Below, piece by piece: positions 1 to 46,776 of a stretch of 46,776 bases of DNA. The notes beneath the pieces were generated by a model, which saw only the letters and a list, made by a program, of their open reading frames with translations, made no database searches and was not told where the DNA came from. Made by a program: the position numbers and the translations under genes. How positions within the stretch are numbered: position 1 is the stretch's first letter; each line of letters begins with the position of its first letter. Origin of the DNA: a virus (lineage: Duplodnaviria; Caudoviricetes); IMG/VR virus record IMGVR_UViG_3300025600_000026, positions 1 through 46,776 of that record; one strand, given 5' to 3'.

Positions 1-75
1 CGGAAAGTAGGGTCGTTTATTGATCGGATCAGGAAAAGTAATAGGAATGAAAACCAATTTAATAAAGATTGAATT

Positions 76-279
76 ATGAGCGTAAAAATGGAATATAAAT
101 GTGATTTATGCAGGGAAGTATCTCCACCCGAAATATTGAAATGTATATACTATGATTCTACAGTAAAAAACAGCGATAATTCATTTGGGAATTATATAAT
201 TGTGTCCGATATAAGAACTACAGATAAACACATCTGCAAGCACTGTATCGAAATGATAAAATCATATAAGCCCGATTAA
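76..279 (+). CDS. small zinc-finger hypothetical protein
   Basis: 67 aa ORF with CDLC and CKHC pairs. Confidence 0.6.
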   Translation: MSVKMEYKCDLCREVSPPEILKCIYYDSTVKNSDNSFGNYIIVSDIRTTDKHICKHCIEMIKSYKPD

Positions 280-303
280 TTTTGATATTTGAAAAAATAA
301 GAG

Positions 304-311
304 TAAGTTTG
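304..311 (+). promoter_or_regulatory. Bacteroidota-type -7 promoter box for the tRNA region
   Basis: TAAGTTTG matches TAnnTTTG, with TTTG about 20 nt upstream. Confidence 0.6.
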
Positions 312-323
312 ATAAAAAGAATA

Positions 324-383
324 GATCATGTGGCGGAATTGAAGCCAGAGTTCTACTTTCAGGATCGTTACCTGACATGATCA
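324..383 (+). ncRNA. tRNA-like element lacking an anticodon arm
   Basis: Acceptor GATCATG/CATGATC plus A; D-like arm GGC-GGAATTGAA-GCC; T-like arm TCAGG-ATCGTTA-CCTGA; only 12 nt where the anticodon and variable arms should be. Confidence 0.55.
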
Positions 384-496
384 CGAGGGGCATTGACCTG
401 TCCACGGCCCCAATTTTTTAAATACTGTTTACGTGTTATTCGGTAAATAAAACGCGCGAATCAGTGGAGGGTGACAATTGGGGAGAGACCCAAACA

Positions 497-569
497 GCCG
501 GAATAACTCAGTTGGTAGAGTGTCTGATTTGTATTCAGAATGTCACGGGTTCGATTCCTGTTTCCGGCT
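497..569 (+). tRNA. tRNA-Thr(TGT)
   Basis: Full cloverleaf: GCCGGAA/TTCCGGC; ACTC-AGTTGGTA-GAGT; TCTGA-TTTGTAT-TCAGA; ACGGG-TTCGATT-CCTGT. CCA is not encoded. Confidence 0.93.
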
Positions 570-582
570 CAAAATTTAAGTT

Positions 583-1155
583 ATGGATGATCAAAAGCAA
601 TATACACTCGAAGAGTTAAAAGAAGAGCTAAACGAAAAGCAAAAAATATTTGCCCACAATTACATAATTGACTGGAATGCAACGCGTTCGTACAAAAAAG
701 CATATGGAGAAATGGATGATAATGTAGCTGCTGTTTGCGGATGCAAGTTGCTAAGAATTGCTAATGTTAAACAGTATATCAACTTCATCAAAAATAACCT
801 TGAAGAGGAGGCTGGAGTTAGTAAATTAAGAGTATTAAATGAGTTTACAAAGATTGCCTTTTCTTCGATAGCTCACCTTCACAACACATGGATTGACCGC
901 AAAGAATTTGAATCACTAACAGATGATCAAAAGGCGAGCATTGAAAGCATTGACACTAAAACCGTAACGATCAATTTTAACGAAGAAACAAAAGAAGTTG
1001 AGTATGTTAAGATCAAACTTTACAGCAAATTACAGGCCAATATTGAGATTAAAAAGATGCTTGGGTATGATTTGCCGGTTAAGAGCGATATTACAAGTGG
1101 AGGTGAAAAGATAACGCAAATAATCAAATGGGGGGATAAAGAAATAATTCTATGA
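583..1155 (+). CDS. terS: terminase small subunit
   Basis: N-terminal LNEKQKIFAHNYIIDWNATRSYKKAY HTH typical of Terminase_2; overlaps the TerL start. Confidence 0.9.
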   Translation: MDDQKQYTLEELKEELNEKQKIFAHNYIIDWNATRSYKKAYGEMDDNVAAVCGCKLLRIANVKQYINFIKNNLEEEAGVSKLRVLNEFTKIAFSSIAHLHNTWIDRKEFESLTDDQKASIESIDTKTVTINFNEETKEVEYVKIKLYSKLQANIEIKKMLGYDLPVKSDITSGGEKITQIIKWGDKEIIL

Positions 1156-2525
1156 TCGAAATGACCCCAAAGCAAACTGAAGCAATGGAGGCGATTGAAT
1201 CAGACAAATTCAATTTCATTCTGTACGGCGGTGCGATTCGAGGTGGTAAAACTATTTGGGGATTATCGGCGTTATTGGTTATGTGTAAGATATTCCCAGG
1301 TTCCAGGTGGTGTGTTATCAGAGAGGATATGGAAAAGATTCGAACTACTACAATTCCGTCGTTTGGAAAATTGGAGGCTCCAGGTCAATTGAAACAATCG
1401 CCTTACGAATATAGACACACTAACGGATCGGTAATACTTTTTAAGTCTGAAAACTACGCACAGGATAAAGACTTAGATTGGATGCGTGGACTTGAAGTAA
1501 ATGGAATACTTTTCGAAGAAATCAATGAATGCCAACAAAAGACGTTTAACAAAGCGTTTGAGCGCGTTGGATCATGGATTATACCACACACTAGAATACA
1601 GCCAAAACCAATAATATTAGCAACATGTAACCCAACTTATGGATGGGTTAAAAACATAGTTTACGACAGGTGGGAAAACAATACTTTGCCGAAAACATGG
1701 AAGTACATACCGGCCAAAATAACCGATAATCCGCACTTACCACAGGAATATATCGATAACCTTAAAAACCTGCCAACATTTGAATATATGGTATTTGTTG
1801 AGGGTAATTGGAACGTTCAATTAAAAACAGGCGGTGAGTTTTATAAATGCTTCGAAATAAACCAACACATTAAACCAATAAAATACAATCCTGATTTACC
1901 TATTCACATGAGCTGGGATGACAACGTAAATCCTTATTTGCCGTGCGGTATATTTCAGATAATTGGTAATTCCGTTTTAATGATTGATGAAATATCCGGG
2001 ATTACTCCAAACAATACCGTTAAATCTGTTTGCCTGGAATTTATCCGGCGATATCCTGCACATTCAACTGGACTGTTTGTGTATGGTGACGCAACAGCGA
2101 ATAAGCAAGATACTAAACTGGAAAAGGGTTATAACTTCTTTCGATTAATAACCGACTATTTGACGCAATACAAACCTACAAACAGGGTTTTAGCGTCTAA
2201 TCCGTCGGTGGTGATGCGAGGTAATTGGATTAATACGGTATTTGAAAAGAATATTGGAGGGTTGAATTTTATAATTGGCGAAAACTGCAAGCAGGCCATT
2301 AATGATTTTATAAGTTTAAAAGAAGCATCGGACGGAACAAAGCTAAAAGAAATGGCTACCGATCCCGCAACCGGCGCCAGGTTTCAGAAAGTAGGTCACT
2401 ATTCGGATTTGTTTGATTATATTGTTTGCAGTGCATTTTCTGATAAATTTATGGAGTATCAAAGGGGCGGAAGATACACCGCGCCAATCATCGGAAAAAA
2501 CATTTCACGAAATAGTTACAATTAG
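1152..2525 (+). CDS. terL: terminase large subunit
   Basis: Walker A GGAIRGGKT, Walker B ILFEE, motif III ATCNP, RNase H-like C-terminal domain (SWDDN, HYSDLFDY). Confidence 0.95.
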   Translation: MIEMTPKQTEAMEAIESDKFNFILYGGAIRGGKTIWGLSALLVMCKIFPGSRWCVIREDMEKIRTTTIPSFGKLEAPGQLKQSPYEYRHTNGSVILFKSENYAQDKDLDWMRGLEVNGILFEEINECQQKTFNKAFERVGSWIIPHTRIQPKPIILATCNPTYGWVKNIVYDRWENNTLPKTWKYIPAKITDNPHLPQEYIDNLKNLPTFEYMVFVEGNWNVQLKTGGEFYKCFEINQHIKPIKYNPDLPIHMSWDDNVNPYLPCGIFQIIGNSVLMIDEISGITPNNTVKSVCLEFIRRYPAHSTGLFVYGDATANKQDTKLEKGYNFFRLITDYLTQYKPTNRVLASNPSVVMRGNWINTVFEKNIGGLNFIIGENCKQAINDFISLKEASDGTKLKEMATDPATGARFQKVGHYSDLFDYIVCSAFSDKFMEYQRGGRYTAPIIGKNISRNSYN

Positions 2526-2562
2526 ATAATTTATTTTTTATCTTTACGCAAAATGTGACAAT

Positions 2563-3501
2563 ATGGATTCATTTATTTTCATTGGGGACTACATCAAACA
2601 AATACAAGTAGATAACTTACAGCAAGTTATCGGCAACAATCAATCAGTTTTAGATGGTATTCAATTAGTTGCGGTCGAAGAGTGCAAGAGTTTTTTGAAG
2701 AATAAATACGACATTTCAACTGCTTTTCAATCAATCACACAGCATGATCCTGCAAAAACCTACGCGGCAGGCCAAACAGTTTATTTAAACGCTGATCCTT
2801 ACGCTTCAAAAACATACGCTTTAAATGATCAGGTACTGCAGTCCGGAAAGGTTTATTCCTGCTCAACTGCAATTACAGTTGCCGAAGTTTTTACAATTAG
2901 TCACTGGACTTTGCTGGGCGATCAATACGAGATATTTTACGCGATCAGTCCGAAACCTATTTTCAATTACAAAAACATTTACCGTGTTGGCGATCAGGTT
3001 TATTGGAATGGATACACTTACACAAACAAGGTTGAAACATCGATACTCGATCATTCGGCACTTTTACAGATAGGACAATCAGGAACAGATCGAATAATTA
3101 ATGTTTGGCCCGACGATACCATTAAAGGGATTCAGTCGTGGGGAATGGGAATTGCATACTCTATTCCCGCCAATACTCAAATAACAGATGCAAAATGGAT
3201 TAAAGGCGATAACCGAGATCAGAAACTACTTGAAGTTTGTATTAACATTGCAATATTTAAGGCTCATTTACGTATTTCACCACGAAACATTCCCGAAACA
3301 AGGGCTTATATGTATTGGGGTAATCCTGACGATAGGGTGGCATTAAAAGGTAGGATTATTTACCCGACTTATTCAGCATTAGGATGGTTGCAGTCTGCCA
3401 GTGCCGGCATTGATGTCACGCCTGAATTGAATACGGTACAGCCGAATGTTGGGTTAAGAACAAGTTACGGCGGTAGTCAAAAACTGATAAATAATTATTA
3501 A
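2563..3501 (+). CDS. head-tail connector (DUF1320/Mu gp36-like) with inserted carbohydrate-binding-like repeats
   Basis: Flanks AVEECKSFLKNKYD and RDQKLLEVCINIAIFKAH..PRNIPE..ALGWL resemble gp36; internal YxxGDxV repeats; lies between terL and portal. Confidence 0.65.
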   Translation: MDSFIFIGDYIKQIQVDNLQQVIGNNQSVLDGIQLVAVEECKSFLKNKYDISTAFQSITQHDPAKTYAAGQTVYLNADPYASKTYALNDQVLQSGKVYSCSTAITVAEVFTISHWTLLGDQYEIFYAISPKPIFNYKNIYRVGDQVYWNGYTYTNKVETSILDHSALLQIGQSGTDRIINVWPDDTIKGIQSWGMGIAYSIPANTQITDAKWIKGDNRDQKLLEVCINIAIFKAHLRISPRNIPETRAYMYWGNPDDRVALKGRIIYPTYSALGWLQSASAGIDVTPELNTVQPNVGLRTSYGGSQKLINNY

Positions 3502-3505
3502 ACCA

Positions 3506-4849
3506 ATGGCATTAACCTGGAACAAGATAAGAAACTATATCCCTTTCGGAGGCGGTTCAATGAATCCCGAACTAAGAACAAAGGATAACAAAAACCTGAC
3601 TAATTATCCCGCGCCTGTTCAATTACAGCGAATACGACAAGATATAATGACTTGGCGAGAGGCTTTAAATGAAGCAGAAAATGTATGGTATCCTCACCGG
3701 GTTAAACTTCAAAAGCTATTCATTGACACAGTAATTAATGGCCATGTTTCTGCATGTATTGACCGAAGAAAGGATTTAACCTTATTGCGCAAATGGGAGT
3801 TTGTTGATCGTAACGGCAAAGTAGATCAAAAGACTACTGATATGTTCATGGACACAGTTAAAGGTCAATCACAAAATAAAGAATGGTTTAACAAATTTCT
3901 GAATCATGGATTAGATTCGATTTACTTCGGGTATTCTTTGATTTCGTTAGGGGACGTTGTTGATGGTGAGTTTCCTGATTTGGATATTGTAAAGCGTTGG
4001 AATGTATCGCCTGACAGAATGAATGTAACAAACTTTACTTATTCGATTTCAGGTGCTAAATTTGAAGATGAACCATATAAGGATTGGCATGTTTACGTTA
4101 AGACTTACAACGACATAGGAACATCTAAAAGCGGCTACGGATTACTTTATAAGGTCGCTAACTACGAGATATTTTTACGCAATTTAATAGGGTTTAATGG
4201 TGATTTTGTCGAGTTGTTTAGTCAGCCTTACAGAGTAGGCAAGACAACAAAAAAGGCCGGTGATCCTGACTATGACGCAATGGCAGGGGCTATGCAGCAA
4301 ATGGGATCATCCGGATGGGCTTTAATTGACCCTCAGGACGAAATTGAGTTTCTTGAAACTGCATTAGGCGGAACAGGCTACAAAGGATATACCGATTTTG
4401 AATTAAGACTTGAAAAGAAAATCAGCAAAATCATTTTAGGTCACGCCGATGCTATTGATAGCGTACCTGGCAAACTTGGCAATTCAGGCGAAAAGTCACC
4501 GGCTGAAAAAGCAATGGAAGACAAGCAAACCAAAGACGGGGCATTTATTGCAAATGTTGTGAATAACGGCTTATTAGTCAACATGCGTAATTTAGGTTTT
4601 GCGATACCTGAAGAAACTATTGCAGTATTAAAGAATGATGCTGAAATAATGGAACTTAATAACGCGGTAATAGCTCAGGCAGTTGAGATGTATAAGGCTG
4701 GATTAACGATGGATAACGAGTATTTCACAGCACAAACAGGCATACCAGTAACCGCGCCACCTGAGCCGATTATCCCTACTATTCCAAAATTAACCGAATC
4801 AGTAAAAAACAAACTTGAAAAAATCTATAATCATGTTCACATTCATTAA
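3506..4849 (+). CDS. portal protein (DUF935/Mu gp29-like)
   Basis: 447 aa; GHVSACIDRRK, FGYSLI, FVELFSQPYRVGKT, ISKIILG motifs. Confidence 0.88.
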   Translation: MALTWNKIRNYIPFGGGSMNPELRTKDNKNLTNYPAPVQLQRIRQDIMTWREALNEAENVWYPHRVKLQKLFIDTVINGHVSACIDRRKDLTLLRKWEFVDRNGKVDQKTTDMFMDTVKGQSQNKEWFNKFLNHGLDSIYFGYSLISLGDVVDGEFPDLDIVKRWNVSPDRMNVTNFTYSISGAKFEDEPYKDWHVYVKTYNDIGTSKSGYGLLYKVANYEIFLRNLIGFNGDFVELFSQPYRVGKTTKKAGDPDYDAMAGAMQQMGSSGWALIDPQDEIEFLETALGGTGYKGYTDFELRLEKKISKIILGHADAIDSVPGKLGNSGEKSPAEKAMEDKQTKDGAFIANVVNNGLLVNMRNLGFAIPEETIAVLKNDAEIMELNNAVIAQAVEMYKAGLTMDNEYFTAQTGIPVTAPPEPIIPTIPKLTESVKNKLEKIYNHVHIH

Positions 4850-5126
4850 AGAGTATTTCCGCAAAAGGGCGCAAACAAAAGCGTACAAGAAACTGCATAT
4901 GGGATTACTGGATAATCCACAATTAATGTATGATACCCGCAAGAAATTTGAGGCTGCATTTGGTGTCAATCAGATCAACAGAACGAGAGTTCAATGGGTT
5001 CGATTGGTTAATGTTTACGGGGCTGAAACAGTTGCTAAAATGGAGGCAATGACACCAACTGAGGTAATGCAGAAAACAAAAGAAACTTATAAGATGAAAG
5101 TTTTGCGAGAATTAAGCAGGAATTAA
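4833..5126 (+). CDS. hypothetical protein
   Basis: ORF overlapping the portal end; ATG at 4833 preferred. Confidence 0.6.
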   Translation: MFTFIKEYFRKRAQTKAYKKLHMGLLDNPQLMYDTRKKFEAAFGVNQINRTRVQWVRLVNVYGAETVAKMEAMTPTEVMQKTKETYKMKVLRELSRN

Positions 5127-5203
5127 ATGTAATTTATACTTTTAAAAATTGTACCCGAAAGGTTTATAAAGAATGAAAGTAAAATGTACCGATTTTTAAT
5201 CAA

Positions 5204-5986
5204 ATGACAGATAAATTCCAATATAGCGATTCAGAGTTAAAAGATTTACTTAATGGCATCTATTCTGGTGCTATTACTGAATACGCCATACCGGAATCAC
5301 TCTACATGCAAATCGCAAATTATCTTAAAGCGGGTTTGTATGAAGGTTTTGGCGGTAACCTTTTGGACTTTACGGGCAAAGATTTGGAATTACTTGAAGA
5401 TTTAAGGACTAATACTTTCATGTTTTCAGGTGGCAAGGCATATCATCAAATCAAGGAATACAGAACTTTACTTTTGGATGAGTCAGGTAATTTGAGAAGT
5501 CAAAGAGATTTCACGCAATTAGCCGCTAAAGAGTTTGAAGCTTGGAACGTAAACTGGGGATTAACGGAACGTTCTACGGCTATTGGCCAGGCTCAAATGG
5601 CTGTTAAGTGGAATGAAATCGAACGGAATGCAGATATATTGCCTATTCTTGAATTTTCAACCAACGGCAAGCCGTGTGAGATTTGCGCGCCATATAATAA
5701 CTTTTCAGCTCCAGTTCGTGATGCTGTTTGGAATTGGGCAACTCCATTATTACACTTTAATTGTGAGTGTATTTTATTGCAACATGAAGATACCCATGCA
5801 ATTTCAAGTAAAGAAAAGTATACAGAAATACAGGATCGAAAAGAAACCGTACCTGAAGTATTTCAGATGAACCCGGGCAAAGACAAAGTAATTTATTCCG
5901 ATTCGCATCCTTATTTTGAAGTTTCAGCAAAAGATAAAGAATATGCAAAAAATAACTTTAATTTACCAATACCATCAAAAGACTAA
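5204..5986 (+). CDS. head morphogenesis protein (Mu gpF/SPP1 gp7-like)
   Basis: WGLTE..A and C..C...PLLHFNCEC motifs, F..NPGK...HPYF tail. Confidence 0.85.
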   Translation: MTDKFQYSDSELKDLLNGIYSGAITEYAIPESLYMQIANYLKAGLYEGFGGNLLDFTGKDLELLEDLRTNTFMFSGGKAYHQIKEYRTLLLDESGNLRSQRDFTQLAAKEFEAWNVNWGLTERSTAIGQAQMAVKWNEIERNADILPILEFSTNGKPCEICAPYNNFSAPVRDAVWNWATPLLHFNCECILLQHEDTHAISSKEKYTEIQDRKETVPEVFQMNPGKDKVIYSDSHPYFEVSAKDKEYAKNNFNLPIPSKD

Positions 5987-5988
5987 AA

Positions 5989-6237
5989 ATGAAAGAATTA
6001 ATCGGAACGTGTATGCAGACAAGTCGAATTGAAGATTTGATTAAATCAGCATTGGAAGCTAAAGACAAAGGAGCGACCAATTTTGAATGCTTAATTGATT
6101 CAGGCAAATCAGGAGACGCATGGATTAGATGTATTGAATTTACCCGCGTGTTAACAGAAAAAGAGATTGCCCTAAATGAAATATATAAAAAAGAGGCAGA
6201 AATTCTTCTTCTTAAAGTAAAATTATCATGCTTATGA
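5989..6237 (+). CDS. hypothetical protein
   Basis: 82 aa ORF tightly packed in the operon. Confidence 0.6.
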   Translation: MKELIGTCMQTSRIEDLIKSALEAKDKGATNFECLIDSGKSGDAWIRCIEFTRVLTEKEIALNEIYKKEAEILLLKVKLSCL

Positions 6238-6596
6238 CACCACAAAAAGTACAGCAGAAACTATTCGAAGCAAGGGATGTAATCCATTTGATTCACCTTA
6301 ATACAACTTCATATGCCGAACACAAAGCACTAAACAGTTTTTATGATGGTTGGCTCGATCAGGTAGATAAATTCATCGAAACGTATCAAGGTAAATATGG
6401 CAGAATTGGCGGTTATTACACCATCGAAGCGAACGCCGGAACCAATAGCCGAACTTATTTAATTGAATTAATGGCTTACCTGAATGATGACATTTTAAAT
6501 ATCATCGAACCGACCAATGATTCGGATTTAGATAATATTATTGCAGATATGAAACAATTGATAAATCAGACACTATTTTTATTAACTTTGAAATAA
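6234..6596 (+). CDS. ferritin/Dps-like protein (DUF5856-like)
   Basis: HLIHLNTTSYAEHKALNSFYD..DKFIETYQGKYGRI and C-terminal YLLTLK-like motif. Confidence 0.75.
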   Translation: MTPQKVQQKLFEARDVIHLIHLNTTSYAEHKALNSFYDGWLDQVDKFIETYQGKYGRIGGYYTIEANAGTNSRTYLIELMAYLNDDILNIIEPTNDSDLDNIIADMKQLINQTLFLLTLK

Positions 6597-6605
6597 AAAA
6601 ACACA

Positions 6606-6920
6606 ATGGCAAACGCACAAGACAATTTAATCGGACCATCGCCACAGGACAAAATGATCGGGATAGAACCCGTTTTCGTAGTTGGAACAGGCGCATACAC
6701 ATTACCAACAGGACAAGCAGCATACGCATGTTCTTGTAGGATCGATGCAACGCAAATATCTTCCATTACACCTGCAGGGGGCGCGGCAATAACGAATAAG
6801 ACGTGGCAAAATGTCGCTTTGAATAATGGAGAGTACATTCCTTTTCCGGTCCCGATTACATCAATTACGATCAATACTACTTTGGGTATCGTTCTTTGGA
6901 TTCAGTCTTACAAAATCTAA
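6606..6920 (+). CDS. small beta-rich virion-associated protein
   Basis: 104 aa, T/G/A/P-rich; own TAACTTTG box at 6583-6590. Confidence 0.6.
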   Translation: MANAQDNLIGPSPQDKMIGIEPVFVVGTGAYTLPTGQAAYACSCRIDATQISSITPAGGAAITNKTWQNVALNNGEYIPFPVPITSITINTTLGIVLWIQSYKI

Positions 6921-6923
6921 GCA

Positions 6924-7388
6924 ATGGCCAATCAATTTAATTTTGCACAGGTTCAGCAAAAACTGATTAGAGCGAAACGGGAAATACTTGTTTTGCTCCC
7001 AAATCAGGCGCAAAATTATTTTGTTTCATCATGGCAAAAGCAAGGATTTGACGGCAAACAATGGGCGGAAGTTCAAAGAAGAAAGCCAGGATTTTCAGCG
7101 TACAAATACCCAAAGACACGGGGGCTACAACGAAGGACACAACCGATACTGATCGGGGCCGGATATAAAAAAAGAGGTGGAACACTTCGCAGGGCAGTTA
7201 GTTCAATGAGCAGAACGCAACAGGTAATGAACGACGGATTCAGAATGATTGTAGATGTTCCTTATGCAAGTTATTTGAATGACGGGACAAGCAAAATGCC
7301 ACAACGTCAATTCATTGGTCAGACCCGCGAATTAACGTTAATGCAGGAACAAAAGATAAACGAAATAATCACACGAATATTTATCTGA
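6924..7388 (+). CDS. virion morphogenesis/neck protein (Mu gpG-like)
   Basis: GTLRRAV, VPYASYLNDGT, MPQRQFIG motifs. Confidence 0.85.
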   Translation: MANQFNFAQVQQKLIRAKREILVLLPNQAQNYFVSSWQKQGFDGKQWAEVQRRKPGFSAYKYPKTRGLQRRTQPILIGAGYKKRGGTLRRAVSSMSRTQQVMNDGFRMIVDVPYASYLNDGTSKMPQRQFIGQTRELTLMQEQKINEIITRIFI

Positions 7389-7508
7389 TCATGGAAACGA
7401 ATCAATTTAATAATCTAAGGAATGCAGTTGATGAATTGAAAGTGGCAATACTTGAATCTATGAAGCCGGTTATTATCCCTGTTTTAAGTTTTATTAATAA
7501 ACTATTCT

Positions 7509-8102
7509 ATGGCCGGAATTAAAGCTCCGTTAACTGATATTCTTTCAAAACTTGCAGCGATTCAGGTTTTAAATTTGGACCATCAAACAGTTGACCTATA
7601 TACCCGAATTTGGAACAATCAAGTTCGTGGGATAGAGAATGGGGAAACTTATTCATGCCCTACGCCTGCCGCGTTTGTTGAGTTTGTTACTCCGGTCACT
7701 TTTGAGCAAATGGGTCAAGGTTTTTTAAATGCTGATTTGGGTGTAAAAATCCATTTGGTCCACGTATTCTATAACGAAGAGGGGACATTTGAACAGGATT
7801 TGGATATATTCGATTTGAGAGATAAGATCATTTCCGAAATGTCGGCTTATTGTCCAACCGGATGTGGCCCGTTAAATGTAATTAATGAATCACAGGATTA
7901 CGATCATACAAACGTTTATCATTACATTATCGAATTTATTTGTAACTTTGTTGATAGTACAGCAAGCAAAGCAGAAAGAACAGGAATGTATGAAGAAATC
8001 ACACCGGATTTAGATGCAAATGTAATTAATGGTGGTGTACCATCAGAACTATTGCCCGAAGATGACTATTTTATAATTAATCAAAACAATACCCATAAAT
8101 GA
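7509..8102 (+). CDS. tail terminator/completion protein
   Basis: WNNQ...PAAFVEF motif; position after the neck gene. Confidence 0.65.
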   Translation: MAGIKAPLTDILSKLAAIQVLNLDHQTVDLYTRIWNNQVRGIENGETYSCPTPAAFVEFVTPVTFEQMGQGFLNADLGVKIHLVHVFYNEEGTFEQDLDIFDLRDKIISEMSAYCPTGCGPLNVINESQDYDHTNVYHYIIEFICNFVDSTASKAERTGMYEEITPDLDANVINGGVPSELLPEDDYFIINQNNTHK

Positions 8103-8962
8103 GCAGATCAGTTTCAGATATTCAACAGCAAGTAGTTACTCAATTAGTGGCTAATCTTGCAACGATAGGGATAACAGTAGACCCGAATCAATGGAGTAAG
8201 CGGAACATGTTGAGAATGATTTGCTTTACTTTTGCCGTTTGTGCTGCATACATCGAACAGTTAATGGATGCTTTGAAATTGTCAATTGAAACAACTGCCA
8301 GCCAATCAGCCGCAGCTTCGTCCCTTTGGATTCAATCTCAAATGTTTGCTTTTCAATTTTCGCTGTTAGATCCCCAAATATTGCAATTAATAAACACCAT
8401 TCCGCAATATCCATTTATTGACACTAAATTAAGGATAATTACAGCGTGTTCAGTAACGTCAACGGCGCCAAATGTTGTCACTATTAAGGTTGCCAAAGAA
8501 AGTCCATTTGTGGCATTGACAGATATTGAGAAAGCAGCGGCTCAGGGATATATTAATCAGAAAGGAACAGCCGGAATAAATTACACGGTCGAATCAAAGA
8601 ACTCTGACAAGATTTACATTAATGCAAATATCTATTATCAAGGTCAATATTCAGTAGTAATCAAAACGGATGTAATCGCGACCATTAATTCATTTCTGCA
8701 AAACCTTTCGATAACCAATTTTAATGGCAGTCTTAAAATGACCGATTTAGAAGCGGTAATAAGAAACGTCGAAGGTGTGAATGATGTTGTATTACTAAAC
8801 GTGAGAGGACGTGAAGATACTGCACCATTTAGCGCAGGGATTGATTTAATTTTGAATCAAACAACCATTGCCAGGCTTTGGAACTCGGTTGCAGGATACG
8901 TAAGCGAAGAAACAACCACGCTAAAAACATTTAATGATTCATTGAATTTTATACCTGAATAA
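8099..8962 (+). CDS. baseplate wedge protein (gpJ-like)
   Basis: IKVAK..YINQKGTAGI and LEAVIRNVEGVNDV C-terminal motifs. Confidence 0.72.
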   Translation: MSRSVSDIQQQVVTQLVANLATIGITVDPNQWSKRNMLRMICFTFAVCAAYIEQLMDALKLSIETTASQSAAASSLWIQSQMFAFQFSLLDPQILQLINTIPQYPFIDTKLRIITACSVTSTAPNVVTIKVAKESPFVALTDIEKAAAQGYINQKGTAGINYTVESKNSDKIYINANIYYQGQYSVVIKTDVIATINSFLQNLSITNFNGSLKMTDLEAVIRNVEGVNDVVLLNVRGREDTAPFSAGIDLILNQTTIARLWNSVAGYVSEETTTLKTFNDSLNFIPE

Positions 8963-8986
8963 TACTAATTTTGAAATAAAAACGAT

Positions 8987-9388
8987 ATGGATGTAAAAGA
9001 ATTAAGGATTGGAAATTTAATAATAGATTCAATAAATAACCGTACCGGATCAGTAATGAGATTGAATTGCGGTATTGATTATCCCATTACATATAATTAC
9101 AATAAGGCATTTGAATGTACCCCGAAAAACGGCGAAGGAATTGACGGTATTGCAATAAATGAAAAAATATTGATAGACGCAGGGTTTAATTATGACGATG
9201 ACGAACACGAATTTATGTCATTGGAAATATACGCAGGGCTTAAAATTCATTCTGACATATCGGATCAATTTTCAATTTGCACGCTTGTATTAAATCGTAA
9301 AATGACAATTGGAATAAAGTATGTCCACCACCTCCAAAATATTTGGAGGGATTTAAAAGGCGAAGAACTCAAAATAAAACAGAAATGA
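8987..9388 (+). CDS. moron-like hypothetical protein (ELRIGN family)
   Basis: MDVKELRIGN...KYVHHLQNIWRDLKGEEL; own TAATTTTG box at 8966-8973. Confidence 0.75.
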   Translation: MDVKELRIGNLIIDSINNRTGSVMRLNCGIDYPITYNYNKAFECTPKNGEGIDGIAINEKILIDAGFNYDDDEHEFMSLEIYAGLKIHSDISDQFSICTLVLNRKMTIGIKYVHHLQNIWRDLKGEELKIKQK

Positions 9389-10056
9389 GCAAATACGACT
9401 TCAATATTGCACCGGCGGTTATAGAAATACTTCCTCCTGATAAACGGAAGCCGCGCACTTTGCAGTTGATCGATGCTTTGTTGTCGCCGCTTCAGTGGGC
9501 ACGAAATTTGCTATTCGGATCGTATTACAATGGATTAATTGCATCAGATTACGAGGTCAGAACTTATCATTATTTAGAACAGGCAACTTATCAAAAACGG
9601 GTTTACGTTAGTTTGATTGAAAGCAACATTAGCCCACCCTTGCCAATGACCACCCCAGTAACATGGTTATTGATTCAGGATAACTTTATCGGCGTAAAAG
9701 AACGGATTCTTTACAGTGGTTCAAAATTGGTTTTGGAGTATGCTTTAAATAAACAGTTTGATTCAGTATTCAGACAACCGGACGTATTGAGCGATATTTA
9801 CATCACGAATGATACTCCGGTAATAGATGGGTTTTTAGTCGGAATCACAGAACCGTACTGCAGTAGTGTAGGGCAAACAACATCATCGGATGCAATCGGG
9901 GGTAGTCTTCCATCGGTCTACCTTAATAACTTCATTATTCATATTCCTGCCACTGTTTTAGATTTGACGGTATCGGGGAATATCGAAGCGGTTCATAATT
10001 TCGTAGACAAATACATTCCGGCATCAATAAGATACGAAATAATTAATTACATTTAA
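9385..10056 (+). CDS. baseplate wedge protein (gpI-like)
   Basis: LLSPLQW, LEYALN..FD, FVDKYIPASIRYEI; follows the gpJ-like gene; ATG at 9385 overlaps the upstream stop. Confidence 0.62.
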   Translation: MSKYDFNIAPAVIEILPPDKRKPRTLQLIDALLSPLQWARNLLFGSYYNGLIASDYEVRTYHYLEQATYQKRVYVSLIESNISPPLPMTTPVTWLLIQDNFIGVKERILYSGSKLVLEYALNKQFDSVFRQPDVLSDIYITNDTPVIDGFLVGITEPYCSSVGQTTSSDAIGGSLPSVYLNNFIIHIPATVLDLTVSGNIEAVHNFVDKYIPASIRYEIINYI

Positions 10057-10081
10057 CGCATAATAAAAAAGCCATTATAAA

Positions 10082-10876
10082 ATGAAAATATTAGACGTTT
10101 CAGCTGTTACGGATGCAGCACAAATAAAGATTAAAAAAGGAACATTACAATTCTTACAGGATGCACCAAAAGAAATTGTTTCCTCGGTTCTTGTTGGACT
10201 GATTGGCCCGCTTTATAATCCTTTAGCGGTCTATATTATTCACGGCTGCATAAATACCGGGGATTTAGTAAACTATATTATCTCAAGTGGTGCAGCATTT
10301 TATCAGGGCGAAGTATTCCCGATTGACGCCGCAACATTTAGTGTGACGGGTTTAGACGTGGCTGTTTTCTCAATTGCAATAATTCAATACACAACAGACG
10401 CCGATCCTATGACATTTACGGATTCGACTACTCACAACGTTCACAACATACGAAAACTATCATTGGCCGCAGGAGCAACAGGATCTGGAACTGCAGATTA
10501 TTCGCAAGCGTTTTTTTTAAATTTTACCATTCCTGAAAAAGTAGTTCTTACTGGCGCTGGGGTAACGGGGACTTATCCAAACTTTGTTATTCCAGGATTA
10601 AGCAACGCTTACCCTATTTTGTATGGTGGCAGTTTCCCTGTGGGGAATTTATCAACAACTACACAAAGTTTCAGCGTTACGTTTCCAACAGTTGGAACAT
10701 CTGATTATTTTGTTGGAGGCTCAATTATAAGCGCGGCGACAGATCCCGGATTTGATACTATTCCGTGGTCAGTAAAAGACCGCACACCAACCGGCTTTAC
10801 ACTAACAATGCGAGAGGCTGGAGCTTGGACGCAAAGCATTATTTTTGATTATTGGCTAATACAAAAAGTAGTATAA
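10082..10876 (+). CDS. tail fiber protein
   Basis: Baseplate-attachment N-terminus (LQFLQ, ISSGAAFYQGEVF) and H-type-lectin-like C-terminus (VTFPT..DYFV..TPTGFTL..FDYW). Confidence 0.65.
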   Translation: MKILDVSAVTDAAQIKIKKGTLQFLQDAPKEIVSSVLVGLIGPLYNPLAVYIIHGCINTGDLVNYIISSGAAFYQGEVFPIDAATFSVTGLDVAVFSIAIIQYTTDADPMTFTDSTTHNVHNIRKLSLAAGATGSGTADYSQAFFLNFTIPEKVVLTGAGVTGTYPNFVIPGLSNAYPILYGGSFPVGNLSTTTQSFSVTFPTVGTSDYFVGGSIISAATDPGFDTIPWSVKDRTPTGFTLTMREAGAWTQSIIFDYWLIQKVV

Positions 10877-11166
10877 TGAAAGAACCGAAACCGATTGACA
10901 TTTACAATTATGAGAGTGTAGGCAACCTTGCAGTAGATATGTGCGTAGCATGTATTCAACACGAAATGAAGTTCAATAAACCAATCAAGGCTGTCATCCT
11001 AAATAAGGCTAAATATGAAGTCTTTCAAAGATGGGTAGCGAAAGAGTGGGGCGAAGAACATCTTTATAAGCAATTCTTTATCGAAGGCGTTGAAATTCGC
11101 AAAGAAACGATTATATTTGGCAGCGAATTAATGATCGAATATTACAAACAATCCGAATTAGTATGA
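10876..11166 (+). CDS. hypothetical protein
   Basis: TAATG coupling to the upstream gene. Confidence 0.65.
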   Translation: MKEPKPIDIYNYESVGNLAVDMCVACIQHEMKFNKPIKAVILNKAKYEVFQRWVAKEWGEEHLYKQFFIEGVEIRKETIIFGSELMIEYYKQSELV

Positions 11167-11342
11167 TTCCGAAAGAACGTAGATTTGTAGGTTATTTGCA
11201 GCCGTTACAGGCTCGATTAGTTAAGAATATGTCCGAACAATCAGGACAATCTGCCAGCTCTATTATAGCCGAAGCCGTAAAAGACAAGTTCAATAATATG
11301 CCTGTTTCAGAACGTGAGCGCATTCTTGGACTTAAAAAATAG
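11163..11342 (+). CDS. ribbon-helix-helix (CopG-like) DNA-binding protein, not in the ORF track
   Basis: 59 aa MIPKERRFVGYLQPLQARLVKNMSEQSGQSASSIIAEAVKDKF...; beta-helix-G-x-S-x-S-helix pattern; ATGA overlap. Confidence 0.65.
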   Translation: MIPKERRFVGYLQPLQARLVKNMSEQSGQSASSIIAEAVKDKFNNMPVSERERILGLKK

Positions 11343-11368
11343 TTTTCTTTCCGTTCGTTTTTTAGTTT

Positions 11369-11394
11369 AAGCCTTGCAGAAATGTGAGGCTTTT
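11369..11394 (+). terminator. intrinsic terminator
   Basis: AAGCCTTGCA-GAAA-TGTGAGGCTT followed by TT. Confidence 0.75.
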
Positions 11395-11446
11395 ACATGT
11401 TTAAAAACATGTTTTGTCAGATACTCAATTATTGATATTATATTTG
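11394..11446 (+). promoter_or_regulatory. tandem operator plus -7 box
   Basis: TACATGTT-TAAA-AACATGTT, 25 nt gap, TATATTTG. Confidence 0.7.
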
Positions 11447-11470
11447 AGGCATAATTTAATACTTAAAGTT

Positions 11471-11602
11471 ATGACAAATCTATTTTGGACCAACGGAGAA
11501 TTTTTATCACCTGCTTTATTGATCGTTTGCGTTGTCGCTTTTTTTGTAGTTGCTGCAATAGTTGTATATTTAACTGATAAGAAAACGAATAAATGTAAAT
11601 AA
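11471..11602 (+). CDS. small single-TM membrane protein (moron)
   Basis: 43 aa with a long hydrophobic segment and basic tail, directly after the promoter. Confidence 0.55.
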   Translation: MTNLFWTNGEFLSPALLIVCVVAFFVVAAIVVYLTDKKTNKCK

Positions 11603-11610
11603 CTGAAAAG

Positions 11611-11766
11611 ATGAAAGAAACGCAAGATATTTTGTTAAAAATGGGATTTAGTAATCCAAATTCAAATGTATGGAAAGCTGATTGGTTCGGTGTTTTTTTA
11701 TTAACCAAAGATGCCACACCACGACAATTGGCAATATTCATATATAATAGAGAACACCCAAAATAA
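11611..11766 (+). CDS. small hypothetical protein (moron), not in the ORF track
   Basis: MKETQDILLKMGFSNPNSNVWKADWFGVFLLTKDATPRQLAIFIYNREHPK. Confidence 0.5.
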   Translation: MKETQDILLKMGFSNPNSNVWKADWFGVFLLTKDATPRQLAIFIYNREHPK

Positions 11767-11804
11767 TTAACACGGGCGTAATATCAGACACAAATTTAAA
11801 GATT

Positions 11805-11834
11805 AAAACCCTTCCGATATTGGAGGGGTTTTTT
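11805..11834 (+). terminator. intrinsic terminator
   Basis: AAAACCCTTCCGA / TGGAGGGGTTTTTT hairpin with U tract. Confidence 0.8.
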
Positions 11835-11896
11835 GCGTTTATTAAAATAGTGTTACACTATTCACACATGCAATTTAATAAATTTACTTTTATTGC

Positions 11897-13075
11897 ATGA
11901 ACTATTGTATTGATCCAACAGTTAGCGAGCCTATCATGCTTTTAAATAAGCACATCGGATTTGACGAAGAGGATGGAATGGGTATTGATGGAAGTATATT
12001 CCAACAGGAATTGCTTCAATTAGATACGCTTGGCAAAAAACGCATTCAAGTTTGGATTAATTCACCCGGTGGAGTAGTGACTGATGGTTACAATATTTAC
12101 TCTGCAATTCTCAAATCAAATACTCCAGTTGATACTTATTGCATCGGGGCCGCCGCTTCGATTGCGGGGGTAATATTTCAGGCAGGCAGAAAGCGCATAA
12201 TGTCTGATTATGGGTGGTTAATGTATCACAATCCTTTCGGTGGAACAGATGGTATTCTAAAGACAATGCAGGCAAGTATCATCAAAATGATCGAGCAGCG
12301 TTGCGGAATGTCTGAAGATGAAGTTTCCCGAATGATGGCCCGCACAACCTTCATTGCGGCAGGGGAGGCACTCAATATGAATCTTTGCGACAAAGTAGAT
12401 GCAAGCGTTGATGAGAATACGAAGTACCTGAGAAAGATTACCGATACAATGACTTTTCACAAAGAATGTAATTTAGTTTTAAATTCGATTTTAAATAATA
12501 ACCCAAAAATTAGTAATACAATGATTAAAGTATGTATGAAGCTGGGGCTTAATGATGGCACTCCAGAAGAAAGTATCGTTCAAGCCATTGACAGCATTAT
12601 GAATAAAGTAACTTTAGCAGAACAGGCTAAGGATGCCGCTATTCAGGAGGCTCAAAACAAAGCTAAAACAGCAGACGAGGAATTTGAAAAACTGAAAAAC
12701 AAATTCAAAAAGCTGGAAGAGGAAAAGAAAGCCAAAGATGAGGCGTATGATGCTTGCAAGGCTTCGCTCGATGCAATGACCGAAGATAAGCTGAAAGCCG
12801 AAAATGCAATGAAAGAAGAGGAAGCTAAAAACATGGTAACCAACTTTGCAAAACTTGGCCGTATCAAAAACGAAGCTACTGTTATTCTTAAATGGACCAA
12901 CATGGCAAAGGTTGACTTTGAAGGAACAAAATTAATGATTGAAGACCTTCCATTGAATAAGGTAGCAACAAAGGCGGTCGATGCCGAGGCTCAAAAATTA
13001 GGCGCCGGTGAAATACCAACGTCATCTATCGGATTGGCTGTAAAAAACAGACTGAAACGCGAAGGCAAAATTTAA
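11897..13075 (+). CDS. ClpP-type prohead protease fused to a coiled-coil scaffold
   Basis: INSPGG, GAAASIAGVI, LMYHNP motifs; K/E/A-rich C-terminal half. Confidence 0.9.
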   Translation: MNYCIDPTVSEPIMLLNKHIGFDEEDGMGIDGSIFQQELLQLDTLGKKRIQVWINSPGGVVTDGYNIYSAILKSNTPVDTYCIGAAASIAGVIFQAGRKRIMSDYGWLMYHNPFGGTDGILKTMQASIIKMIEQRCGMSEDEVSRMMARTTFIAAGEALNMNLCDKVDASVDENTKYLRKITDTMTFHKECNLVLNSILNNNPKISNTMIKVCMKLGLNDGTPEESIVQAIDSIMNKVTLAEQAKDAAIQEAQNKAKTADEEFEKLKNKFKKLEEEKKAKDEAYDACKASLDAMTEDKLKAENAMKEEEAKNMVTNFAKLGRIKNEATVILKWTNMAKVDFEGTKLMIEDLPLNKVATKAVDAEAQKLGAGEIPTSSIGLAVKNRLKREGKI

Positions 13076-13100
13076 TCTTAAATTCTAATAATAAAACAAA

Positions 13101-14111
13101 ATGGCATTAAACATTACAGATACAGCATACGCCGGTACGTTCGCATCATATTTCTGGTTACCGGCAACCTTTGGAATGGATACTCTTCAAAAAGGAGGTG
13201 TCTATGTTCAGGACGGTATTAAGAAAGCTCATACCATCGGCAGAATTGACTTTTCAAACCCATTACAACCACGCGCAGCCACACCAACAGGATCAGGCAC
13301 ATTCACAGTTTCAGGCAGAACATTGACGCCTGCTGACGTTATGGTTTATACCGAATTTAACCCACGCGATTATGAAGCTCATTGGTTGGCCGAACAGCTT
13401 TCACCAACTTTGTTAGCCCGCGAACTTCCGGTAACTGCCGAAAACTATATGATTCAAATCGCTCTCGAAAGAACGTTTGAACAGATCGAACTTGGTTTAT
13501 GGCAAGGTTCAACAACCTACACCGCCGCACCTGGTTCTGCTGGTAATGGTCAGATTTGCTTTTTTGACGGATTCCTGAAATTAATGGTAAATGATTCAGC
13601 CGTTCTTAAAGTTTCTTCGCCTTATCCATTGACTACCGCCGCAACTGCCGGATCATTGTATAATATCGTTGATGCTTTTAATGCACTTATCGCACTTGCT
13701 GCAACAAACAAAAAAGCACTTTTAAGTAGGGCTAAAAGGTATGAAAGAATGAAGTTCTTTGTTTCGATTAACACCGAACAGATTTATGAAACATATCTTA
13801 CTACGACTTTAACTTATAAGGGTGTAAACACAACCGAACGAGGAATCAATAAGTTTAAAGGTTATGAAATTGTAGCTCTTGCAGGGATGGCAGACGATAC
13901 GATTCTGTTTTGTGAAGGTCTTGACGATGTGAGTTCTAACCTTTATGTTGGAATGAACAGCACTGAAGATAACAACTTACAACTCCAAAGATTACAGGCC
14001 AATTCAGAACTTTTCTTCTTGAAAGGATTGATGAAGTTTGCAGTACAATACGGATTCTCAGATCAGATTTTCATGTTCACCACATTGACATCCGGTTCTT
14101 TTAACGCATAA
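13101..14111 (+). CDS. major capsid protein
   Basis: 336 aa after the protease; LWQG...FDGFLK motif of Bacteroidota phage capsids. Confidence 0.82.
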   Translation: MALNITDTAYAGTFASYFWLPATFGMDTLQKGGVYVQDGIKKAHTIGRIDFSNPLQPRAATPTGSGTFTVSGRTLTPADVMVYTEFNPRDYEAHWLAEQLSPTLLARELPVTAENYMIQIALERTFEQIELGLWQGSTTYTAAPGSAGNGQICFFDGFLKLMVNDSAVLKVSSPYPLTTAATAGSLYNIVDAFNALIALAATNKKALLSRAKRYERMKFFVSINTEQIYETYLTTTLTYKGVNTTERGINKFKGYEIVALAGMADDTILFCEGLDDVSSNLYVGMNSTEDNNLQLQRLQANSELFFLKGLMKFAVQYGFSDQIFMFTTLTSGSFNA

Positions 14112-14120
14112 TTAAAATAC

Positions 14121-14145
14121 AGGGGGCGGTTAATTCCACCCCCTT
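14121..14145 (+). terminator. GC hairpin after the capsid gene (stabiliser or weak terminator)
   Basis: AGGGGGCGG-TTAATT-CCACCCCCT. Confidence 0.5.
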
Positions 14146-14160
14146 AAAACAATATTCAAA

Positions 14161-14535
14161 ATGAGTACAATTTCAAGATTTCCGAATACTCCATCTGCTG
14201 ACAATACAGATAGGATTAGAACCAACGAGTATCTAACTCCAGCATATGCCGCTACCATTGCACTGAATCCATCCAAAAGCAAAACCCTGGTAAATTTCGC
14301 AGCATTAACCGGTGCATTGACCGTGACTATTGGCGTAGGTACATCTTCTACCGCACCCTTTGTAGGCGATGTGGTTATAATGATGTTTACTGCCGCTGCT
14401 GATCGTATTGTTACTTTCACTACTGGTGTATTGTCAACCGGAACGCTTACAGTTTTGGCAGGCAAAACAGCCAATATGCAATTCATGTTCAATGGCGCTG
14501 CCTGGTGCGAAACCGACAGAACGGTAACTGCATAA
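14161..14535 (+). CDS. capsid decoration-like protein
   Basis: T/A/G-rich beta protein directly after the capsid gene; C-terminal F.FNGAAW.E motif. Confidence 0.55.
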   Translation: MSTISRFPNTPSADNTDRIRTNEYLTPAYAATIALNPSKSKTLVNFAALTGALTVTIGVGTSSTAPFVGDVVIMMFTAAADRIVTFTTGVLSTGTLTVLAGKTANMQFMFNGAAWCETDRTVTA

Positions 14536-14538
14536 GCT

Positions 14539-14736
14539 ATGTTAGAGAGGTATAAGCAAGTATTTGAAGCCCTTCCGCACGTTACCGAAATATGGGTAAC
14601 AAGTGATGGAGAGTTTCATTTACACCCCGCCAACGGAGGCGAACATATTATCCGGAATGACGACCTTTCAGTTAGCGAATATCAGGAAGACAAAGAAATA
14701 AAACCGCGTTCTTCGGGACGTCCAAAAAAATCATAA
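14539..14736 (+). CDS. hypothetical protein
   Basis: IWVTSDGEFH motif and GRPKK tail; lies before the sheath gene. Confidence 0.65.
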   Translation: MLERYKQVFEALPHVTEIWVTSDGEFHLHPANGGEHIIRNDDLSVSEYQEDKEIKPRSSGRPKKS

Positions 14737-16263
14737 ATGAGGCCAGATATAACATTCATCAAAGGTCAAGGACAAAGTAAAAGAGTAGGCGCCGGACAGG
14801 ATTATATATCCGGCCTTATTCTTTACACTGCCTCTTTGCCTTCAGGATTTACAACTACGGCGAACATTAAGCAAATGTTTTCTATTGTAGACGCTGAAAA
14901 CGCCGGTATTAAATCCGATTATTCAGATGGCACAAAAGCAGCAGGAATTTATCTTATAACAACAGCCGGAACGACAGGCGATGTAATCACACTGCAAGTA
15001 ACAGAACCGAGGGGCGTTATTATTACTTTAGGATCATACGCTAAATTGTCAACTGATTCAACTGTTTCATTAGTTGGTGACGGATTAACCGCTGCAATTA
15101 ACGCAGGGACTAAAGTACACGGATATACTGCTCTTAATACCGCCGGGTCAGTTGCGATTACTTCACGCGCCGGACTTGGGATATTCCTTAACTCGGGGAC
15201 ACCACTTTCAGCAACATTAAGCGCGGGTGCTACAATGGCCGGAACTATTACTCAATTCACTGGTGGAGCTGCTTCAAAACAAGCCGTATGGCATTACCAT
15301 ATCGCAGAGTATTTCAGAGGTAACCCGAATAGTTCGCTTTACGTTGGATTCTTTCCTGTTCCTTCGCCTTATACTTTCGCCGAAATTACAGCAATGCAAA
15401 CATTTGCAGCCGGAACGATTCGACAGGTAGGTATTTTCAAAGATTCATCGGCCTATGCCCCAGGTGATTTAACCGCTATTGACGGGGTTATAAAAACAAT
15501 GAATGATGCAAGGCATAAACCATTAAGCGCACTTTATGCAGCCGATATGAAAGCGGTAACCGATATTACAACGGTTGCAGACTTAACCACATTGACAGCA
15601 AATAAAGCAAGTTCAATTATTGGTCAGGATGGTGCAGCGTTAGGTAATTACCTATTTTTGATTACTGGTAAATCGATTACTCAATTGGGCATCGCATTAG
15701 GCATGTTATCGCTAAGTGCTGTAAGTGAAGACTTCGGGGAGCCTGCAAAATTCAATCTTTCGAATGGCACAGAAAATGACATTCCAGGCTTTGCAAACGG
15801 TCAACTCTTATCTGATCCCGCTCTGTCTGATTCAGCACTTGACGCGATTAACGACAAACGTCATATCTTCGGACAACAGTATGTAGGATATGCTGGAACG
15901 TTCTTTAACGACAATCACACTGCCATTACAATCGCTTCTGATTACGCTTATATCAATGATAACAGGGTAATCGACAAAGCTATTCGCGGTGTCTATTCTG
16001 CTTTAATTCCTTATCTAAAAAGTAAGCTATTGAAGAATGCAGACGGCACACTTGCAGATACTACGATAGCTTTTCTTGAAGCTCAGGCGATTCAACCGCT
16101 TTATCAAATGGCACGCGATCAGGATTTGGGCGAAGTTTCAGAAGGCGATGTTTATATTGATCCAACACAAAACGTTTCTTTAACGAGTACGTTAGTAGTC
16201 AATATTTTACTGAACGAAAACGGAATAGCTCGCAACATTTCAATTCCAATATCTTTTAAATAA
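14737..16263 (+). CDS. contractile tail sheath (DUF2586-like)
   Basis: DYISGL, WHYHIAEYF, SDYAYINDNRVIDKAIR, GIARNI motifs. Confidence 0.88.
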   Translation: MRPDITFIKGQGQSKRVGAGQDYISGLILYTASLPSGFTTTANIKQMFSIVDAENAGIKSDYSDGTKAAGIYLITTAGTTGDVITLQVTEPRGVIITLGSYAKLSTDSTVSLVGDGLTAAINAGTKVHGYTALNTAGSVAITSRAGLGIFLNSGTPLSATLSAGATMAGTITQFTGGAASKQAVWHYHIAEYFRGNPNSSLYVGFFPVPSPYTFAEITAMQTFAAGTIRQVGIFKDSSAYAPGDLTAIDGVIKTMNDARHKPLSALYAADMKAVTDITTVADLTTLTANKASSIIGQDGAALGNYLFLITGKSITQLGIALGMLSLSAVSEDFGEPAKFNLSNGTENDIPGFANGQLLSDPALSDSALDAINDKRHIFGQQYVGYAGTFFNDNHTAITIASDYAYINDNRVIDKAIRGVYSALIPYLKSKLLKNADGTLADTTIAFLEAQAIQPLYQMARDQDLGEVSEGDVYIDPTQNVSLTSTLVVNILLNENGIARNISIPISFK

Positions 16264-16269
16264 AAAATT

Positions 16270-16686
16270 ATGGCAACCCCTTTAATAAATGGTGTAGCAT
16301 ATAGCTGGAGTTCGATCAACTTCGTTTTGTTCGGCGTTCCGGTATCCGGTATCACTTCGATTGAATTCAACAGAAAACAGTCGAAAACCAACAATTACGG
16401 CGCCGGCCCGGAACCAGTAAGCCGCGGATATGGTCGGAAAGAGTACGACGGCTCAATTGAGATTTATTTGGACGAATGGAAAAAAGTAATTGCAGCCGCT
16501 CCAAATAGAGATCCATTGGCTATCGGATGGTTTGATATTCCGGTTGTTTATGGCAATTCAGTAGCAGACGCAACAAAAGACATCCTCAGGGCGTGCGAAT
16601 TCCTTGAAGATCCATTTAATGCAAAAGAAGGCGATACAAAGTTGACTGTTAAAATTCCTTTAATTATTGCTCAAATTACCCGATAA
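16270..16686 (+). CDS. tail tube protein
   Basis: LINGVAYSWSSI...NNYGAG.EPVSRGYG; follows the sheath. Confidence 0.85.
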   Translation: MATPLINGVAYSWSSINFVLFGVPVSGITSIEFNRKQSKTNNYGAGPEPVSRGYGRKEYDGSIEIYLDEWKKVIAAAPNRDPLAIGWFDIPVVYGNSVADATKDILRACEFLEDPFNAKEGDTKLTVKIPLIIAQITR

Positions 16687-16687
16687 T

Positions 16688-17053
16688 ATGGAAATTACAC
16701 AATTAACAGACAAAGAAACCGCCGAATACGAAGCGAAAGCCGCGGAATTAGCGAAGAAATACGGGATTGTTAAAGTTCATGTTTACGTTGGTATTGACCC
16801 TGAAACAAATGATCGAATAGTAGGTTATATCAAAGAACCTAACTATATTCAAACGTTGTGTTTCATGGATAAAATTACAGGTTCAGGCACATGGATTGCA
16901 GCCGACGAAATGCGAGAAACATTAACGCTTCGTGAGGAATCCAATTCGAAGACATACGAAAGTTCATCGGACTGCACACCGTACAAAATAGGAATGTGTC
17001 GTATTTGCATCGGACTGGGTGAGGTTATTGAAAGTTCGTTTAAAAAAAAATAG
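16688..17053 (+). CDS. tail assembly chaperone (gpG-like)
   Basis: Between tube and tape measure; ends TTT AAA AAA AAA TAG. Confidence 0.8.
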   Translation: MEITQLTDKETAEYEAKAAELAKKYGIVKVHVYVGIDPETNDRIVGYIKEPNYIQTLCFMDKITGSGTWIAADEMRETLTLREESNSKTYESSSDCTPYKIGMCRICIGLGEVIESSFKKK

Positions 17054-17238
17054 CTGATAGCAAAATCGACAATTCGAGTGCGCCAACCGCACGAATGGCA
17101 GCTCTTATTCGGGGCTGCCTTTTTGTTGACACCGATAAGCTAACAGGAACAGACGAAGAAAAGGCCAATGAGTTTTATAAACTATGGGGGCAAACAAAAT
17201 ACTATTTAGAAACCGTTCATCAAGTCCAATTTAAATGA
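17042..17238 (+). CDS. -1 frameshift extension of the tail chaperone (gpGT-like)
   Basis: A9 slippery run at 17042-17050; -1 frame is open (IADSKIDNSSAPTARMAALIRG...VQFK) to a TGA overlapping the tape measure ATG. Confidence 0.75.
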
Positions 17239-18809
17239 GTAGTACTTTAGTCGAATATATTTTAAATTTAAGGGGTAATCTTACACCTCAGGTCAATTCC
17301 GCAACAACCGCAACGCAACAATTAACCGGTGCAATGGGAACGGCCAGAGGGGCTGCATTATCGCTTGGTTCCGCTATGGGTATAGCATTTGGAGTTGCCG
17401 GAATTGCAATGTTTATCAAAAATGTAGTGACAGCCGGTTCGTTCGTTGAAGATGCAACTACCGGATTAACAACGCTACTAAAAAGCTCTTCTGCCGCCAC
17501 CGAGGTTATAAAAAATGTAATGGCGGACGCTATGGCCACTCCATTTGAATTTAAAGGACTTTTAGCAGCAAACAAAGCGTTAATATCAGCAGACGAAACA
17601 GCGGAGGGCGCAAGGGAGGCGGTCTATAATTTAGCTAATGCGATCAGCGCAACAGGCGGCGGAAACGAGGAACTTACACGAATGGTTGTGAACTTACAGC
17701 AGATTAAAAACGTTGGATTTGCGAGCGCTTTAGATATTAAACAGTTTGCTTATGCAGGGGTAAATATTTACAAAGCGCTAAATGAGGCAGGAATAAAAAC
17801 AGGCGAAGGGCAAAGAATAACTTATCAGCAAATCACAAAAGCATTAAAGATCGCTCATGCCGAGGGTGGTATTTATTATCACGGTCTTGAAAATATGGCC
17901 AAAAATACAAGTGTTGTACTTTCAAACGTTGGGGATTCGCTTTTCCAATTCATGAATAATATTTATATTGAGGCAAAGCCCTTAATAGTAGGAGTTTTAA
18001 ATGCTGCGTTAGCCGGAATAACAAAGTTAAATACAGCTTTTGCCGTATCGGTTAAGTTTGTCAAAGATCACAAAGACGCTATTACGTGGGTTATTGCTTC
18101 GTATGCTACATATAAAGCAATAACGCTTGGAGTAATATCAGCCACTGCACTACATGTATGGTATACAGGGTTAAGCACCGCCGCAATTATCGTGAATACG
18201 TTAGCTACCGAAGGATTATCTGCGGCTTGGCTTGCTGTGAAAATAGCCATGGCCGGAACCGGAATACCATTACTTATTGCAGGGGTTGCTGCGTTAATCG
18301 GCGGGGTAGTGGCATTGACCGTTCATTTCGGCAGTTTCGGAAATATGCTTTCTGCGGTTTGGGAAATGGCTAAAGTTGTCGGGAATGGGATAGCTGGAGT
18401 ATTTCAGGGCGTAGGCCAGGCAATAATGGGAGTACTTACGTTTGATCCTGCGATGGTAAAAGCCGGGGTTAATTCAGCTATCGATGCAGCATTAGACGCA
18501 AAAGAGCGATTAGGTACTATTTACGGTGGAATGGGGGCCGTAAAAAATGCAGGTTCTGCAGAATCTTTAATGCCGTCAACTGTGGGCAAAGGCAAAAAGG
18601 GCGATCCAGGTGCGGAGGGCGCAATGCCAAAAACAAAAGCCGAAGGCTCAAAGAATATCAATATTCACATTGCTTATAATGCACCATTAATACAAGGGTT
18701 CACAATTTCGACAACCAATGTAAAAGAAGGTATCGGAAGTCTGAAAGAAAAGATTACCGCCGTATTGGTAAATGCAACGCATGATTCATTAATTATAGCA
18801 GATCACTAA
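17235..18809 (+). CDS. tape measure protein
   Basis: A/G-rich; tape measure N-terminal domain (ATPFE..DIKQFAYAGVNIY); hydrophobic segments. Confidence 0.9.
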   Translation: MSSTLVEYILNLRGNLTPQVNSATTATQQLTGAMGTARGAALSLGSAMGIAFGVAGIAMFIKNVVTAGSFVEDATTGLTTLLKSSSAATEVIKNVMADAMATPFEFKGLLAANKALISADETAEGAREAVYNLANAISATGGGNEELTRMVVNLQQIKNVGFASALDIKQFAYAGVNIYKALNEAGIKTGEGQRITYQQITKALKIAHAEGGIYYHGLENMAKNTSVVLSNVGDSLFQFMNNIYIEAKPLIVGVLNAALAGITKLNTAFAVSVKFVKDHKDAITWVIASYATYKAITLGVISATALHVWYTGLSTAAIIVNTLATEGLSAAWLAVKIAMAGTGIPLLIAGVAALIGGVVALTVHFGSFGNMLSAVWEMAKVVGNGIAGVFQGVGQAIMGVLTFDPAMVKAGVNSAIDAALDAKERLGTIYGGMGAVKNAGSAESLMPSTVGKGKKGDPGAEGAMPKTKAEGSKNINIHIAYNAPLIQGFTISTTNVKEGIGSLKEKITAVLVNATHDSLIIADH

Positions 18810-19456
18810 TGACAACTATACGAGAATTTGTTATACCGCGAGTTTCGGCCGCTCAAATAGGGATGATCGCCGGACGGTCTGCCGGAATTATTGCAACAGG
18901 ACTGCAGCAGGACGCGCGAAGATTCGCACCGGACAATAACCCATACGTAGGACAAATAGATCAGTCGAGTGATCTGGACAGTCCCATTCACGGGCATAAA
19001 ACCGAATTTGGAACAGATGTTTGGGTTGAGATTACTTTTGGTTCGGTAAAATATACAGATGCAACCGGCAAATCAATAACAACTCCGAAGATCACATTTC
19101 AGGCTATTTTAGTTTCCGTATCATTTCCACGCAATATTGTTAAAACAGAAATACAGGGACGTAACGGAACAGTTAAAGAATATATAGGAGAGGGCGATGC
19201 TCAAATATCATTCCGGGGAATAATCACAGGTAAAAATGGACACTATCCCGAAGAACAGGTTGCTGAATTAATGAAGTTAATTAAAGCTCCGGTTCCTATT
19301 CCAGTTTTTTCTGTTTACCTTCAGACAATGGATATTGACTCAGTAATCTTTGAAGATCGAAACTTAGAGCAAGAAGAGGGCGGTTATTCGTATCAAACCT
19401 TTTCGTTAAATGCAATATCTGACACGCCTCAGGAATTGAAAATAACAGGAATGTAA
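18809..19456 (+). CDS. tail tube initiator/baseplate protein (DUF6046-like)
   Basis: RNIVKTEIQGRNGTVKEYI and LNAISD motifs. Confidence 0.75.
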   Translation: MTTIREFVIPRVSAAQIGMIAGRSAGIIATGLQQDARRFAPDNNPYVGQIDQSSDLDSPIHGHKTEFGTDVWVEITFGSVKYTDATGKSITTPKITFQAILVSVSFPRNIVKTEIQGRNGTVKEYIGEGDAQISFRGIITGKNGHYPEEQVAELMKLIKAPVPIPVFSVYLQTMDIDSVIFEDRNLEQEEGGYSYQTFSLNAISDTPQELKITGM

Positions 19457-20676
19457 TGTATAGAGTAGTCACACAGGTTACAATAGTTCAAATCCCGACA
19501 GAGGATTTTCCACAGCGGACAAAAACAATCAGCTTTGATTTTGTTCACGAAATGGAATGTTCTGATACTTGGCGCGATATGACCAACGACGGCAAAATAA
19601 TCATTCCTAAAAATCTATATGTTAGGGATGCGGGTAATAAGCTGATTTCATTGTTTGGGACCAATGTAAATATCGGAGGTTTTTCAAATGCCAATCCTTT
19701 ATTCTTAAGGGGTGATTCGATTACTTTGGATTGGGGATATAAATTCTTTGATAAAGGGAAAGAAATATTCCGTGGCACATTCAATCAGGAAAAAAATAGC
19801 CATTTATTTCAGGGTTTTATTTCAAAAGTTACGTCAAAAAAACCTATTGAACTACACTTTGAAGACAACACTTGGAAATTAAAACAAATCCCTGCCATTA
19901 CCAGAACATTCAAGGCAACCGAAACACTTGAAGATATTTTGAAAATACTCTTGGTTGACTACAATAAAGCAAATCCAAATTATCAGTTTACGGTAAATTC
20001 TTTAACAAGTACAACGCTTGGAGAGTTCAGGACGGGTGACGAAACGGTGGCTGAGGTATTGGCCAGGCTTCGCAAACATTATCATTTTGAAAGCTATTTT
20101 AAAGGAAATGAGTTAAGATGCGGAGCCGTTATTTATATCGAAGGCGAAGCAAATACGCACACTTTTACTTTTCAACAAGATATCATTTCGGACGAACTTG
20201 AATATCAACGCAAAGAAGACACCGTAATCAGTATTGTAGCATCGAACAAGATTGAGGAATTGACCGGGAAAGTAACAAAGGACGGCCACGCTAAAACGAA
20301 ATGCAATCGATTGGAGGTATTAGTCACACTGAGAGGCGGGAGCGATAAGCCGACCGTATTTATTAAGAAAAAAGGCGAAGATTATCCACCAAATACCGGA
20401 GGCGAACGAATGACGCTGCCCTATCCTTTTGCAAAGAATATTACTGAATTAATCAGTTTGGCGACAGCTGAAATAAAAAAGTTTTACTATACCGGATTTA
20501 AGGGCAAATTTGTTACATTTGGATTACCATTTGTCAGGATGGGAGACAATGTAAATTTTATTGATCCTAAATTACCCGAACGAAATGGATTATATAAAGT
20601 TAAAGGCGTTGAATATTCAGGCGGGTTTGATGGACTTCGTCAGACCATCGAGCTTGATTATAAATTAGTTATATGA
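19456..20676 (+). CDS. baseplate hub protein (gpD/Mu gp44-like)
   Basis: FQGFISKV, YTGFKGKFVTFGLP, GLYKVKGV..GLRQTIEL motifs. Confidence 0.8.
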   Translation: MYRVVTQVTIVQIPTEDFPQRTKTISFDFVHEMECSDTWRDMTNDGKIIIPKNLYVRDAGNKLISLFGTNVNIGGFSNANPLFLRGDSITLDWGYKFFDKGKEIFRGTFNQEKNSHLFQGFISKVTSKKPIELHFEDNTWKLKQIPAITRTFKATETLEDILKILLVDYNKANPNYQFTVNSLTSTTLGEFRTGDETVAEVLARLRKHYHFESYFKGNELRCGAVIYIEGEANTHTFTFQQDIISDELEYQRKEDTVISIVASNKIEELTGKVTKDGHAKTKCNRLEVLVTLRGGSDKPTVFIKKKGEDYPPNTGGERMTLPYPFAKNITELISLATAEIKKFYYTGFKGKFVTFGLPFVRMGDNVNFIDPKLPERNGLYKVKGVEYSGGFDGLRQTIELDYKLVI

Positions 20677-21218
20677 GCGATAGAAGCATAAATGAAGCAA
20701 TTAATAAAATGGTCGGTACACATAAGGTCGATCAGGTAAGCTATTGCAATGCCGAAGTTATTAGCGTTAATATTCAAGCCAGAACATGCGACTGTATAGT
20801 AATTGATGGGCAAACAGAATACGATCTTCCGAACGTTCGATTAATGGCCGTTATTGACGATGGGATATTATTTGAGCCGGTTATCGGGTCTACTGTTAAA
20901 GTGATATTTTCGCGATTAGTTGAGCCGTTTGTTTGTCAGTATTCAGAGCTTGAAAATATAACCATTGACGCTGTAACGACAATTAAATTCAATGACGGTT
21001 CGTTTGGTGGGCTATTGAAGATTAAAGAAACGGTTGATAAATTAAACGCTCTGGAAAAGGATTTAAATAACCTTAAAAATGCTTTTAATTCATGGGTAAT
21101 TGTCCCATCAGACGGAGGATTAGCTTTAAAAACAATCACCTCCGCATGGTCTGGACAATCCTTGACTAAAACAAAAATTAACGATCTTGAAAATAAAAAA
21201 GTAAAACATGGGAATTAG
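20673..21218 (+). CDS. baseplate spike/assembly protein (gpV-like)
   Basis: OB-fold-like N-terminus (VRL..PVIGSTV), FNDGSFGGL, ENKKVKHG. Confidence 0.72.
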   Translation: MSDRSINEAINKMVGTHKVDQVSYCNAEVISVNIQARTCDCIVIDGQTEYDLPNVRLMAVIDDGILFEPVIGSTVKVIFSRLVEPFVCQYSELENITIDAVTTIKFNDGSFGGLLKIKETVDKLNALEKDLNNLKNAFNSWVIVPSDGGLALKTITSAWSGQSLTKTKINDLENKKVKHGN

Positions 21219-21510
21219 AACCGATATTTTATTAGAAAACAACGACATTGTAATTTCAAATCACGATGTATTTATGGCCGAATCAGACGATCAGCATATT
21301 GTTGATACGATCAATTCAGCGCCGGGATGGTGGAAAGAAAACTTCACCGAAGGCGTAGGAATTAAAACCTATTTAAAAGCAAAAGGAATACAGCAGGAAT
21401 TGGCCAGGTCAATGAAGTTAAACCTTCAATCGGATGGGTACGACGCAAGGCCAATAGTCACCTATGACACAAACGGATCATTAAAAATACAGACAAATGT
21501 TACAATATAA
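21208..21510 (+). CDS. baseplate wedge/sheath initiator-like protein
   Basis: ESDDQH..PGWWKEN..GVGI motif; position in the baseplate cluster. Confidence 0.65.
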   Translation: MGIRTDILLENNDIVISNHDVFMAESDDQHIVDTINSAPGWWKENFTEGVGIKTYLKAKGIQQELARSMKLNLQSDGYDARPIVTYDTNGSLKIQTNVTI

Positions 21511-22168
21511 ATCGGTTGACAATCAAAATATTTTTGATATTTGCCTAAACACATACGGAACATTGGATTTACTAAATAAATTGATCGAAGATAATAATAT
21601 TGATAACGTCAATGTAAATCCTGCCAGCGGTCAATTATTTGTCTGGGATGAAACATTAACCGCAGATCAGGCAGTAAATCAAATTTCACAAAATGCCGAT
21701 ATTATTTATGCAACGCGATTTTTACCAAACAGCCCCGAATCAACAACGGTACTATCAGGAACAAGCGGTGCAATAGTGGGGGGTGGAAATCCTACCGGCG
21801 GAGAATCTTTGCCTGACGTAGTTATTCCAATTCCAACAGAAACGCGCAAATCTGTTTATATTGGTTTTGTGAGTAATCTAAGCCCGTCGGAGGCGATTAT
21901 TAAAACACTTGAAAATAGGCCGTCTGAAAAATCAAATCAGTCATTTATTTACAATATTGACACGAAACGATATTGTATCGCATATCCGACAACTTGGGGC
22001 GATATTACAAGTGTAAAAGACCAAAGCGGGTTTGAAATAATAAGCGGATTCATAAAGACTGCCGCCAATTTTACCAATTCCGGAATAATCGAAAATTACA
22101 CTATTTACACATTTGCACGGCAAACATCAGTAACCGATTACACAGTAAATTATATCTTTATGCTATGA
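21497..22168 (+). CDS. LysM-like tail X protein with C-terminal extension
   Basis: QNIFDICLNTYG..LIEDN N-terminus. Confidence 0.65.
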   Translation: MLQYKSVDNQNIFDICLNTYGTLDLLNKLIEDNNIDNVNVNPASGQLFVWDETLTADQAVNQISQNADIIYATRFLPNSPESTTVLSGTSGAIVGGGNPTGGESLPDVVIPIPTETRKSVYIGFVSNLSPSEAIIKTLENRPSEKSNQSFIYNIDTKRYCIAYPTTWGDITSVKDQSGFEIISGFIKTAANFTNSGIIENYTIYTFARQTSVTDYTVNYIFML

Positions 22169-23031
22169 CAATAGGAACAGAAGTTTCAATAGGTTTTTAC
22201 CCAAAATCCGAAACGCCCGATTTAGACGAAAGGAAATATAATAATGGTGTTCCGTATGACTCGACCGATGAGGTTCTGGCAAGTATTCCACTAATTTCAC
22301 GCGCTCATTATTTAGAAGTAAATATATCGGGTCATTGGTACTACTTTGAGGCCGACTTAACAACTCTCACACCAAAAGGAACCGGGACAACTGCCGCGTT
22401 TACTGATTTAACAGATTGCCCATCGACGTACGCAGGGGATGCATTGAGCATCCCTACTGTGAATGTATCAGAAAATGGTTTAGAATTCACTGAGACAAAA
22501 GAGGCAGAATTTACTGATTTATCGGATGTGCCTCAGTTGTATACTGGAAGTGGAGGATTATTGGTTAGTGTTAAGGCGGACGAAACAGGGCTTGAATTTA
22601 TACCATTATCGGTTTTCCCTGGGTTTGGAACGACTCATTCTCTGGCTGCTTATGGAGATCACAATCATTCAGGAATATATCAGCCAGTAGGAAGTTACGA
22701 GTTATCGACAAATAAGATTACATCTTTAAATTCAGGTTCGACTGATGCTCAATACCCTTCAGCAAAAGTGGTATATAATAATTTACAATCCGTGATAAGT
22801 TTGATGCCAATTGCAGGTTCATTTTCTCAAACAGTTACAGCAGTTACTACATTTGTCGTAACAATCGGACAAACAATGGCAAATACTACATATAAAGTTT
22901 GCGTAACTCCAACAGACATGTTGGCTGCTGCTGTTTTTTATGTGACAAGTAAATCGACAACTCAATTTACAGTAACATACTTAACGGCCATAACAGGTGC
23001 AGTTACTTTTGATTGGATTATAGTACCATAA
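22165..23031 (+). CDS. tail fiber-like protein
   Basis: Two FTDL.D.P..Y.G...V...E.GLEF repeats; HNH and TDAQYPSAK.VY fiber motifs. Confidence 0.65.
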   Translation: MTIGTEVSIGFYPKSETPDLDERKYNNGVPYDSTDEVLASIPLISRAHYLEVNISGHWYYFEADLTTLTPKGTGTTAAFTDLTDCPSTYAGDALSIPTVNVSENGLEFTETKEAEFTDLSDVPQLYTGSGGLLVSVKADETGLEFIPLSVFPGFGTTHSLAAYGDHNHSGIYQPVGSYELSTNKITSLNSGSTDAQYPSAKVVYNNLQSVISLMPIAGSFSQTVTAVTTFVVTIGQTMANTTYKVCVTPTDMLAAAVFYVTSKSTTQFTVTYLTAITGAVTFDWIIVP

Positions 23032-23041
23032 CTATATTGGA

Positions 23042-24397
23042 ATGAAAATACTAAGAGGAGTATCGGGAAATATATTGACAAGTTTTAGCGGGGGTATAAG
23101 AAAGTTGCTTTATGTTGTCCAACTTGGCGGTTATGGCAGGCTTTATAATTGGTTCTGTACGCAACCACAAATAACTGGTATAAAATACGGGTACTTGTAT
23201 AATTGGTTGGCAGCAACTGATAGTCGAAATATTGCAAATATTGGATTTCATTTATCTACATATCAAGAGTTTGATACCCTTAGTATTTATTTAGGTGGTA
23301 GTTCTGGCGCTGGAATAAAAATGATGGAATCTGGTTCGCTGCATTGGGATACTCCATATTTTTCAGGAACCAATACGAGCAAATTTAACGCATACGGTAC
23401 AGGCCTTAGATCAGCATCAGGGGAGTATGTCAACATAAGACAATCAACCGAATTTATAACATTAGATTTCACATATGCCGTTGCAAATTTTTTCTTTAAT
23501 TGCGCCAAAAATTCTCTAAGCGATTTAGGATCTGGTCGTTCTGTCCGCCTCGTTAAGGACTCTATAACTCTAACTAATGGACAAACAGGAACATATACCG
23601 GAAATGACGGAAGGATTTATAAAACGATTTGCATCGGCACTCAGGAATGGTTATCTGAGAACCTTGCAGAAACCAAATACCGCAATGGTGATTTAATTGC
23701 AAAGGTAACCGACAACACTGCATGGGCGGCATTAACGACAGGTGCTATGTGTGCCTACAACAATGACGAGGCAAACGCATTTGAAACGGCAAGTATTGCT
23801 CCGGTGGGATTTCATGTGCCGAGCGACGCTGAATGGACAACGTTGCTGGATAATATTGATATATATGATTCGTTTGTTCAATATTGGCCTAATGCAGGCG
23901 GATACCTAAAAGAAGTCGGCCTTAACCACTGGATTGACCCGAATACTGGAGCGGTGGATTCTTATGGATTTAAGGCGATAGGATCAGGCAGCAGAGATTC
24001 TGCCGGTTCGTTTATTGATTCGGATTCCGGGAATGATACTATAAAAGACAGATTATATATATGGTCTATGACGGGGGCTGATAATTATGGGGGTGTATTA
24101 AATATGTTTTCTTTTGATTCTTTGGCTGCGATTAGTGTCATGCCAGTCAATTGCGGCAATTCTATTCGCCTAATCAAAGATGATTCTACATGGACGGCAG
24201 GCGACACCGTAACCGACGTAGACGGAAATGTTTACCCATTAATCAAAATAGGCGACATTGTAATCACTGCAAAGAATTGGAAATGTACGAAATTTGCAGA
24301 CGGTACTCCAATCCCTTTAGTCGAAGATAATACAGAATGGAGTTTATTAGAAACACCCGGGCAATGCATTTATGAAAATATTTTATTGAATCTGTAA
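23042..24397 (+). CDS. Fib_succ_major (FISUMP) domain putative adsorption protein
   Basis: Two copies each of YG.LYNW, GFH(L/V), S(V/I)RL(V/I)KD and DG..Y..I.IG. Confidence 0.8.
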   Translation: MKILRGVSGNILTSFSGGIRKLLYVVQLGGYGRLYNWFCTQPQITGIKYGYLYNWLAATDSRNIANIGFHLSTYQEFDTLSIYLGGSSGAGIKMMESGSLHWDTPYFSGTNTSKFNAYGTGLRSASGEYVNIRQSTEFITLDFTYAVANFFFNCAKNSLSDLGSGRSVRLVKDSITLTNGQTGTYTGNDGRIYKTICIGTQEWLSENLAETKYRNGDLIAKVTDNTAWAALTTGAMCAYNNDEANAFETASIAPVGFHVPSDAEWTTLLDNIDIYDSFVQYWPNAGGYLKEVGLNHWIDPNTGAVDSYGFKAIGSGSRDSAGSFIDSDSGNDTIKDRLYIWSMTGADNYGGVLNMFSFDSLAAISVMPVNCGNSIRLIKDDSTWTAGDTVTDVDGNVYPLIKIGDIVITAKNWKCTKFADGTPIPLVEDNTEWSLLETPGQCIYENILLNL

Positions 24398-24435
24398 AAT
24401 ATTGAAATATTTATTAACTTTGAAATAAAAACAAT

Positions 24436-24507
24436 ATGAGCGACACAATCACTTCGATAACCCTTAACTCTGCAACTGATTCTATCATGTTGTGGATAGA
24501 ACCTTAA
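24436..24507 (+). pseudogene. internally deleted remnant of a 6606-like gene
   Basis: MSDTITSITLNSATDSIMLWIEP resembles the 6606 C-terminus; shares a 21-nt upstream sequence. Confidence 0.5.
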
Positions 24508-24510
24508 ATC

Positions 24511-25362
24511 ATGCCAGGAATTAACGGGCTACCAGGTGTTCGAACTATGGTTCAGCAAGGAGCAAATGTGAACCTTACGCCTGAAACAAAAACGTATATT
24601 TCAGGATTGGTGACCCCAATATCCACTGCGCAGAAAAAAAAGATAGATAAGTTAGTTAAAGATCTAAAAACAGGATTAGCGATAACTAATCTGTCTGACT
24701 TTTTTGATGTGTTCTATGTCTTGGCAAATGAAACAGCGGAATTAGGATTAAGAAATTTGGTAAAACGCGCCAATGACGCGACAGCAATTAATAGTCCTTC
24801 ATTTGTTGCATTAGAGGGATTTGCAGGCAATGGAACATCAAGTTATTTAAATTCGAATTACAATCAAAACCTGCATTCCGTTAAGAGTACTCTAAATAGT
24901 ACTTCTATCGGAGTTTATTCAAGATCAAATTTGGCCGGGAATTCAAACTCGGTAGAATTTGGTGCAAGAACAGCGGCTTCATCAAAAGTGAATATGATTC
25001 AGATATTTATAGCTGGGGCGAAGATCGCACAAGGTGTTAATAATGGAGGCGCAGGAGCTTATGGTAATATCCTACCAAACTCTAAGGGTTTGGTTTGCAT
25101 ATCAAGAAATAGTGCCTCAGATACTGTATTATATAAGAATGGGATATATAACGGAATAGATCATTCTGTATCAACATCGTTGTCCGAATATAATATATTT
25201 TTAGGTGCATTAAATCAAGCAAATAGCGCAGTAGGGTTTTCGACCCACCAAATATCTATTGGTTTTATTGGGAAGAATATTGCCACGGATTCACAGGCAC
25301 TGATTATATCAAATTCCATCGAGTCATATATGAATTCTAACGGGAAAGGGGTAATAGCATGA
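24511..25362 (+). CDS. concanavalin/LamG-like putative receptor-binding protein
   Basis: GFAGNGTSSYLNS, ISRN..LYKNG, IFLGALN motifs. Confidence 0.65.
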   Translation: MPGINGLPGVRTMVQQGANVNLTPETKTYISGLVTPISTAQKKKIDKLVKDLKTGLAITNLSDFFDVFYVLANETAELGLRNLVKRANDATAINSPSFVALEGFAGNGTSSYLNSNYNQNLHSVKSTLNSTSIGVYSRSNLAGNSNSVEFGARTAASSKVNMIQIFIAGAKIAQGVNNGGAGAYGNILPNSKGLVCISRNSASDTVLYKNGIYNGIDHSVSTSLSEYNIFLGALNQANSAVGFSTHQISIGFIGKNIATDSQALIISNSIESYMNSNGKGVIA

Positions 25363-25595
25363 AACACATAATTATAAGTGGTACAACAGCAAGCAAAATA
25401 AAAGGGGAACACGGGCAATATTCCGCTATTGATCCAATACCTCTTGGTGACGGAAAATTTCTTATTCCTGAAAATGTTTTAATTGATAAAGATTTGCATG
25501 AAATTGATGGATGGGTTCCTGATTCTGATCCTCGCAAAACAATTGAAGAAATCAAGATTTTATACCCAGACTTTCAAAAAAACGAAATGATTTAG
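25359..25595 (+). CDS. hypothetical protein
   Basis: ATGA-coupled to the upstream gene. Confidence 0.6.
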   Translation: MKHIIISGTTASKIKGEHGQYSAIDPIPLGDGKFLIPENVLIDKDLHEIDGWVPDSDPRKTIEEIKILYPDFQKNEMI

Positions 25596-25657
25596 GTTCG
25601 CCTTTAGGAACTATTCACACATTTTAAAATAAAAACAATTCACCAATATTTAACAAC

Positions 25658-25759
25658 ATGAAAAAAGACAGTAGATTATTTGTCGAAGAAGAAAAACCGC
25701 CAATAGGGCCAGGGCCAACGAATCCGCCAAACCCAGATCCTACTCCGCCATTACCATGA
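25658..25759 (+). CDS. 33-aa proline-rich peptide, not in the ORF track
   Basis: MKKDSRLFVEEEKPPIGPGPTNPPNPDPTPPLP; ATGA overlap with the next gene. Confidence 0.6.
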   Translation: MKKDSRLFVEEEKPPIGPGPTNPPNPDPTPPLP

Positions 25760-26145
25760 GGGGTATAATCCAATTAGTAAAATGGTGGCCTGTTCTGACT
25801 ACGTTTGCCGTAATGATTGGGATGGTCACCATTTTATTTAATGTCAATTTGTATTCATTTATTACTCCTATATTTGGCTGCTCTCTATTCACCTCAATTT
25901 GTTGGTGGTATTTTTCAAAGGCTTTTAAATTCTGTTTCTGGCATAGGTTATTCATTATCAATTTAGCATTAATTTCGCTGATCGTGCTAATCGACAAAAA
26001 TATCTATCATATAGGTTTTATCTTTTATGTCCGTGGCTTAATCTTGCTTTGTTGCTCTACCATCCTTGCATCCGCATCGCTTTATTTTCGATACGGGTGC
26101 TTTGAAAAAAAACTAAAACAAACATTTAATAATCGTTTGAATTGA
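25756..26145 (+). CDS. 4-TM membrane protein
   Basis: Four hydrophobic segments, FKFCFWHR motif. Confidence 0.7.
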   Translation: MRGIIQLVKWWPVLTTFAVMIGMVTILFNVNLYSFITPIFGCSLFTSICWWYFSKAFKFCFWHRLFIINLALISLIVLIDKNIYHIGFIFYVRGLILLCCSTILASASLYFRYGCFEKKLKQTFNNRLN

Positions 26146-26168
26146 TTGAGAATTTAGTAAATTTGTAC

Positions 26169-26251
26169 TATTGATGGTCAGATCAATATAAAATATTCCG
26201 CTTCGGCGGCGACATTACCCGGATAGGCGTCTGACCACGTTTATTCGGGTA
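26169..26251 (+). ncRNA. kissing-loop 5' leader A
   Basis: Hairpin loops GGTCAG (26176-26181) and CTGACC (26231-26236) are complementary; starts 4 nt after the TAAATTTG box. Confidence 0.75.
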
Positions 26252-26266
26252 TTTAAATTTAATGAC

Positions 26267-26749
26267 ATGAAAGAAATACAATTAACACAGGGAAAAGTGG
26301 CATTGGTTGATGATGAAGATTTTGAGAATTTAAATCAATTTAAATGGTATGCGAATAGATGTAGGAGTATTTTTTACGCACACAGGGAAATAAACTCGCA
26401 TCGCGATAATAGAAAAATAATTCATATGCATAGGTGTTTAATTGGCCAGGAAGAAAATATGTTCGTGGACCATATTGATGGAAACGGATTAAATAATCAA
26501 AAATCAAACTTAAGACCATGCACTAACAGGCAGAATTTAATGAATAGGAGACCAAATAAAAATGCATCGTCTGTTTATAAAGGGGTAAATTACTACAAAT
26601 ACCAAAATAAAAAATATATTTCATTCATAAAAACAAATGAGAAGAAAATATATATTGGATCTTTTGATACCGAGATCGAAGCGGCAAAAGCATATGATGA
26701 AAAAGCCAAAGAACACTTTGGAGAATTTGCATGGTTGAATTTCCCGTAA
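26267..26749 (+). CDS. HNH-AP2 endonuclease
   Basis: VDHIDGNGLNNQKSNLR HNH; S.YKGV...IGSF.TE.EAAKAYD..A...FGEFA.LNF AP2 domain. Confidence 0.9.
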   Translation: MKEIQLTQGKVALVDDEDFENLNQFKWYANRCRSIFYAHREINSHRDNRKIIHMHRCLIGQEENMFVDHIDGNGLNNQKSNLRPCTNRQNLMNRRPNKNASSVYKGVNYYKYQNKKYISFIKTNEKKIYIGSFDTEIEAAKAYDEKAKEHFGEFAWLNFP

Positions 26750-26889
26750 AGTTTACTTATGAAAATAGTTAAATTAATTCGTTTTTTTATTGAATAAATA
26801 TTCATACCTTTGAATGTGCAAGAATTAACAAGAATTATGAATGTTAAACAACCTTAAATGAGTAAATTTTGTAATCTAAAATCAGCGCA

Positions 26890-27333
26890 ATGAATGAAAA
26901 TGAATTTTTAGAGACGCAAGTTTCATTGAAGGAATTCTTCACACAGATGATTATATCAAGCGACAAACGTTTTGAAGATCGGTACGAATCACTCGAGAAA
27001 CTGATCAACAAGAACTCCACAGAGGCAAAGGAAGCTGTCAAATCAGCACTGGACGCACAGGAAAAGGCGGTAAATGCAGCGTTGGCAGCGGCGGAAAAGG
27101 CGGTACAGAAAGCCGAGACAGCAGCAGAAAAACGATTTGACAACTTCGCAGAAACATATAATAAAAACCTGGACCGGATTTCGCAAGACCTTAAAAATTT
27201 AAGTGACTACAAAAGTTCAAACAATGGAAAGGATGAAGGCATTCGAAATATAGGGGGCGTTATTACTGGGATAATCGGGATAATCATCGCCATTACTGCG
27301 ATAGTTATGGGGGTACTAGAAAAAAAACCGTAG
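26890..27333 (+). CDS. coiled-coil protein with C-terminal TM (holin-like/lysis accessory)
   Basis: AQEKAVNAALAAAEKAVQKAE coiled coil and C-terminal hydrophobic helix; upstream of the lysin. Confidence 0.6.
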   Translation: MNENEFLETQVSLKEFFTQMIISSDKRFEDRYESLEKLINKNSTEAKEAVKSALDAQEKAVNAALAAAEKAVQKAETAAEKRFDNFAETYNKNLDRISQDLKNLSDYKSSNNGKDEGIRNIGGVITGIIGIIIAITAIVMGVLEKKP

Positions 27334-27361
27334 CTAAAAGGCACACTTAAAAACTAAAACA

Positions 27362-27547
27362 ATGGATTTCTACTCAGTCCAATTACTTAAAATCAATAAC
27401 TCTTGTAATCCGTTACCGTCTGTAAAATTTAGAGATTGTAACGGATACTCAACAACTTGGATGCACTTAACACCGGAATGTATTAAGGCGATTTCTGAAT
27501 ATATGAAAGTCGCAACATTTACAAACGAAGAAATACCGGTAGAATAA
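27362..27547 (+). CDS. hypothetical protein
   Basis: 61 aa ORF with an A-rich start. Confidence 0.5.
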   Translation: MDFYSVQLLKINNSCNPLPSVKFRDCNGYSTTWMHLTPECIKAISEYMKVATFTNEEIPVE

Positions 27548-27596
27548 ACCATGTTAAAATAAATCTACTATCTTTGATAAACTAAAAACGAAAACG

Positions 27597-27851
27597 ATGG
27601 AAAATAAAGAACCAATTTACATTCGAGAATCGGGATTAAGATTTACTCATATTCTCATTAAAAAGGTAGGCAAAATGCATCAATCTCAATTTGAATACGA
27701 CTTTCAACAAATTGAAAAACATTCTATTTTATCCAAGATGATCCCGTGCACATTATTCAGAAAAACAACGGCTGAATGTATTGAATACATTGAATCATTT
27801 TTTAAAACAAAATTAAAAGAATCGGAATATACTATTAAATCAAATATATAA
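27597..27851 (+). CDS. hypothetical protein
   Basis: Own TATCTTTG box at 27569-27576. Confidence 0.6.
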   Translation: MENKEPIYIRESGLRFTHILIKKVGKMHQSQFEYDFQQIEKHSILSKMIPCTLFRKTTAECIEYIESFFKTKLKESEYTIKSNI

Positions 27852-28693
27852 TGGCAGACATTAAACAAGTAATCCCGTTAATCCAAAAGTGGGAAGGCAG
27901 GTTTTCCAATGATGATAATTATTCGGGTGGGGCTACAATGACGAAAGATTCTGTTTATATTTACACGCTGAGCAATCCAACAACGAACGAAATAAGATAT
28001 GTTGGCAAAACATGCAAGTCATTAAAAACAAGGCTAAACGGACATCTGAAAGATAAAAGGAATAATTATAGGTCATGTTGGATTAAATCTTTATTAAATG
28101 ATGGATTAATCCCTAAAATAGAAACGATAGACGTATCAGATAATGACAACTGGCAATTAATGGAAAGGTACTGGATTTCTCAATTTAAAACATGGGGATT
28201 TAAATTAGTTAATTATACCGACGGAGGGGAAAGCCTAAGTGGGTATAAGCACTCAAAAGAGACGCGAGTTAAGTTGTCTAAATCCCAAACAGGCAAAACG
28301 TATAGCGACGAAAGTAAAAATAAAATGAGTAATTCAAGAATCAAATATGAAAAAGAAAATAAAACTGAATTTTCAAAAAGATATGACACCCTAAAGGAGA
28401 CTATTAAAAACAAAAGCGAGGAACAAAAAATCGAACGTAAAAATAAAATGTCGATTAGTATGAAGTTGGCGCATTTAAATATGAATAGCGAAACAAAAAA
28501 ATTAAGGGGTAATAATATAAGTAAATCAAAAGGATTAAGATGCGCGTTAATTGACGCCAATGGTAAAATATTGAAAGAATACAACTCATGCAATATGGCA
28601 TCAAAAGATATTGAAAATATATGTCACGAATCTGTTGTTAAGTCATGCAAATTAAATATACCAATAAATAATTTAATGTTTAAATTTATTTAA
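27851..28693 (+). CDS. GIY-YIG/NUMOD3 homing endonuclease fused to a GH108 lysin N-terminal remnant
   Basis: aa1-30 MADIKQVIPLIQKWEG..ND...GGATM; then YIY.L...IRYVGKT..RL..H, E.YWI, N.T.GG and KHSKETRVKLSKSQTG. Confidence 0.85.
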   Translation: MADIKQVIPLIQKWEGRFSNDDNYSGGATMTKDSVYIYTLSNPTTNEIRYVGKTCKSLKTRLNGHLKDKRNNYRSCWIKSLLNDGLIPKIETIDVSDNDNWQLMERYWISQFKTWGFKLVNYTDGGESLSGYKHSKETRVKLSKSQTGKTYSDESKNKMSNSRIKYEKENKTEFSKRYDTLKETIKNKSEEQKIERKNKMSISMKLAHLNMNSETKKLRGNNISKSKGLRCALIDANGKILKEYNSCNMASKDIENICHESVVKSCKLNIPINNLMFKFI

Positions 28694-29218
28694 ATGATAA
28701 CACGCGAATATTTACAAAATGTCATGCCAAATGCAAAATACGAAAGAATATTTTTGCTTTTGCCGGCGCTACTTGAGGGGTGCGAAAAATACCAAATAAA
28801 CACTCCGAAACGGGAAAATCAATTTATCGCTCAATTAGCTCACGAATCCGGGGAGTTCAGATACCTGGAAGAGTTGGCCAGCGGCAAAGCATATGAAGGA
28901 CGCAAAGATTTAGGTAATACTCAACCGGGCGATGGAGTGAGATTTAAAGGCCGTGGACTAATTCAAATTACCGGACGGGCAAATTATCAATCGCTATCCA
29001 AAGATTTAGGTTTTGACTTTATTACCCATCCCACAGAATTAGAATTGCCATTTTACGCAGCAATGTCTGCATGTTGGTTTTGGAATAGCAGGGGACTAAA
29101 CGCGATTGCTGATATTGGCGATTTTATCAGGATTACAAAACGAATTAACGGGGGCACGAACGGGATAGTTCAGCGACAAATGTATTTGGATCGTGCAAAT
29201 AAATATAATCCGATTTAA
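28694..29218 (+). CDS. endolysin, glycoside hydrolase family 19
   Basis: FIAQLAHES, YEGRKDLGN, FKGRGLIQITGRANY, ITKRINGG. Confidence 0.93.
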   Translation: MITREYLQNVMPNAKYERIFLLLPALLEGCEKYQINTPKRENQFIAQLAHESGEFRYLEELASGKAYEGRKDLGNTQPGDGVRFKGRGLIQITGRANYQSLSKDLGFDFITHPTELELPFYAAMSACWFWNSRGLNAIADIGDFIRITKRINGGTNGIVQRQMYLDRANKYNPI

Positions 29219-29414
29219 TGAGTGAAGAAATAAGGGAGTTAATTGAACGTTTAAGAATTGAAGATGATGAAAACTGAAATAACACACGAAGCGGTACAGA
29301 AATGGCTCGACAATGAAGGGATCGGGAAAGGAACAAATATTACCCTTCATATGTGTAATTGCTTAATTCGCGATTTTGCAAACGAGGTTATTGAAAAAAC
29401 GAAATCGGAACAAA

Positions 29415-29792
29415 ATGAAAATAATTAAAGCCGGATTTTGGCAGGAATTACATCCAGACGGGAGCGTGACAGATTCATTTATGAGGTTTTTAGAGACCTT
29501 GTTTTTCATATTCCTTTGTGCTTATACTTTCTTTTCATTTATTTACTACGAATCACATTTTCAGGAATACACAAAACTTTTAACTCAAAATTGCATAACC
29601 GAACAGTCTTACAACATGCTTATTTCTCAACTTAAAATCATTGATTGGGATATATTTATGATTTTGGTAATTGCTACGGTTGTACCAAAAGCAATTCAGA
29701 AGTTTGCCGAAATGAAAACCGGAATAAAAGACAGTTCGGAAACAACAGAAACAACAACAAAAACAGAAAAATCAATAACACAACCATCATGA
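29415..29792 (+). CDS. holin-like 2-TM protein
   Basis: S.MR motif, two TM segments, PKAIQKFAE; after the endolysin. Confidence 0.65.
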   Translation: MKIIKAGFWQELHPDGSVTDSFMRFLETLFFIFLCAYTFFSFIYYESHFQEYTKLLTQNCITEQSYNMLISQLKIIDWDIFMILVIATVVPKAIQKFAEMKTGIKDSSETTETTTKTEKSITQPS

Positions 29793-30445
29793 ATAAATAT
29801 CTAAAGTATGCCATTTATGCACTAATCGCAGGAATGTTAATTATTATCATTGTCCAATATTTCAAAATAAAAGGCAAGGACAAAACAATCGATTTGCAGT
29901 CAGTTGAATTATTAATCGCCAACGATAGCGCTAAGATTTACAAAACGAAGGCCGGACAAGTTTATTCACAATTAAATTCCGTCGTAATCGAATCGAATGT
30001 TTTAAAAAAGTCACTTGAATTAACCGGATTAACGATTAAAGAATTAAGACAAAAAGACATTAAATGGCGAAATATTACCGCTACATTACAGGCAGAATTA
30101 GAGGCGTCAGGACATGGCAACACAATATTACATGATACTGTTTACATTGATTCAGCAGGCGTAAAAATACCGGCTAAAGACTTTCAATGGACAAATACTT
30201 ATTTGACATTAGCCGGATTAATCAAAGAGAAAAAAGTTGATCTAAATTATTCGTACAAAGTCAAGTTAAATTCAATAACCGAAACCAAAGGAAATCAAAC
30301 AAAGATTACCATTTACACCGATGACCCTAATGCTAAAATTACATCAGGTTATCAAATCAGTGTGATTAACAAAACGCCTTTTTACAAGAAGTGGTATATT
30401 TGGGCCAGCGCTGGATTGGTGGGTGGTTATTTTATCGCAAAGTAG
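29789..30445 (+). CDS. spanin-like lysis protein (DUF6549-like)
   Basis: N-terminal TM, periplasmic coiled coil, HDTVYID, C-terminal W...GLVGGY; last gene of the late operon. Confidence 0.6.
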   Translation: MNKYLKYAIYALIAGMLIIIIVQYFKIKGKDKTIDLQSVELLIANDSAKIYKTKAGQVYSQLNSVVIESNVLKKSLELTGLTIKELRQKDIKWRNITATLQAELEASGHGNTILHDTVYIDSAGVKIPAKDFQWTNTYLTLAGLIKEKKVDLNYSYKVKLNSITETKGNQTKITIYTDDPNAKITSGYQISVINKTPFYKKWYIWASAGLVGGYFIAK

Positions 30446-30476
30446 TTTAGTATTGATTTAATGATTACATTTGAAA

Positions 30477-30540
30477 ATCGTTTTTAAAGTAAGTTAGTTA
30501 GTAATTCAGGCCCGCAGGATTCCCAGTCTTGCGGGTTTTT
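30477..30540 (+). ncRNA. candidate trans-acting antisense sRNA
   Basis: TACATTTG box at 30466-30473; 5' ATCGTTTTTAAAGT; terminator 30508-30540; no ORF. Confidence 0.6.
30508..30540 (+). terminator. intrinsic terminator at the late/early boundary
   Basis: GGCCCGCAGGAT-TCCCA-GTCTTGCGGGTT followed by TTT. Confidence 0.85.
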
Positions 30541-30563
30541 ACATTATATCAATCACTTACAAA

Positions 30564-30643
30564 AACATGTTTTATAACATGTGATCGAAAGTGAAAATAA
30601 ATCACAAATAATTAGGAGTAGTTTAATATAGTCGCTATATTTG
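30564..30643 (+). promoter_or_regulatory. tandem operator and early-region promoter
   Basis: AACATGTT-TTAT-AACATGTG; TATATTTG at 30636-30643. Confidence 0.65.
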
Positions 30644-30676
30644 TCGTATTGAATTACACATTTAAAAAACGACAAA

Positions 30677-30859
30677 ATGACAACCGCAACCGAAAGTAAA
30701 TTAAGAGATGAGTGGAGGGGTTTAAATATTCAATTAAATCAGATTTTCAGGACTATTAAAATGAATACCGCATCCGGTTATGTATTCGGAGAAGAGCATT
30801 TATCATGGGTTGAATCACTGAAAGAAAGACGGGATTATTTAACAACTATTGTAAAATGA
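30677..30859 (+). CDS. hypothetical early protein
   Basis: First ORF after the promoter. Confidence 0.6.
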   Translation: MTTATESKLRDEWRGLNIQLNQIFRTIKMNTASGYVFGEEHLSWVESLKERRDYLTTIVK

Positions 30860-31165
30860 AAAAGAAAACTGAAAAAAGAGATTGGAGTAAGCTAACAATC
30901 GAAGAAAAGCGAAGGATAATAAAACTGGCAGACAGTTTGTATATTTCCCCAATGTTTGTACAGGATATGTACGAAAACGGATCAATTTCTTAATTAATTT
31001 TAACCCTGCGCTATCGGGATCGGGCAAATAAAATGACACACAAACAATTAAGAGATTTATGCCATTTCCAATATTGGTTGGGATCTAATTATACGACACT
31101 CCCCACTAATTCGGTAGAAATGACAAAACGAGCATTCGAATATTTAAAATACAAAAAAGGATCAG

Positions 31166-31498
31166 ATGAAAACAATCACAGAAGAAATATACAACAGATA
31201 CCCTAATTCTGAAAGTAGCGATATATATCCCGTAAGATTACAATATATTTTAAATGCAGAAAAGGGTGCATTTAGCGAAGGAATTAGATTTGCTCAAAAG
31301 TTTATTTCTATTAATAAAGAATTACCAGAAGAAAATAGTAATGGATTTAGTGAGTTAGTAATAACTAAAAACAGTTTTGATAATTATATGCTCGAAAGGT
31401 ATGATTTTGAAGGTAAATGTTTTAACGGTATCAGATACGACGCAAAAGAAGCAGGAGATGGACAAGTTTCTCATTGGAGACCAATAGAACTAAAATAA
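31166..31498 (+). CDS. DUF551-like protein
   Basis: FISINKELP...VSHWRPIE. Confidence 0.7.
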   Translation: MKTITEEIYNRYPNSESSDIYPVRLQYILNAEKGAFSEGIRFAQKFISINKELPEENSNGFSELVITKNSFDNYMLERYDFEGKCFNGIRYDAKEAGDGQVSHWRPIELK

Positions 31499-31518
31499 TT
31501 ATTAAATATAAAAATAAA

Positions 31519-31695
31519 ATGAGCTATTCAAAAATCAAACTTGACGGCACAACTTCCGAAAAAGCAGGACGTAAGCCACTTCCAAAAGGTGAAAAGAAAT
31601 TGAAATTTACTATGTACGAATACCCTAAAATCATCACTTTAAACGGTGGGATGTATAAGATGAAAGAAACAATGTTAAACAGTTTAAAACGATAA
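31519..31695 (+). CDS. small basic DNA-binding protein
   Basis: AGRKPLP AT-hook-like motif. Confidence 0.55.
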   Translation: MSYSKIKLDGTTSEKAGRKPLPKGEKKLKFTMYEYPKIITLNGGMYKMKETMLNSLKR

Positions 31696-31774
31696 CCATG
31701 TGGGAAATAATCGTACTTGCCGGAATACTATCAATTTTAATCAGTTCGCTAATTTTACCTAAAAACGACTCAAA

Positions 31775-31978
31775 ATGAAAACAGAATTACAATATTTGTT
31801 CGGCCCTGAAATTTCGATAGGGATATTGCTATCAGTTATTTTACTTGCTTTATTAACCGGATTAGGTTATTTACTACTTCGCTATTTTGAAGCTAAAGAA
31901 AAGCGCGATAACGAACTTGAAACAAGATACAAACACAGGGAGCTGGGTAATGCTGATTTGTATCAACGCAAGCATTAA
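31775..31978 (+). CDS. small membrane protein
   Basis: One long TM segment. Confidence 0.6.
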   Translation: MKTELQYLFGPEISIGILLSVILLALLTGLGYLLLRYFEAKEKRDNELETRYKHRELGNADLYQRKH

Positions 31979-32278
31979 AACATCCGAGGTTTAGTTGAGC
32001 CTCCGATTTGTTATAGTCTGGTTTTCTTAGCCTATCATAGCGATACAGACACCTTTTTTTGTTACATGCCTCCGGTCATACAGGAATTTGATCGGAGGCA
32101 GTCAGAACTTTAAAAACGATATTGAGATGAGCGAAATTAAATGTAGAAAATGCGGAGATGAACCCGATCAGAAAGCGTTAATTTCCGGTAAATGTAGCTG
32201 GTGCGGCTAAGAATTACCCGAAGAAAATGAGTTTGATCAATTTGAAGGATGCGGAATGGATTCAGAACTTTAATTCTA

Positions 32279-32331
32279 AACATGTTTAAAAACATGTTTT
32301 GTAATACCGATTATCATTTAGCTTATCTTTG
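32279..32331 (+). promoter_or_regulatory. tandem operator plus -7 box
   Basis: AACATGTT-TAAA-AACATGTT, 25 nt gap, TATCTTTG. Confidence 0.7.
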
Positions 32332-32357
32332 AAGTACAATTTAAAAACGATACGAAA

Positions 32358-32531
32358 ATGGAAAAACAACCTTTAGACGAGTTACTGAAAACCTACAAGA
32401 TTAGGTTAAAAACGGTATTGTTCATGCTTGACGGTCTTAACGAAAAAGACGAAGATACTATAAAGCGATTGACTGTTAAAATAGGATGTTATAGAACTTT
32501 CATTAATGAATTAGAGGAGGTTTTATCATGA
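32358..32531 (+). CDS. small hypothetical protein, not in the ORF track
   Basis: MEKQPLDELLKTYKIRL...ELEEVLS directly after the promoter. Confidence 0.55.
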   Translation: MEKQPLDELLKTYKIRLKTVLFMLDGLNEKDEDTIKRLTVKIGCYRTFINELEEVLS

Positions 32532-32713
32532 AATATGCACGCTACGATTATGATTCGCCAGATGGAATGTACGAACCCGATAACGAACCATCACAGGCAG
32601 ATATGGATGCTGATAAGTGCGATAATGACGAAGATTCAGAATAAATAAATAATTAAAAGATACAAAGTTAGCAATTAATTTTGTATCTTTACTACACTTT
32701 AAAAACGATAAAA

Positions 32714-33202
32714 ATGGAAACGAAAACACATTGGAAAAAAGCATTTAAGTCCGACTATTTGAGTGCGGCAGACATTGACGACAAAGATGTCATTTTAACT
32801 ATTGAAAAAGTAGTTTACAAAGAATGTATAACAGCATCAGGTAAAAAGTTTTGCAACGTAGCGATATTTAAAGAAAAGGATATTAAGCCAATGATTCTAA
32901 ACGTCACCAATTCAAAACTAATCAAAAAGTTTGCCGGTAATCATCAGCATCTTGAAGATTGGAATAATATTCCGGTTAGGATTTACGTTGATGCAAAAGT
33001 GAAGTTTGGCAGCGATATAGTTGAGGGGTTAAGAATACGCGATACACAACCATCAGCAGCAAAACCAAAATTAACTAAAGATATGCCAGCGTGGAAAAAT
33101 GCACTTCAAGCACTAAAAGACGGCAAATCAATTACAGTAATTGAAGATCGTTACGATATTGCAGACGTTAAAAAAGAACTTTTATTTGAAGCTGAACAAT
33201 GA
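32714..33202 (+). CDS. putative ssDNA-annealing/recombination protein
   Basis: THWKK...YL.A.D, KPMILN.TN.K, VEGLRIR; coupled to the YqaJ exonuclease gene. Confidence 0.6.
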   Translation: METKTHWKKAFKSDYLSAADIDDKDVILTIEKVVYKECITASGKKFCNVAIFKEKDIKPMILNVTNSKLIKKFAGNHQHLEDWNNIPVRIYVDAKVKFGSDIVEGLRIRDTQPSAAKPKLTKDMPAWKNALQALKDGKSITVIEDRYDIADVKKELLFEAEQ

Positions 33203-33798
33203 TTAAACATTACGACACAGATCAAAATTCAGAAGATTGGGATTCGTTGAGGCGTGGAAAATTTACCGCCTCAACATTTTCCGATTTGTTTATGGCAAAA
33301 ACTACGAAAGGTTATCAGGATGCAATTATAAAAGTAGCTTACGAAAGAGTAACAGATGAAAGCGAAGAGTTTTATAATAACAAATGGATGCAACGGGGCC
33401 ACGAAAAAGAACCTTTGGCATGTGAAAATTATGAAAACGAAACTTTTACCTTTCTTGAAAATGCTGGATTTTACGAGTATGATGAATTTACCGGCGCAAG
33501 TCCTGACAGAAAAATAGTCGGAATAAATGGAGGGTGTGAATTTAAATGCCCGTCTTTTCAAGTTTATCACGAATACCTGGAAACTAAAAAGATTCCTAAA
33601 TCATACTTTTGGCAGATTCACGGGCAACTACTTTGTACCGGATGGGATTTTATAGACTATATGCCATTTTCAAGCCCTAATTTGAAACAAATACTCATAA
33701 GAGTAGAAAGGGATGAGTTAATACTTGAAGAGTTAAAAGAGAAGCTAATTACAAGCATTGAAGAGGTAAAACAATTAATCGAAAAAATAAAAAGATAA
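33199..33798 (+). CDS. YqaJ/lambda-type exonuclease
   Basis: R.GKFTAS, MQRG.E.EP, GASPD, EFKCP, YFWQIHGQ. Confidence 0.9.
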   Translation: MIKHYDTDQNSEDWDSLRRGKFTASTFSDLFMAKTTKGYQDAIIKVAYERVTDESEEFYNNKWMQRGHEKEPLACENYENETFTFLENAGFYEYDEFTGASPDRKIVGINGGCEFKCPSFQVYHEYLETKKIPKSYFWQIHGQLLCTGWDFIDYMPFSSPNLKQILIRVERDELILEELKEKLITSIEEVKQLIEKIKR

Positions 33799-33802
33799 AA
33801 TC

Positions 33803-34153
33803 ATGTTTACATCAAAAGGAACAATTACTGCAATTTTACCGGAAATTACCGGCACGTCATCGAAAGGCGATTGGCACAAAAGAGACTTTGTAATTAAGGA
33901 AAGCGAAGGACAATATCCAGAAGAGATTTGCTTCACGTCCTTTAATGACAAATCAGACCTTTTTAACCGCGTTAAGGTAGGTAATGAAGTAAACGTATCA
34001 TTTAATATTAAATCGCGCGAATATCAGGGCAAATACTTCACAAATCTAACTTCATTTAGGGTTGATGCAACCGGCAAACAAAACGAACCGGCGCAATTTG
34101 ATTCACGGCAACCGATATCCAACGAAGGGGACGAACAAGATTTGCCATTTTAA
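33803..34153 (+). CDS. SSB-like protein (DUF3127)
   Basis: G.S..G.W.KRDFV, QYP..I.F, SREYQGKYFT; acidic DLPF tail. Confidence 0.85.
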   Translation: MFTSKGTITAILPEITGTSSKGDWHKRDFVIKESEGQYPEEICFTSFNDKSDLFNRVKVGNEVNVSFNIKSREYQGKYFTNLTSFRVDATGKQNEPAQFDSRQPISNEGDEQDLPF

Positions 34154-34221
34154 AAAGGTAAATTTATTTGCAATTACCATTTTAATGCTTATCTTTGTGA
34201 TTATTCATTTAAATTAATAAG

Positions 34222-34752
34222 ATGGAAAGAACAAAGATTTGCTTTAAATGTGGAGAGTTAAAAAACTTATCTGAATATTATAAGCATCCCGCAATGGGTG
34301 ACGGTCATTTAGGTAAGTGCAAAAAATGCACTAAGATAGACACGAAAAAACGATCTGATATCACAACTTCTACACCTGAAGGATTAGATAAAGAAAGGGA
34401 ACGACACAGAGAAAAATATTATCGTTTAAATTATCTTGAAAAGCATAAACCATCACCAGAAGTGAAAAAAATATCCATGGATAAATATTACAAAAGGTAC
34501 CCTGAAAAGTATGCTGCTAAATGCGCGAGCGGTCATTTACCTACAATCGAAGGAGTTGAAAAACATCATTGGTCATATAATAAAGATCATTATAGGGACG
34601 TCATTCACGTTACCGACGAAGATCACAGTACAGCGCACAGATTTATTATTTACGATCAGGAAAGAATGATGTATCGAAAATTAACCGGTGAATTATTAGA
34701 TACGAGAATATCACATGAAGAATACATTAATTCAGTAATTGAACGTAAATGA
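34222..34752 (+). CDS. zinc-finger HNH-like endonuclease
   Basis: CFKC..K.LSEYYKH.....LGKCKKC and EKHHWSY...H..AH. Confidence 0.7.
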   Translation: MERTKICFKCGELKNLSEYYKHPAMGDGHLGKCKKCTKIDTKKRSDITTSTPEGLDKERERHREKYYRLNYLEKHKPSPEVKKISMDKYYKRYPEKYAAKCASGHLPTIEGVEKHHWSYNKDHYRDVIHVTDEDHSTAHRFIIYDQERMMYRKLTGELLDTRISHEEYINSVIERK

Positions 34753-34900
34753 ATCCCGAAAAACAATCACCTGGCAGTCATTCAAAGTTAAGCAAGCTCA
34801 ACGGTAATGACAGCCAAAAATTAAAAGAATCCGGAATAACATCTCCGGACTTAAGTAAACTTAAAGCGATTAAATTAAACGATAAAACAACAATTTACAG

Positions 34901-35143
34901 ATGAAAGAAATATTTTCAATAGAAAAAGGATGGGGCGAATCATCTACGTATTTCACGGCGGACCCAAAAAGAGAAGGATCAATAGTGTTTGTAAATGAAA
35001 TAAGGCAGGAAATGAAAGATGTTGGTCCGGGCTCAGTAATGGTTTATCGCGGATATTTATTCCCAGACAGTTTTAAGGACAATTCGACGAAACTTGTTTT
35101 TGAAATAGAGGCTGGCAGTCAATTAACATTGATTTATAAATGA
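34901..35143 (+). CDS. hypothetical protein
   Basis: 80 aa coupled ORF. Confidence 0.55.
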   Translation: MKEIFSIEKGWGESSTYFTADPKREGSIVFVNEIRQEMKDVGPGSVMVYRGYLFPDSFKDNSTKLVFEIEAGSQLTLIYK

Positions 35144-35577
35144 AATTCCATTGCAAGGTTTTAGACAAAAACGCTCTTTCACATGAAACCGATGAGGACT
35201 TTAAAAACTGGTTAAAATTGAAAGACGGTGACTATTGCGAGATTGAAACATGGAAAGAACGAAACGTAACTAACCATCGAAGATTCTTTGCGCTACTCAA
35301 CCGGACTATTTATTTATTGCCAGAAGATCCGGAATATGACAAACTTCGAAACATTGAATATTTACGCAAAGAGTTGATGATTTTAATTGGTCAAGTCGAT
35401 ACTCACATTACAATGAAAGGTGAGTTAATATTAATTCCGAAATCAATTAGCTTCAAATCTATGGACGACGTAGAGTTTAACAGGATTTATCACCTTTGCA
35501 CAGGCAAGATCGTTAATACGTTCTTAAAAGACATTTCACTCGAAGATTTTGAAACTTATATTCTTAAATTTATTTAA
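35140..35577 (+). CDS. DUF1367/NinB-like protein
   Basis: RN...HRRFFALL and PKSISF.SMD..EF..IY. Confidence 0.75.
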   Translation: MKFHCKVLDKNALSHETDEDFKNWLKLKDGDYCEIETWKERNVTNHRRFFALLNRTIYLLPEDPEYDKLRNIEYLRKELMILIGQVDTHITMKGELILIPKSISFKSMDDVEFNRIYHLCTGKIVNTFLKDISLEDFETYILKFI

Positions 35578-35578
35578 C

Positions 35579-35920
35579 ATGAAAACAGGAATCGATTTGA
35601 TCACAGAAGAAAGAAAAGAACAAATTGAAAAACACGGATGGGATCACGATGACGAATATGTATCAGGTCAACTATTGAGCGCATCTAAGTATTGTCTAAC
35701 TTTGAGCATTTCTGATTATCCAGACGATTGGGGAGATTGGTTTTCTGAAAAAGTCATGAAAAAAAAGAAAAGAATGTCATGCTTCGCCTTCGATATTGAA
35801 ATGAAGAAAATTGCGGGGGCTTTTATTGTCGCAGAAATTGACAGGCTTAAAAATATGGTTAAATCTATTGCGGATGATATAGATAGAGCTCAAATATCGG
35901 AAATGAACAGCATAGAATAA
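35579..35920 (+). CDS. hypothetical phage protein
   Basis: MKTGIDLI.EER.EQI.KHG..HDD...AGA.I.AEIDRL, a common phage family. Confidence 0.7.
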   Translation: MKTGIDLITEERKEQIEKHGWDHDDEYVSGQLLSASKYCLTLSISDYPDDWGDWFSEKVMKKKKRMSCFAFDIEMKKIAGAFIVAEIDRLKNMVKSIADDIDRAQISEMNSIE

Positions 35921-35921
35921 C

Positions 35922-36092
35922 ATGAAAAAACTACTTTTATTCTTATTTTTACTCTCTATTTTATCCTCATGCGTGACAGTTAAGAGATCACATTCAAAAG
36001 TAATGTATGCTAAACGAGCGGCATTTATTAAGTCGCACGGGGAGCCACAAAACGAATTTTTTGATCGGAAATGTCCGAATGTGTTTAGATAA
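35922..36092 (+). CDS. small lipoprotein, not in the ORF track
   Basis: MKKLLLFLFLLSILSS-C lipobox, 56 aa. Confidence 0.65.
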   Translation: MKKLLLFLFLLSILSSCVTVKRSHSKVMYAKRAAFIKSHGEPQNEFFDRKCPNVFR

Positions 36093-36096
36093 TTAC

Positions 36097-36104
36097 TATA
36101 TTTG
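36097..36104 (+). promoter_or_regulatory. -7 promoter box of the tmRNA gene
   Basis: TATATTTG just upstream of the acceptor piece. Confidence 0.7.
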
Positions 36105-36109
36105 TACCT

Positions 36110-36400
36110 TATAATATCCGTTGAAGTTATTTGAAAAGCTGTTAAGACGTGGGTTCGACTCCCACCACCTCCACGCTAATCGCCAATTAGTAACGTTTCT
36201 TCCTATTTTCTTCGATATAAAAGAAACTTGGCTCCGGGGGTGACTGGTTTTGATTAGCAGAAAAGTAGATTAATTGAGGGTATTACAGCCAATAACAGGC
36301 AAAACAATTGAAATGAAAATGGCGGCTTAGAGCTGTACAGATTCAAAATTCAGTAAGCATCAGGTGTAGTTCGTCATCTAAACGTGGCACGACTGAATTT
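36110..36400 (+). ncRNA. ssrA: circularly permuted (two-piece) tmRNA
   Basis: Acceptor piece CTGTTAA-GAC-GTGGG-TTCGACT-CCCAC-CACCTCC-A (to 36173) precedes coding piece GGGGGTG-ACTGGTTTTGA-TTAGCAG (from 36236); G3.U70; ATAACA then tag GKTIEMKMAA* (36298-36330). Confidence 0.88.
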
Positions 36401-36553
36401 ATTTTTAAAATTTGTTTGAATTGTCAAAAAGATTGATTAATATTGTCACGGTTAATACAATTTATTTTAAGAATATTTTTGAGACCGTCGAGATGACAGG
36501 CAGACCGGATGGAAGTTCCGGTTTTAATTTCGTAAAATTTGTAAAAAAATAAC

Positions 36554-36715
36554 ATGAAGAAAATAAAAATCAAAGACATTGATCCTAACAAGTTGATTAC
36601 TAAATCAGAATACGCAAAACTTATTAAATCAAATCCGGTTCAGGTTCAGAGATTGATAGATAGGGGAGAGGTTACTATTGTGGTTGCCAAAGGAACCGAA
36701 TTGATACACCTGTAA
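36554..36715 (+). CDS. small HTH/excisionase-like DNA-binding protein, not in the ORF track
   Basis: LITKSEYAKLIKSNPVQVQRLIDRGEV. Confidence 0.65.
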   Translation: MKKIKIKDIDPNKLITKSEYAKLIKSNPVQVQRLIDRGEVTIVVAKGTELIHL

Positions 36716-36750
36716 TTTTTTTTTGATTTAAAAAGTTAATAATTAACACT

Positions 36751-37512
36751 ATGGATGTTTTTAAATTAAGCAGAGATTGGTTTGATTTTAGTTTTGAAAA
36801 TCCAGAAAAGATTAAGCCGAATCATGCAGCACTTTATTTTTTCTGTATTGAACATTGCAATCGTTTAGGATGGAAGGGGAAATTTGGCCTGCCTACAACG
36901 ATGGCAAAAGAGGCAATCGGGATTAATTCTTACAATACATACATAAATACTTTGCGAGATTTGTGCGATTGGGGATTCATTAAAATGATTGAAAAGTCGA
37001 AAAATCAATACTCATCAAATATAATCGCTATATCAAATTTTGATAAAGCACTTGATAAAGCACTTGATAAAGCAATGATAAAGCATAGTACAAAGCACGT
37101 GTCAAAGCAAAGTGAAAGCATTGATAGTATAGATATACAAGAAACAAGAAACAAGAAACAAGAAACAATTATTAATAATTGGAAAACATCTTACGATATT
37201 TATTTCGAAGAATGCGTAAGTGCATTTAAGAAAATTCAGGAAAACGAACCATTTATATCAAAGCAAGAATATTTTTACCCGAGCGTAAATATTGCTAAAA
37301 CAATGGAGTCTTCTTTTTCCTCGTATTGGAAAACAAAAAGAGCATGGGACTATAAAAGGAAACAAAAAATAGAAAATATCGATTGGGAGGCTACAATTAC
37401 AAATATCATTAAAAATCCAAAAGGCCGAATATATTTTTCAAAACAAGAACAGATTGAAATTGACGAAAAACGAATAGCCAAAAAATACAAAAAAGAAACA
37501 GCTTTATTTTAA
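36751..37512 (+). CDS. replication initiator (winged-helix N-terminus)
   Basis: ALYFFCIEHCNRLGW...IGI.SYNTY...L.DL..WGFI; internal direct repeats. Confidence 0.75.
   Translation: MDVFKLSRDWFDFSFENPEKIKPNHAALYFFCIEHCNRLGWKGKFGLPTTMAKEAIGINSYNTYINTLRDLCDWGFIKMIEKSKNQYSSNIIAISNFDKALDKALDKAMIKHSTKHVSKQSESIDSIDIQETRNKKQETIINNWKTSYDIYFEECVSAFKKIQENEPFISKQEYFYPSVNIAKTMESSFSSYWKTKRAWDYKRKQKIENIDWEATITNIIKNPKGRIYFSKQEQIEIDEKRIAKKYKKETALF
37041..37168. repeat. iteron-like repeats, putative replication origin
   Basis: TGATAAAGCA x4 plus three degenerate AAAGCA units at 11-12 bp spacing; CAAGAAA x4. Confidence 0.7.
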
Positions 37513-37516
37513 AAAT

Positions 37517-37702
37517 ATGAAAAAATTAACGATTGACGAAATTAATAAAGAAATATCCGTTGCTAATCAAGCAATAACTGATTTGATATGCAAATTAGAG
37601 CATACTACTGGACTATCGGTTGAATCAATAAATAAAATAGATTCAAAAGATTTTTATGATTTAGGCAATTTTGAAATTAAGGTAATAAATCCGTTCAAAT
37701 GA
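37517..37702 (+). CDS. hypothetical protein
   Basis: 61 aa coupled ORF. Confidence 0.55.
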   Translation: MKKLTIDEINKEISVANQAITDLICKLEHTTGLSVESINKIDSKDFYDLGNFEIKVINPFK

Positions 37703-39486
37703 ACTATACTGAAACAGTTTTAAAATATATTGAATACGGATATAAATGTTTGCCTACCGGGCCAATTAAGGCGCCGGCTGTTCCTGCCGGCTGTGATTGG
37801 AAAAATGACTTACCTATCGAAATGTTTGAAAACTGTCACGGAATAGGCTTAAAAATGGGTGAACAGTCTGGGTTTATTGAATGTATTGATATTGATAATC
37901 ACGCCGGTAACGCCAAAGATAAGCTAATCAAATACCTTGAAATACCGGAAGTAAAAGAGATTTACGAAAATCACAAAATACCTTTAGAAAGTACAATGAA
38001 TGGAGGTTTTCATTTACTTTACAAATGTGATTCGATGCAGGGGAGCCGGAAATTAGCGCAACAGTTAATCGATGGTAAGCAAGATTGTTTTATTGAAACT
38101 AAAGGACTTGCAAGTTATGTTTGTGTTTGGCCAACGCCCGGGTACAAAATAATTCGAAACAGCATTTTTGAGATACCTAAATTAACCGGAATTGAAAGAG
38201 CTATTTTAATCGATAATGCAATTTCAATGAATGAGTTTTTTCCGGCACAAAAAACAGAATACGAGCAAACAGACCGCCCGGGTGACTTGTATAACGCAAG
38301 CATGAGTGCAATAAGCGACATGAAAAGCAGTTTACAAGGTTTAGGCTGGCAAGATGTAGGCGGCAACAGATGGAGACGCCCGGGAAAGAAAGAAGGGATT
38401 AGCGCGACTTTGGGAAAAGTAGCCCCGAATGTTTTTTATGTGTTTACCGGCAACGCTTACCCTTTTGAGCAAATGAAGGCATATACGCCGTTTCAGGTTC
38501 TGGGATTAGTGAAGTATAACGGAGACTTTAAAGAGGCCGCAAAGAGCATCGCGCCGGAACGTGTGCCAATACATAACAGCAAACCTCAACTTGAAACAAC
38601 TGAAATTGAAAAACTATTGACCGGTGCAAGAATCGATACCCGGAAACATATCGAAAAGCCTCCGACAATTTTGAGTGTAAAAGAACAAAACGGAACGCAA
38701 ATACAGTTTAACAGAGTTTTCACTTTGGGTAACTTTTCCTGCATAATCGGAAAAGCAAAAAGTAAAAAAACGTTTTTCATTAGTCTGGTCACAGCTGCAT
38801 TACTTTCGAATGATGACCGGGGTAAATTTAAAGGCGATCTTCCAACGGCAAAAAATGAAATACTTTACTTTGATACAGAGCAAGGCGATTATGATTCTTA
38901 CAACGTCATTCGAAGAATTGAATTAATGGCTGGGTGTGGGATGCGATTTAGAGCTTACAATATCCGCGAGTATGGCCCACTGGAGCGCTGCCAGATTATC
39001 GAATATGCTTTTAAATTATTCGGAGATAAAACAGGGTATTGCGTTATCGACGGGATCGCGGACCTTGCAACAGGAATAAACGACGAAGAGGAGGCGACCC
39101 GGGTAGTAACTGTTTTGTTAAGATTGTCGAAGGTTTACAATTGTCACATTTCAACAATTATCCATCAAAACAAAAACGATGGATTTGCGACGGGTCATCT
39201 GGGGAGTTCAATAATGAAAAAATCTGAAATTATTATTTCAGTCACAAAAAATGATTCTGATTCAAGTATTGTAAAATGCGATATGTCCCGGGGTATTTCA
39301 TTCGAAGATTTTATAATGACAATTTCACCGGAAGGAATACCGGAAATAATTGGAGAGGCAAAACAGCGACCGGCTGCAGTCGTTTCTTTTTACGACAAAG
39401 AAGATCCGGCAATTGAAGAAAAAGAAGTAATGCAACCGAATGCAGATTTTTACGCTGAAAATGATGTAGATAAATTAAAATGGTAA
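37699..39486 (+). CDS. bifunctional primase-polymerase fused to a RecA/AAA_25 helicase
   Basis: K.P, GIGL..G, CIDID, T..GGFH prim-pol motifs; Walker A GKAKSKKT, YFDTEQ, VIDGIADL, GHLGS. Confidence 0.88.
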   Translation: MNYTETVLKYIEYGYKCLPTGPIKAPAVPAGCDWKNDLPIEMFENCHGIGLKMGEQSGFIECIDIDNHAGNAKDKLIKYLEIPEVKEIYENHKIPLESTMNGGFHLLYKCDSMQGSRKLAQQLIDGKQDCFIETKGLASYVCVWPTPGYKIIRNSIFEIPKLTGIERAILIDNAISMNEFFPAQKTEYEQTDRPGDLYNASMSAISDMKSSLQGLGWQDVGGNRWRRPGKKEGISATLGKVAPNVFYVFTGNAYPFEQMKAYTPFQVLGLVKYNGDFKEAAKSIAPERVPIHNSKPQLETTEIEKLLTGARIDTRKHIEKPPTILSVKEQNGTQIQFNRVFTLGNFSCIIGKAKSKKTFFISLVTAALLSNDDRGKFKGDLPTAKNEILYFDTEQGDYDSYNVIRRIELMAGCGMRFRAYNIREYGPLERCQIIEYAFKLFGDKTGYCVIDGIADLATGINDEEEATRVVTVLLRLSKVYNCHISTIIHQNKNDGFATGHLGSSIMKKSEIIISVTKNDSDSSIVKCDMSRGISFEDFIMTISPEGIPEIIGEAKQRPAAVVSFYDKEDPAIEEKEVMQPNADFYAENDVDKLKW

Positions 39487-39487
39487 T

Positions 39488-40111
39488 ATGGAAAAATTAA
39501 TTCATTCAGACGGTTGCTTAAACCCGAATCAGGAAACCGAAATAAGCGGAATTCTGCAAATTGAATATTGTTTGGATTGTGGAAAGCATGAAATAGATCC
39601 AATCGATTGTGATCATGAATATAAATTTGTAGCGTTTATTCTTTCGAATGGCACAACTATTCAGTTAAGAAAATATTGCGTTAAATGTCACGCGATTACA
39701 TCTAAATCGGAAAGCCAGGTAAATCACGATATGACTAAAATATCAAAAAAGAGATTGGAAGCATATCACGAATTTTACCAATTAAAAAAAGATGAATCAA
39801 AAGCATTATTTAACGACTTAATTGAAAGATTAACGGATATTAAAACTAACTTTAGAAAGGATGTTTATCTTGAATATTTAAAGTCTGATGATTGGAAAGT
39901 TAAACGATCGGAGGCATTATCCCGGGATAATGTCACTTGCCAAATTTGCGGAGGCAAAGCAGAACAGGTTCATCATTTAACGTACGATCATTTTAAACAT
40001 GAATATATTTTTGAATTGGTTTCACTTTGTACCGAATGTCACCATTTCTATTATAATCCCGAGAAACCAATTACTTATTTTCACGATCGGGAAGATATAA
40101 GTCCCTTTTAA
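39488..40111 (+). CDS. zinc-binding HNH endonuclease
   Basis: YL.S..W..KR...L.RD...CQIC....QVHHLTY...LC..CH. Confidence 0.85.
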   Translation: MEKLIHSDGCLNPNQETEISGILQIEYCLDCGKHEIDPIDCDHEYKFVAFILSNGTTIQLRKYCVKCHAITSKSESQVNHDMTKISKKRLEAYHEFYQLKKDESKALFNDLIERLTDIKTNFRKDVYLEYLKSDDWKVKRSEALSRDNVTCQICGGKAEQVHHLTYDHFKHEYIFELVSLCTECHHFYYNPEKPITYFHDREDISPF

Positions 40112-40151
40112 TCGAACAATTAAGATTTTTAATATTTAAACAAAAAGCAAA

Positions 40152-40382
40152 ATGAAAATAAATAATATAATTACAGATTTTGATTGTTGCCCTCATTGCG
40201 GTGGAACGTGGGGTTATTATACGAAAGTTCATACGTCCGGTAAATGGCACGACAATACATTTTGGGACCACAAAATCAAAGAGAATACCGAGATGATAGA
40301 TTCGTTTGGCGACACATGGGAAAGTGCGTGGTATTACTGCTGTGAGTGCAATAAAAAGATTTGTAAACGAACTGAAATATAA
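40152..40382 (+). CDS. zinc-ribbon hypothetical protein
   Basis: CPHCG and C.EC pairs. Confidence 0.6.
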   Translation: MKINNIITDFDCCPHCGGTWGYYTKVHTSGKWHDNTFWDHKIKENTEMIDSFGDTWESAWYYCCECNKKICKRTEI

Positions 40383-40460
40383 AAAATGATTAAGCAAGAA
40401 GCCGACCGCATCAAATCAAATAACACATTTTTATTTGATAATTTTTTTGTATCTTTGTAA

Positions 40461-40542
40461 TGCTTTTGGGAGGAAGCGCAAACGAAAATATTTTTAAACT
40501 GCCGTTGTTCCGCGAAATCCTCCCATTTCAAAGATCAGCGGC
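40461..40542 (+). ncRNA. kissing-loop 5' leader C
   Basis: Loops GGGAGG (40468-40473) and CCTCCC (40519-40524); starts 4 nt after TATCTTTG. Confidence 0.7.
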
Positions 40543-40558
40543 TTTTAATTTTATGATT

Positions 40559-41117
40559 ATGAAAACAATTGAATTAACACAAGGAAAGATTGCATTGATT
40601 AACGATGAAGATTTTGAATGGCTTAATCAGTTCAAGTGGTATGCACACAAGGATAGAAATACTTTTTATGCAGTAAGAAACCTCCCCAGAGTTAACGGGA
40701 AACAGACGACCCAGCCAATGCATAAATTCATTATGGGAGACAACCCTTTGGAATTAGATATAGACCACCGTGATGGAGATGGCTGCAATAACCAGAAGTA
40801 ATCTGAGATTTTGCACCAGATCAGAAAAAAAGATGAATCAAAAGCCAAGAGAAAACTGCTCTTCTATCTATAAGGGAGCGCATTGGAATAAACACGCAAA
40901 TAAATGGCGGGCGCGAATATGGACAGATGGCAAACTAATTCATTTAGGGTACTTCGATATTGAGGAAGATGCCGCACGAGCCTATAATGCAGCAGCAAAA
41001 TTAGCCTTTGGAGAGTTTGCTAAATTGAATGCGATCGAAATGATGAAAAGCGGAAATACAATTGAATTTTACGAACAGGTTTTAAAACAGTTAGAAGATG
41101 AAAGTAAAAAGAGTTGA
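40559..41117 (+). pseudogene. frameshifted HNH-AP2 endonuclease
   Basis: NNQK* / SNLRFC split across frames near 40795; paralogs read NNQKSNLR and NNQRGNLR. Confidence 0.8.
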
Positions 41118-41316
41118 ATGTAACGAGTGTGTAAATTTCACATGGCCACACTTAGACGGAAACGGAATGATCAAAGAAAATGCTAAATGTAAATTAGGTA
41201 AACGTGTAATGTTCAGGATGCCAATTTTAAATAAGTGGGGCGCGTCTGGTTTACACTATGATGATGGCGGTTATTATCGGTATTGTGATGATTTTAAAAC
41301 TGTTGTAAATGAATAA
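41098..41316 (+). CDS. Cys-rich hypothetical protein
   Basis: CNEC, C.LGKR, C.DF. Confidence 0.6.
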   Translation: MKVKRVECNECVNFTWPHLDGNGMIKENAKCKLGKRVMFRMPILNKWGASGLHYDDGGYYRYCDDFKTVVNE

Positions 41317-41593
41317 AATCTACATAAGCGGAAAAATCACAGGCGACAAAAACTTTAAAGCCAAATTTGCAGATGCTAAACTGAAGTTGTCAAAAAACGG
41401 ATGGGAAAACATAGTTAACCCTGTCGAATTGCCAGAATGCGATACGTGGCAGGATTATATGATTATGGACATTAAAGAGCTTTTCGAGTGCTCTCATATA
41501 TTCATGTTACGGGATTGGAAGGAATCAAAAGGCGCAAAAATAGAACATTCAATAGCATTAAATTGTGGATTAATAATATATTACGAAAAATGA
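41309..41593 (+). CDS. DUF4406 (nucleoside deoxyribosyltransferase-like) protein
   Basis: KIYISGKITG, VNP, I.ML.DW..SKGAKIE..IA. Confidence 0.85.
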   Translation: MNKIYISGKITGDKNFKAKFADAKLKLSKNGWENIVNPVELPECDTWQDYMIMDIKELFECSHIFMLRDWKESKGAKIEHSIALNCGLIIYYEK

Positions 41594-41784
41594 CCGACGA
41601 TCTTAAAACCAAAATCGAAAACAGGGAAACAGAGATTCAAAGAGCTTACGATAATACAAGATTCAGGCTAATTGAATTAAATCAAATGCAAGTCGAAATC
41701 GTGCAAAAGATTAAAGATCAGGAGCGAATTATGGGAATACTAAAACGGCGAGCATCGCAACAGGGAATATCACATATATTGTGA
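41590..41784 (+). CDS. coiled-coil hypothetical protein
   Basis: ATGA-coupled start at 41590. Confidence 0.55.
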   Translation: MTDDLKTKIENRETEIQRAYDNTRFRLIELNQMQVEIVQKIKDQERIMGILKRRASQQGISHIL

Positions 41785-41825
41785 AAACATGTTTTATAAT
41801 AGAATATTTTTTTGTATATTTGCAA

Positions 41826-41910
41826 TATGATGTACCAGATCATAAAGATATTTCAACTTAATTGTTGAATGAAGCCCCAAAGATTGTCTGGTACACATTC
41901 GGAGGGGCTT
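41826..41910 (+). ncRNA. kissing-loop 5' leader B
   Basis: Loops GTACCAG (41832-41838) and CTGGTAC (41888-41894); starts 4 nt after TATATTTG. Confidence 0.75.
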
Positions 41911-41925
41911 TGCATTTACATTAAA

Positions 41926-42405
41926 ATGATGAAGGAAATAAAATTAACGCAAAATCAATTTGCATTAGTAGATGACGAGGATTTTGAACATCTTAATCAA
42001 TTTAAGTGGTGTGCCCACAAGCGCGGGAATACGTTTTATGCGGAAAGATCCGTTCCGATTAACGGGAAATATAAGACTAAGGCAATGCATAAATTTATAA
42101 TGTGTGATAATCCATTTAAATCAGACGTAGACCACAGAGATGGTAATGGGTTAAATAATCAAAGGGGAAATTTAAGGTTTTGCACGGATCAACAAAACCA
42201 AATGAATGCAAAGCCGAGAAAAAACTGCTCATCTAATTACAAAGGCGTTAGTTTGCATAAACCAACAAATAAATGGCGTGCACGCATAACGATAGAGGGA
42301 AAATTAATTTATTTTGGCCTCTTTAATAGCGAAGAAGACGCGGCCCGTATATATGATGATGCCGCAATAAAATATTACGGAGAATTTGCACGTTTAAATT
42401 TTTAA
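41926..42405 (+). CDS. HNH-AP2 endonuclease
   Basis: VDHRDGNGLNNQRGNLR; AP2 KWRARI...F.SEEDAA..YD.AA..YYGEFARLNF. Confidence 0.9.
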   Translation: MMKEIKLTQNQFALVDDEDFEHLNQFKWCAHKRGNTFYAERSVPINGKYKTKAMHKFIMCDNPFKSDVDHRDGNGLNNQRGNLRFCTDQQNQMNAKPRKNCSSNYKGVSLHKPTNKWRARITIEGKLIYFGLFNSEEDAARIYDDAAIKYYGEFARLNF

Positions 42406-42406
42406 A

Positions 42407-42459
42407 AACATGTTTTTAAACAGCTTTCTACACACCAAAGGAATTAAAAGTTAATATTG
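42407..42459 (+). promoter_or_regulatory. tandem operator plus degenerate -7 box
   Basis: AACATGTT-TTTA-AACAGCTT, 25 nt gap, TAATATTG. Confidence 0.65.
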
Positions 42460-42480
42460 CAGAATACTAAAAACGATAAA

Positions 42481-42804
42481 ATGGAACCAATAAGAATTAA
42501 AATCAGAGCGTGGGATGATATTAATAAAAAAATGTTATACCCAAACTTTCAATTCGGCAGTGGTGGCAAAACTGCTGGGCAGTTATTAAACCAAGAAGAA
42601 ATCATAATGCTATATTCAGGTGTTAATGATAAAAACGATAAAGAAATTTACGAAGGAGATATTTATCTAGAGTGGGGAAAGCCAGTTTTGTGCGAATGGA
42701 TAAAAAGTGATAGCAGCCAAGGTTTTTTTATTTGCACTGATGATTGGGATTTAGAAGTTATCGGGAACATATATGAAACCCCAGAAATAAAATACTCAAA
42801 ATGA
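42481..42804 (+). CDS. YopX family protein
   Basis: IK.RAWD, G..DKN.KEIYEGDI, LEVIGNIYE.PE. Confidence 0.88.
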   Translation: MEPIRIKIRAWDDINKKMLYPNFQFGSGGKTAGQLLNQEEIIMLYSGVNDKNDKEIYEGDIYLEWGKPVLCEWIKSDSSQGFFICTDDWDLEVIGNIYETPEIKYSK

Positions 42805-43019
42805 AAAAATGTATTATGTGTGGATGTGAAGTAATCCAAAATCCATGCGCTACAAACATGAGAGGCAAAGGATATAGAAATGCAATAGTTGGCAATATTA
42901 CCGGGAATTATGGGAGCGCTTATATTGGGATGTGTTTTTTAGTTGCTATTTGCGACTGGTGTATTAATGCTAACATGGACAAATTGGAATTGATTCACGA
43001 AGATAATAATTCAAAATAA
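42801..43019 (+). CDS. zinc-finger hypothetical protein
   Basis: CIMC and ICDWC. Confidence 0.6.
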   Translation: MKKCIMCGCEVIQNPCATNMRGKGYRNAIVGNITGNYGSAYIGMCFLVAICDWCINANMDKLELIHEDNNSK

Positions 43020-43046
43020 AAAAACAAATGGCAATATCATTTTAAC

Positions 43047-43235
43047 ATGAAAATAACATTCGATGAAATTTGCGATACCCGGGATAATCCTGGTGCAATA
43101 TCATTTTCAGAACACCAAAGAATTTTAAAGGGTGCAATTGAGATGATAAAACAACTTGAAAAACGATTAACTGCGAACGGTATAGAAACGGACGACATAT
43201 TAAGCAATGACGAGGCAGAAACACGCCAAATTTAA
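43047..43235 (+). CDS. hypothetical protein
   Basis: 62 aa ORF. Confidence 0.5.
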   Translation: MKITFDEICDTRDNPGAISFSEHQRILKGAIEMIKQLEKRLTANGIETDDILSNDEAETRQI

Positions 43236-43258
43236 GGAACAGGTAAACAAACAAGCAA

Positions 43259-43678
43259 ATGTATAAACCGAAAACATACAGGGCAAAAACAGTGCTTAAA
43301 TTGCAAAGCGAAGAATCACTTCATAAGTCAATTTGTGATTATATCAAAGTTCAATATCCAAAAATACTTTTTAATAGTGATATGTCTGGTATCAAACTCA
43401 CAAAAGGGCAAGCAGTAAAGGCGTCAAAACTACGAAGCAATAAAGGGTACCCGGATATTTCCATCTACGAGCCTCGTGGGGGGTTCCATGGACTTTTCGT
43501 TGAGCTTAAAAAAGAAGGCGAAGTACTTTATAAGCGAAACGGTGCGGCTGTTACGGAACACGTTAGGGAACAAATAATCTGTATGTATCTATTGAGGACA
43601 AAAGGATATTGCGCAGGGTTCGCAATTGGCTTTAATGAAGCGAAAACCGTCATTGATGATTATTTAAAACTTGAATAA
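43259..43678 (+). CDS. VRR-NUC domain nuclease (resolvase-like)
   Basis: EESLH, GYPDI, GLFVELK, Q....L...GY. Confidence 0.82.
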   Translation: MYKPKTYRAKTVLKLQSEESLHKSICDYIKVQYPKILFNSDMSGIKLTKGQAVKASKLRSNKGYPDISIYEPRGGFHGLFVELKKEGEVLYKRNGAAVTEHVREQIICMYLLRTKGYCAGFAIGFNEAKTVIDDYLKLE

Positions 43679-43948
43679 ATGGCAGTTCCTGACTATATTA
43701 AAGTTTACATGCAGTTTTTTGGCTATCAAATAAAGGAAGACATTATTTGCGAAGTGAAAAACGACGGAACTCCGGGGGTCAATATCCATCACATCAATGG
43801 CAGAATAGGCAAAAACAAACTTGACATAAACGGCTTAATTGCGCTTAATTACGATCTTCACGATGCAATTCACACGCAGTCACCACCATATACCAAATCC
43901 GAACTAATGCAGATTCACGCTGAATTTATGGCAAAGAATAAACGCTAA
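43679..43948 (+). CDS. degenerate HNH-like protein
   Basis: ICEV...VNIHHI..R...I.GLIAL...H..IH. Confidence 0.65.
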   Translation: MAVPDYIKVYMQFFGYQIKEDIICEVKNDGTPGVNIHHINGRIGKNKLDINGLIALNYDLHDAIHTQSPPYTKSELMQIHAEFMAKNKR

Positions 43949-44000
43949 ACATGTTCTTTAACAGCTTTTGTAAAATGAATTGATATTCGATATATTTTTA
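43948..44000 (+). promoter_or_regulatory. tandem operator plus degenerate -7 box
   Basis: AACATGTT-CTTT-AACAGCTT, 25 nt gap, TATTTTTA. Confidence 0.6.
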
Positions 44001-44024
44001 CGTATAATTTAAAACGATAAGAAA

Positions 44025-44327
44025 ATGGAAACAGAAAAAAGATTAGTTAACGAAACATGGATAAACAACAGAGAATTAAACGCTATTGTAATTTCAGTAA
44101 GAAATGAAGACGGTGATTTTGTTGCTAAAATTCCATCGCATTGGAATAACGCCAAAGAAAATGCACGGCTAATAATGGCTTTACCTGAATTATTTAATGC
44201 CTTATCTGATCTAATTCAAGTTAAAGATTGGAAAGATAAGTACGGCAAAGGTGAGCATTATTCAGTTGATCAACCAGTGGCGTGGGAAAATGCACGTAAC
44301 GCAATCAATAAAGCACTGGGAAAATGA
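44025..44327 (+). CDS. hypothetical phage protein
   Basis: ENARLIMALPELF.AL...ARNAINKALG, a common phage motif. Confidence 0.7.
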   Translation: METEKRLVNETWINNRELNAIVISVRNEDGDFVAKIPSHWNNAKENARLIMALPELFNALSDLIQVKDWKDKYGKGEHYSVDQPVAWENARNAINKALGK

Positions 44328-44515
44328 CCGCACGTAAACAAACAGAACGCCAACTACTGATTAAATTTGTCAGGTTCCTGAATAAAGAAAGGGTTTGCGG
44401 ATGTGTTCAATTAATTCCTGAAAGTGTAGTAAATTGCTTTTATTGGTCTGAATTTGACAAAGAGGCAAAGAGGCAATTAAAGAAAAACGATTTAAACGAA
44501 GGATTAAAATTTTAG
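44324..44515 (+). CDS. hypothetical protein
   Basis: ATGA-coupled ORF. Confidence 0.55.
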   Translation: MTARKQTERQLLIKFVRFLNKERVCGCVQLIPESVVNCFYWSEFDKEAKRQLKKNDLNEGLKF

Positions 44516-44518
44516 GTT

Positions 44519-44809
44519 ATGAAAACAATTGAAAAAGCAGCGAATAATTACGCATACAGTCGAGAAGATAACGATTACACAATCGAAACAGAAATGGCAT
44601 TTATGGCAGGCGCGAAGTTTGTGCAACAATGGATTCCGGTTAAAGAAGAGTTGCCAGAAGAATTACCGGGCGGATTTAGTGATTTAGTATTAACTAAAAA
44701 CAAAACAGATAACTACCATCTTGAAAGATATGATTTTGAAAATGGTTATTTTGTCGATGTTAGGTACGGAGGAAGTGTTACCCATTGGCGTCCAATCGAG
44801 CGCGAATGA
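44519..44809 (+). CDS. DUF551-like protein, paralog of 31166
   Basis: WIPVKEELP...GFSDLVLTKN...ERYDFE...VTHWRPIE. Confidence 0.72.
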   Translation: MKTIEKAANNYAYSREDNDYTIETEMAFMAGAKFVQQWIPVKEELPEELPGGFSDLVLTKNKTDNYHLERYDFENGYFVDVRYGGSVTHWRPIERE

Positions 44810-45003
44810 ACACTTTTTATACATCCCAATCCCGATTTAACGCTAAAATAATCAGGCGATGGGATAAGCGAAAGTTTAAATATCACGCTGGACATCTCAA
44901 TATTTTACGCTATTCTTTTGCAACTTTGAGATTCTGGGCGTGTATTAAGGGAAAGAAGATTAGCAAGGAAAACAGAATAGAACTAACAATGAAATTATTT
45001 TAA
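44806..45003 (+). CDS. basic hypothetical protein
   Basis: ATGA-coupled start at 44806. Confidence 0.45.
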   Translation: MNTFYTSQSRFNAKIIRRWDKRKFKYHAGHLNILRYSFATLRFWACIKGKKISKENRIELTMKLF

Positions 45004-45016
45004 AAACGATAACAAA

Positions 45017-45661
45017 ATGAGCAAAACAACATTTTTTGAACTTGACGGGAAACAATTTAAAGTTGAGTTAGTGGAGGCAAAAAAACCATTTACCAATGAG
45101 CAAATCGACTTTCTTTCTGATTTGGCTGCATTTATGAGTAATACATTTTTATTGAACGGTTGCGATTTTAACACCAATTTAGCAACCTATCACATGAAAG
45201 ACCAATGGCAAAACTTTCTAATCAGCGAAGCCAGAAAGCGCGGCTTTATTTCCGGTTGCACGATCAAACCAGCTACAGACATGGACAAAATGAAGTCCGG
45301 CAGATTACAATTGATTGGACTGTCAAAACTTGCAACAGATGGGCGAAAACAGATCATTATATACGATGGCGGTAAATGGCGTGCAGAGGCGATACCAGAA
45401 GTTAAAAAGCATTTTTGGACCGTTCAGAACAATGGCTATTTTGTCAGATACGTCAAAAATGGAACATGGGAAACCGGCAATCTATTGACACGTGACGAAA
45501 TGGAACAGGTTAAATGCGAGCCGGAAAAGTATAATAAAGACGAATTAAGGCAGATAATAGACGATTTGACACGGCAGATCAATTGCAATAAAACATATCA
45601 TGCCGTAACAAACAATCAAGCAATAACTATCCGTGAAATACTCAACGATTATTTAAAATAA
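45017..45661 (+). CDS. hypothetical protein
   Basis: 214 aa; LISEARKRGF..G motif. Confidence 0.7.
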   Translation: MSKTTFFELDGKQFKVELVEAKKPFTNEQIDFLSDLAAFMSNTFLLNGCDFNTNLATYHMKDQWQNFLISEARKRGFISGCTIKPATDMDKMKSGRLQLIGLSKLATDGRKQIIIYDGGKWRAEAIPEVKKHFWTVQNNGYFVRYVKNGTWETGNLLTRDEMEQVKCEPEKYNKDELRQIIDDLTRQINCNKTYHAVTNNQAITIREILNDYLK

Positions 45662-45830
45662 TTAAGTAACTTTAAAGCAAATTAAACAAATGGAAATTAA
45701 CATCGAAGAAGCAAAATACATTTTATGCGCATTTGAGAGCCAGGAAAATCAAGATGGGTTTTTAAATTCAGTCGAACAGAATATTTGCAATAGGATCAGA
45801 GAAGAATTTAACCTTTAAAAACTAAACGAA

Positions 45831-46022
45831 ATGAACGACAAAGAATTACTTTATGAATTAAAAATGTCTCTAAAAGAAGAGATATTAAGCGAAATGACAA
45901 CGCAAGATGCTGAGGTGTTACAACAACATTGCAGACTATTCAAACTGTTTTGCTGGGTCTGGTATAGTCATTTATATAGGGATGGTGTTTGCCTTCGATG
46001 CGGTGCAAAACAAAGTAATTAA
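45831..46022 (+). CDS. hypothetical protein
   Basis: C...H...CLRCG tail. Confidence 0.55.
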   Translation: MNDKELLYELKMSLKEEILSEMTTQDAEVLQQHCRLFKLFCWVWYSHLYRDGVCLRCGAKQSN

Positions 46023-46210
46023 CCCTTAAAAACAGCCGATATGAACCCATTAAACTACCTTTATTTTATTGCATTTGCCCTGCTTTGCGTATTTTGTGCA
46101 TGGAGACTTTGCCGAATGATTCAGAACGGTAAATTTGATTTGAATGATACTTATTACGATCCATGTGAAATTGACGCAACGAAATATGAAGATGAGGATA
46201 TCGAACGCTA

Positions 46211-46263
46211 AACATGTTGTGCAACAGCTTTGGTTAGATCGGTTGATTTACGTTGTATATTTA
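46211..46263 (+). promoter_or_regulatory. tandem operator plus degenerate -7 box
   Basis: AACATGTT-GTGC-AACAGCTT, 25 nt gap, TATATTTA. Confidence 0.65.
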
Positions 46264-46308
46264 CATCATGAAACAGCAAGGAAGCTGGATCTGAAAAAAC
46301 GATAAGCC

Positions 46309-46644
46309 ATGACACAATTACAACAGGATACAGAATCTTATTTAAGCGAAAACGGTGCAATTATATCTATCGCGCCAGAAGGTAATCAGTGGTGCCAATA
46401 TCCATCGGGCAGACCAATTAATAGCAAAGGAATGACCGTGATGATTCAGTTTAATGGCAGAACAGCAGTTGGACAAAATTTTGATTCTGCAATAATTTCG
46501 CTTAAAAAAGCTGGTAAAATTGATCTATTTCAATTCGGATATGATAATTGCCCTAAATGTTCAGGTTCTGGGAATATGGGATCAAATATTGATGGTGGAA
46601 TATGCTACAAATGTTCTGGAACTGGAATTTTAAAACGTAAATAA
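46309..46644 (+). CDS. protein with a DnaJ-type zinc finger
   Basis: CPKCSGSG and CYKCSGTG. Confidence 0.7.
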   Translation: MTQLQQDTESYLSENGAIISIAPEGNQWCQYPSGRPINSKGMTVMIQFNGRTAVGQNFDSAIISLKKAGKIDLFQFGYDNCPKCSGSGNMGSNIDGGICYKCSGTGILKRK

Positions 46645-46653
46645 AACCATAAA

Positions 46654-46776
46654 ATGGAAACAATTAATGAAGCAGTAAATGAGTCTGCCATAAAATCAAT
46701 AAATAAATCACTTGATAAGAATGGTTTGTTGTCGAGTACTTACATGGGCGGATTTAAAAACGGCGTTGAATTTGCA
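46654..46776 (+). CDS. partial ORF, probable third DUF551-like paralog
   Basis: METINEA...GFKNGVEFA, runs off the window end. Confidence 0.55.
   Translation, partial: METINEAVNESAIKSINKSLDKNGLLSSTYMGGFKNGVEFA

Follow-up and report, generated by a model that had tools for sequence, protein, structure and literature searches.

Our analysis revealed a short unit, at positions 30466-30540 (plus strand) of a phage genome, in which a promoter box is followed by the complement of a tag that stands in front of the start codons of about a dozen genes of the same phage. This unit is real, conserved and non-random. Judging by its sequence, we consider it fairly probable that it encodes a small RNA (sRNA) similar to FopS and GibS, which would act as a throttle or timer by blocking translation from those genes of the phage itself that carry the tag and are probably early.

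The window, by which we mean the whole stretch of DNA analysed, is an entire virus record of 46,776 bases, classed as linear and 93% complete. Nearly all of its genes are carried by the plus strand (gene calls were made with a simple ORF picker, which dropped ORFs of fewer than 30 codons and retained some spurious ones on the minus strand). Genes for terminase, portal, head and contractile tail extend to about 25 kb and are followed by lysis genes up to 30445; small genes, a YqaJ exonuclease, an SSB, a primase-like gene and HNH genes lie 3' of the lysis genes. The host is likely a member of the Bacteroidota, as suggested by the capsid relatives, the absence of AGGAG and GGAGG, the A-rich starts and the TAnnTTTG-type box. 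Among the capsid matches in GenBank phages, 28 of 34 are named after an organism, and all of these are phages of Bacteroides, Cellulophaga or Tenacibaculum. AGGAG or GGAGG occurs in none of the 89 window start regions, and an A is present at position -12 in 73% and at position -13 in 61% of the window start regions.

The unit begins with the -7 promoter box TACATTTG (30466-30473), which fits the consensus TAnnTTTG of sigma-ABfr, the primary sigma factor of Bacteroidota, as given in excerpts of PMC7366714. As this motif occurs about 50 times on the plus strand of the window, the box alone is weak evidence. The predicted RNA start lies near 30477, where a 14-nt 5' seed begins (ATCGTTTTTAAAGT, 30477-30490), separated by 3 nt from the end of the box at 30473. 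The first 10 nt of this seed are invariant, and the seed is predicted to be unpaired. A G/U-rich linker with a conserved GTTAG follows (30491-30508), which can lengthen the predicted pairing at some sites; tracts like this linker also precede other terminators in these phages. The unit is closed by an intrinsic terminator (30509-30540, with the hairpin at 30509-30537 and then a T tract) that is common to the unit and to the upstream lysis genes. The 65-nt strand of the unit folds at -19.4 kcal/mol (z = -4.17), and none of 200 shuffles folded equally well. Box, seed, linker and terminator of this approximately 64-nt unit were thus located as claimed in the preliminary description, and there is no ATG-started ORF inside 30466-30540. 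A standard promoter and terminator scan, based on the enterobacterial consensus, missed the terminator. The unit displays a trait of trans-encoded sRNAs, namely a conserved and accessible seed complementary to several initiation regions elsewhere.

Palindromes of the sequence AACATGTT are present in the window at 11395/11407, 30565/30577, 32280/32292, 41787, 42408, 43949 and 46212. They are often paired 12 nt apart or followed by ACAGCT, and they lie 28-71 nt before -7 boxes. G000-G003 carry 7-10 copies against 1-2 expected, and G006, G013, G019 and G022 carry 1-2 copies. These palindromes probably serve as operators for an early-arm protein, for which the gene 31519-31695 (93-97% conserved, without a Pfam match) is a candidate. 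They are associated with the early promoters at 30565, 32280, 41787, 42408, 43949 and 46212 and are missing from the promoter of the 30466-30540 unit, which may thus escape whatever protein acts at these boxes.

Six loci were found via the upstream spanin-like protein, and all six carry the box, ATCGTTTTTA, GTTAG and the terminator; they represent the form identical to that of the window plus three other variants. Two further variants, L152 and the G004-G008 group, were obtained from pattern scans, the latter with a complete unit in 11 of 15 pattern matches. Phages of the G004-G008 group have only the terminase (32-38%) in common with the window. The box, the 10-nt seed and the terminator are kept in all six variants. 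The box is present in 6/6, its nn positions vary and the spacer to the seed measures 3-4 nt; the 10-nt seed is invariant while the box interior, the spacer, the linker and the hairpin all vary. The stem of G001 shows a C-G to U-A change, G002 and G003 have a different hairpin, and the -33 element is not conserved among the variants. An automatic consensus fold of five variants was poorly aligned (two-sided change in 5/10 pairs, several pairs broken), so that the hairpin comparison rests on pairwise reading.

Searches beyond these loci produced few additional candidates. Scanning viral contigs for box plus seed gave seven cases with a terminator among the 120 matches listed, all of them known variants, and a loose scan (TTTG plus seed) gave no case with both box and terminator among the 120 matches listed. 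In metagenomes, 7 of 27 pattern matches passed the terminator filter, corresponding to six family members and one doubtful case. None of the eight pattern matches in bacterial genomes had a terminator and no exact host copy was thus found. No match to the unit was detected among GenBank phages. Of the terminase relatives of G004 with enough upstream DNA, 49 of 62 are without a boxed, terminated unit.

The preliminary description had listed 12 plus-strand sites complementary to the seed, and we recovered all of them with their coordinates and match lengths, each ending 0-6 nt before an ATG; two of these ATGs (31698 and 32127) open ORFs of fewer than 30 codons. We also performed the pairing ranking over the phage start regions that it had proposed; the ranks given in brackets below, out of 91 start regions, include opening costs and are partly circular because the sites were picked by complementarity. 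The best site (rank 1) is a 14/14 match at 32696-32709, before ATG 32714 of the first gene of a unit with the YqaJ exonuclease and SSB, so that the recombination unit is indeed among the tagged genes. A second 14/14 match (32107-32120, rank 2) lies at the end of a structured leader, before ATG 32127 of a 27-codon Cys-rich ORF. Tags of 12 nt precede ATG 45017 (44999-45010, rank 3), whose orthologues in G001-G003 are without the tag, and ATG 32358 (32340-32351, rank 6), the latter tag standing behind a box at 32324. Tags of 10 nt precede ATG 8987 (8977-8986, rank 4), the start of a structural-arm gene with its own TAnnTTTG box at 8966, and ATG 42481 of a YopX-like gene (42468-42477, rank 8). The 9-nt tags are those before ATG 31775 (31760-31768, rank 5), ATG 27597 (27583-27591, rank 10; behind a box at 27569 and 5' of the lysis genes) and ATG 46309 (46295-46303, rank 14). 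Finally, weak 8-nt tags precede ATG 44025 (44011-44018, rank 24), ATG 30677 of the first gene past the unit (30665-30672, rank 28; behind a box at 30636) and ATG 31698 of a 26-codon hydrophobic ORF (31686-31693, rank 32; kept in G002).

The leader in front of ORF 32127 (31979-32126, plus strand) is conserved and structured, with -42.9 kcal/mol over 157 nt. The ORF itself has two CxxC motifs, and leader-like sequence in G002 and G003 precedes other genes.

The tags are clearly enriched at starts. Matches to the 14-mer with at most two mismatches number 8 in the window against 1.82 expected (0/100 shuffles). AAAACGA or AAACGAT occurs in 11/90 first-ATG start regions against 0.85 expected from a column shuffle preserving the A-rich profile (0/5000 shuffles), and AAAACGA ranks first among the 7-mers of the window start regions. 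Of the plus-strand complements that reach 10 nt or more, 11 in number, seven have their end in the zone 0-10 nt ahead of a start, to which 2.1% of the strand belongs (binomial p = 6e-10, using a start list that includes two small ORFs added by hand); the remaining four lie away from starts, at 21124, 35198, 42630 and 46753. The arrangement AAAACGAT-N0-8-ATG is found 214 times per Mb in the window versus 8, 13 and 26 times per Mb in three Bacteroidota genomes. Given this far higher density, the arrangement is not the general host start signal, although it overlaps with it.

The A run of the tag covers position -12 in 12/12 sites and position -13 in 10/12. The shared A-rich initiation element which the seed had been said to cover is therefore present at all 12 sites. 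An A at these positions promotes initiation in F. johnsoniae, where mutation lowers reporter output by 30-90%, according to the consulted portion of PMC6847099. Tags precede 8/43 genes of the early arm and 3/47 of the late arm; judged by position alone, this bias does not reach significance (p = 0.11), but two of the late-arm tagged genes (8987 and 27597) have their own -7 box. The tagged genes, which mostly lie behind host-sigma boxes, are probably early genes.

A second anti-tag tract, TCGTTTTT, followed by a terminator, lies at 11354-11397 (plus strand) in the 3' UTR of gene 11163-11342 and was found only in the window. This plus-strand gene, located inside the structural arm, encodes a ribbon-helix-helix-like protein (Atlas scores 0.93-0.94) with homologues in G014, G019, G020 and G022. 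The ribbon-helix-helix-like genes of G019, G020 and G022 have a G/U-rich 3' UTR before their terminator.

With opening costs included, the predicted pairing energies of the 12 sites range from -14.7 to -4.7 kcal/mol; five sites lie between -12.5 and -14.7 kcal/mol and three between -4.7 and -5.5 kcal/mol. The duplexes are A/U-rich, and the seed is predicted to be unpaired in 5/5 folded variants with an ATCG seed. At -9 kcal/mol, the window seed reaches 6/94 starts, and as many are reached by 1/200 shuffled seeds; at -11 kcal/mol it reaches three starts, and as many are reached by 0/200. For the five ATCG seeds, same-composition shuffles attain the observed count in 0-6 of 200 trials. Taken together, the modelled energies and shuffled-seed counts lend credibility to five or six strong targets, whereas sites of 8 nt are doubtful as targets without a chaperone. 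Given this spread of energies, the statement of the preliminary description that one sRNA silences a phage-wide regulon is too strong.

Tag and unit occur together across phages. Tagged genes make up 7-13% of the genes in G000 (11/94), G001 (9/101), G002 (6/81), G003 (10/79) and G006 (4/49), and 0-3 genes (0-3.2%) in 16 relatives without the boxed unit. In reading this comparison, G000-G003 count as one lineage since one early arm is common to all of them, and the capsid-only controls have early genes that are non-homologous to those of the window. TAAAAACGAT is absent from 16/20 capsid relatives. G004, G005, G007 and G008 (56-66% complete) contain the unit, with only 1-2 tagged genes among 34-51. 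In G006, the two top start-region 7-mers (AACTAAA and AAACGAT) are both covered by the phage's own seed; its tags sit on a small-gene operon, and two 14-nt sites match its own seed extension.

We propose that an RNA of approximately 64 nt is made from the host-sigma promoter, with a start near 30477. The 5' end of this RNA, being unpaired, would bind the AAAACGA(T) tag in front of about a dozen start codons and would probably block translation of the genes concerned. From published Bacteroidota biology, the tag should overlap the A residues at -12/-13 and -6, which promote initiation where no Shine-Dalgarno sequence is used; pairing would therefore hide the ribosome landing site, as with GibS and FopS. 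The stable RNA would build up after infection, and late lysis transcripts ending at the same terminator may top up the supply. The tagged genes would then be throttled in the order of their pairing strength, with the recombination unit first. The purpose of such a system would be that of a lytic-cycle timer and not of a dormancy switch. As the seeds cross-match among G000-G003, the exclusion of tag-bearing relatives would follow as a by-product.

Alternatively, the active molecule could be the 3' trailer of longer mRNAs (those of the lysis unit and of the unit ending at 11397), which would fold back on its own first start tag or be cut out late, the -7 box being secondary. The terminator of 30466-30540 indeed also closes the lysis genes. 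The structural arm has two strong intergenic terminators, and an anti-tag trailer is present at each of them, downstream of a boxed, tagged gene (8987 and 27597). Moreover, G001 too has a tagged, boxed gene before its lysis genes, and G037 combines a tag with a box-less anti-tag in front of a terminator. We nevertheless find a trailer unlikely, given that the box stands 3-4 nt before the seed in 6/6 variants and that the best sites (14/14) belong to other, downstream units. Furthermore, the lysis unit of G002 is without the CGA tag, and G001-G003 show one anti-tag terminator only. In the G004-G008 group, the unit is located before the terminase genes and behind another terminator, which argues that it is not merely an mRNA tail.

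The pairing which we propose for a timer could also serve dormancy or superinfection immunity, with early genes held down in a carrier state and incoming relatives bearing the same tag silenced, like the C4 RNA of P1/P7. The seeds of G001-G006 match 7-12 window start regions, so that cross-silencing among relatives is predicted, and tags differ between lineages, as in immunity groups. In the same direction, the promoter of the unit lacks the AACATGTT boxes that precede early promoters and, in agreement with the preliminary description, which had seen no obvious CI repressor, no HTH_3 protein was found in the window (93% complete); G002 has one weak and G013 three good HTH_3 matches. However, neither a tyrosine integrase nor a resolvase was found in G000, G001, G002 (complete, with terminal repeats) or G013, which leads us to favour a lytic timer over dormancy, and the replication gene 37699 is without a tag. 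We thus regard this role as quite unlikely. The lysis/dormancy switch suggested in the preliminary description gains no support, as searches of the window for an integrase, a resolvase or an HTH_3 repressor were negative; since the window is linear and 93% complete, an integrase or repressor gene may be missing from it.

It is very unlikely that the tag is a protein-binding site, either as an operator in the DNA or as the target of a phage protein that binds mRNA, with the inverted copy behind box 30466 as one more operator and no RNA pairing. Several tags do lie 3-21 nt behind a -7 box, and a phage protein could explain a lineage-specific motif. On the other hand, the distance to the ATG is tight (0-6 nt), whereas the distance to a box varies or there is no box, and the only minus-strand match of at least 10 nt in the window is the 30466-30540 unit itself. 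The inverted copy in G013 is located in a hairpin loop, and an operator gives no reason for a promoter driving 64 nt into a terminator. We give just as little credence to an origin without any regulation, in which a single promoter-leader cassette, used repeatedly, would have given rise to all the tags, and the inverted copy would be a relic start, or a by-product of G/U-rich trailers facing A/C-rich starts. It is true that different genes of G000-G003 follow identical leaders and that these phages often have G/U-rich trailers. False positives exist as well: the G013 -39040 candidate, which we rejected, is the reverse strand of a real gene start, and the anti-tag of L416 is a tag together with a 5-codon ORF, in reverse. 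Against such an origin stand the invariance of the 10-nt seed among changing surroundings, the low counts reached by shuffled seeds, the reappearance of this pair of seed and tag in an unrelated group of phages and the presence of a different pair in G013. The minus-strand start motif of a lost gene, named in the preliminary description as a refuting case, is ruled out for 30466-30540, since the minus-strand ATG at 30470 exists in only 1/6 variants and the box in all six.

The preferred reading, an sRNA acting on the phage's own tagged genes, finds parallels with other tags. When 22 genomes were searched blindly for over-represented words in their start regions, G013 (83.5 kb, capsid 78% identical) proved to carry the tag AAAACTTCGCA before nine ATG and one GTG starts (9/144 starts against 0.02 expected). 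The same genome contains a boxed, terminated two-hairpin unit (G013:68197-68275, plus strand; locus L405 near 10001) whose first loop is the complement of AAAACTTCGCA; no homologue of this RNA was found among eight pattern matches. G037 has AAACCCCAAAC start tags and their complement before a -25 kcal/mol terminator at 1542 (plus strand), without a box. G036 has TAAACCC tags (7/44 against 0.24 expected) and a boxed unit with a partial complement at 8677 (plus strand). G015 and G016 show enriched start motifs, and no credible anti-tag unit was found in them. The seeds of G019 -3705 and G019 +13327 were rejected as unspecific, as they match the start regions of most genomes alike.

As for covariation of seed and start motif, a check named in the preliminary description, G006 has sites for its own seed extension and G013 its own pair of tag and RNA, but the co-change predicted for L416-L422 failed. 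In this sister group (terminase 87-88% identical to that of G004), the syntenic rightward unit has a different 5' end, the AAACGAT tags remain, and the predicted new tag matching the changed seed was not found at the starts. The rightward unit matches the weakly enriched word AAAACCA (4/57 against 0.33 expected), and the divergent unit has ATCGTTTT 13 nt behind an imperfect box and before its terminator. Just 5' of the terminase genes, L414 (9380-9560) and L416 (9380-9570) each have two small terminated units placed back to back; the G004 group and its sister group differ in which of the two, rightward or leftward, holds the anti-tag.

It is tempting to suggest that Bacteroidota phages carry a private barcode at their early-gene starts and a matching anti-barcode RNA, together forming a phage-wide, RNA-only master switch which would replace a protein repressor, time the early-to-late change and define immunity groups. 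The barcodes would differ by lineage (AAAACGAT in the window, AAAACTTCGCA in G013 and AAACCCCAAAC in G037). We advance this generalization tentatively and would not yet bet on it.

Among known systems, the closest are GibS and FopS of Bacteroides thetaiotaomicron, which have an unpaired 5' seed and repress by pairing at initiation regions (excerpts of PMC7366714 and PMC11697453). FopS combines a canonical sigma-ABfr promoter with a seed directly followed by an intrinsic terminator (excerpts of PMC11697453). Similarly, the window unit has a sigma-ABfr-type box, an unpaired 5' stretch and then an intrinsic terminator, and its pairing is predicted close to the start codons of genes, again in a phylum that does without Shine-Dalgarno sequences. 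For FopS and GibS themselves, which are characterized by binding to RbpB, repression has been demonstrated. The FopS model is stated to be Rfam-deposited; the Rfam 15 scan (to E = 1) gave no match at 30466-30540. FopS and GibS have 12-15 paralogous copies per genome, whereas the window has one unit plus the short partial tract at 11354. Finally, the window unit is phage-encoded, and its predicted targets are the phage's own tagged genes instead of host metabolic mRNAs.

Other close systems are the C4 antisense RNA of P1/P7, whose immunity acts at the antirepressor operon, and the CI RNA of P4. The window unit is predicted to resemble C4 of P1/P7, as portrayed in the consulted part of PMC5320573, in being a short phage RNA that acts in trans near ribosome-binding sites, with lineage-specific pairs of seed and target. 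However, the 5' end of C4 is generated by RNase P, its fold comprises three stem-loops, the loops do the pairing, and its role is in immunity (same part of PMC5320573), whereas the window unit has one terminator hairpin, a 5' seed, about 12 scattered targets, no sign of lysogeny and no Rfam match. Other phage-encoded RNAs, namely sar, OOP, aQ, 24B_1, VpdS, PreS and STnc6030, tune phage development, as the window RNA is predicted to do, but unlike it they are cis-antisense to one gene or Hfq-bound and acting on host or few phage mRNAs (excerpts of PMC12197685). The term 'Bacteroid' has no match in this review, and the excerpts do not describe a tag common to many phage starts. No phage RNA aimed at a shared start tag was found in the part of the literature that was searched. 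On the strength of its sequence, the window unit would seem, with somewhat better than even chances, to encode a so far undescribed sRNA whose target tag has been installed by the phage itself.

The phage RNAs known so far are directed either at a single operon or at genes of the host. If our reading is true, a single RNA governing a whole class of phage genes via a self-placed tag would add a new level to the timing of phage development, in a phylum that lacks both Shine-Dalgarno initiation and Hfq. Pairs of seed and tag would supply compact, mutually independent translational switches for the engineering of Bacteroidota, and the tag could be a means to recognize early genes in uncultured phages.

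We made several further observations on the window. The early arm and the lysis genes are common to G001, G002 and the window (up to 99% identity), and G001 and G002 have no match to the window capsid and most tail genes; 13 other phages have head genes in common with the window and little of the early arm. At the sequence level, module exchange between the window and its relatives appears clear. A tRNA-Thr(TGT) gene is located at 497-570 (plus strand), directly 5' of the small terminase gene. The window also encodes a permuted, two-piece tmRNA at 36084-36421 (plus strand; RF04321 match at 36115-36330, 62 bits versus a cut-off of 47 bits) with the tag peptide GKTIEMKMAA and a TATATTTG box in front at 36097; the start of this locus is also present in L123. 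Lastly, a second boxed, terminated structured unit lies at 40450-40550 (plus strand), overlaps the start of ORF 40460-40801 and is retained, with altered stems, by G002 and G003. Pairing between the GGGAG and CTCCC tracts of this unit could produce an alternative, attenuator-like fold.

Follow-up and report, generated by a model that had tools for sequence, protein, structure and literature searches.

A compact permuted tmRNA gene with a predicted kink-turn in helix 2 in a phage likely infecting Bacteroidota

Our analysis confirmed a permuted tmRNA gene in the DNA of a phage, a linear virus contig of 46.8 kb with an estimated completeness of 93% that was analysed over its whole length of 46,776 nt (here called the window). 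Judged from its sequence and those of its relatives, the gene probably makes a working two-piece rescue RNA in a Bacteroidota host: an accessory, compact tmRNA with a predicted kink-turn, for which an alpha-like descent is the likelier one. ARAGORN called a permuted tmRNA (tmRNA*) with the tag GKTIEMKMAA at 36084-36421, and the Rfam model RF04321 matched at 36115-36330 with 62.3 bits (E 8.8e-10), above its gathering score of 47. The gene order in the window is the one that defines this model, with the 3′ tRNA-like part first, then an intervening segment and then the 5′ part. Both programs agree with an earlier note on this DNA, which had proposed a permuted tmRNA, and every element named in it was recovered in place. 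All features of the gene lie on the plus strand. The acceptor piece, i.e. the normal 3′ part that would be transcribed first, spans 36112..36173 (its start is predicted) and is supported by ARAGORN, Rfam, sequence and covariation in 44 relatives. It comprises the helix-2 3′ strand CTGTTAA (36139-45), which pairs with TTAGCAG at 36254-60, followed by GAC (36146-48), the T arm GTGGG-TTCGACT-CCCAC (36149-65), the acceptor strand CACCTCC (36166-72) and the discriminator A73 (A36173). CCA is not encoded, with C-G directly after A36173. An intervening segment of 62 nt (36174..36235), whose length and sequence vary among relatives (45-177 nt), is predicted to be removed. The 5′ part of the coding piece (36236..36297) holds the acceptor-stem strand GGGGGTG (36236-42), which completes a 7-bp acceptor stem with G3.U70, the D loop and the helix-2 5′ strand to 36285. 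Directly after ATAACA, a resume context of the TAA type, the resume codon GGC at 36298 opens the tag frame GGC...GCG GCT TAG (GKTIEMKMAA*, 36298..36330), which was called by ARAGORN, is kept in relatives and has an alanine-rich end and a stop.

A closing stem-loop (AAATTCAGT/ACTGAATTT) followed by a T-rich run at 36346..36400 is likely the 3′ end of the coding piece. This hairpin, proposed in the earlier note, folds better than most shuffled sequences (z -2.5, 3 of 200 equally good), and in relatives its base is conserved while its interior is exchanged; a simple terminator scan missed it. The intervening segment had also been described as structured. Its GCCAA/TTGGC pairing is indeed possible, but it is one of two spacer folds, and the segment folds weakly (z -1.8, 13 of 200 shuffles equally good). 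Folding of the whole precursor favours a 5′ hairpin CTAAT/ATTAG instead, which is retained in one relative (L551), and the precursor fold itself is no better than shuffles (z -1.5, 20 of 200 equally good). Since the folding energies of precursor and spacer are not significant, the case for the gene rests on the models and on covariation. Upstream of the gene, TATATTTG at 36097..36104 (plus strand) is a predicted -7 promoter box of the Bacteroidota primary sigma factor, for which TAnnTTTG is the consensus (PMC7366714). The window holds 87 such boxes against 65 +/- 7.5 expected, a number reached in none of 100 shuffles, and a box occupies the same place in 13 of the 48 genes of the short class and in 1 of the 38 genes of the long class (classes described below). 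A 56-aa open reading frame at 35922..36092 (plus strand) ends with its stop 5 nt upstream of the promoter box and matched no Pfam family. It contains a lipoprotein-like signal, LLSILSSC, which we take to be a lipobox motif. Because this frame is near-identical in the close relatives L126, L127 and L129, it appears to move with the tmRNA cassette. In the crAss-like phage cr10_1, an annotated lipoprotein gene lies directly after the tmRNA.

The permuted order could in principle be a product of assembly, or the locus a host ssrA remnant of the attP type that has no function. In favour of such readings, the DNA is a linear metagenomic contig, and proviruses and integrase carriers occur among the phage's relatives (5 of 12 long records). 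Contigs from other sequencing runs argue against such an origin. Two of them, single contigs from two different runs that carry no mark as a possible source, cross the junction, with 0 differences over 35800-36286 (record 4) and 30 differences over 35922-36311 (record 12). DNA runs with at least half of the sampled words numbered five, all from peat and all from 2016, and two of them are marked as possible source; in some run contigs segments of the spacer are replaced. A tag-based scan found six viral contigs. One of these shares 6,073 nt with the window without a difference. Three others are variants that are 75-88% identical over about 530 nt, with largely different neighbours, spacers of 61, 75 and 177 nt and an unchanged gene order. 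By BLAST, the block conserved among relatives lies at about 35918-36445, with differing flanks. A BLAST search of the locus against cultured phages gave T-arm matches only and no record covering 80%. The peptide GKTIEMKMAA recurs in L126-L130, with a synonymous change in its codons, and L551 combines the tag GKSLEMKMAA with a spacer of 150 nt. Thus the tRNA-like ends and the tag are kept while the spacer varies, as expected of an excised part. In addition, base changes within the class are compensatory, the two tRNA-like halves are complete, the tag frame is intact, and no tyrosine integrase (PF00589) was found in the 93%-complete record. Integrase carriers and tmRNA carriers did not overlap among the long records (0 of the 5 with integrase carry the tmRNA, both tmRNA-bearing records being among the 7 without), although these numbers are small. 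The chimera or remnant reading is largely refuted, and we regard it as very improbable. GGTTCGA, a tRNA-like T-arm motif, occurs within the spacers of two crAss-like loci (L121, L122) and directly before the L551 gene; these copies are possibly tRNA remnants.

The phage most likely infects Bacteroidota, as the earlier note had proposed and as its terminase, its sheath, its protein families and the excess of -7 boxes suggest. In searches with 32 and 75 proteins we identified genes for terminase, portal, protease, sheath, baseplate and endolysin, consistent with a contractile tail. The best bit scores of the terminase were to Flavobacterium phages (42.6%, E 5e-50, half of the protein), and a match to a Bacteroides phage reached 92% coverage. 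Relatives of the sheath occurred in 4 of 201 Bacteroidota genomes, the only phylum in this search, which had no control phylum. In agreement with the earlier note, no smpB was found in the record, though the missing 7% leaves some room. Bacteroidota ssrA proved to be a one-piece gene, as had been stated. In a sample of 151 genomes from the phylum of a Bacteroidales genome, 144 carry the standard gene and one carries a permuted gene, namely the seed genome, which has both forms and whose permuted copy sits on a 97-kb contig. An exact-pattern scan of a species-level genome collection, which would miss other permuted types, gave two matches, both to Bacteroidota metagenome-assembled genomes. Within the phage group the gene is sparse: of 11 long records selected by capsid similarity one has a permuted tmRNA (the twelfth long record was picked for having it), so the tmRNA is likely an accessory cassette. 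The window further encodes a single tRNA-Thr(UGU) at 497-570, directly before the small terminase, while the relatives L127 and L130 have a tRNA-Arg(UCU) about 4 kb upstream of the tmRNA. Other genes of the window are a Clp-type head maturation protease (11897-13075), a protein with a Fib_succ_major domain in the tail region (23042-24397), an endonuclease-like gene containing NUMOD3 (27851-28693) and three related HNH/AP2 homing-endonuclease-like genes (26267-26749, 40460-41117, apparently split over two frames, and 41869-42405).

Pattern scans placed the window gene in a compact class of permuted tmRNAs. A scan of 120 loci out of an estimated 410, together with 51 loci from a second scan whose pattern favoured host-like letters, gave 133 distinct permuted genes including that of the window. 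Among these, the spacing between the 5′ G and the resume codon has a bimodal distribution, with values of 49-77 nt and 79-113 nt. Four loci with unreliable calls (L018, L033, L048 and L088) were dropped and the resume codon was moved by hand in six genes, after which 68 short and 61 long genes remained. The distance in the window is 62 nt. In Bacteroidota one-piece genes it is 89-102 nt for 69 of the 71, and the remaining two look miscalled. The crAss-like phage cr10_1 and the cultured Chryseobacterium phage MA9V-3 are members of the class, and MA9V-3 thus carries the compact permuted form. Helix 2 of the window gene pairs to 36285, which leaves 12 nt before the resume codon; on this predicted structure pseudoknot 1 cannot form, as there is no room for it. 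Two-piece tmRNAs typically retain pseudoknots 1 and 2, as described in PMC3985003, and pseudoknot 1 is described as replaceable in E. coli (PMC3968760; PMC4236655). Loss of pseudoknot 1 is not unique to the class, since L262, L312 and about 25 of 96 alpha-type viral genes are also short (46-72 nt in the latter, from crude resume calls). Nine alpha-type viral permuted genes (L398, L411, L423, L450, L461, L488, L493, L495 and L502) reach the resume codon within 46-48 nt of the 5′ end, a distance below that of the compact class.

The base pairing of these genes is maintained by compensatory changes. Across the T stem, the acceptor stem and helix 2a of 44 of the 48 non-redundant short genes, 89.5% of cells are paired, and two-sided changes amount to 110 cells versus 37 +/- 5 in shuffles. 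Many acceptor and T-arm letters of the relatives, including G3.U70, were fixed by the search pattern, but the positions free of it covary and pair in all 44 genes. An alanine-rich tag frame was found by a fixed rule in 44 of the 48 short genes (shuffle mean 0.28). GGC is the resume codon in 33 of the 48, and CCA is encoded in 6 of 48 short versus 35 of 38 long genes. Many tags of the class end in AVA or MAV instead of the host LAA or MAA; in Bacteroidota one-piece genes an MAA end occurs in 25 of 69 tags and a glycine start in 29 of 69. At 36288-36300 the window shows GCC and GGC separated by 7 nt, which would allow a hairpin of 3 bp across the resume codon. Such a GCC..GGC arrangement is present in 16 of 68 class genes (shuffle mean 5.9, maximum 11), and a GTC/GAC version occurs in L205 and L023; with a stem this short and genes that are related, we mention the hairpin as a hint.

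Helix 2 of the window gene is predicted to end in a kink-turn-like motif that would bend the RNA before the resume codon. A kink-turn consists of a canonical stem, G.A/A.G pairs and a second stem. Its published description includes a 3-nt bulge and tandem pairs, and the window pattern agrees with the sequence criteria for the motif: an 8-bp C-stem, a GTT bulge and GA/GA tandem pairs. On the bulged strand (36112..36124, plus strand), identified in a pattern search with shuffles, the C-stem TAATATCC (36112-19) is followed by the bulge GTT (36120-22) and by GA (36123-24); the partner strand, in the coding piece on the same strand, consists of GA (36276-77) and GGGTATTA (36278-85). When a stem of 4 bp or more was required at the expected distance, the pattern was found in position in 25 of 68 short viral permuted genes (shuffle maximum 8), in 41 of 61 and 23 of 41 long viral genes (maximum 7 and 7) and in 68 of 96 alpha-type viral permuted genes (maximum 11). 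Counts in one-piece genes were 7 of 71 for Bacteroidota and 3 of 29 for others (maximum 7 and 4), so that in Bacteroidota one-piece genes the pattern appears near background. The strict pattern is absent in 43 of the 68 short genes, including the crAss-like ones, and the 3b.3n position pairs in 8 of 23. A comparison with shuffled partners gave 103 of 115 observed against a shuffle mean of 75.5, an excess that is inflated because the rows had been picked for pairing. By eye, we also recognised the pattern in three RF04321 seed rows of the alpha type, in the alignment from the supplement of PMC11915505. Twelve Bacteroidota one-piece genes with tags of the ADDYSYAMAA type (L238-L259) show a kink-like 5′-strand pattern, GTTGCAC-TCC-GA, which may be a chance register of helix 2c. 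Two cyanophage-like permuted genes (L262, L312) with spacers of 5-6 nt and without pseudoknot 1 show a kink-turn pattern whose bulge lies in the coding strand. In the accessible text of the open-access papers listed by the searches, no kink-turn of tmRNA helix 2 is described.

The origin of the class is where the signals are mixed. We give about even odds, and preference, to descent of the class from an alpha-like gene that had been permuted before and became tuned to Bacteroidota hosts. The other origin, which we hold possible though with less confidence, is a permutation of its own: a Bacteroidota one-piece ssrA captured by a phage would have been permuted in a fourth lineage, and its kink-turn would be convergent. 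The letters of the D loop and of helix 2a are host-like, the GGC resume codon and the mostly missing CCA fit a host-derived gene, and the alpha, beta and cyanobacterial models all fail on the window. In the tRNA-like part, Gly-tag Bacteroidota genes were the best match for 25 of the 48 short genes and long viral permuted genes for 15, in a set for which the second scan had favoured host-like letters. Helix 2b/2c of the same 48 genes scored best to alpha-type genes in 29 cases, to long genes in 9, to other one-piece genes in 9, to other Bacteroidota in 1 and to Gly-tag Bacteroidota in 0. For the window gene itself, long viral permuted genes gave the best score in either partition, which speaks against an own permutation. 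So does the end of helix 2, which matches that of permuted genes in position and letters (L264 compared to L204 and L213), while GTAG is found there in 41 of 49 Bacteroidota one-piece genes versus 2 of 48 short genes. Convergence of the kink is nevertheless possible, since GTAGA and GTTGA are one change apart, a TGA motif is present at this site in 8 of 25 other one-piece genes, and the reversed kink of the cyanophage-like genes indicates that the motif can arise more than once.

Phylogenetic analysis bears on the same question. In a tree of 96 rows and 117 columns, which was built without cyanobacterial or alphaproteobacterial chromosomal genes and in which most forks are open, nearly all one-piece genes fall into a starred group that holds one of 22 short genes and leaves out the other 21, the window's included. 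Cyanobacterial genes of the host type were not encountered in the viral-contig scan (0 found). On the 117 columns, the AU test rejected a grouping of short genes with Gly-tag Bacteroidota, the most similar Bacteroidota subgroup (p=0.005), but did not reject short genes with all Bacteroidota (p=0.16), as an own permutation would have it, as well as all permuted genes together (p=0.47) and short genes alone (p=0.24). No one-piece intermediate was found. Given the mixed signal of tree and partitions, and a helix-2 end that resembles alpha-type and other viral permuted genes, the independent permutation of a host ssrA put forward in the earlier note is unsupported, and descent from a gene that was already permuted is the origin we favour.

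The form as such is already catalogued. Buchholz 2022 (PMC9004378) reported 53 two-piece calls among 133 phage tmRNA types, and its Table S1 gives the permuted form for Cellulophaga phage phi4:1 as well as for 13 of the 14 crAss-like rows. The available part of its text discusses marine alpha, gamma and cyanobacterial lineages only; for the genes of Bacteroidota phages it gives no structure, and it does not present them as a lineage of their own. GenBank tmRNA annotations on crAss-like and Chryseobacterium phages also read as permuted with ARAGORN. Novelty of the form, as assumed in the earlier note, is therefore not upheld, and what is added here are the compact class without pseudoknot 1, the kink-turn-like end of helix 2 and the tests of origin. 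The compact class is not described in the accessible text of the open-access papers listed. Nawrocki 2025 (PMC11915505) presents a database of 97,179 sequences, has 79 phage sequences and names three bacterial clades; this database and the table of forms by phylum may already include permuted entries of Bacteroidota or phages and so bear on novelty. The permuted tmRNAs of Bacteroidota phages (phi4:1, crAss-like phages and MA9V-3) share the permuted order and a host group with one-piece genes, and cr10_1 and MA9V-3 further resemble the window gene in the short distance to the resume codon and in glycine-start tags. The window gene differs from them by its tag and by its location in a 47-kb contractile-tailed phage. 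With two-piece tmRNAs of Alphaproteobacteria and their phages (RF01849; Melnitz, pelagimyophages) it shares the permuted order, and with the alpha-type viral genes the helix-2 end GTT-GA/GA (the 68 of 96 given above). Unlike these, it has no match to the RF01849 model, a canonical T loop that is not of the alpha type, a tag starting with Gly rather than AND, and no pseudoknot 1. The betaproteobacterial (RF01850) and marine cyanobacterial (RF01851) two-piece forms also have the permuted order, but the window scored 42.4 bits (cut-off 84, model positions 64-180 only) and 29 bits (cut-off 70, model positions 50-127 only), both being partial matches to the tRNA-like domain. The cyanophage-like L262 and L312, also without pseudoknot 1, differ by their short spacers and the kink on the opposite strand. 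Bacteroidota one-piece tmRNAs (RF00023) share D loop and helix 2a letters, the glycine resume codon, the MAA end and a CCA that is often not encoded; they differ in gene order, in the 89-102 nt that separate the 5′ G from the resume codon and include pseudoknot 1, and in the helix end GCATG/CATGTAG, which is absent in the window. On Cellulophaga phage phi40:1 (L386) we noted an unannotated one-piece tmRNA with a long tag frame at 701-1060 on the minus strand, overlapping an annotated hypothetical gene.

Following the pathway described in PMC11915505 and PMC3985003, the main sigma factor of the host would transcribe a single precursor of acceptor piece, spacer and coding piece. Folding of this precursor would form the tRNA-like domain. 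Cleavage by host RNase P is expected immediately 5′ of G36236, and the end after A36173 would be completed by 3′ trimming and by the host CCA-adding enzyme. Base pairing in the acceptor stem (7 bp) and in helix 2 (about 24 bp) would hold the two pieces together, and the putative kink-turn would bend the RNA directly before the resume codon. Host alanyl-tRNA synthetase may then charge the RNA via G3.U70, and its delivery would rely on SmpB and EF-Tu of the host. With GGC 36298 as the resume codon, translation would add (A)GKTIEMKMAA, whose MAA is a common end of host tags. The likely role is accessory ribosome rescue with host factors, and the most likely benefit to the phage is that the cassette would add rescue capacity in lytic growth. 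The RNA could also act as a decoy or modifier that competes with host tmRNA for SmpB, or whose tag spares or redirects phage proteins. Such a role would suit the minimal gene and the many class tags ending in AVA or MAV, and a tmRNA reduced to its tRNA-like domain, of the phage DS6A type, is reported to inhibit host tmRNA. We consider it unlikely, because the tag frame and its alanine-rich end are kept in 44 of 48 genes, and the window copy ends in MAA like many host tags. Beyond the preferred role in accessory rescue, one may imagine that phages moved permuted tmRNA across phyla and retuned it to Bacteroidota with their one-piece genes and reduced it to a minimal form free of pseudoknot 1, that the kink-turn replaces this pseudoknot in placing the resume codon and is general in two-piece tmRNAs though so far unrecognised, and that the phage copy sustains rescue while host defences act on translation. 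As a whole this scenario is doubtful.

Since the form was already catalogued, the surprise of the finding is limited. If it works as predicted, the class would be a natural minimal tmRNA of about 230 nt without pseudoknot 1, and the long-standing question of what fixes the resume codon, and whether the helix-2 kink can replace the pseudoknot, would become testable. The cultured phage MA9V-3 offers a bench system for asking why phages carry tmRNA, and the class bears on how often tmRNA permutation arose and on its transfer by phages between phyla.
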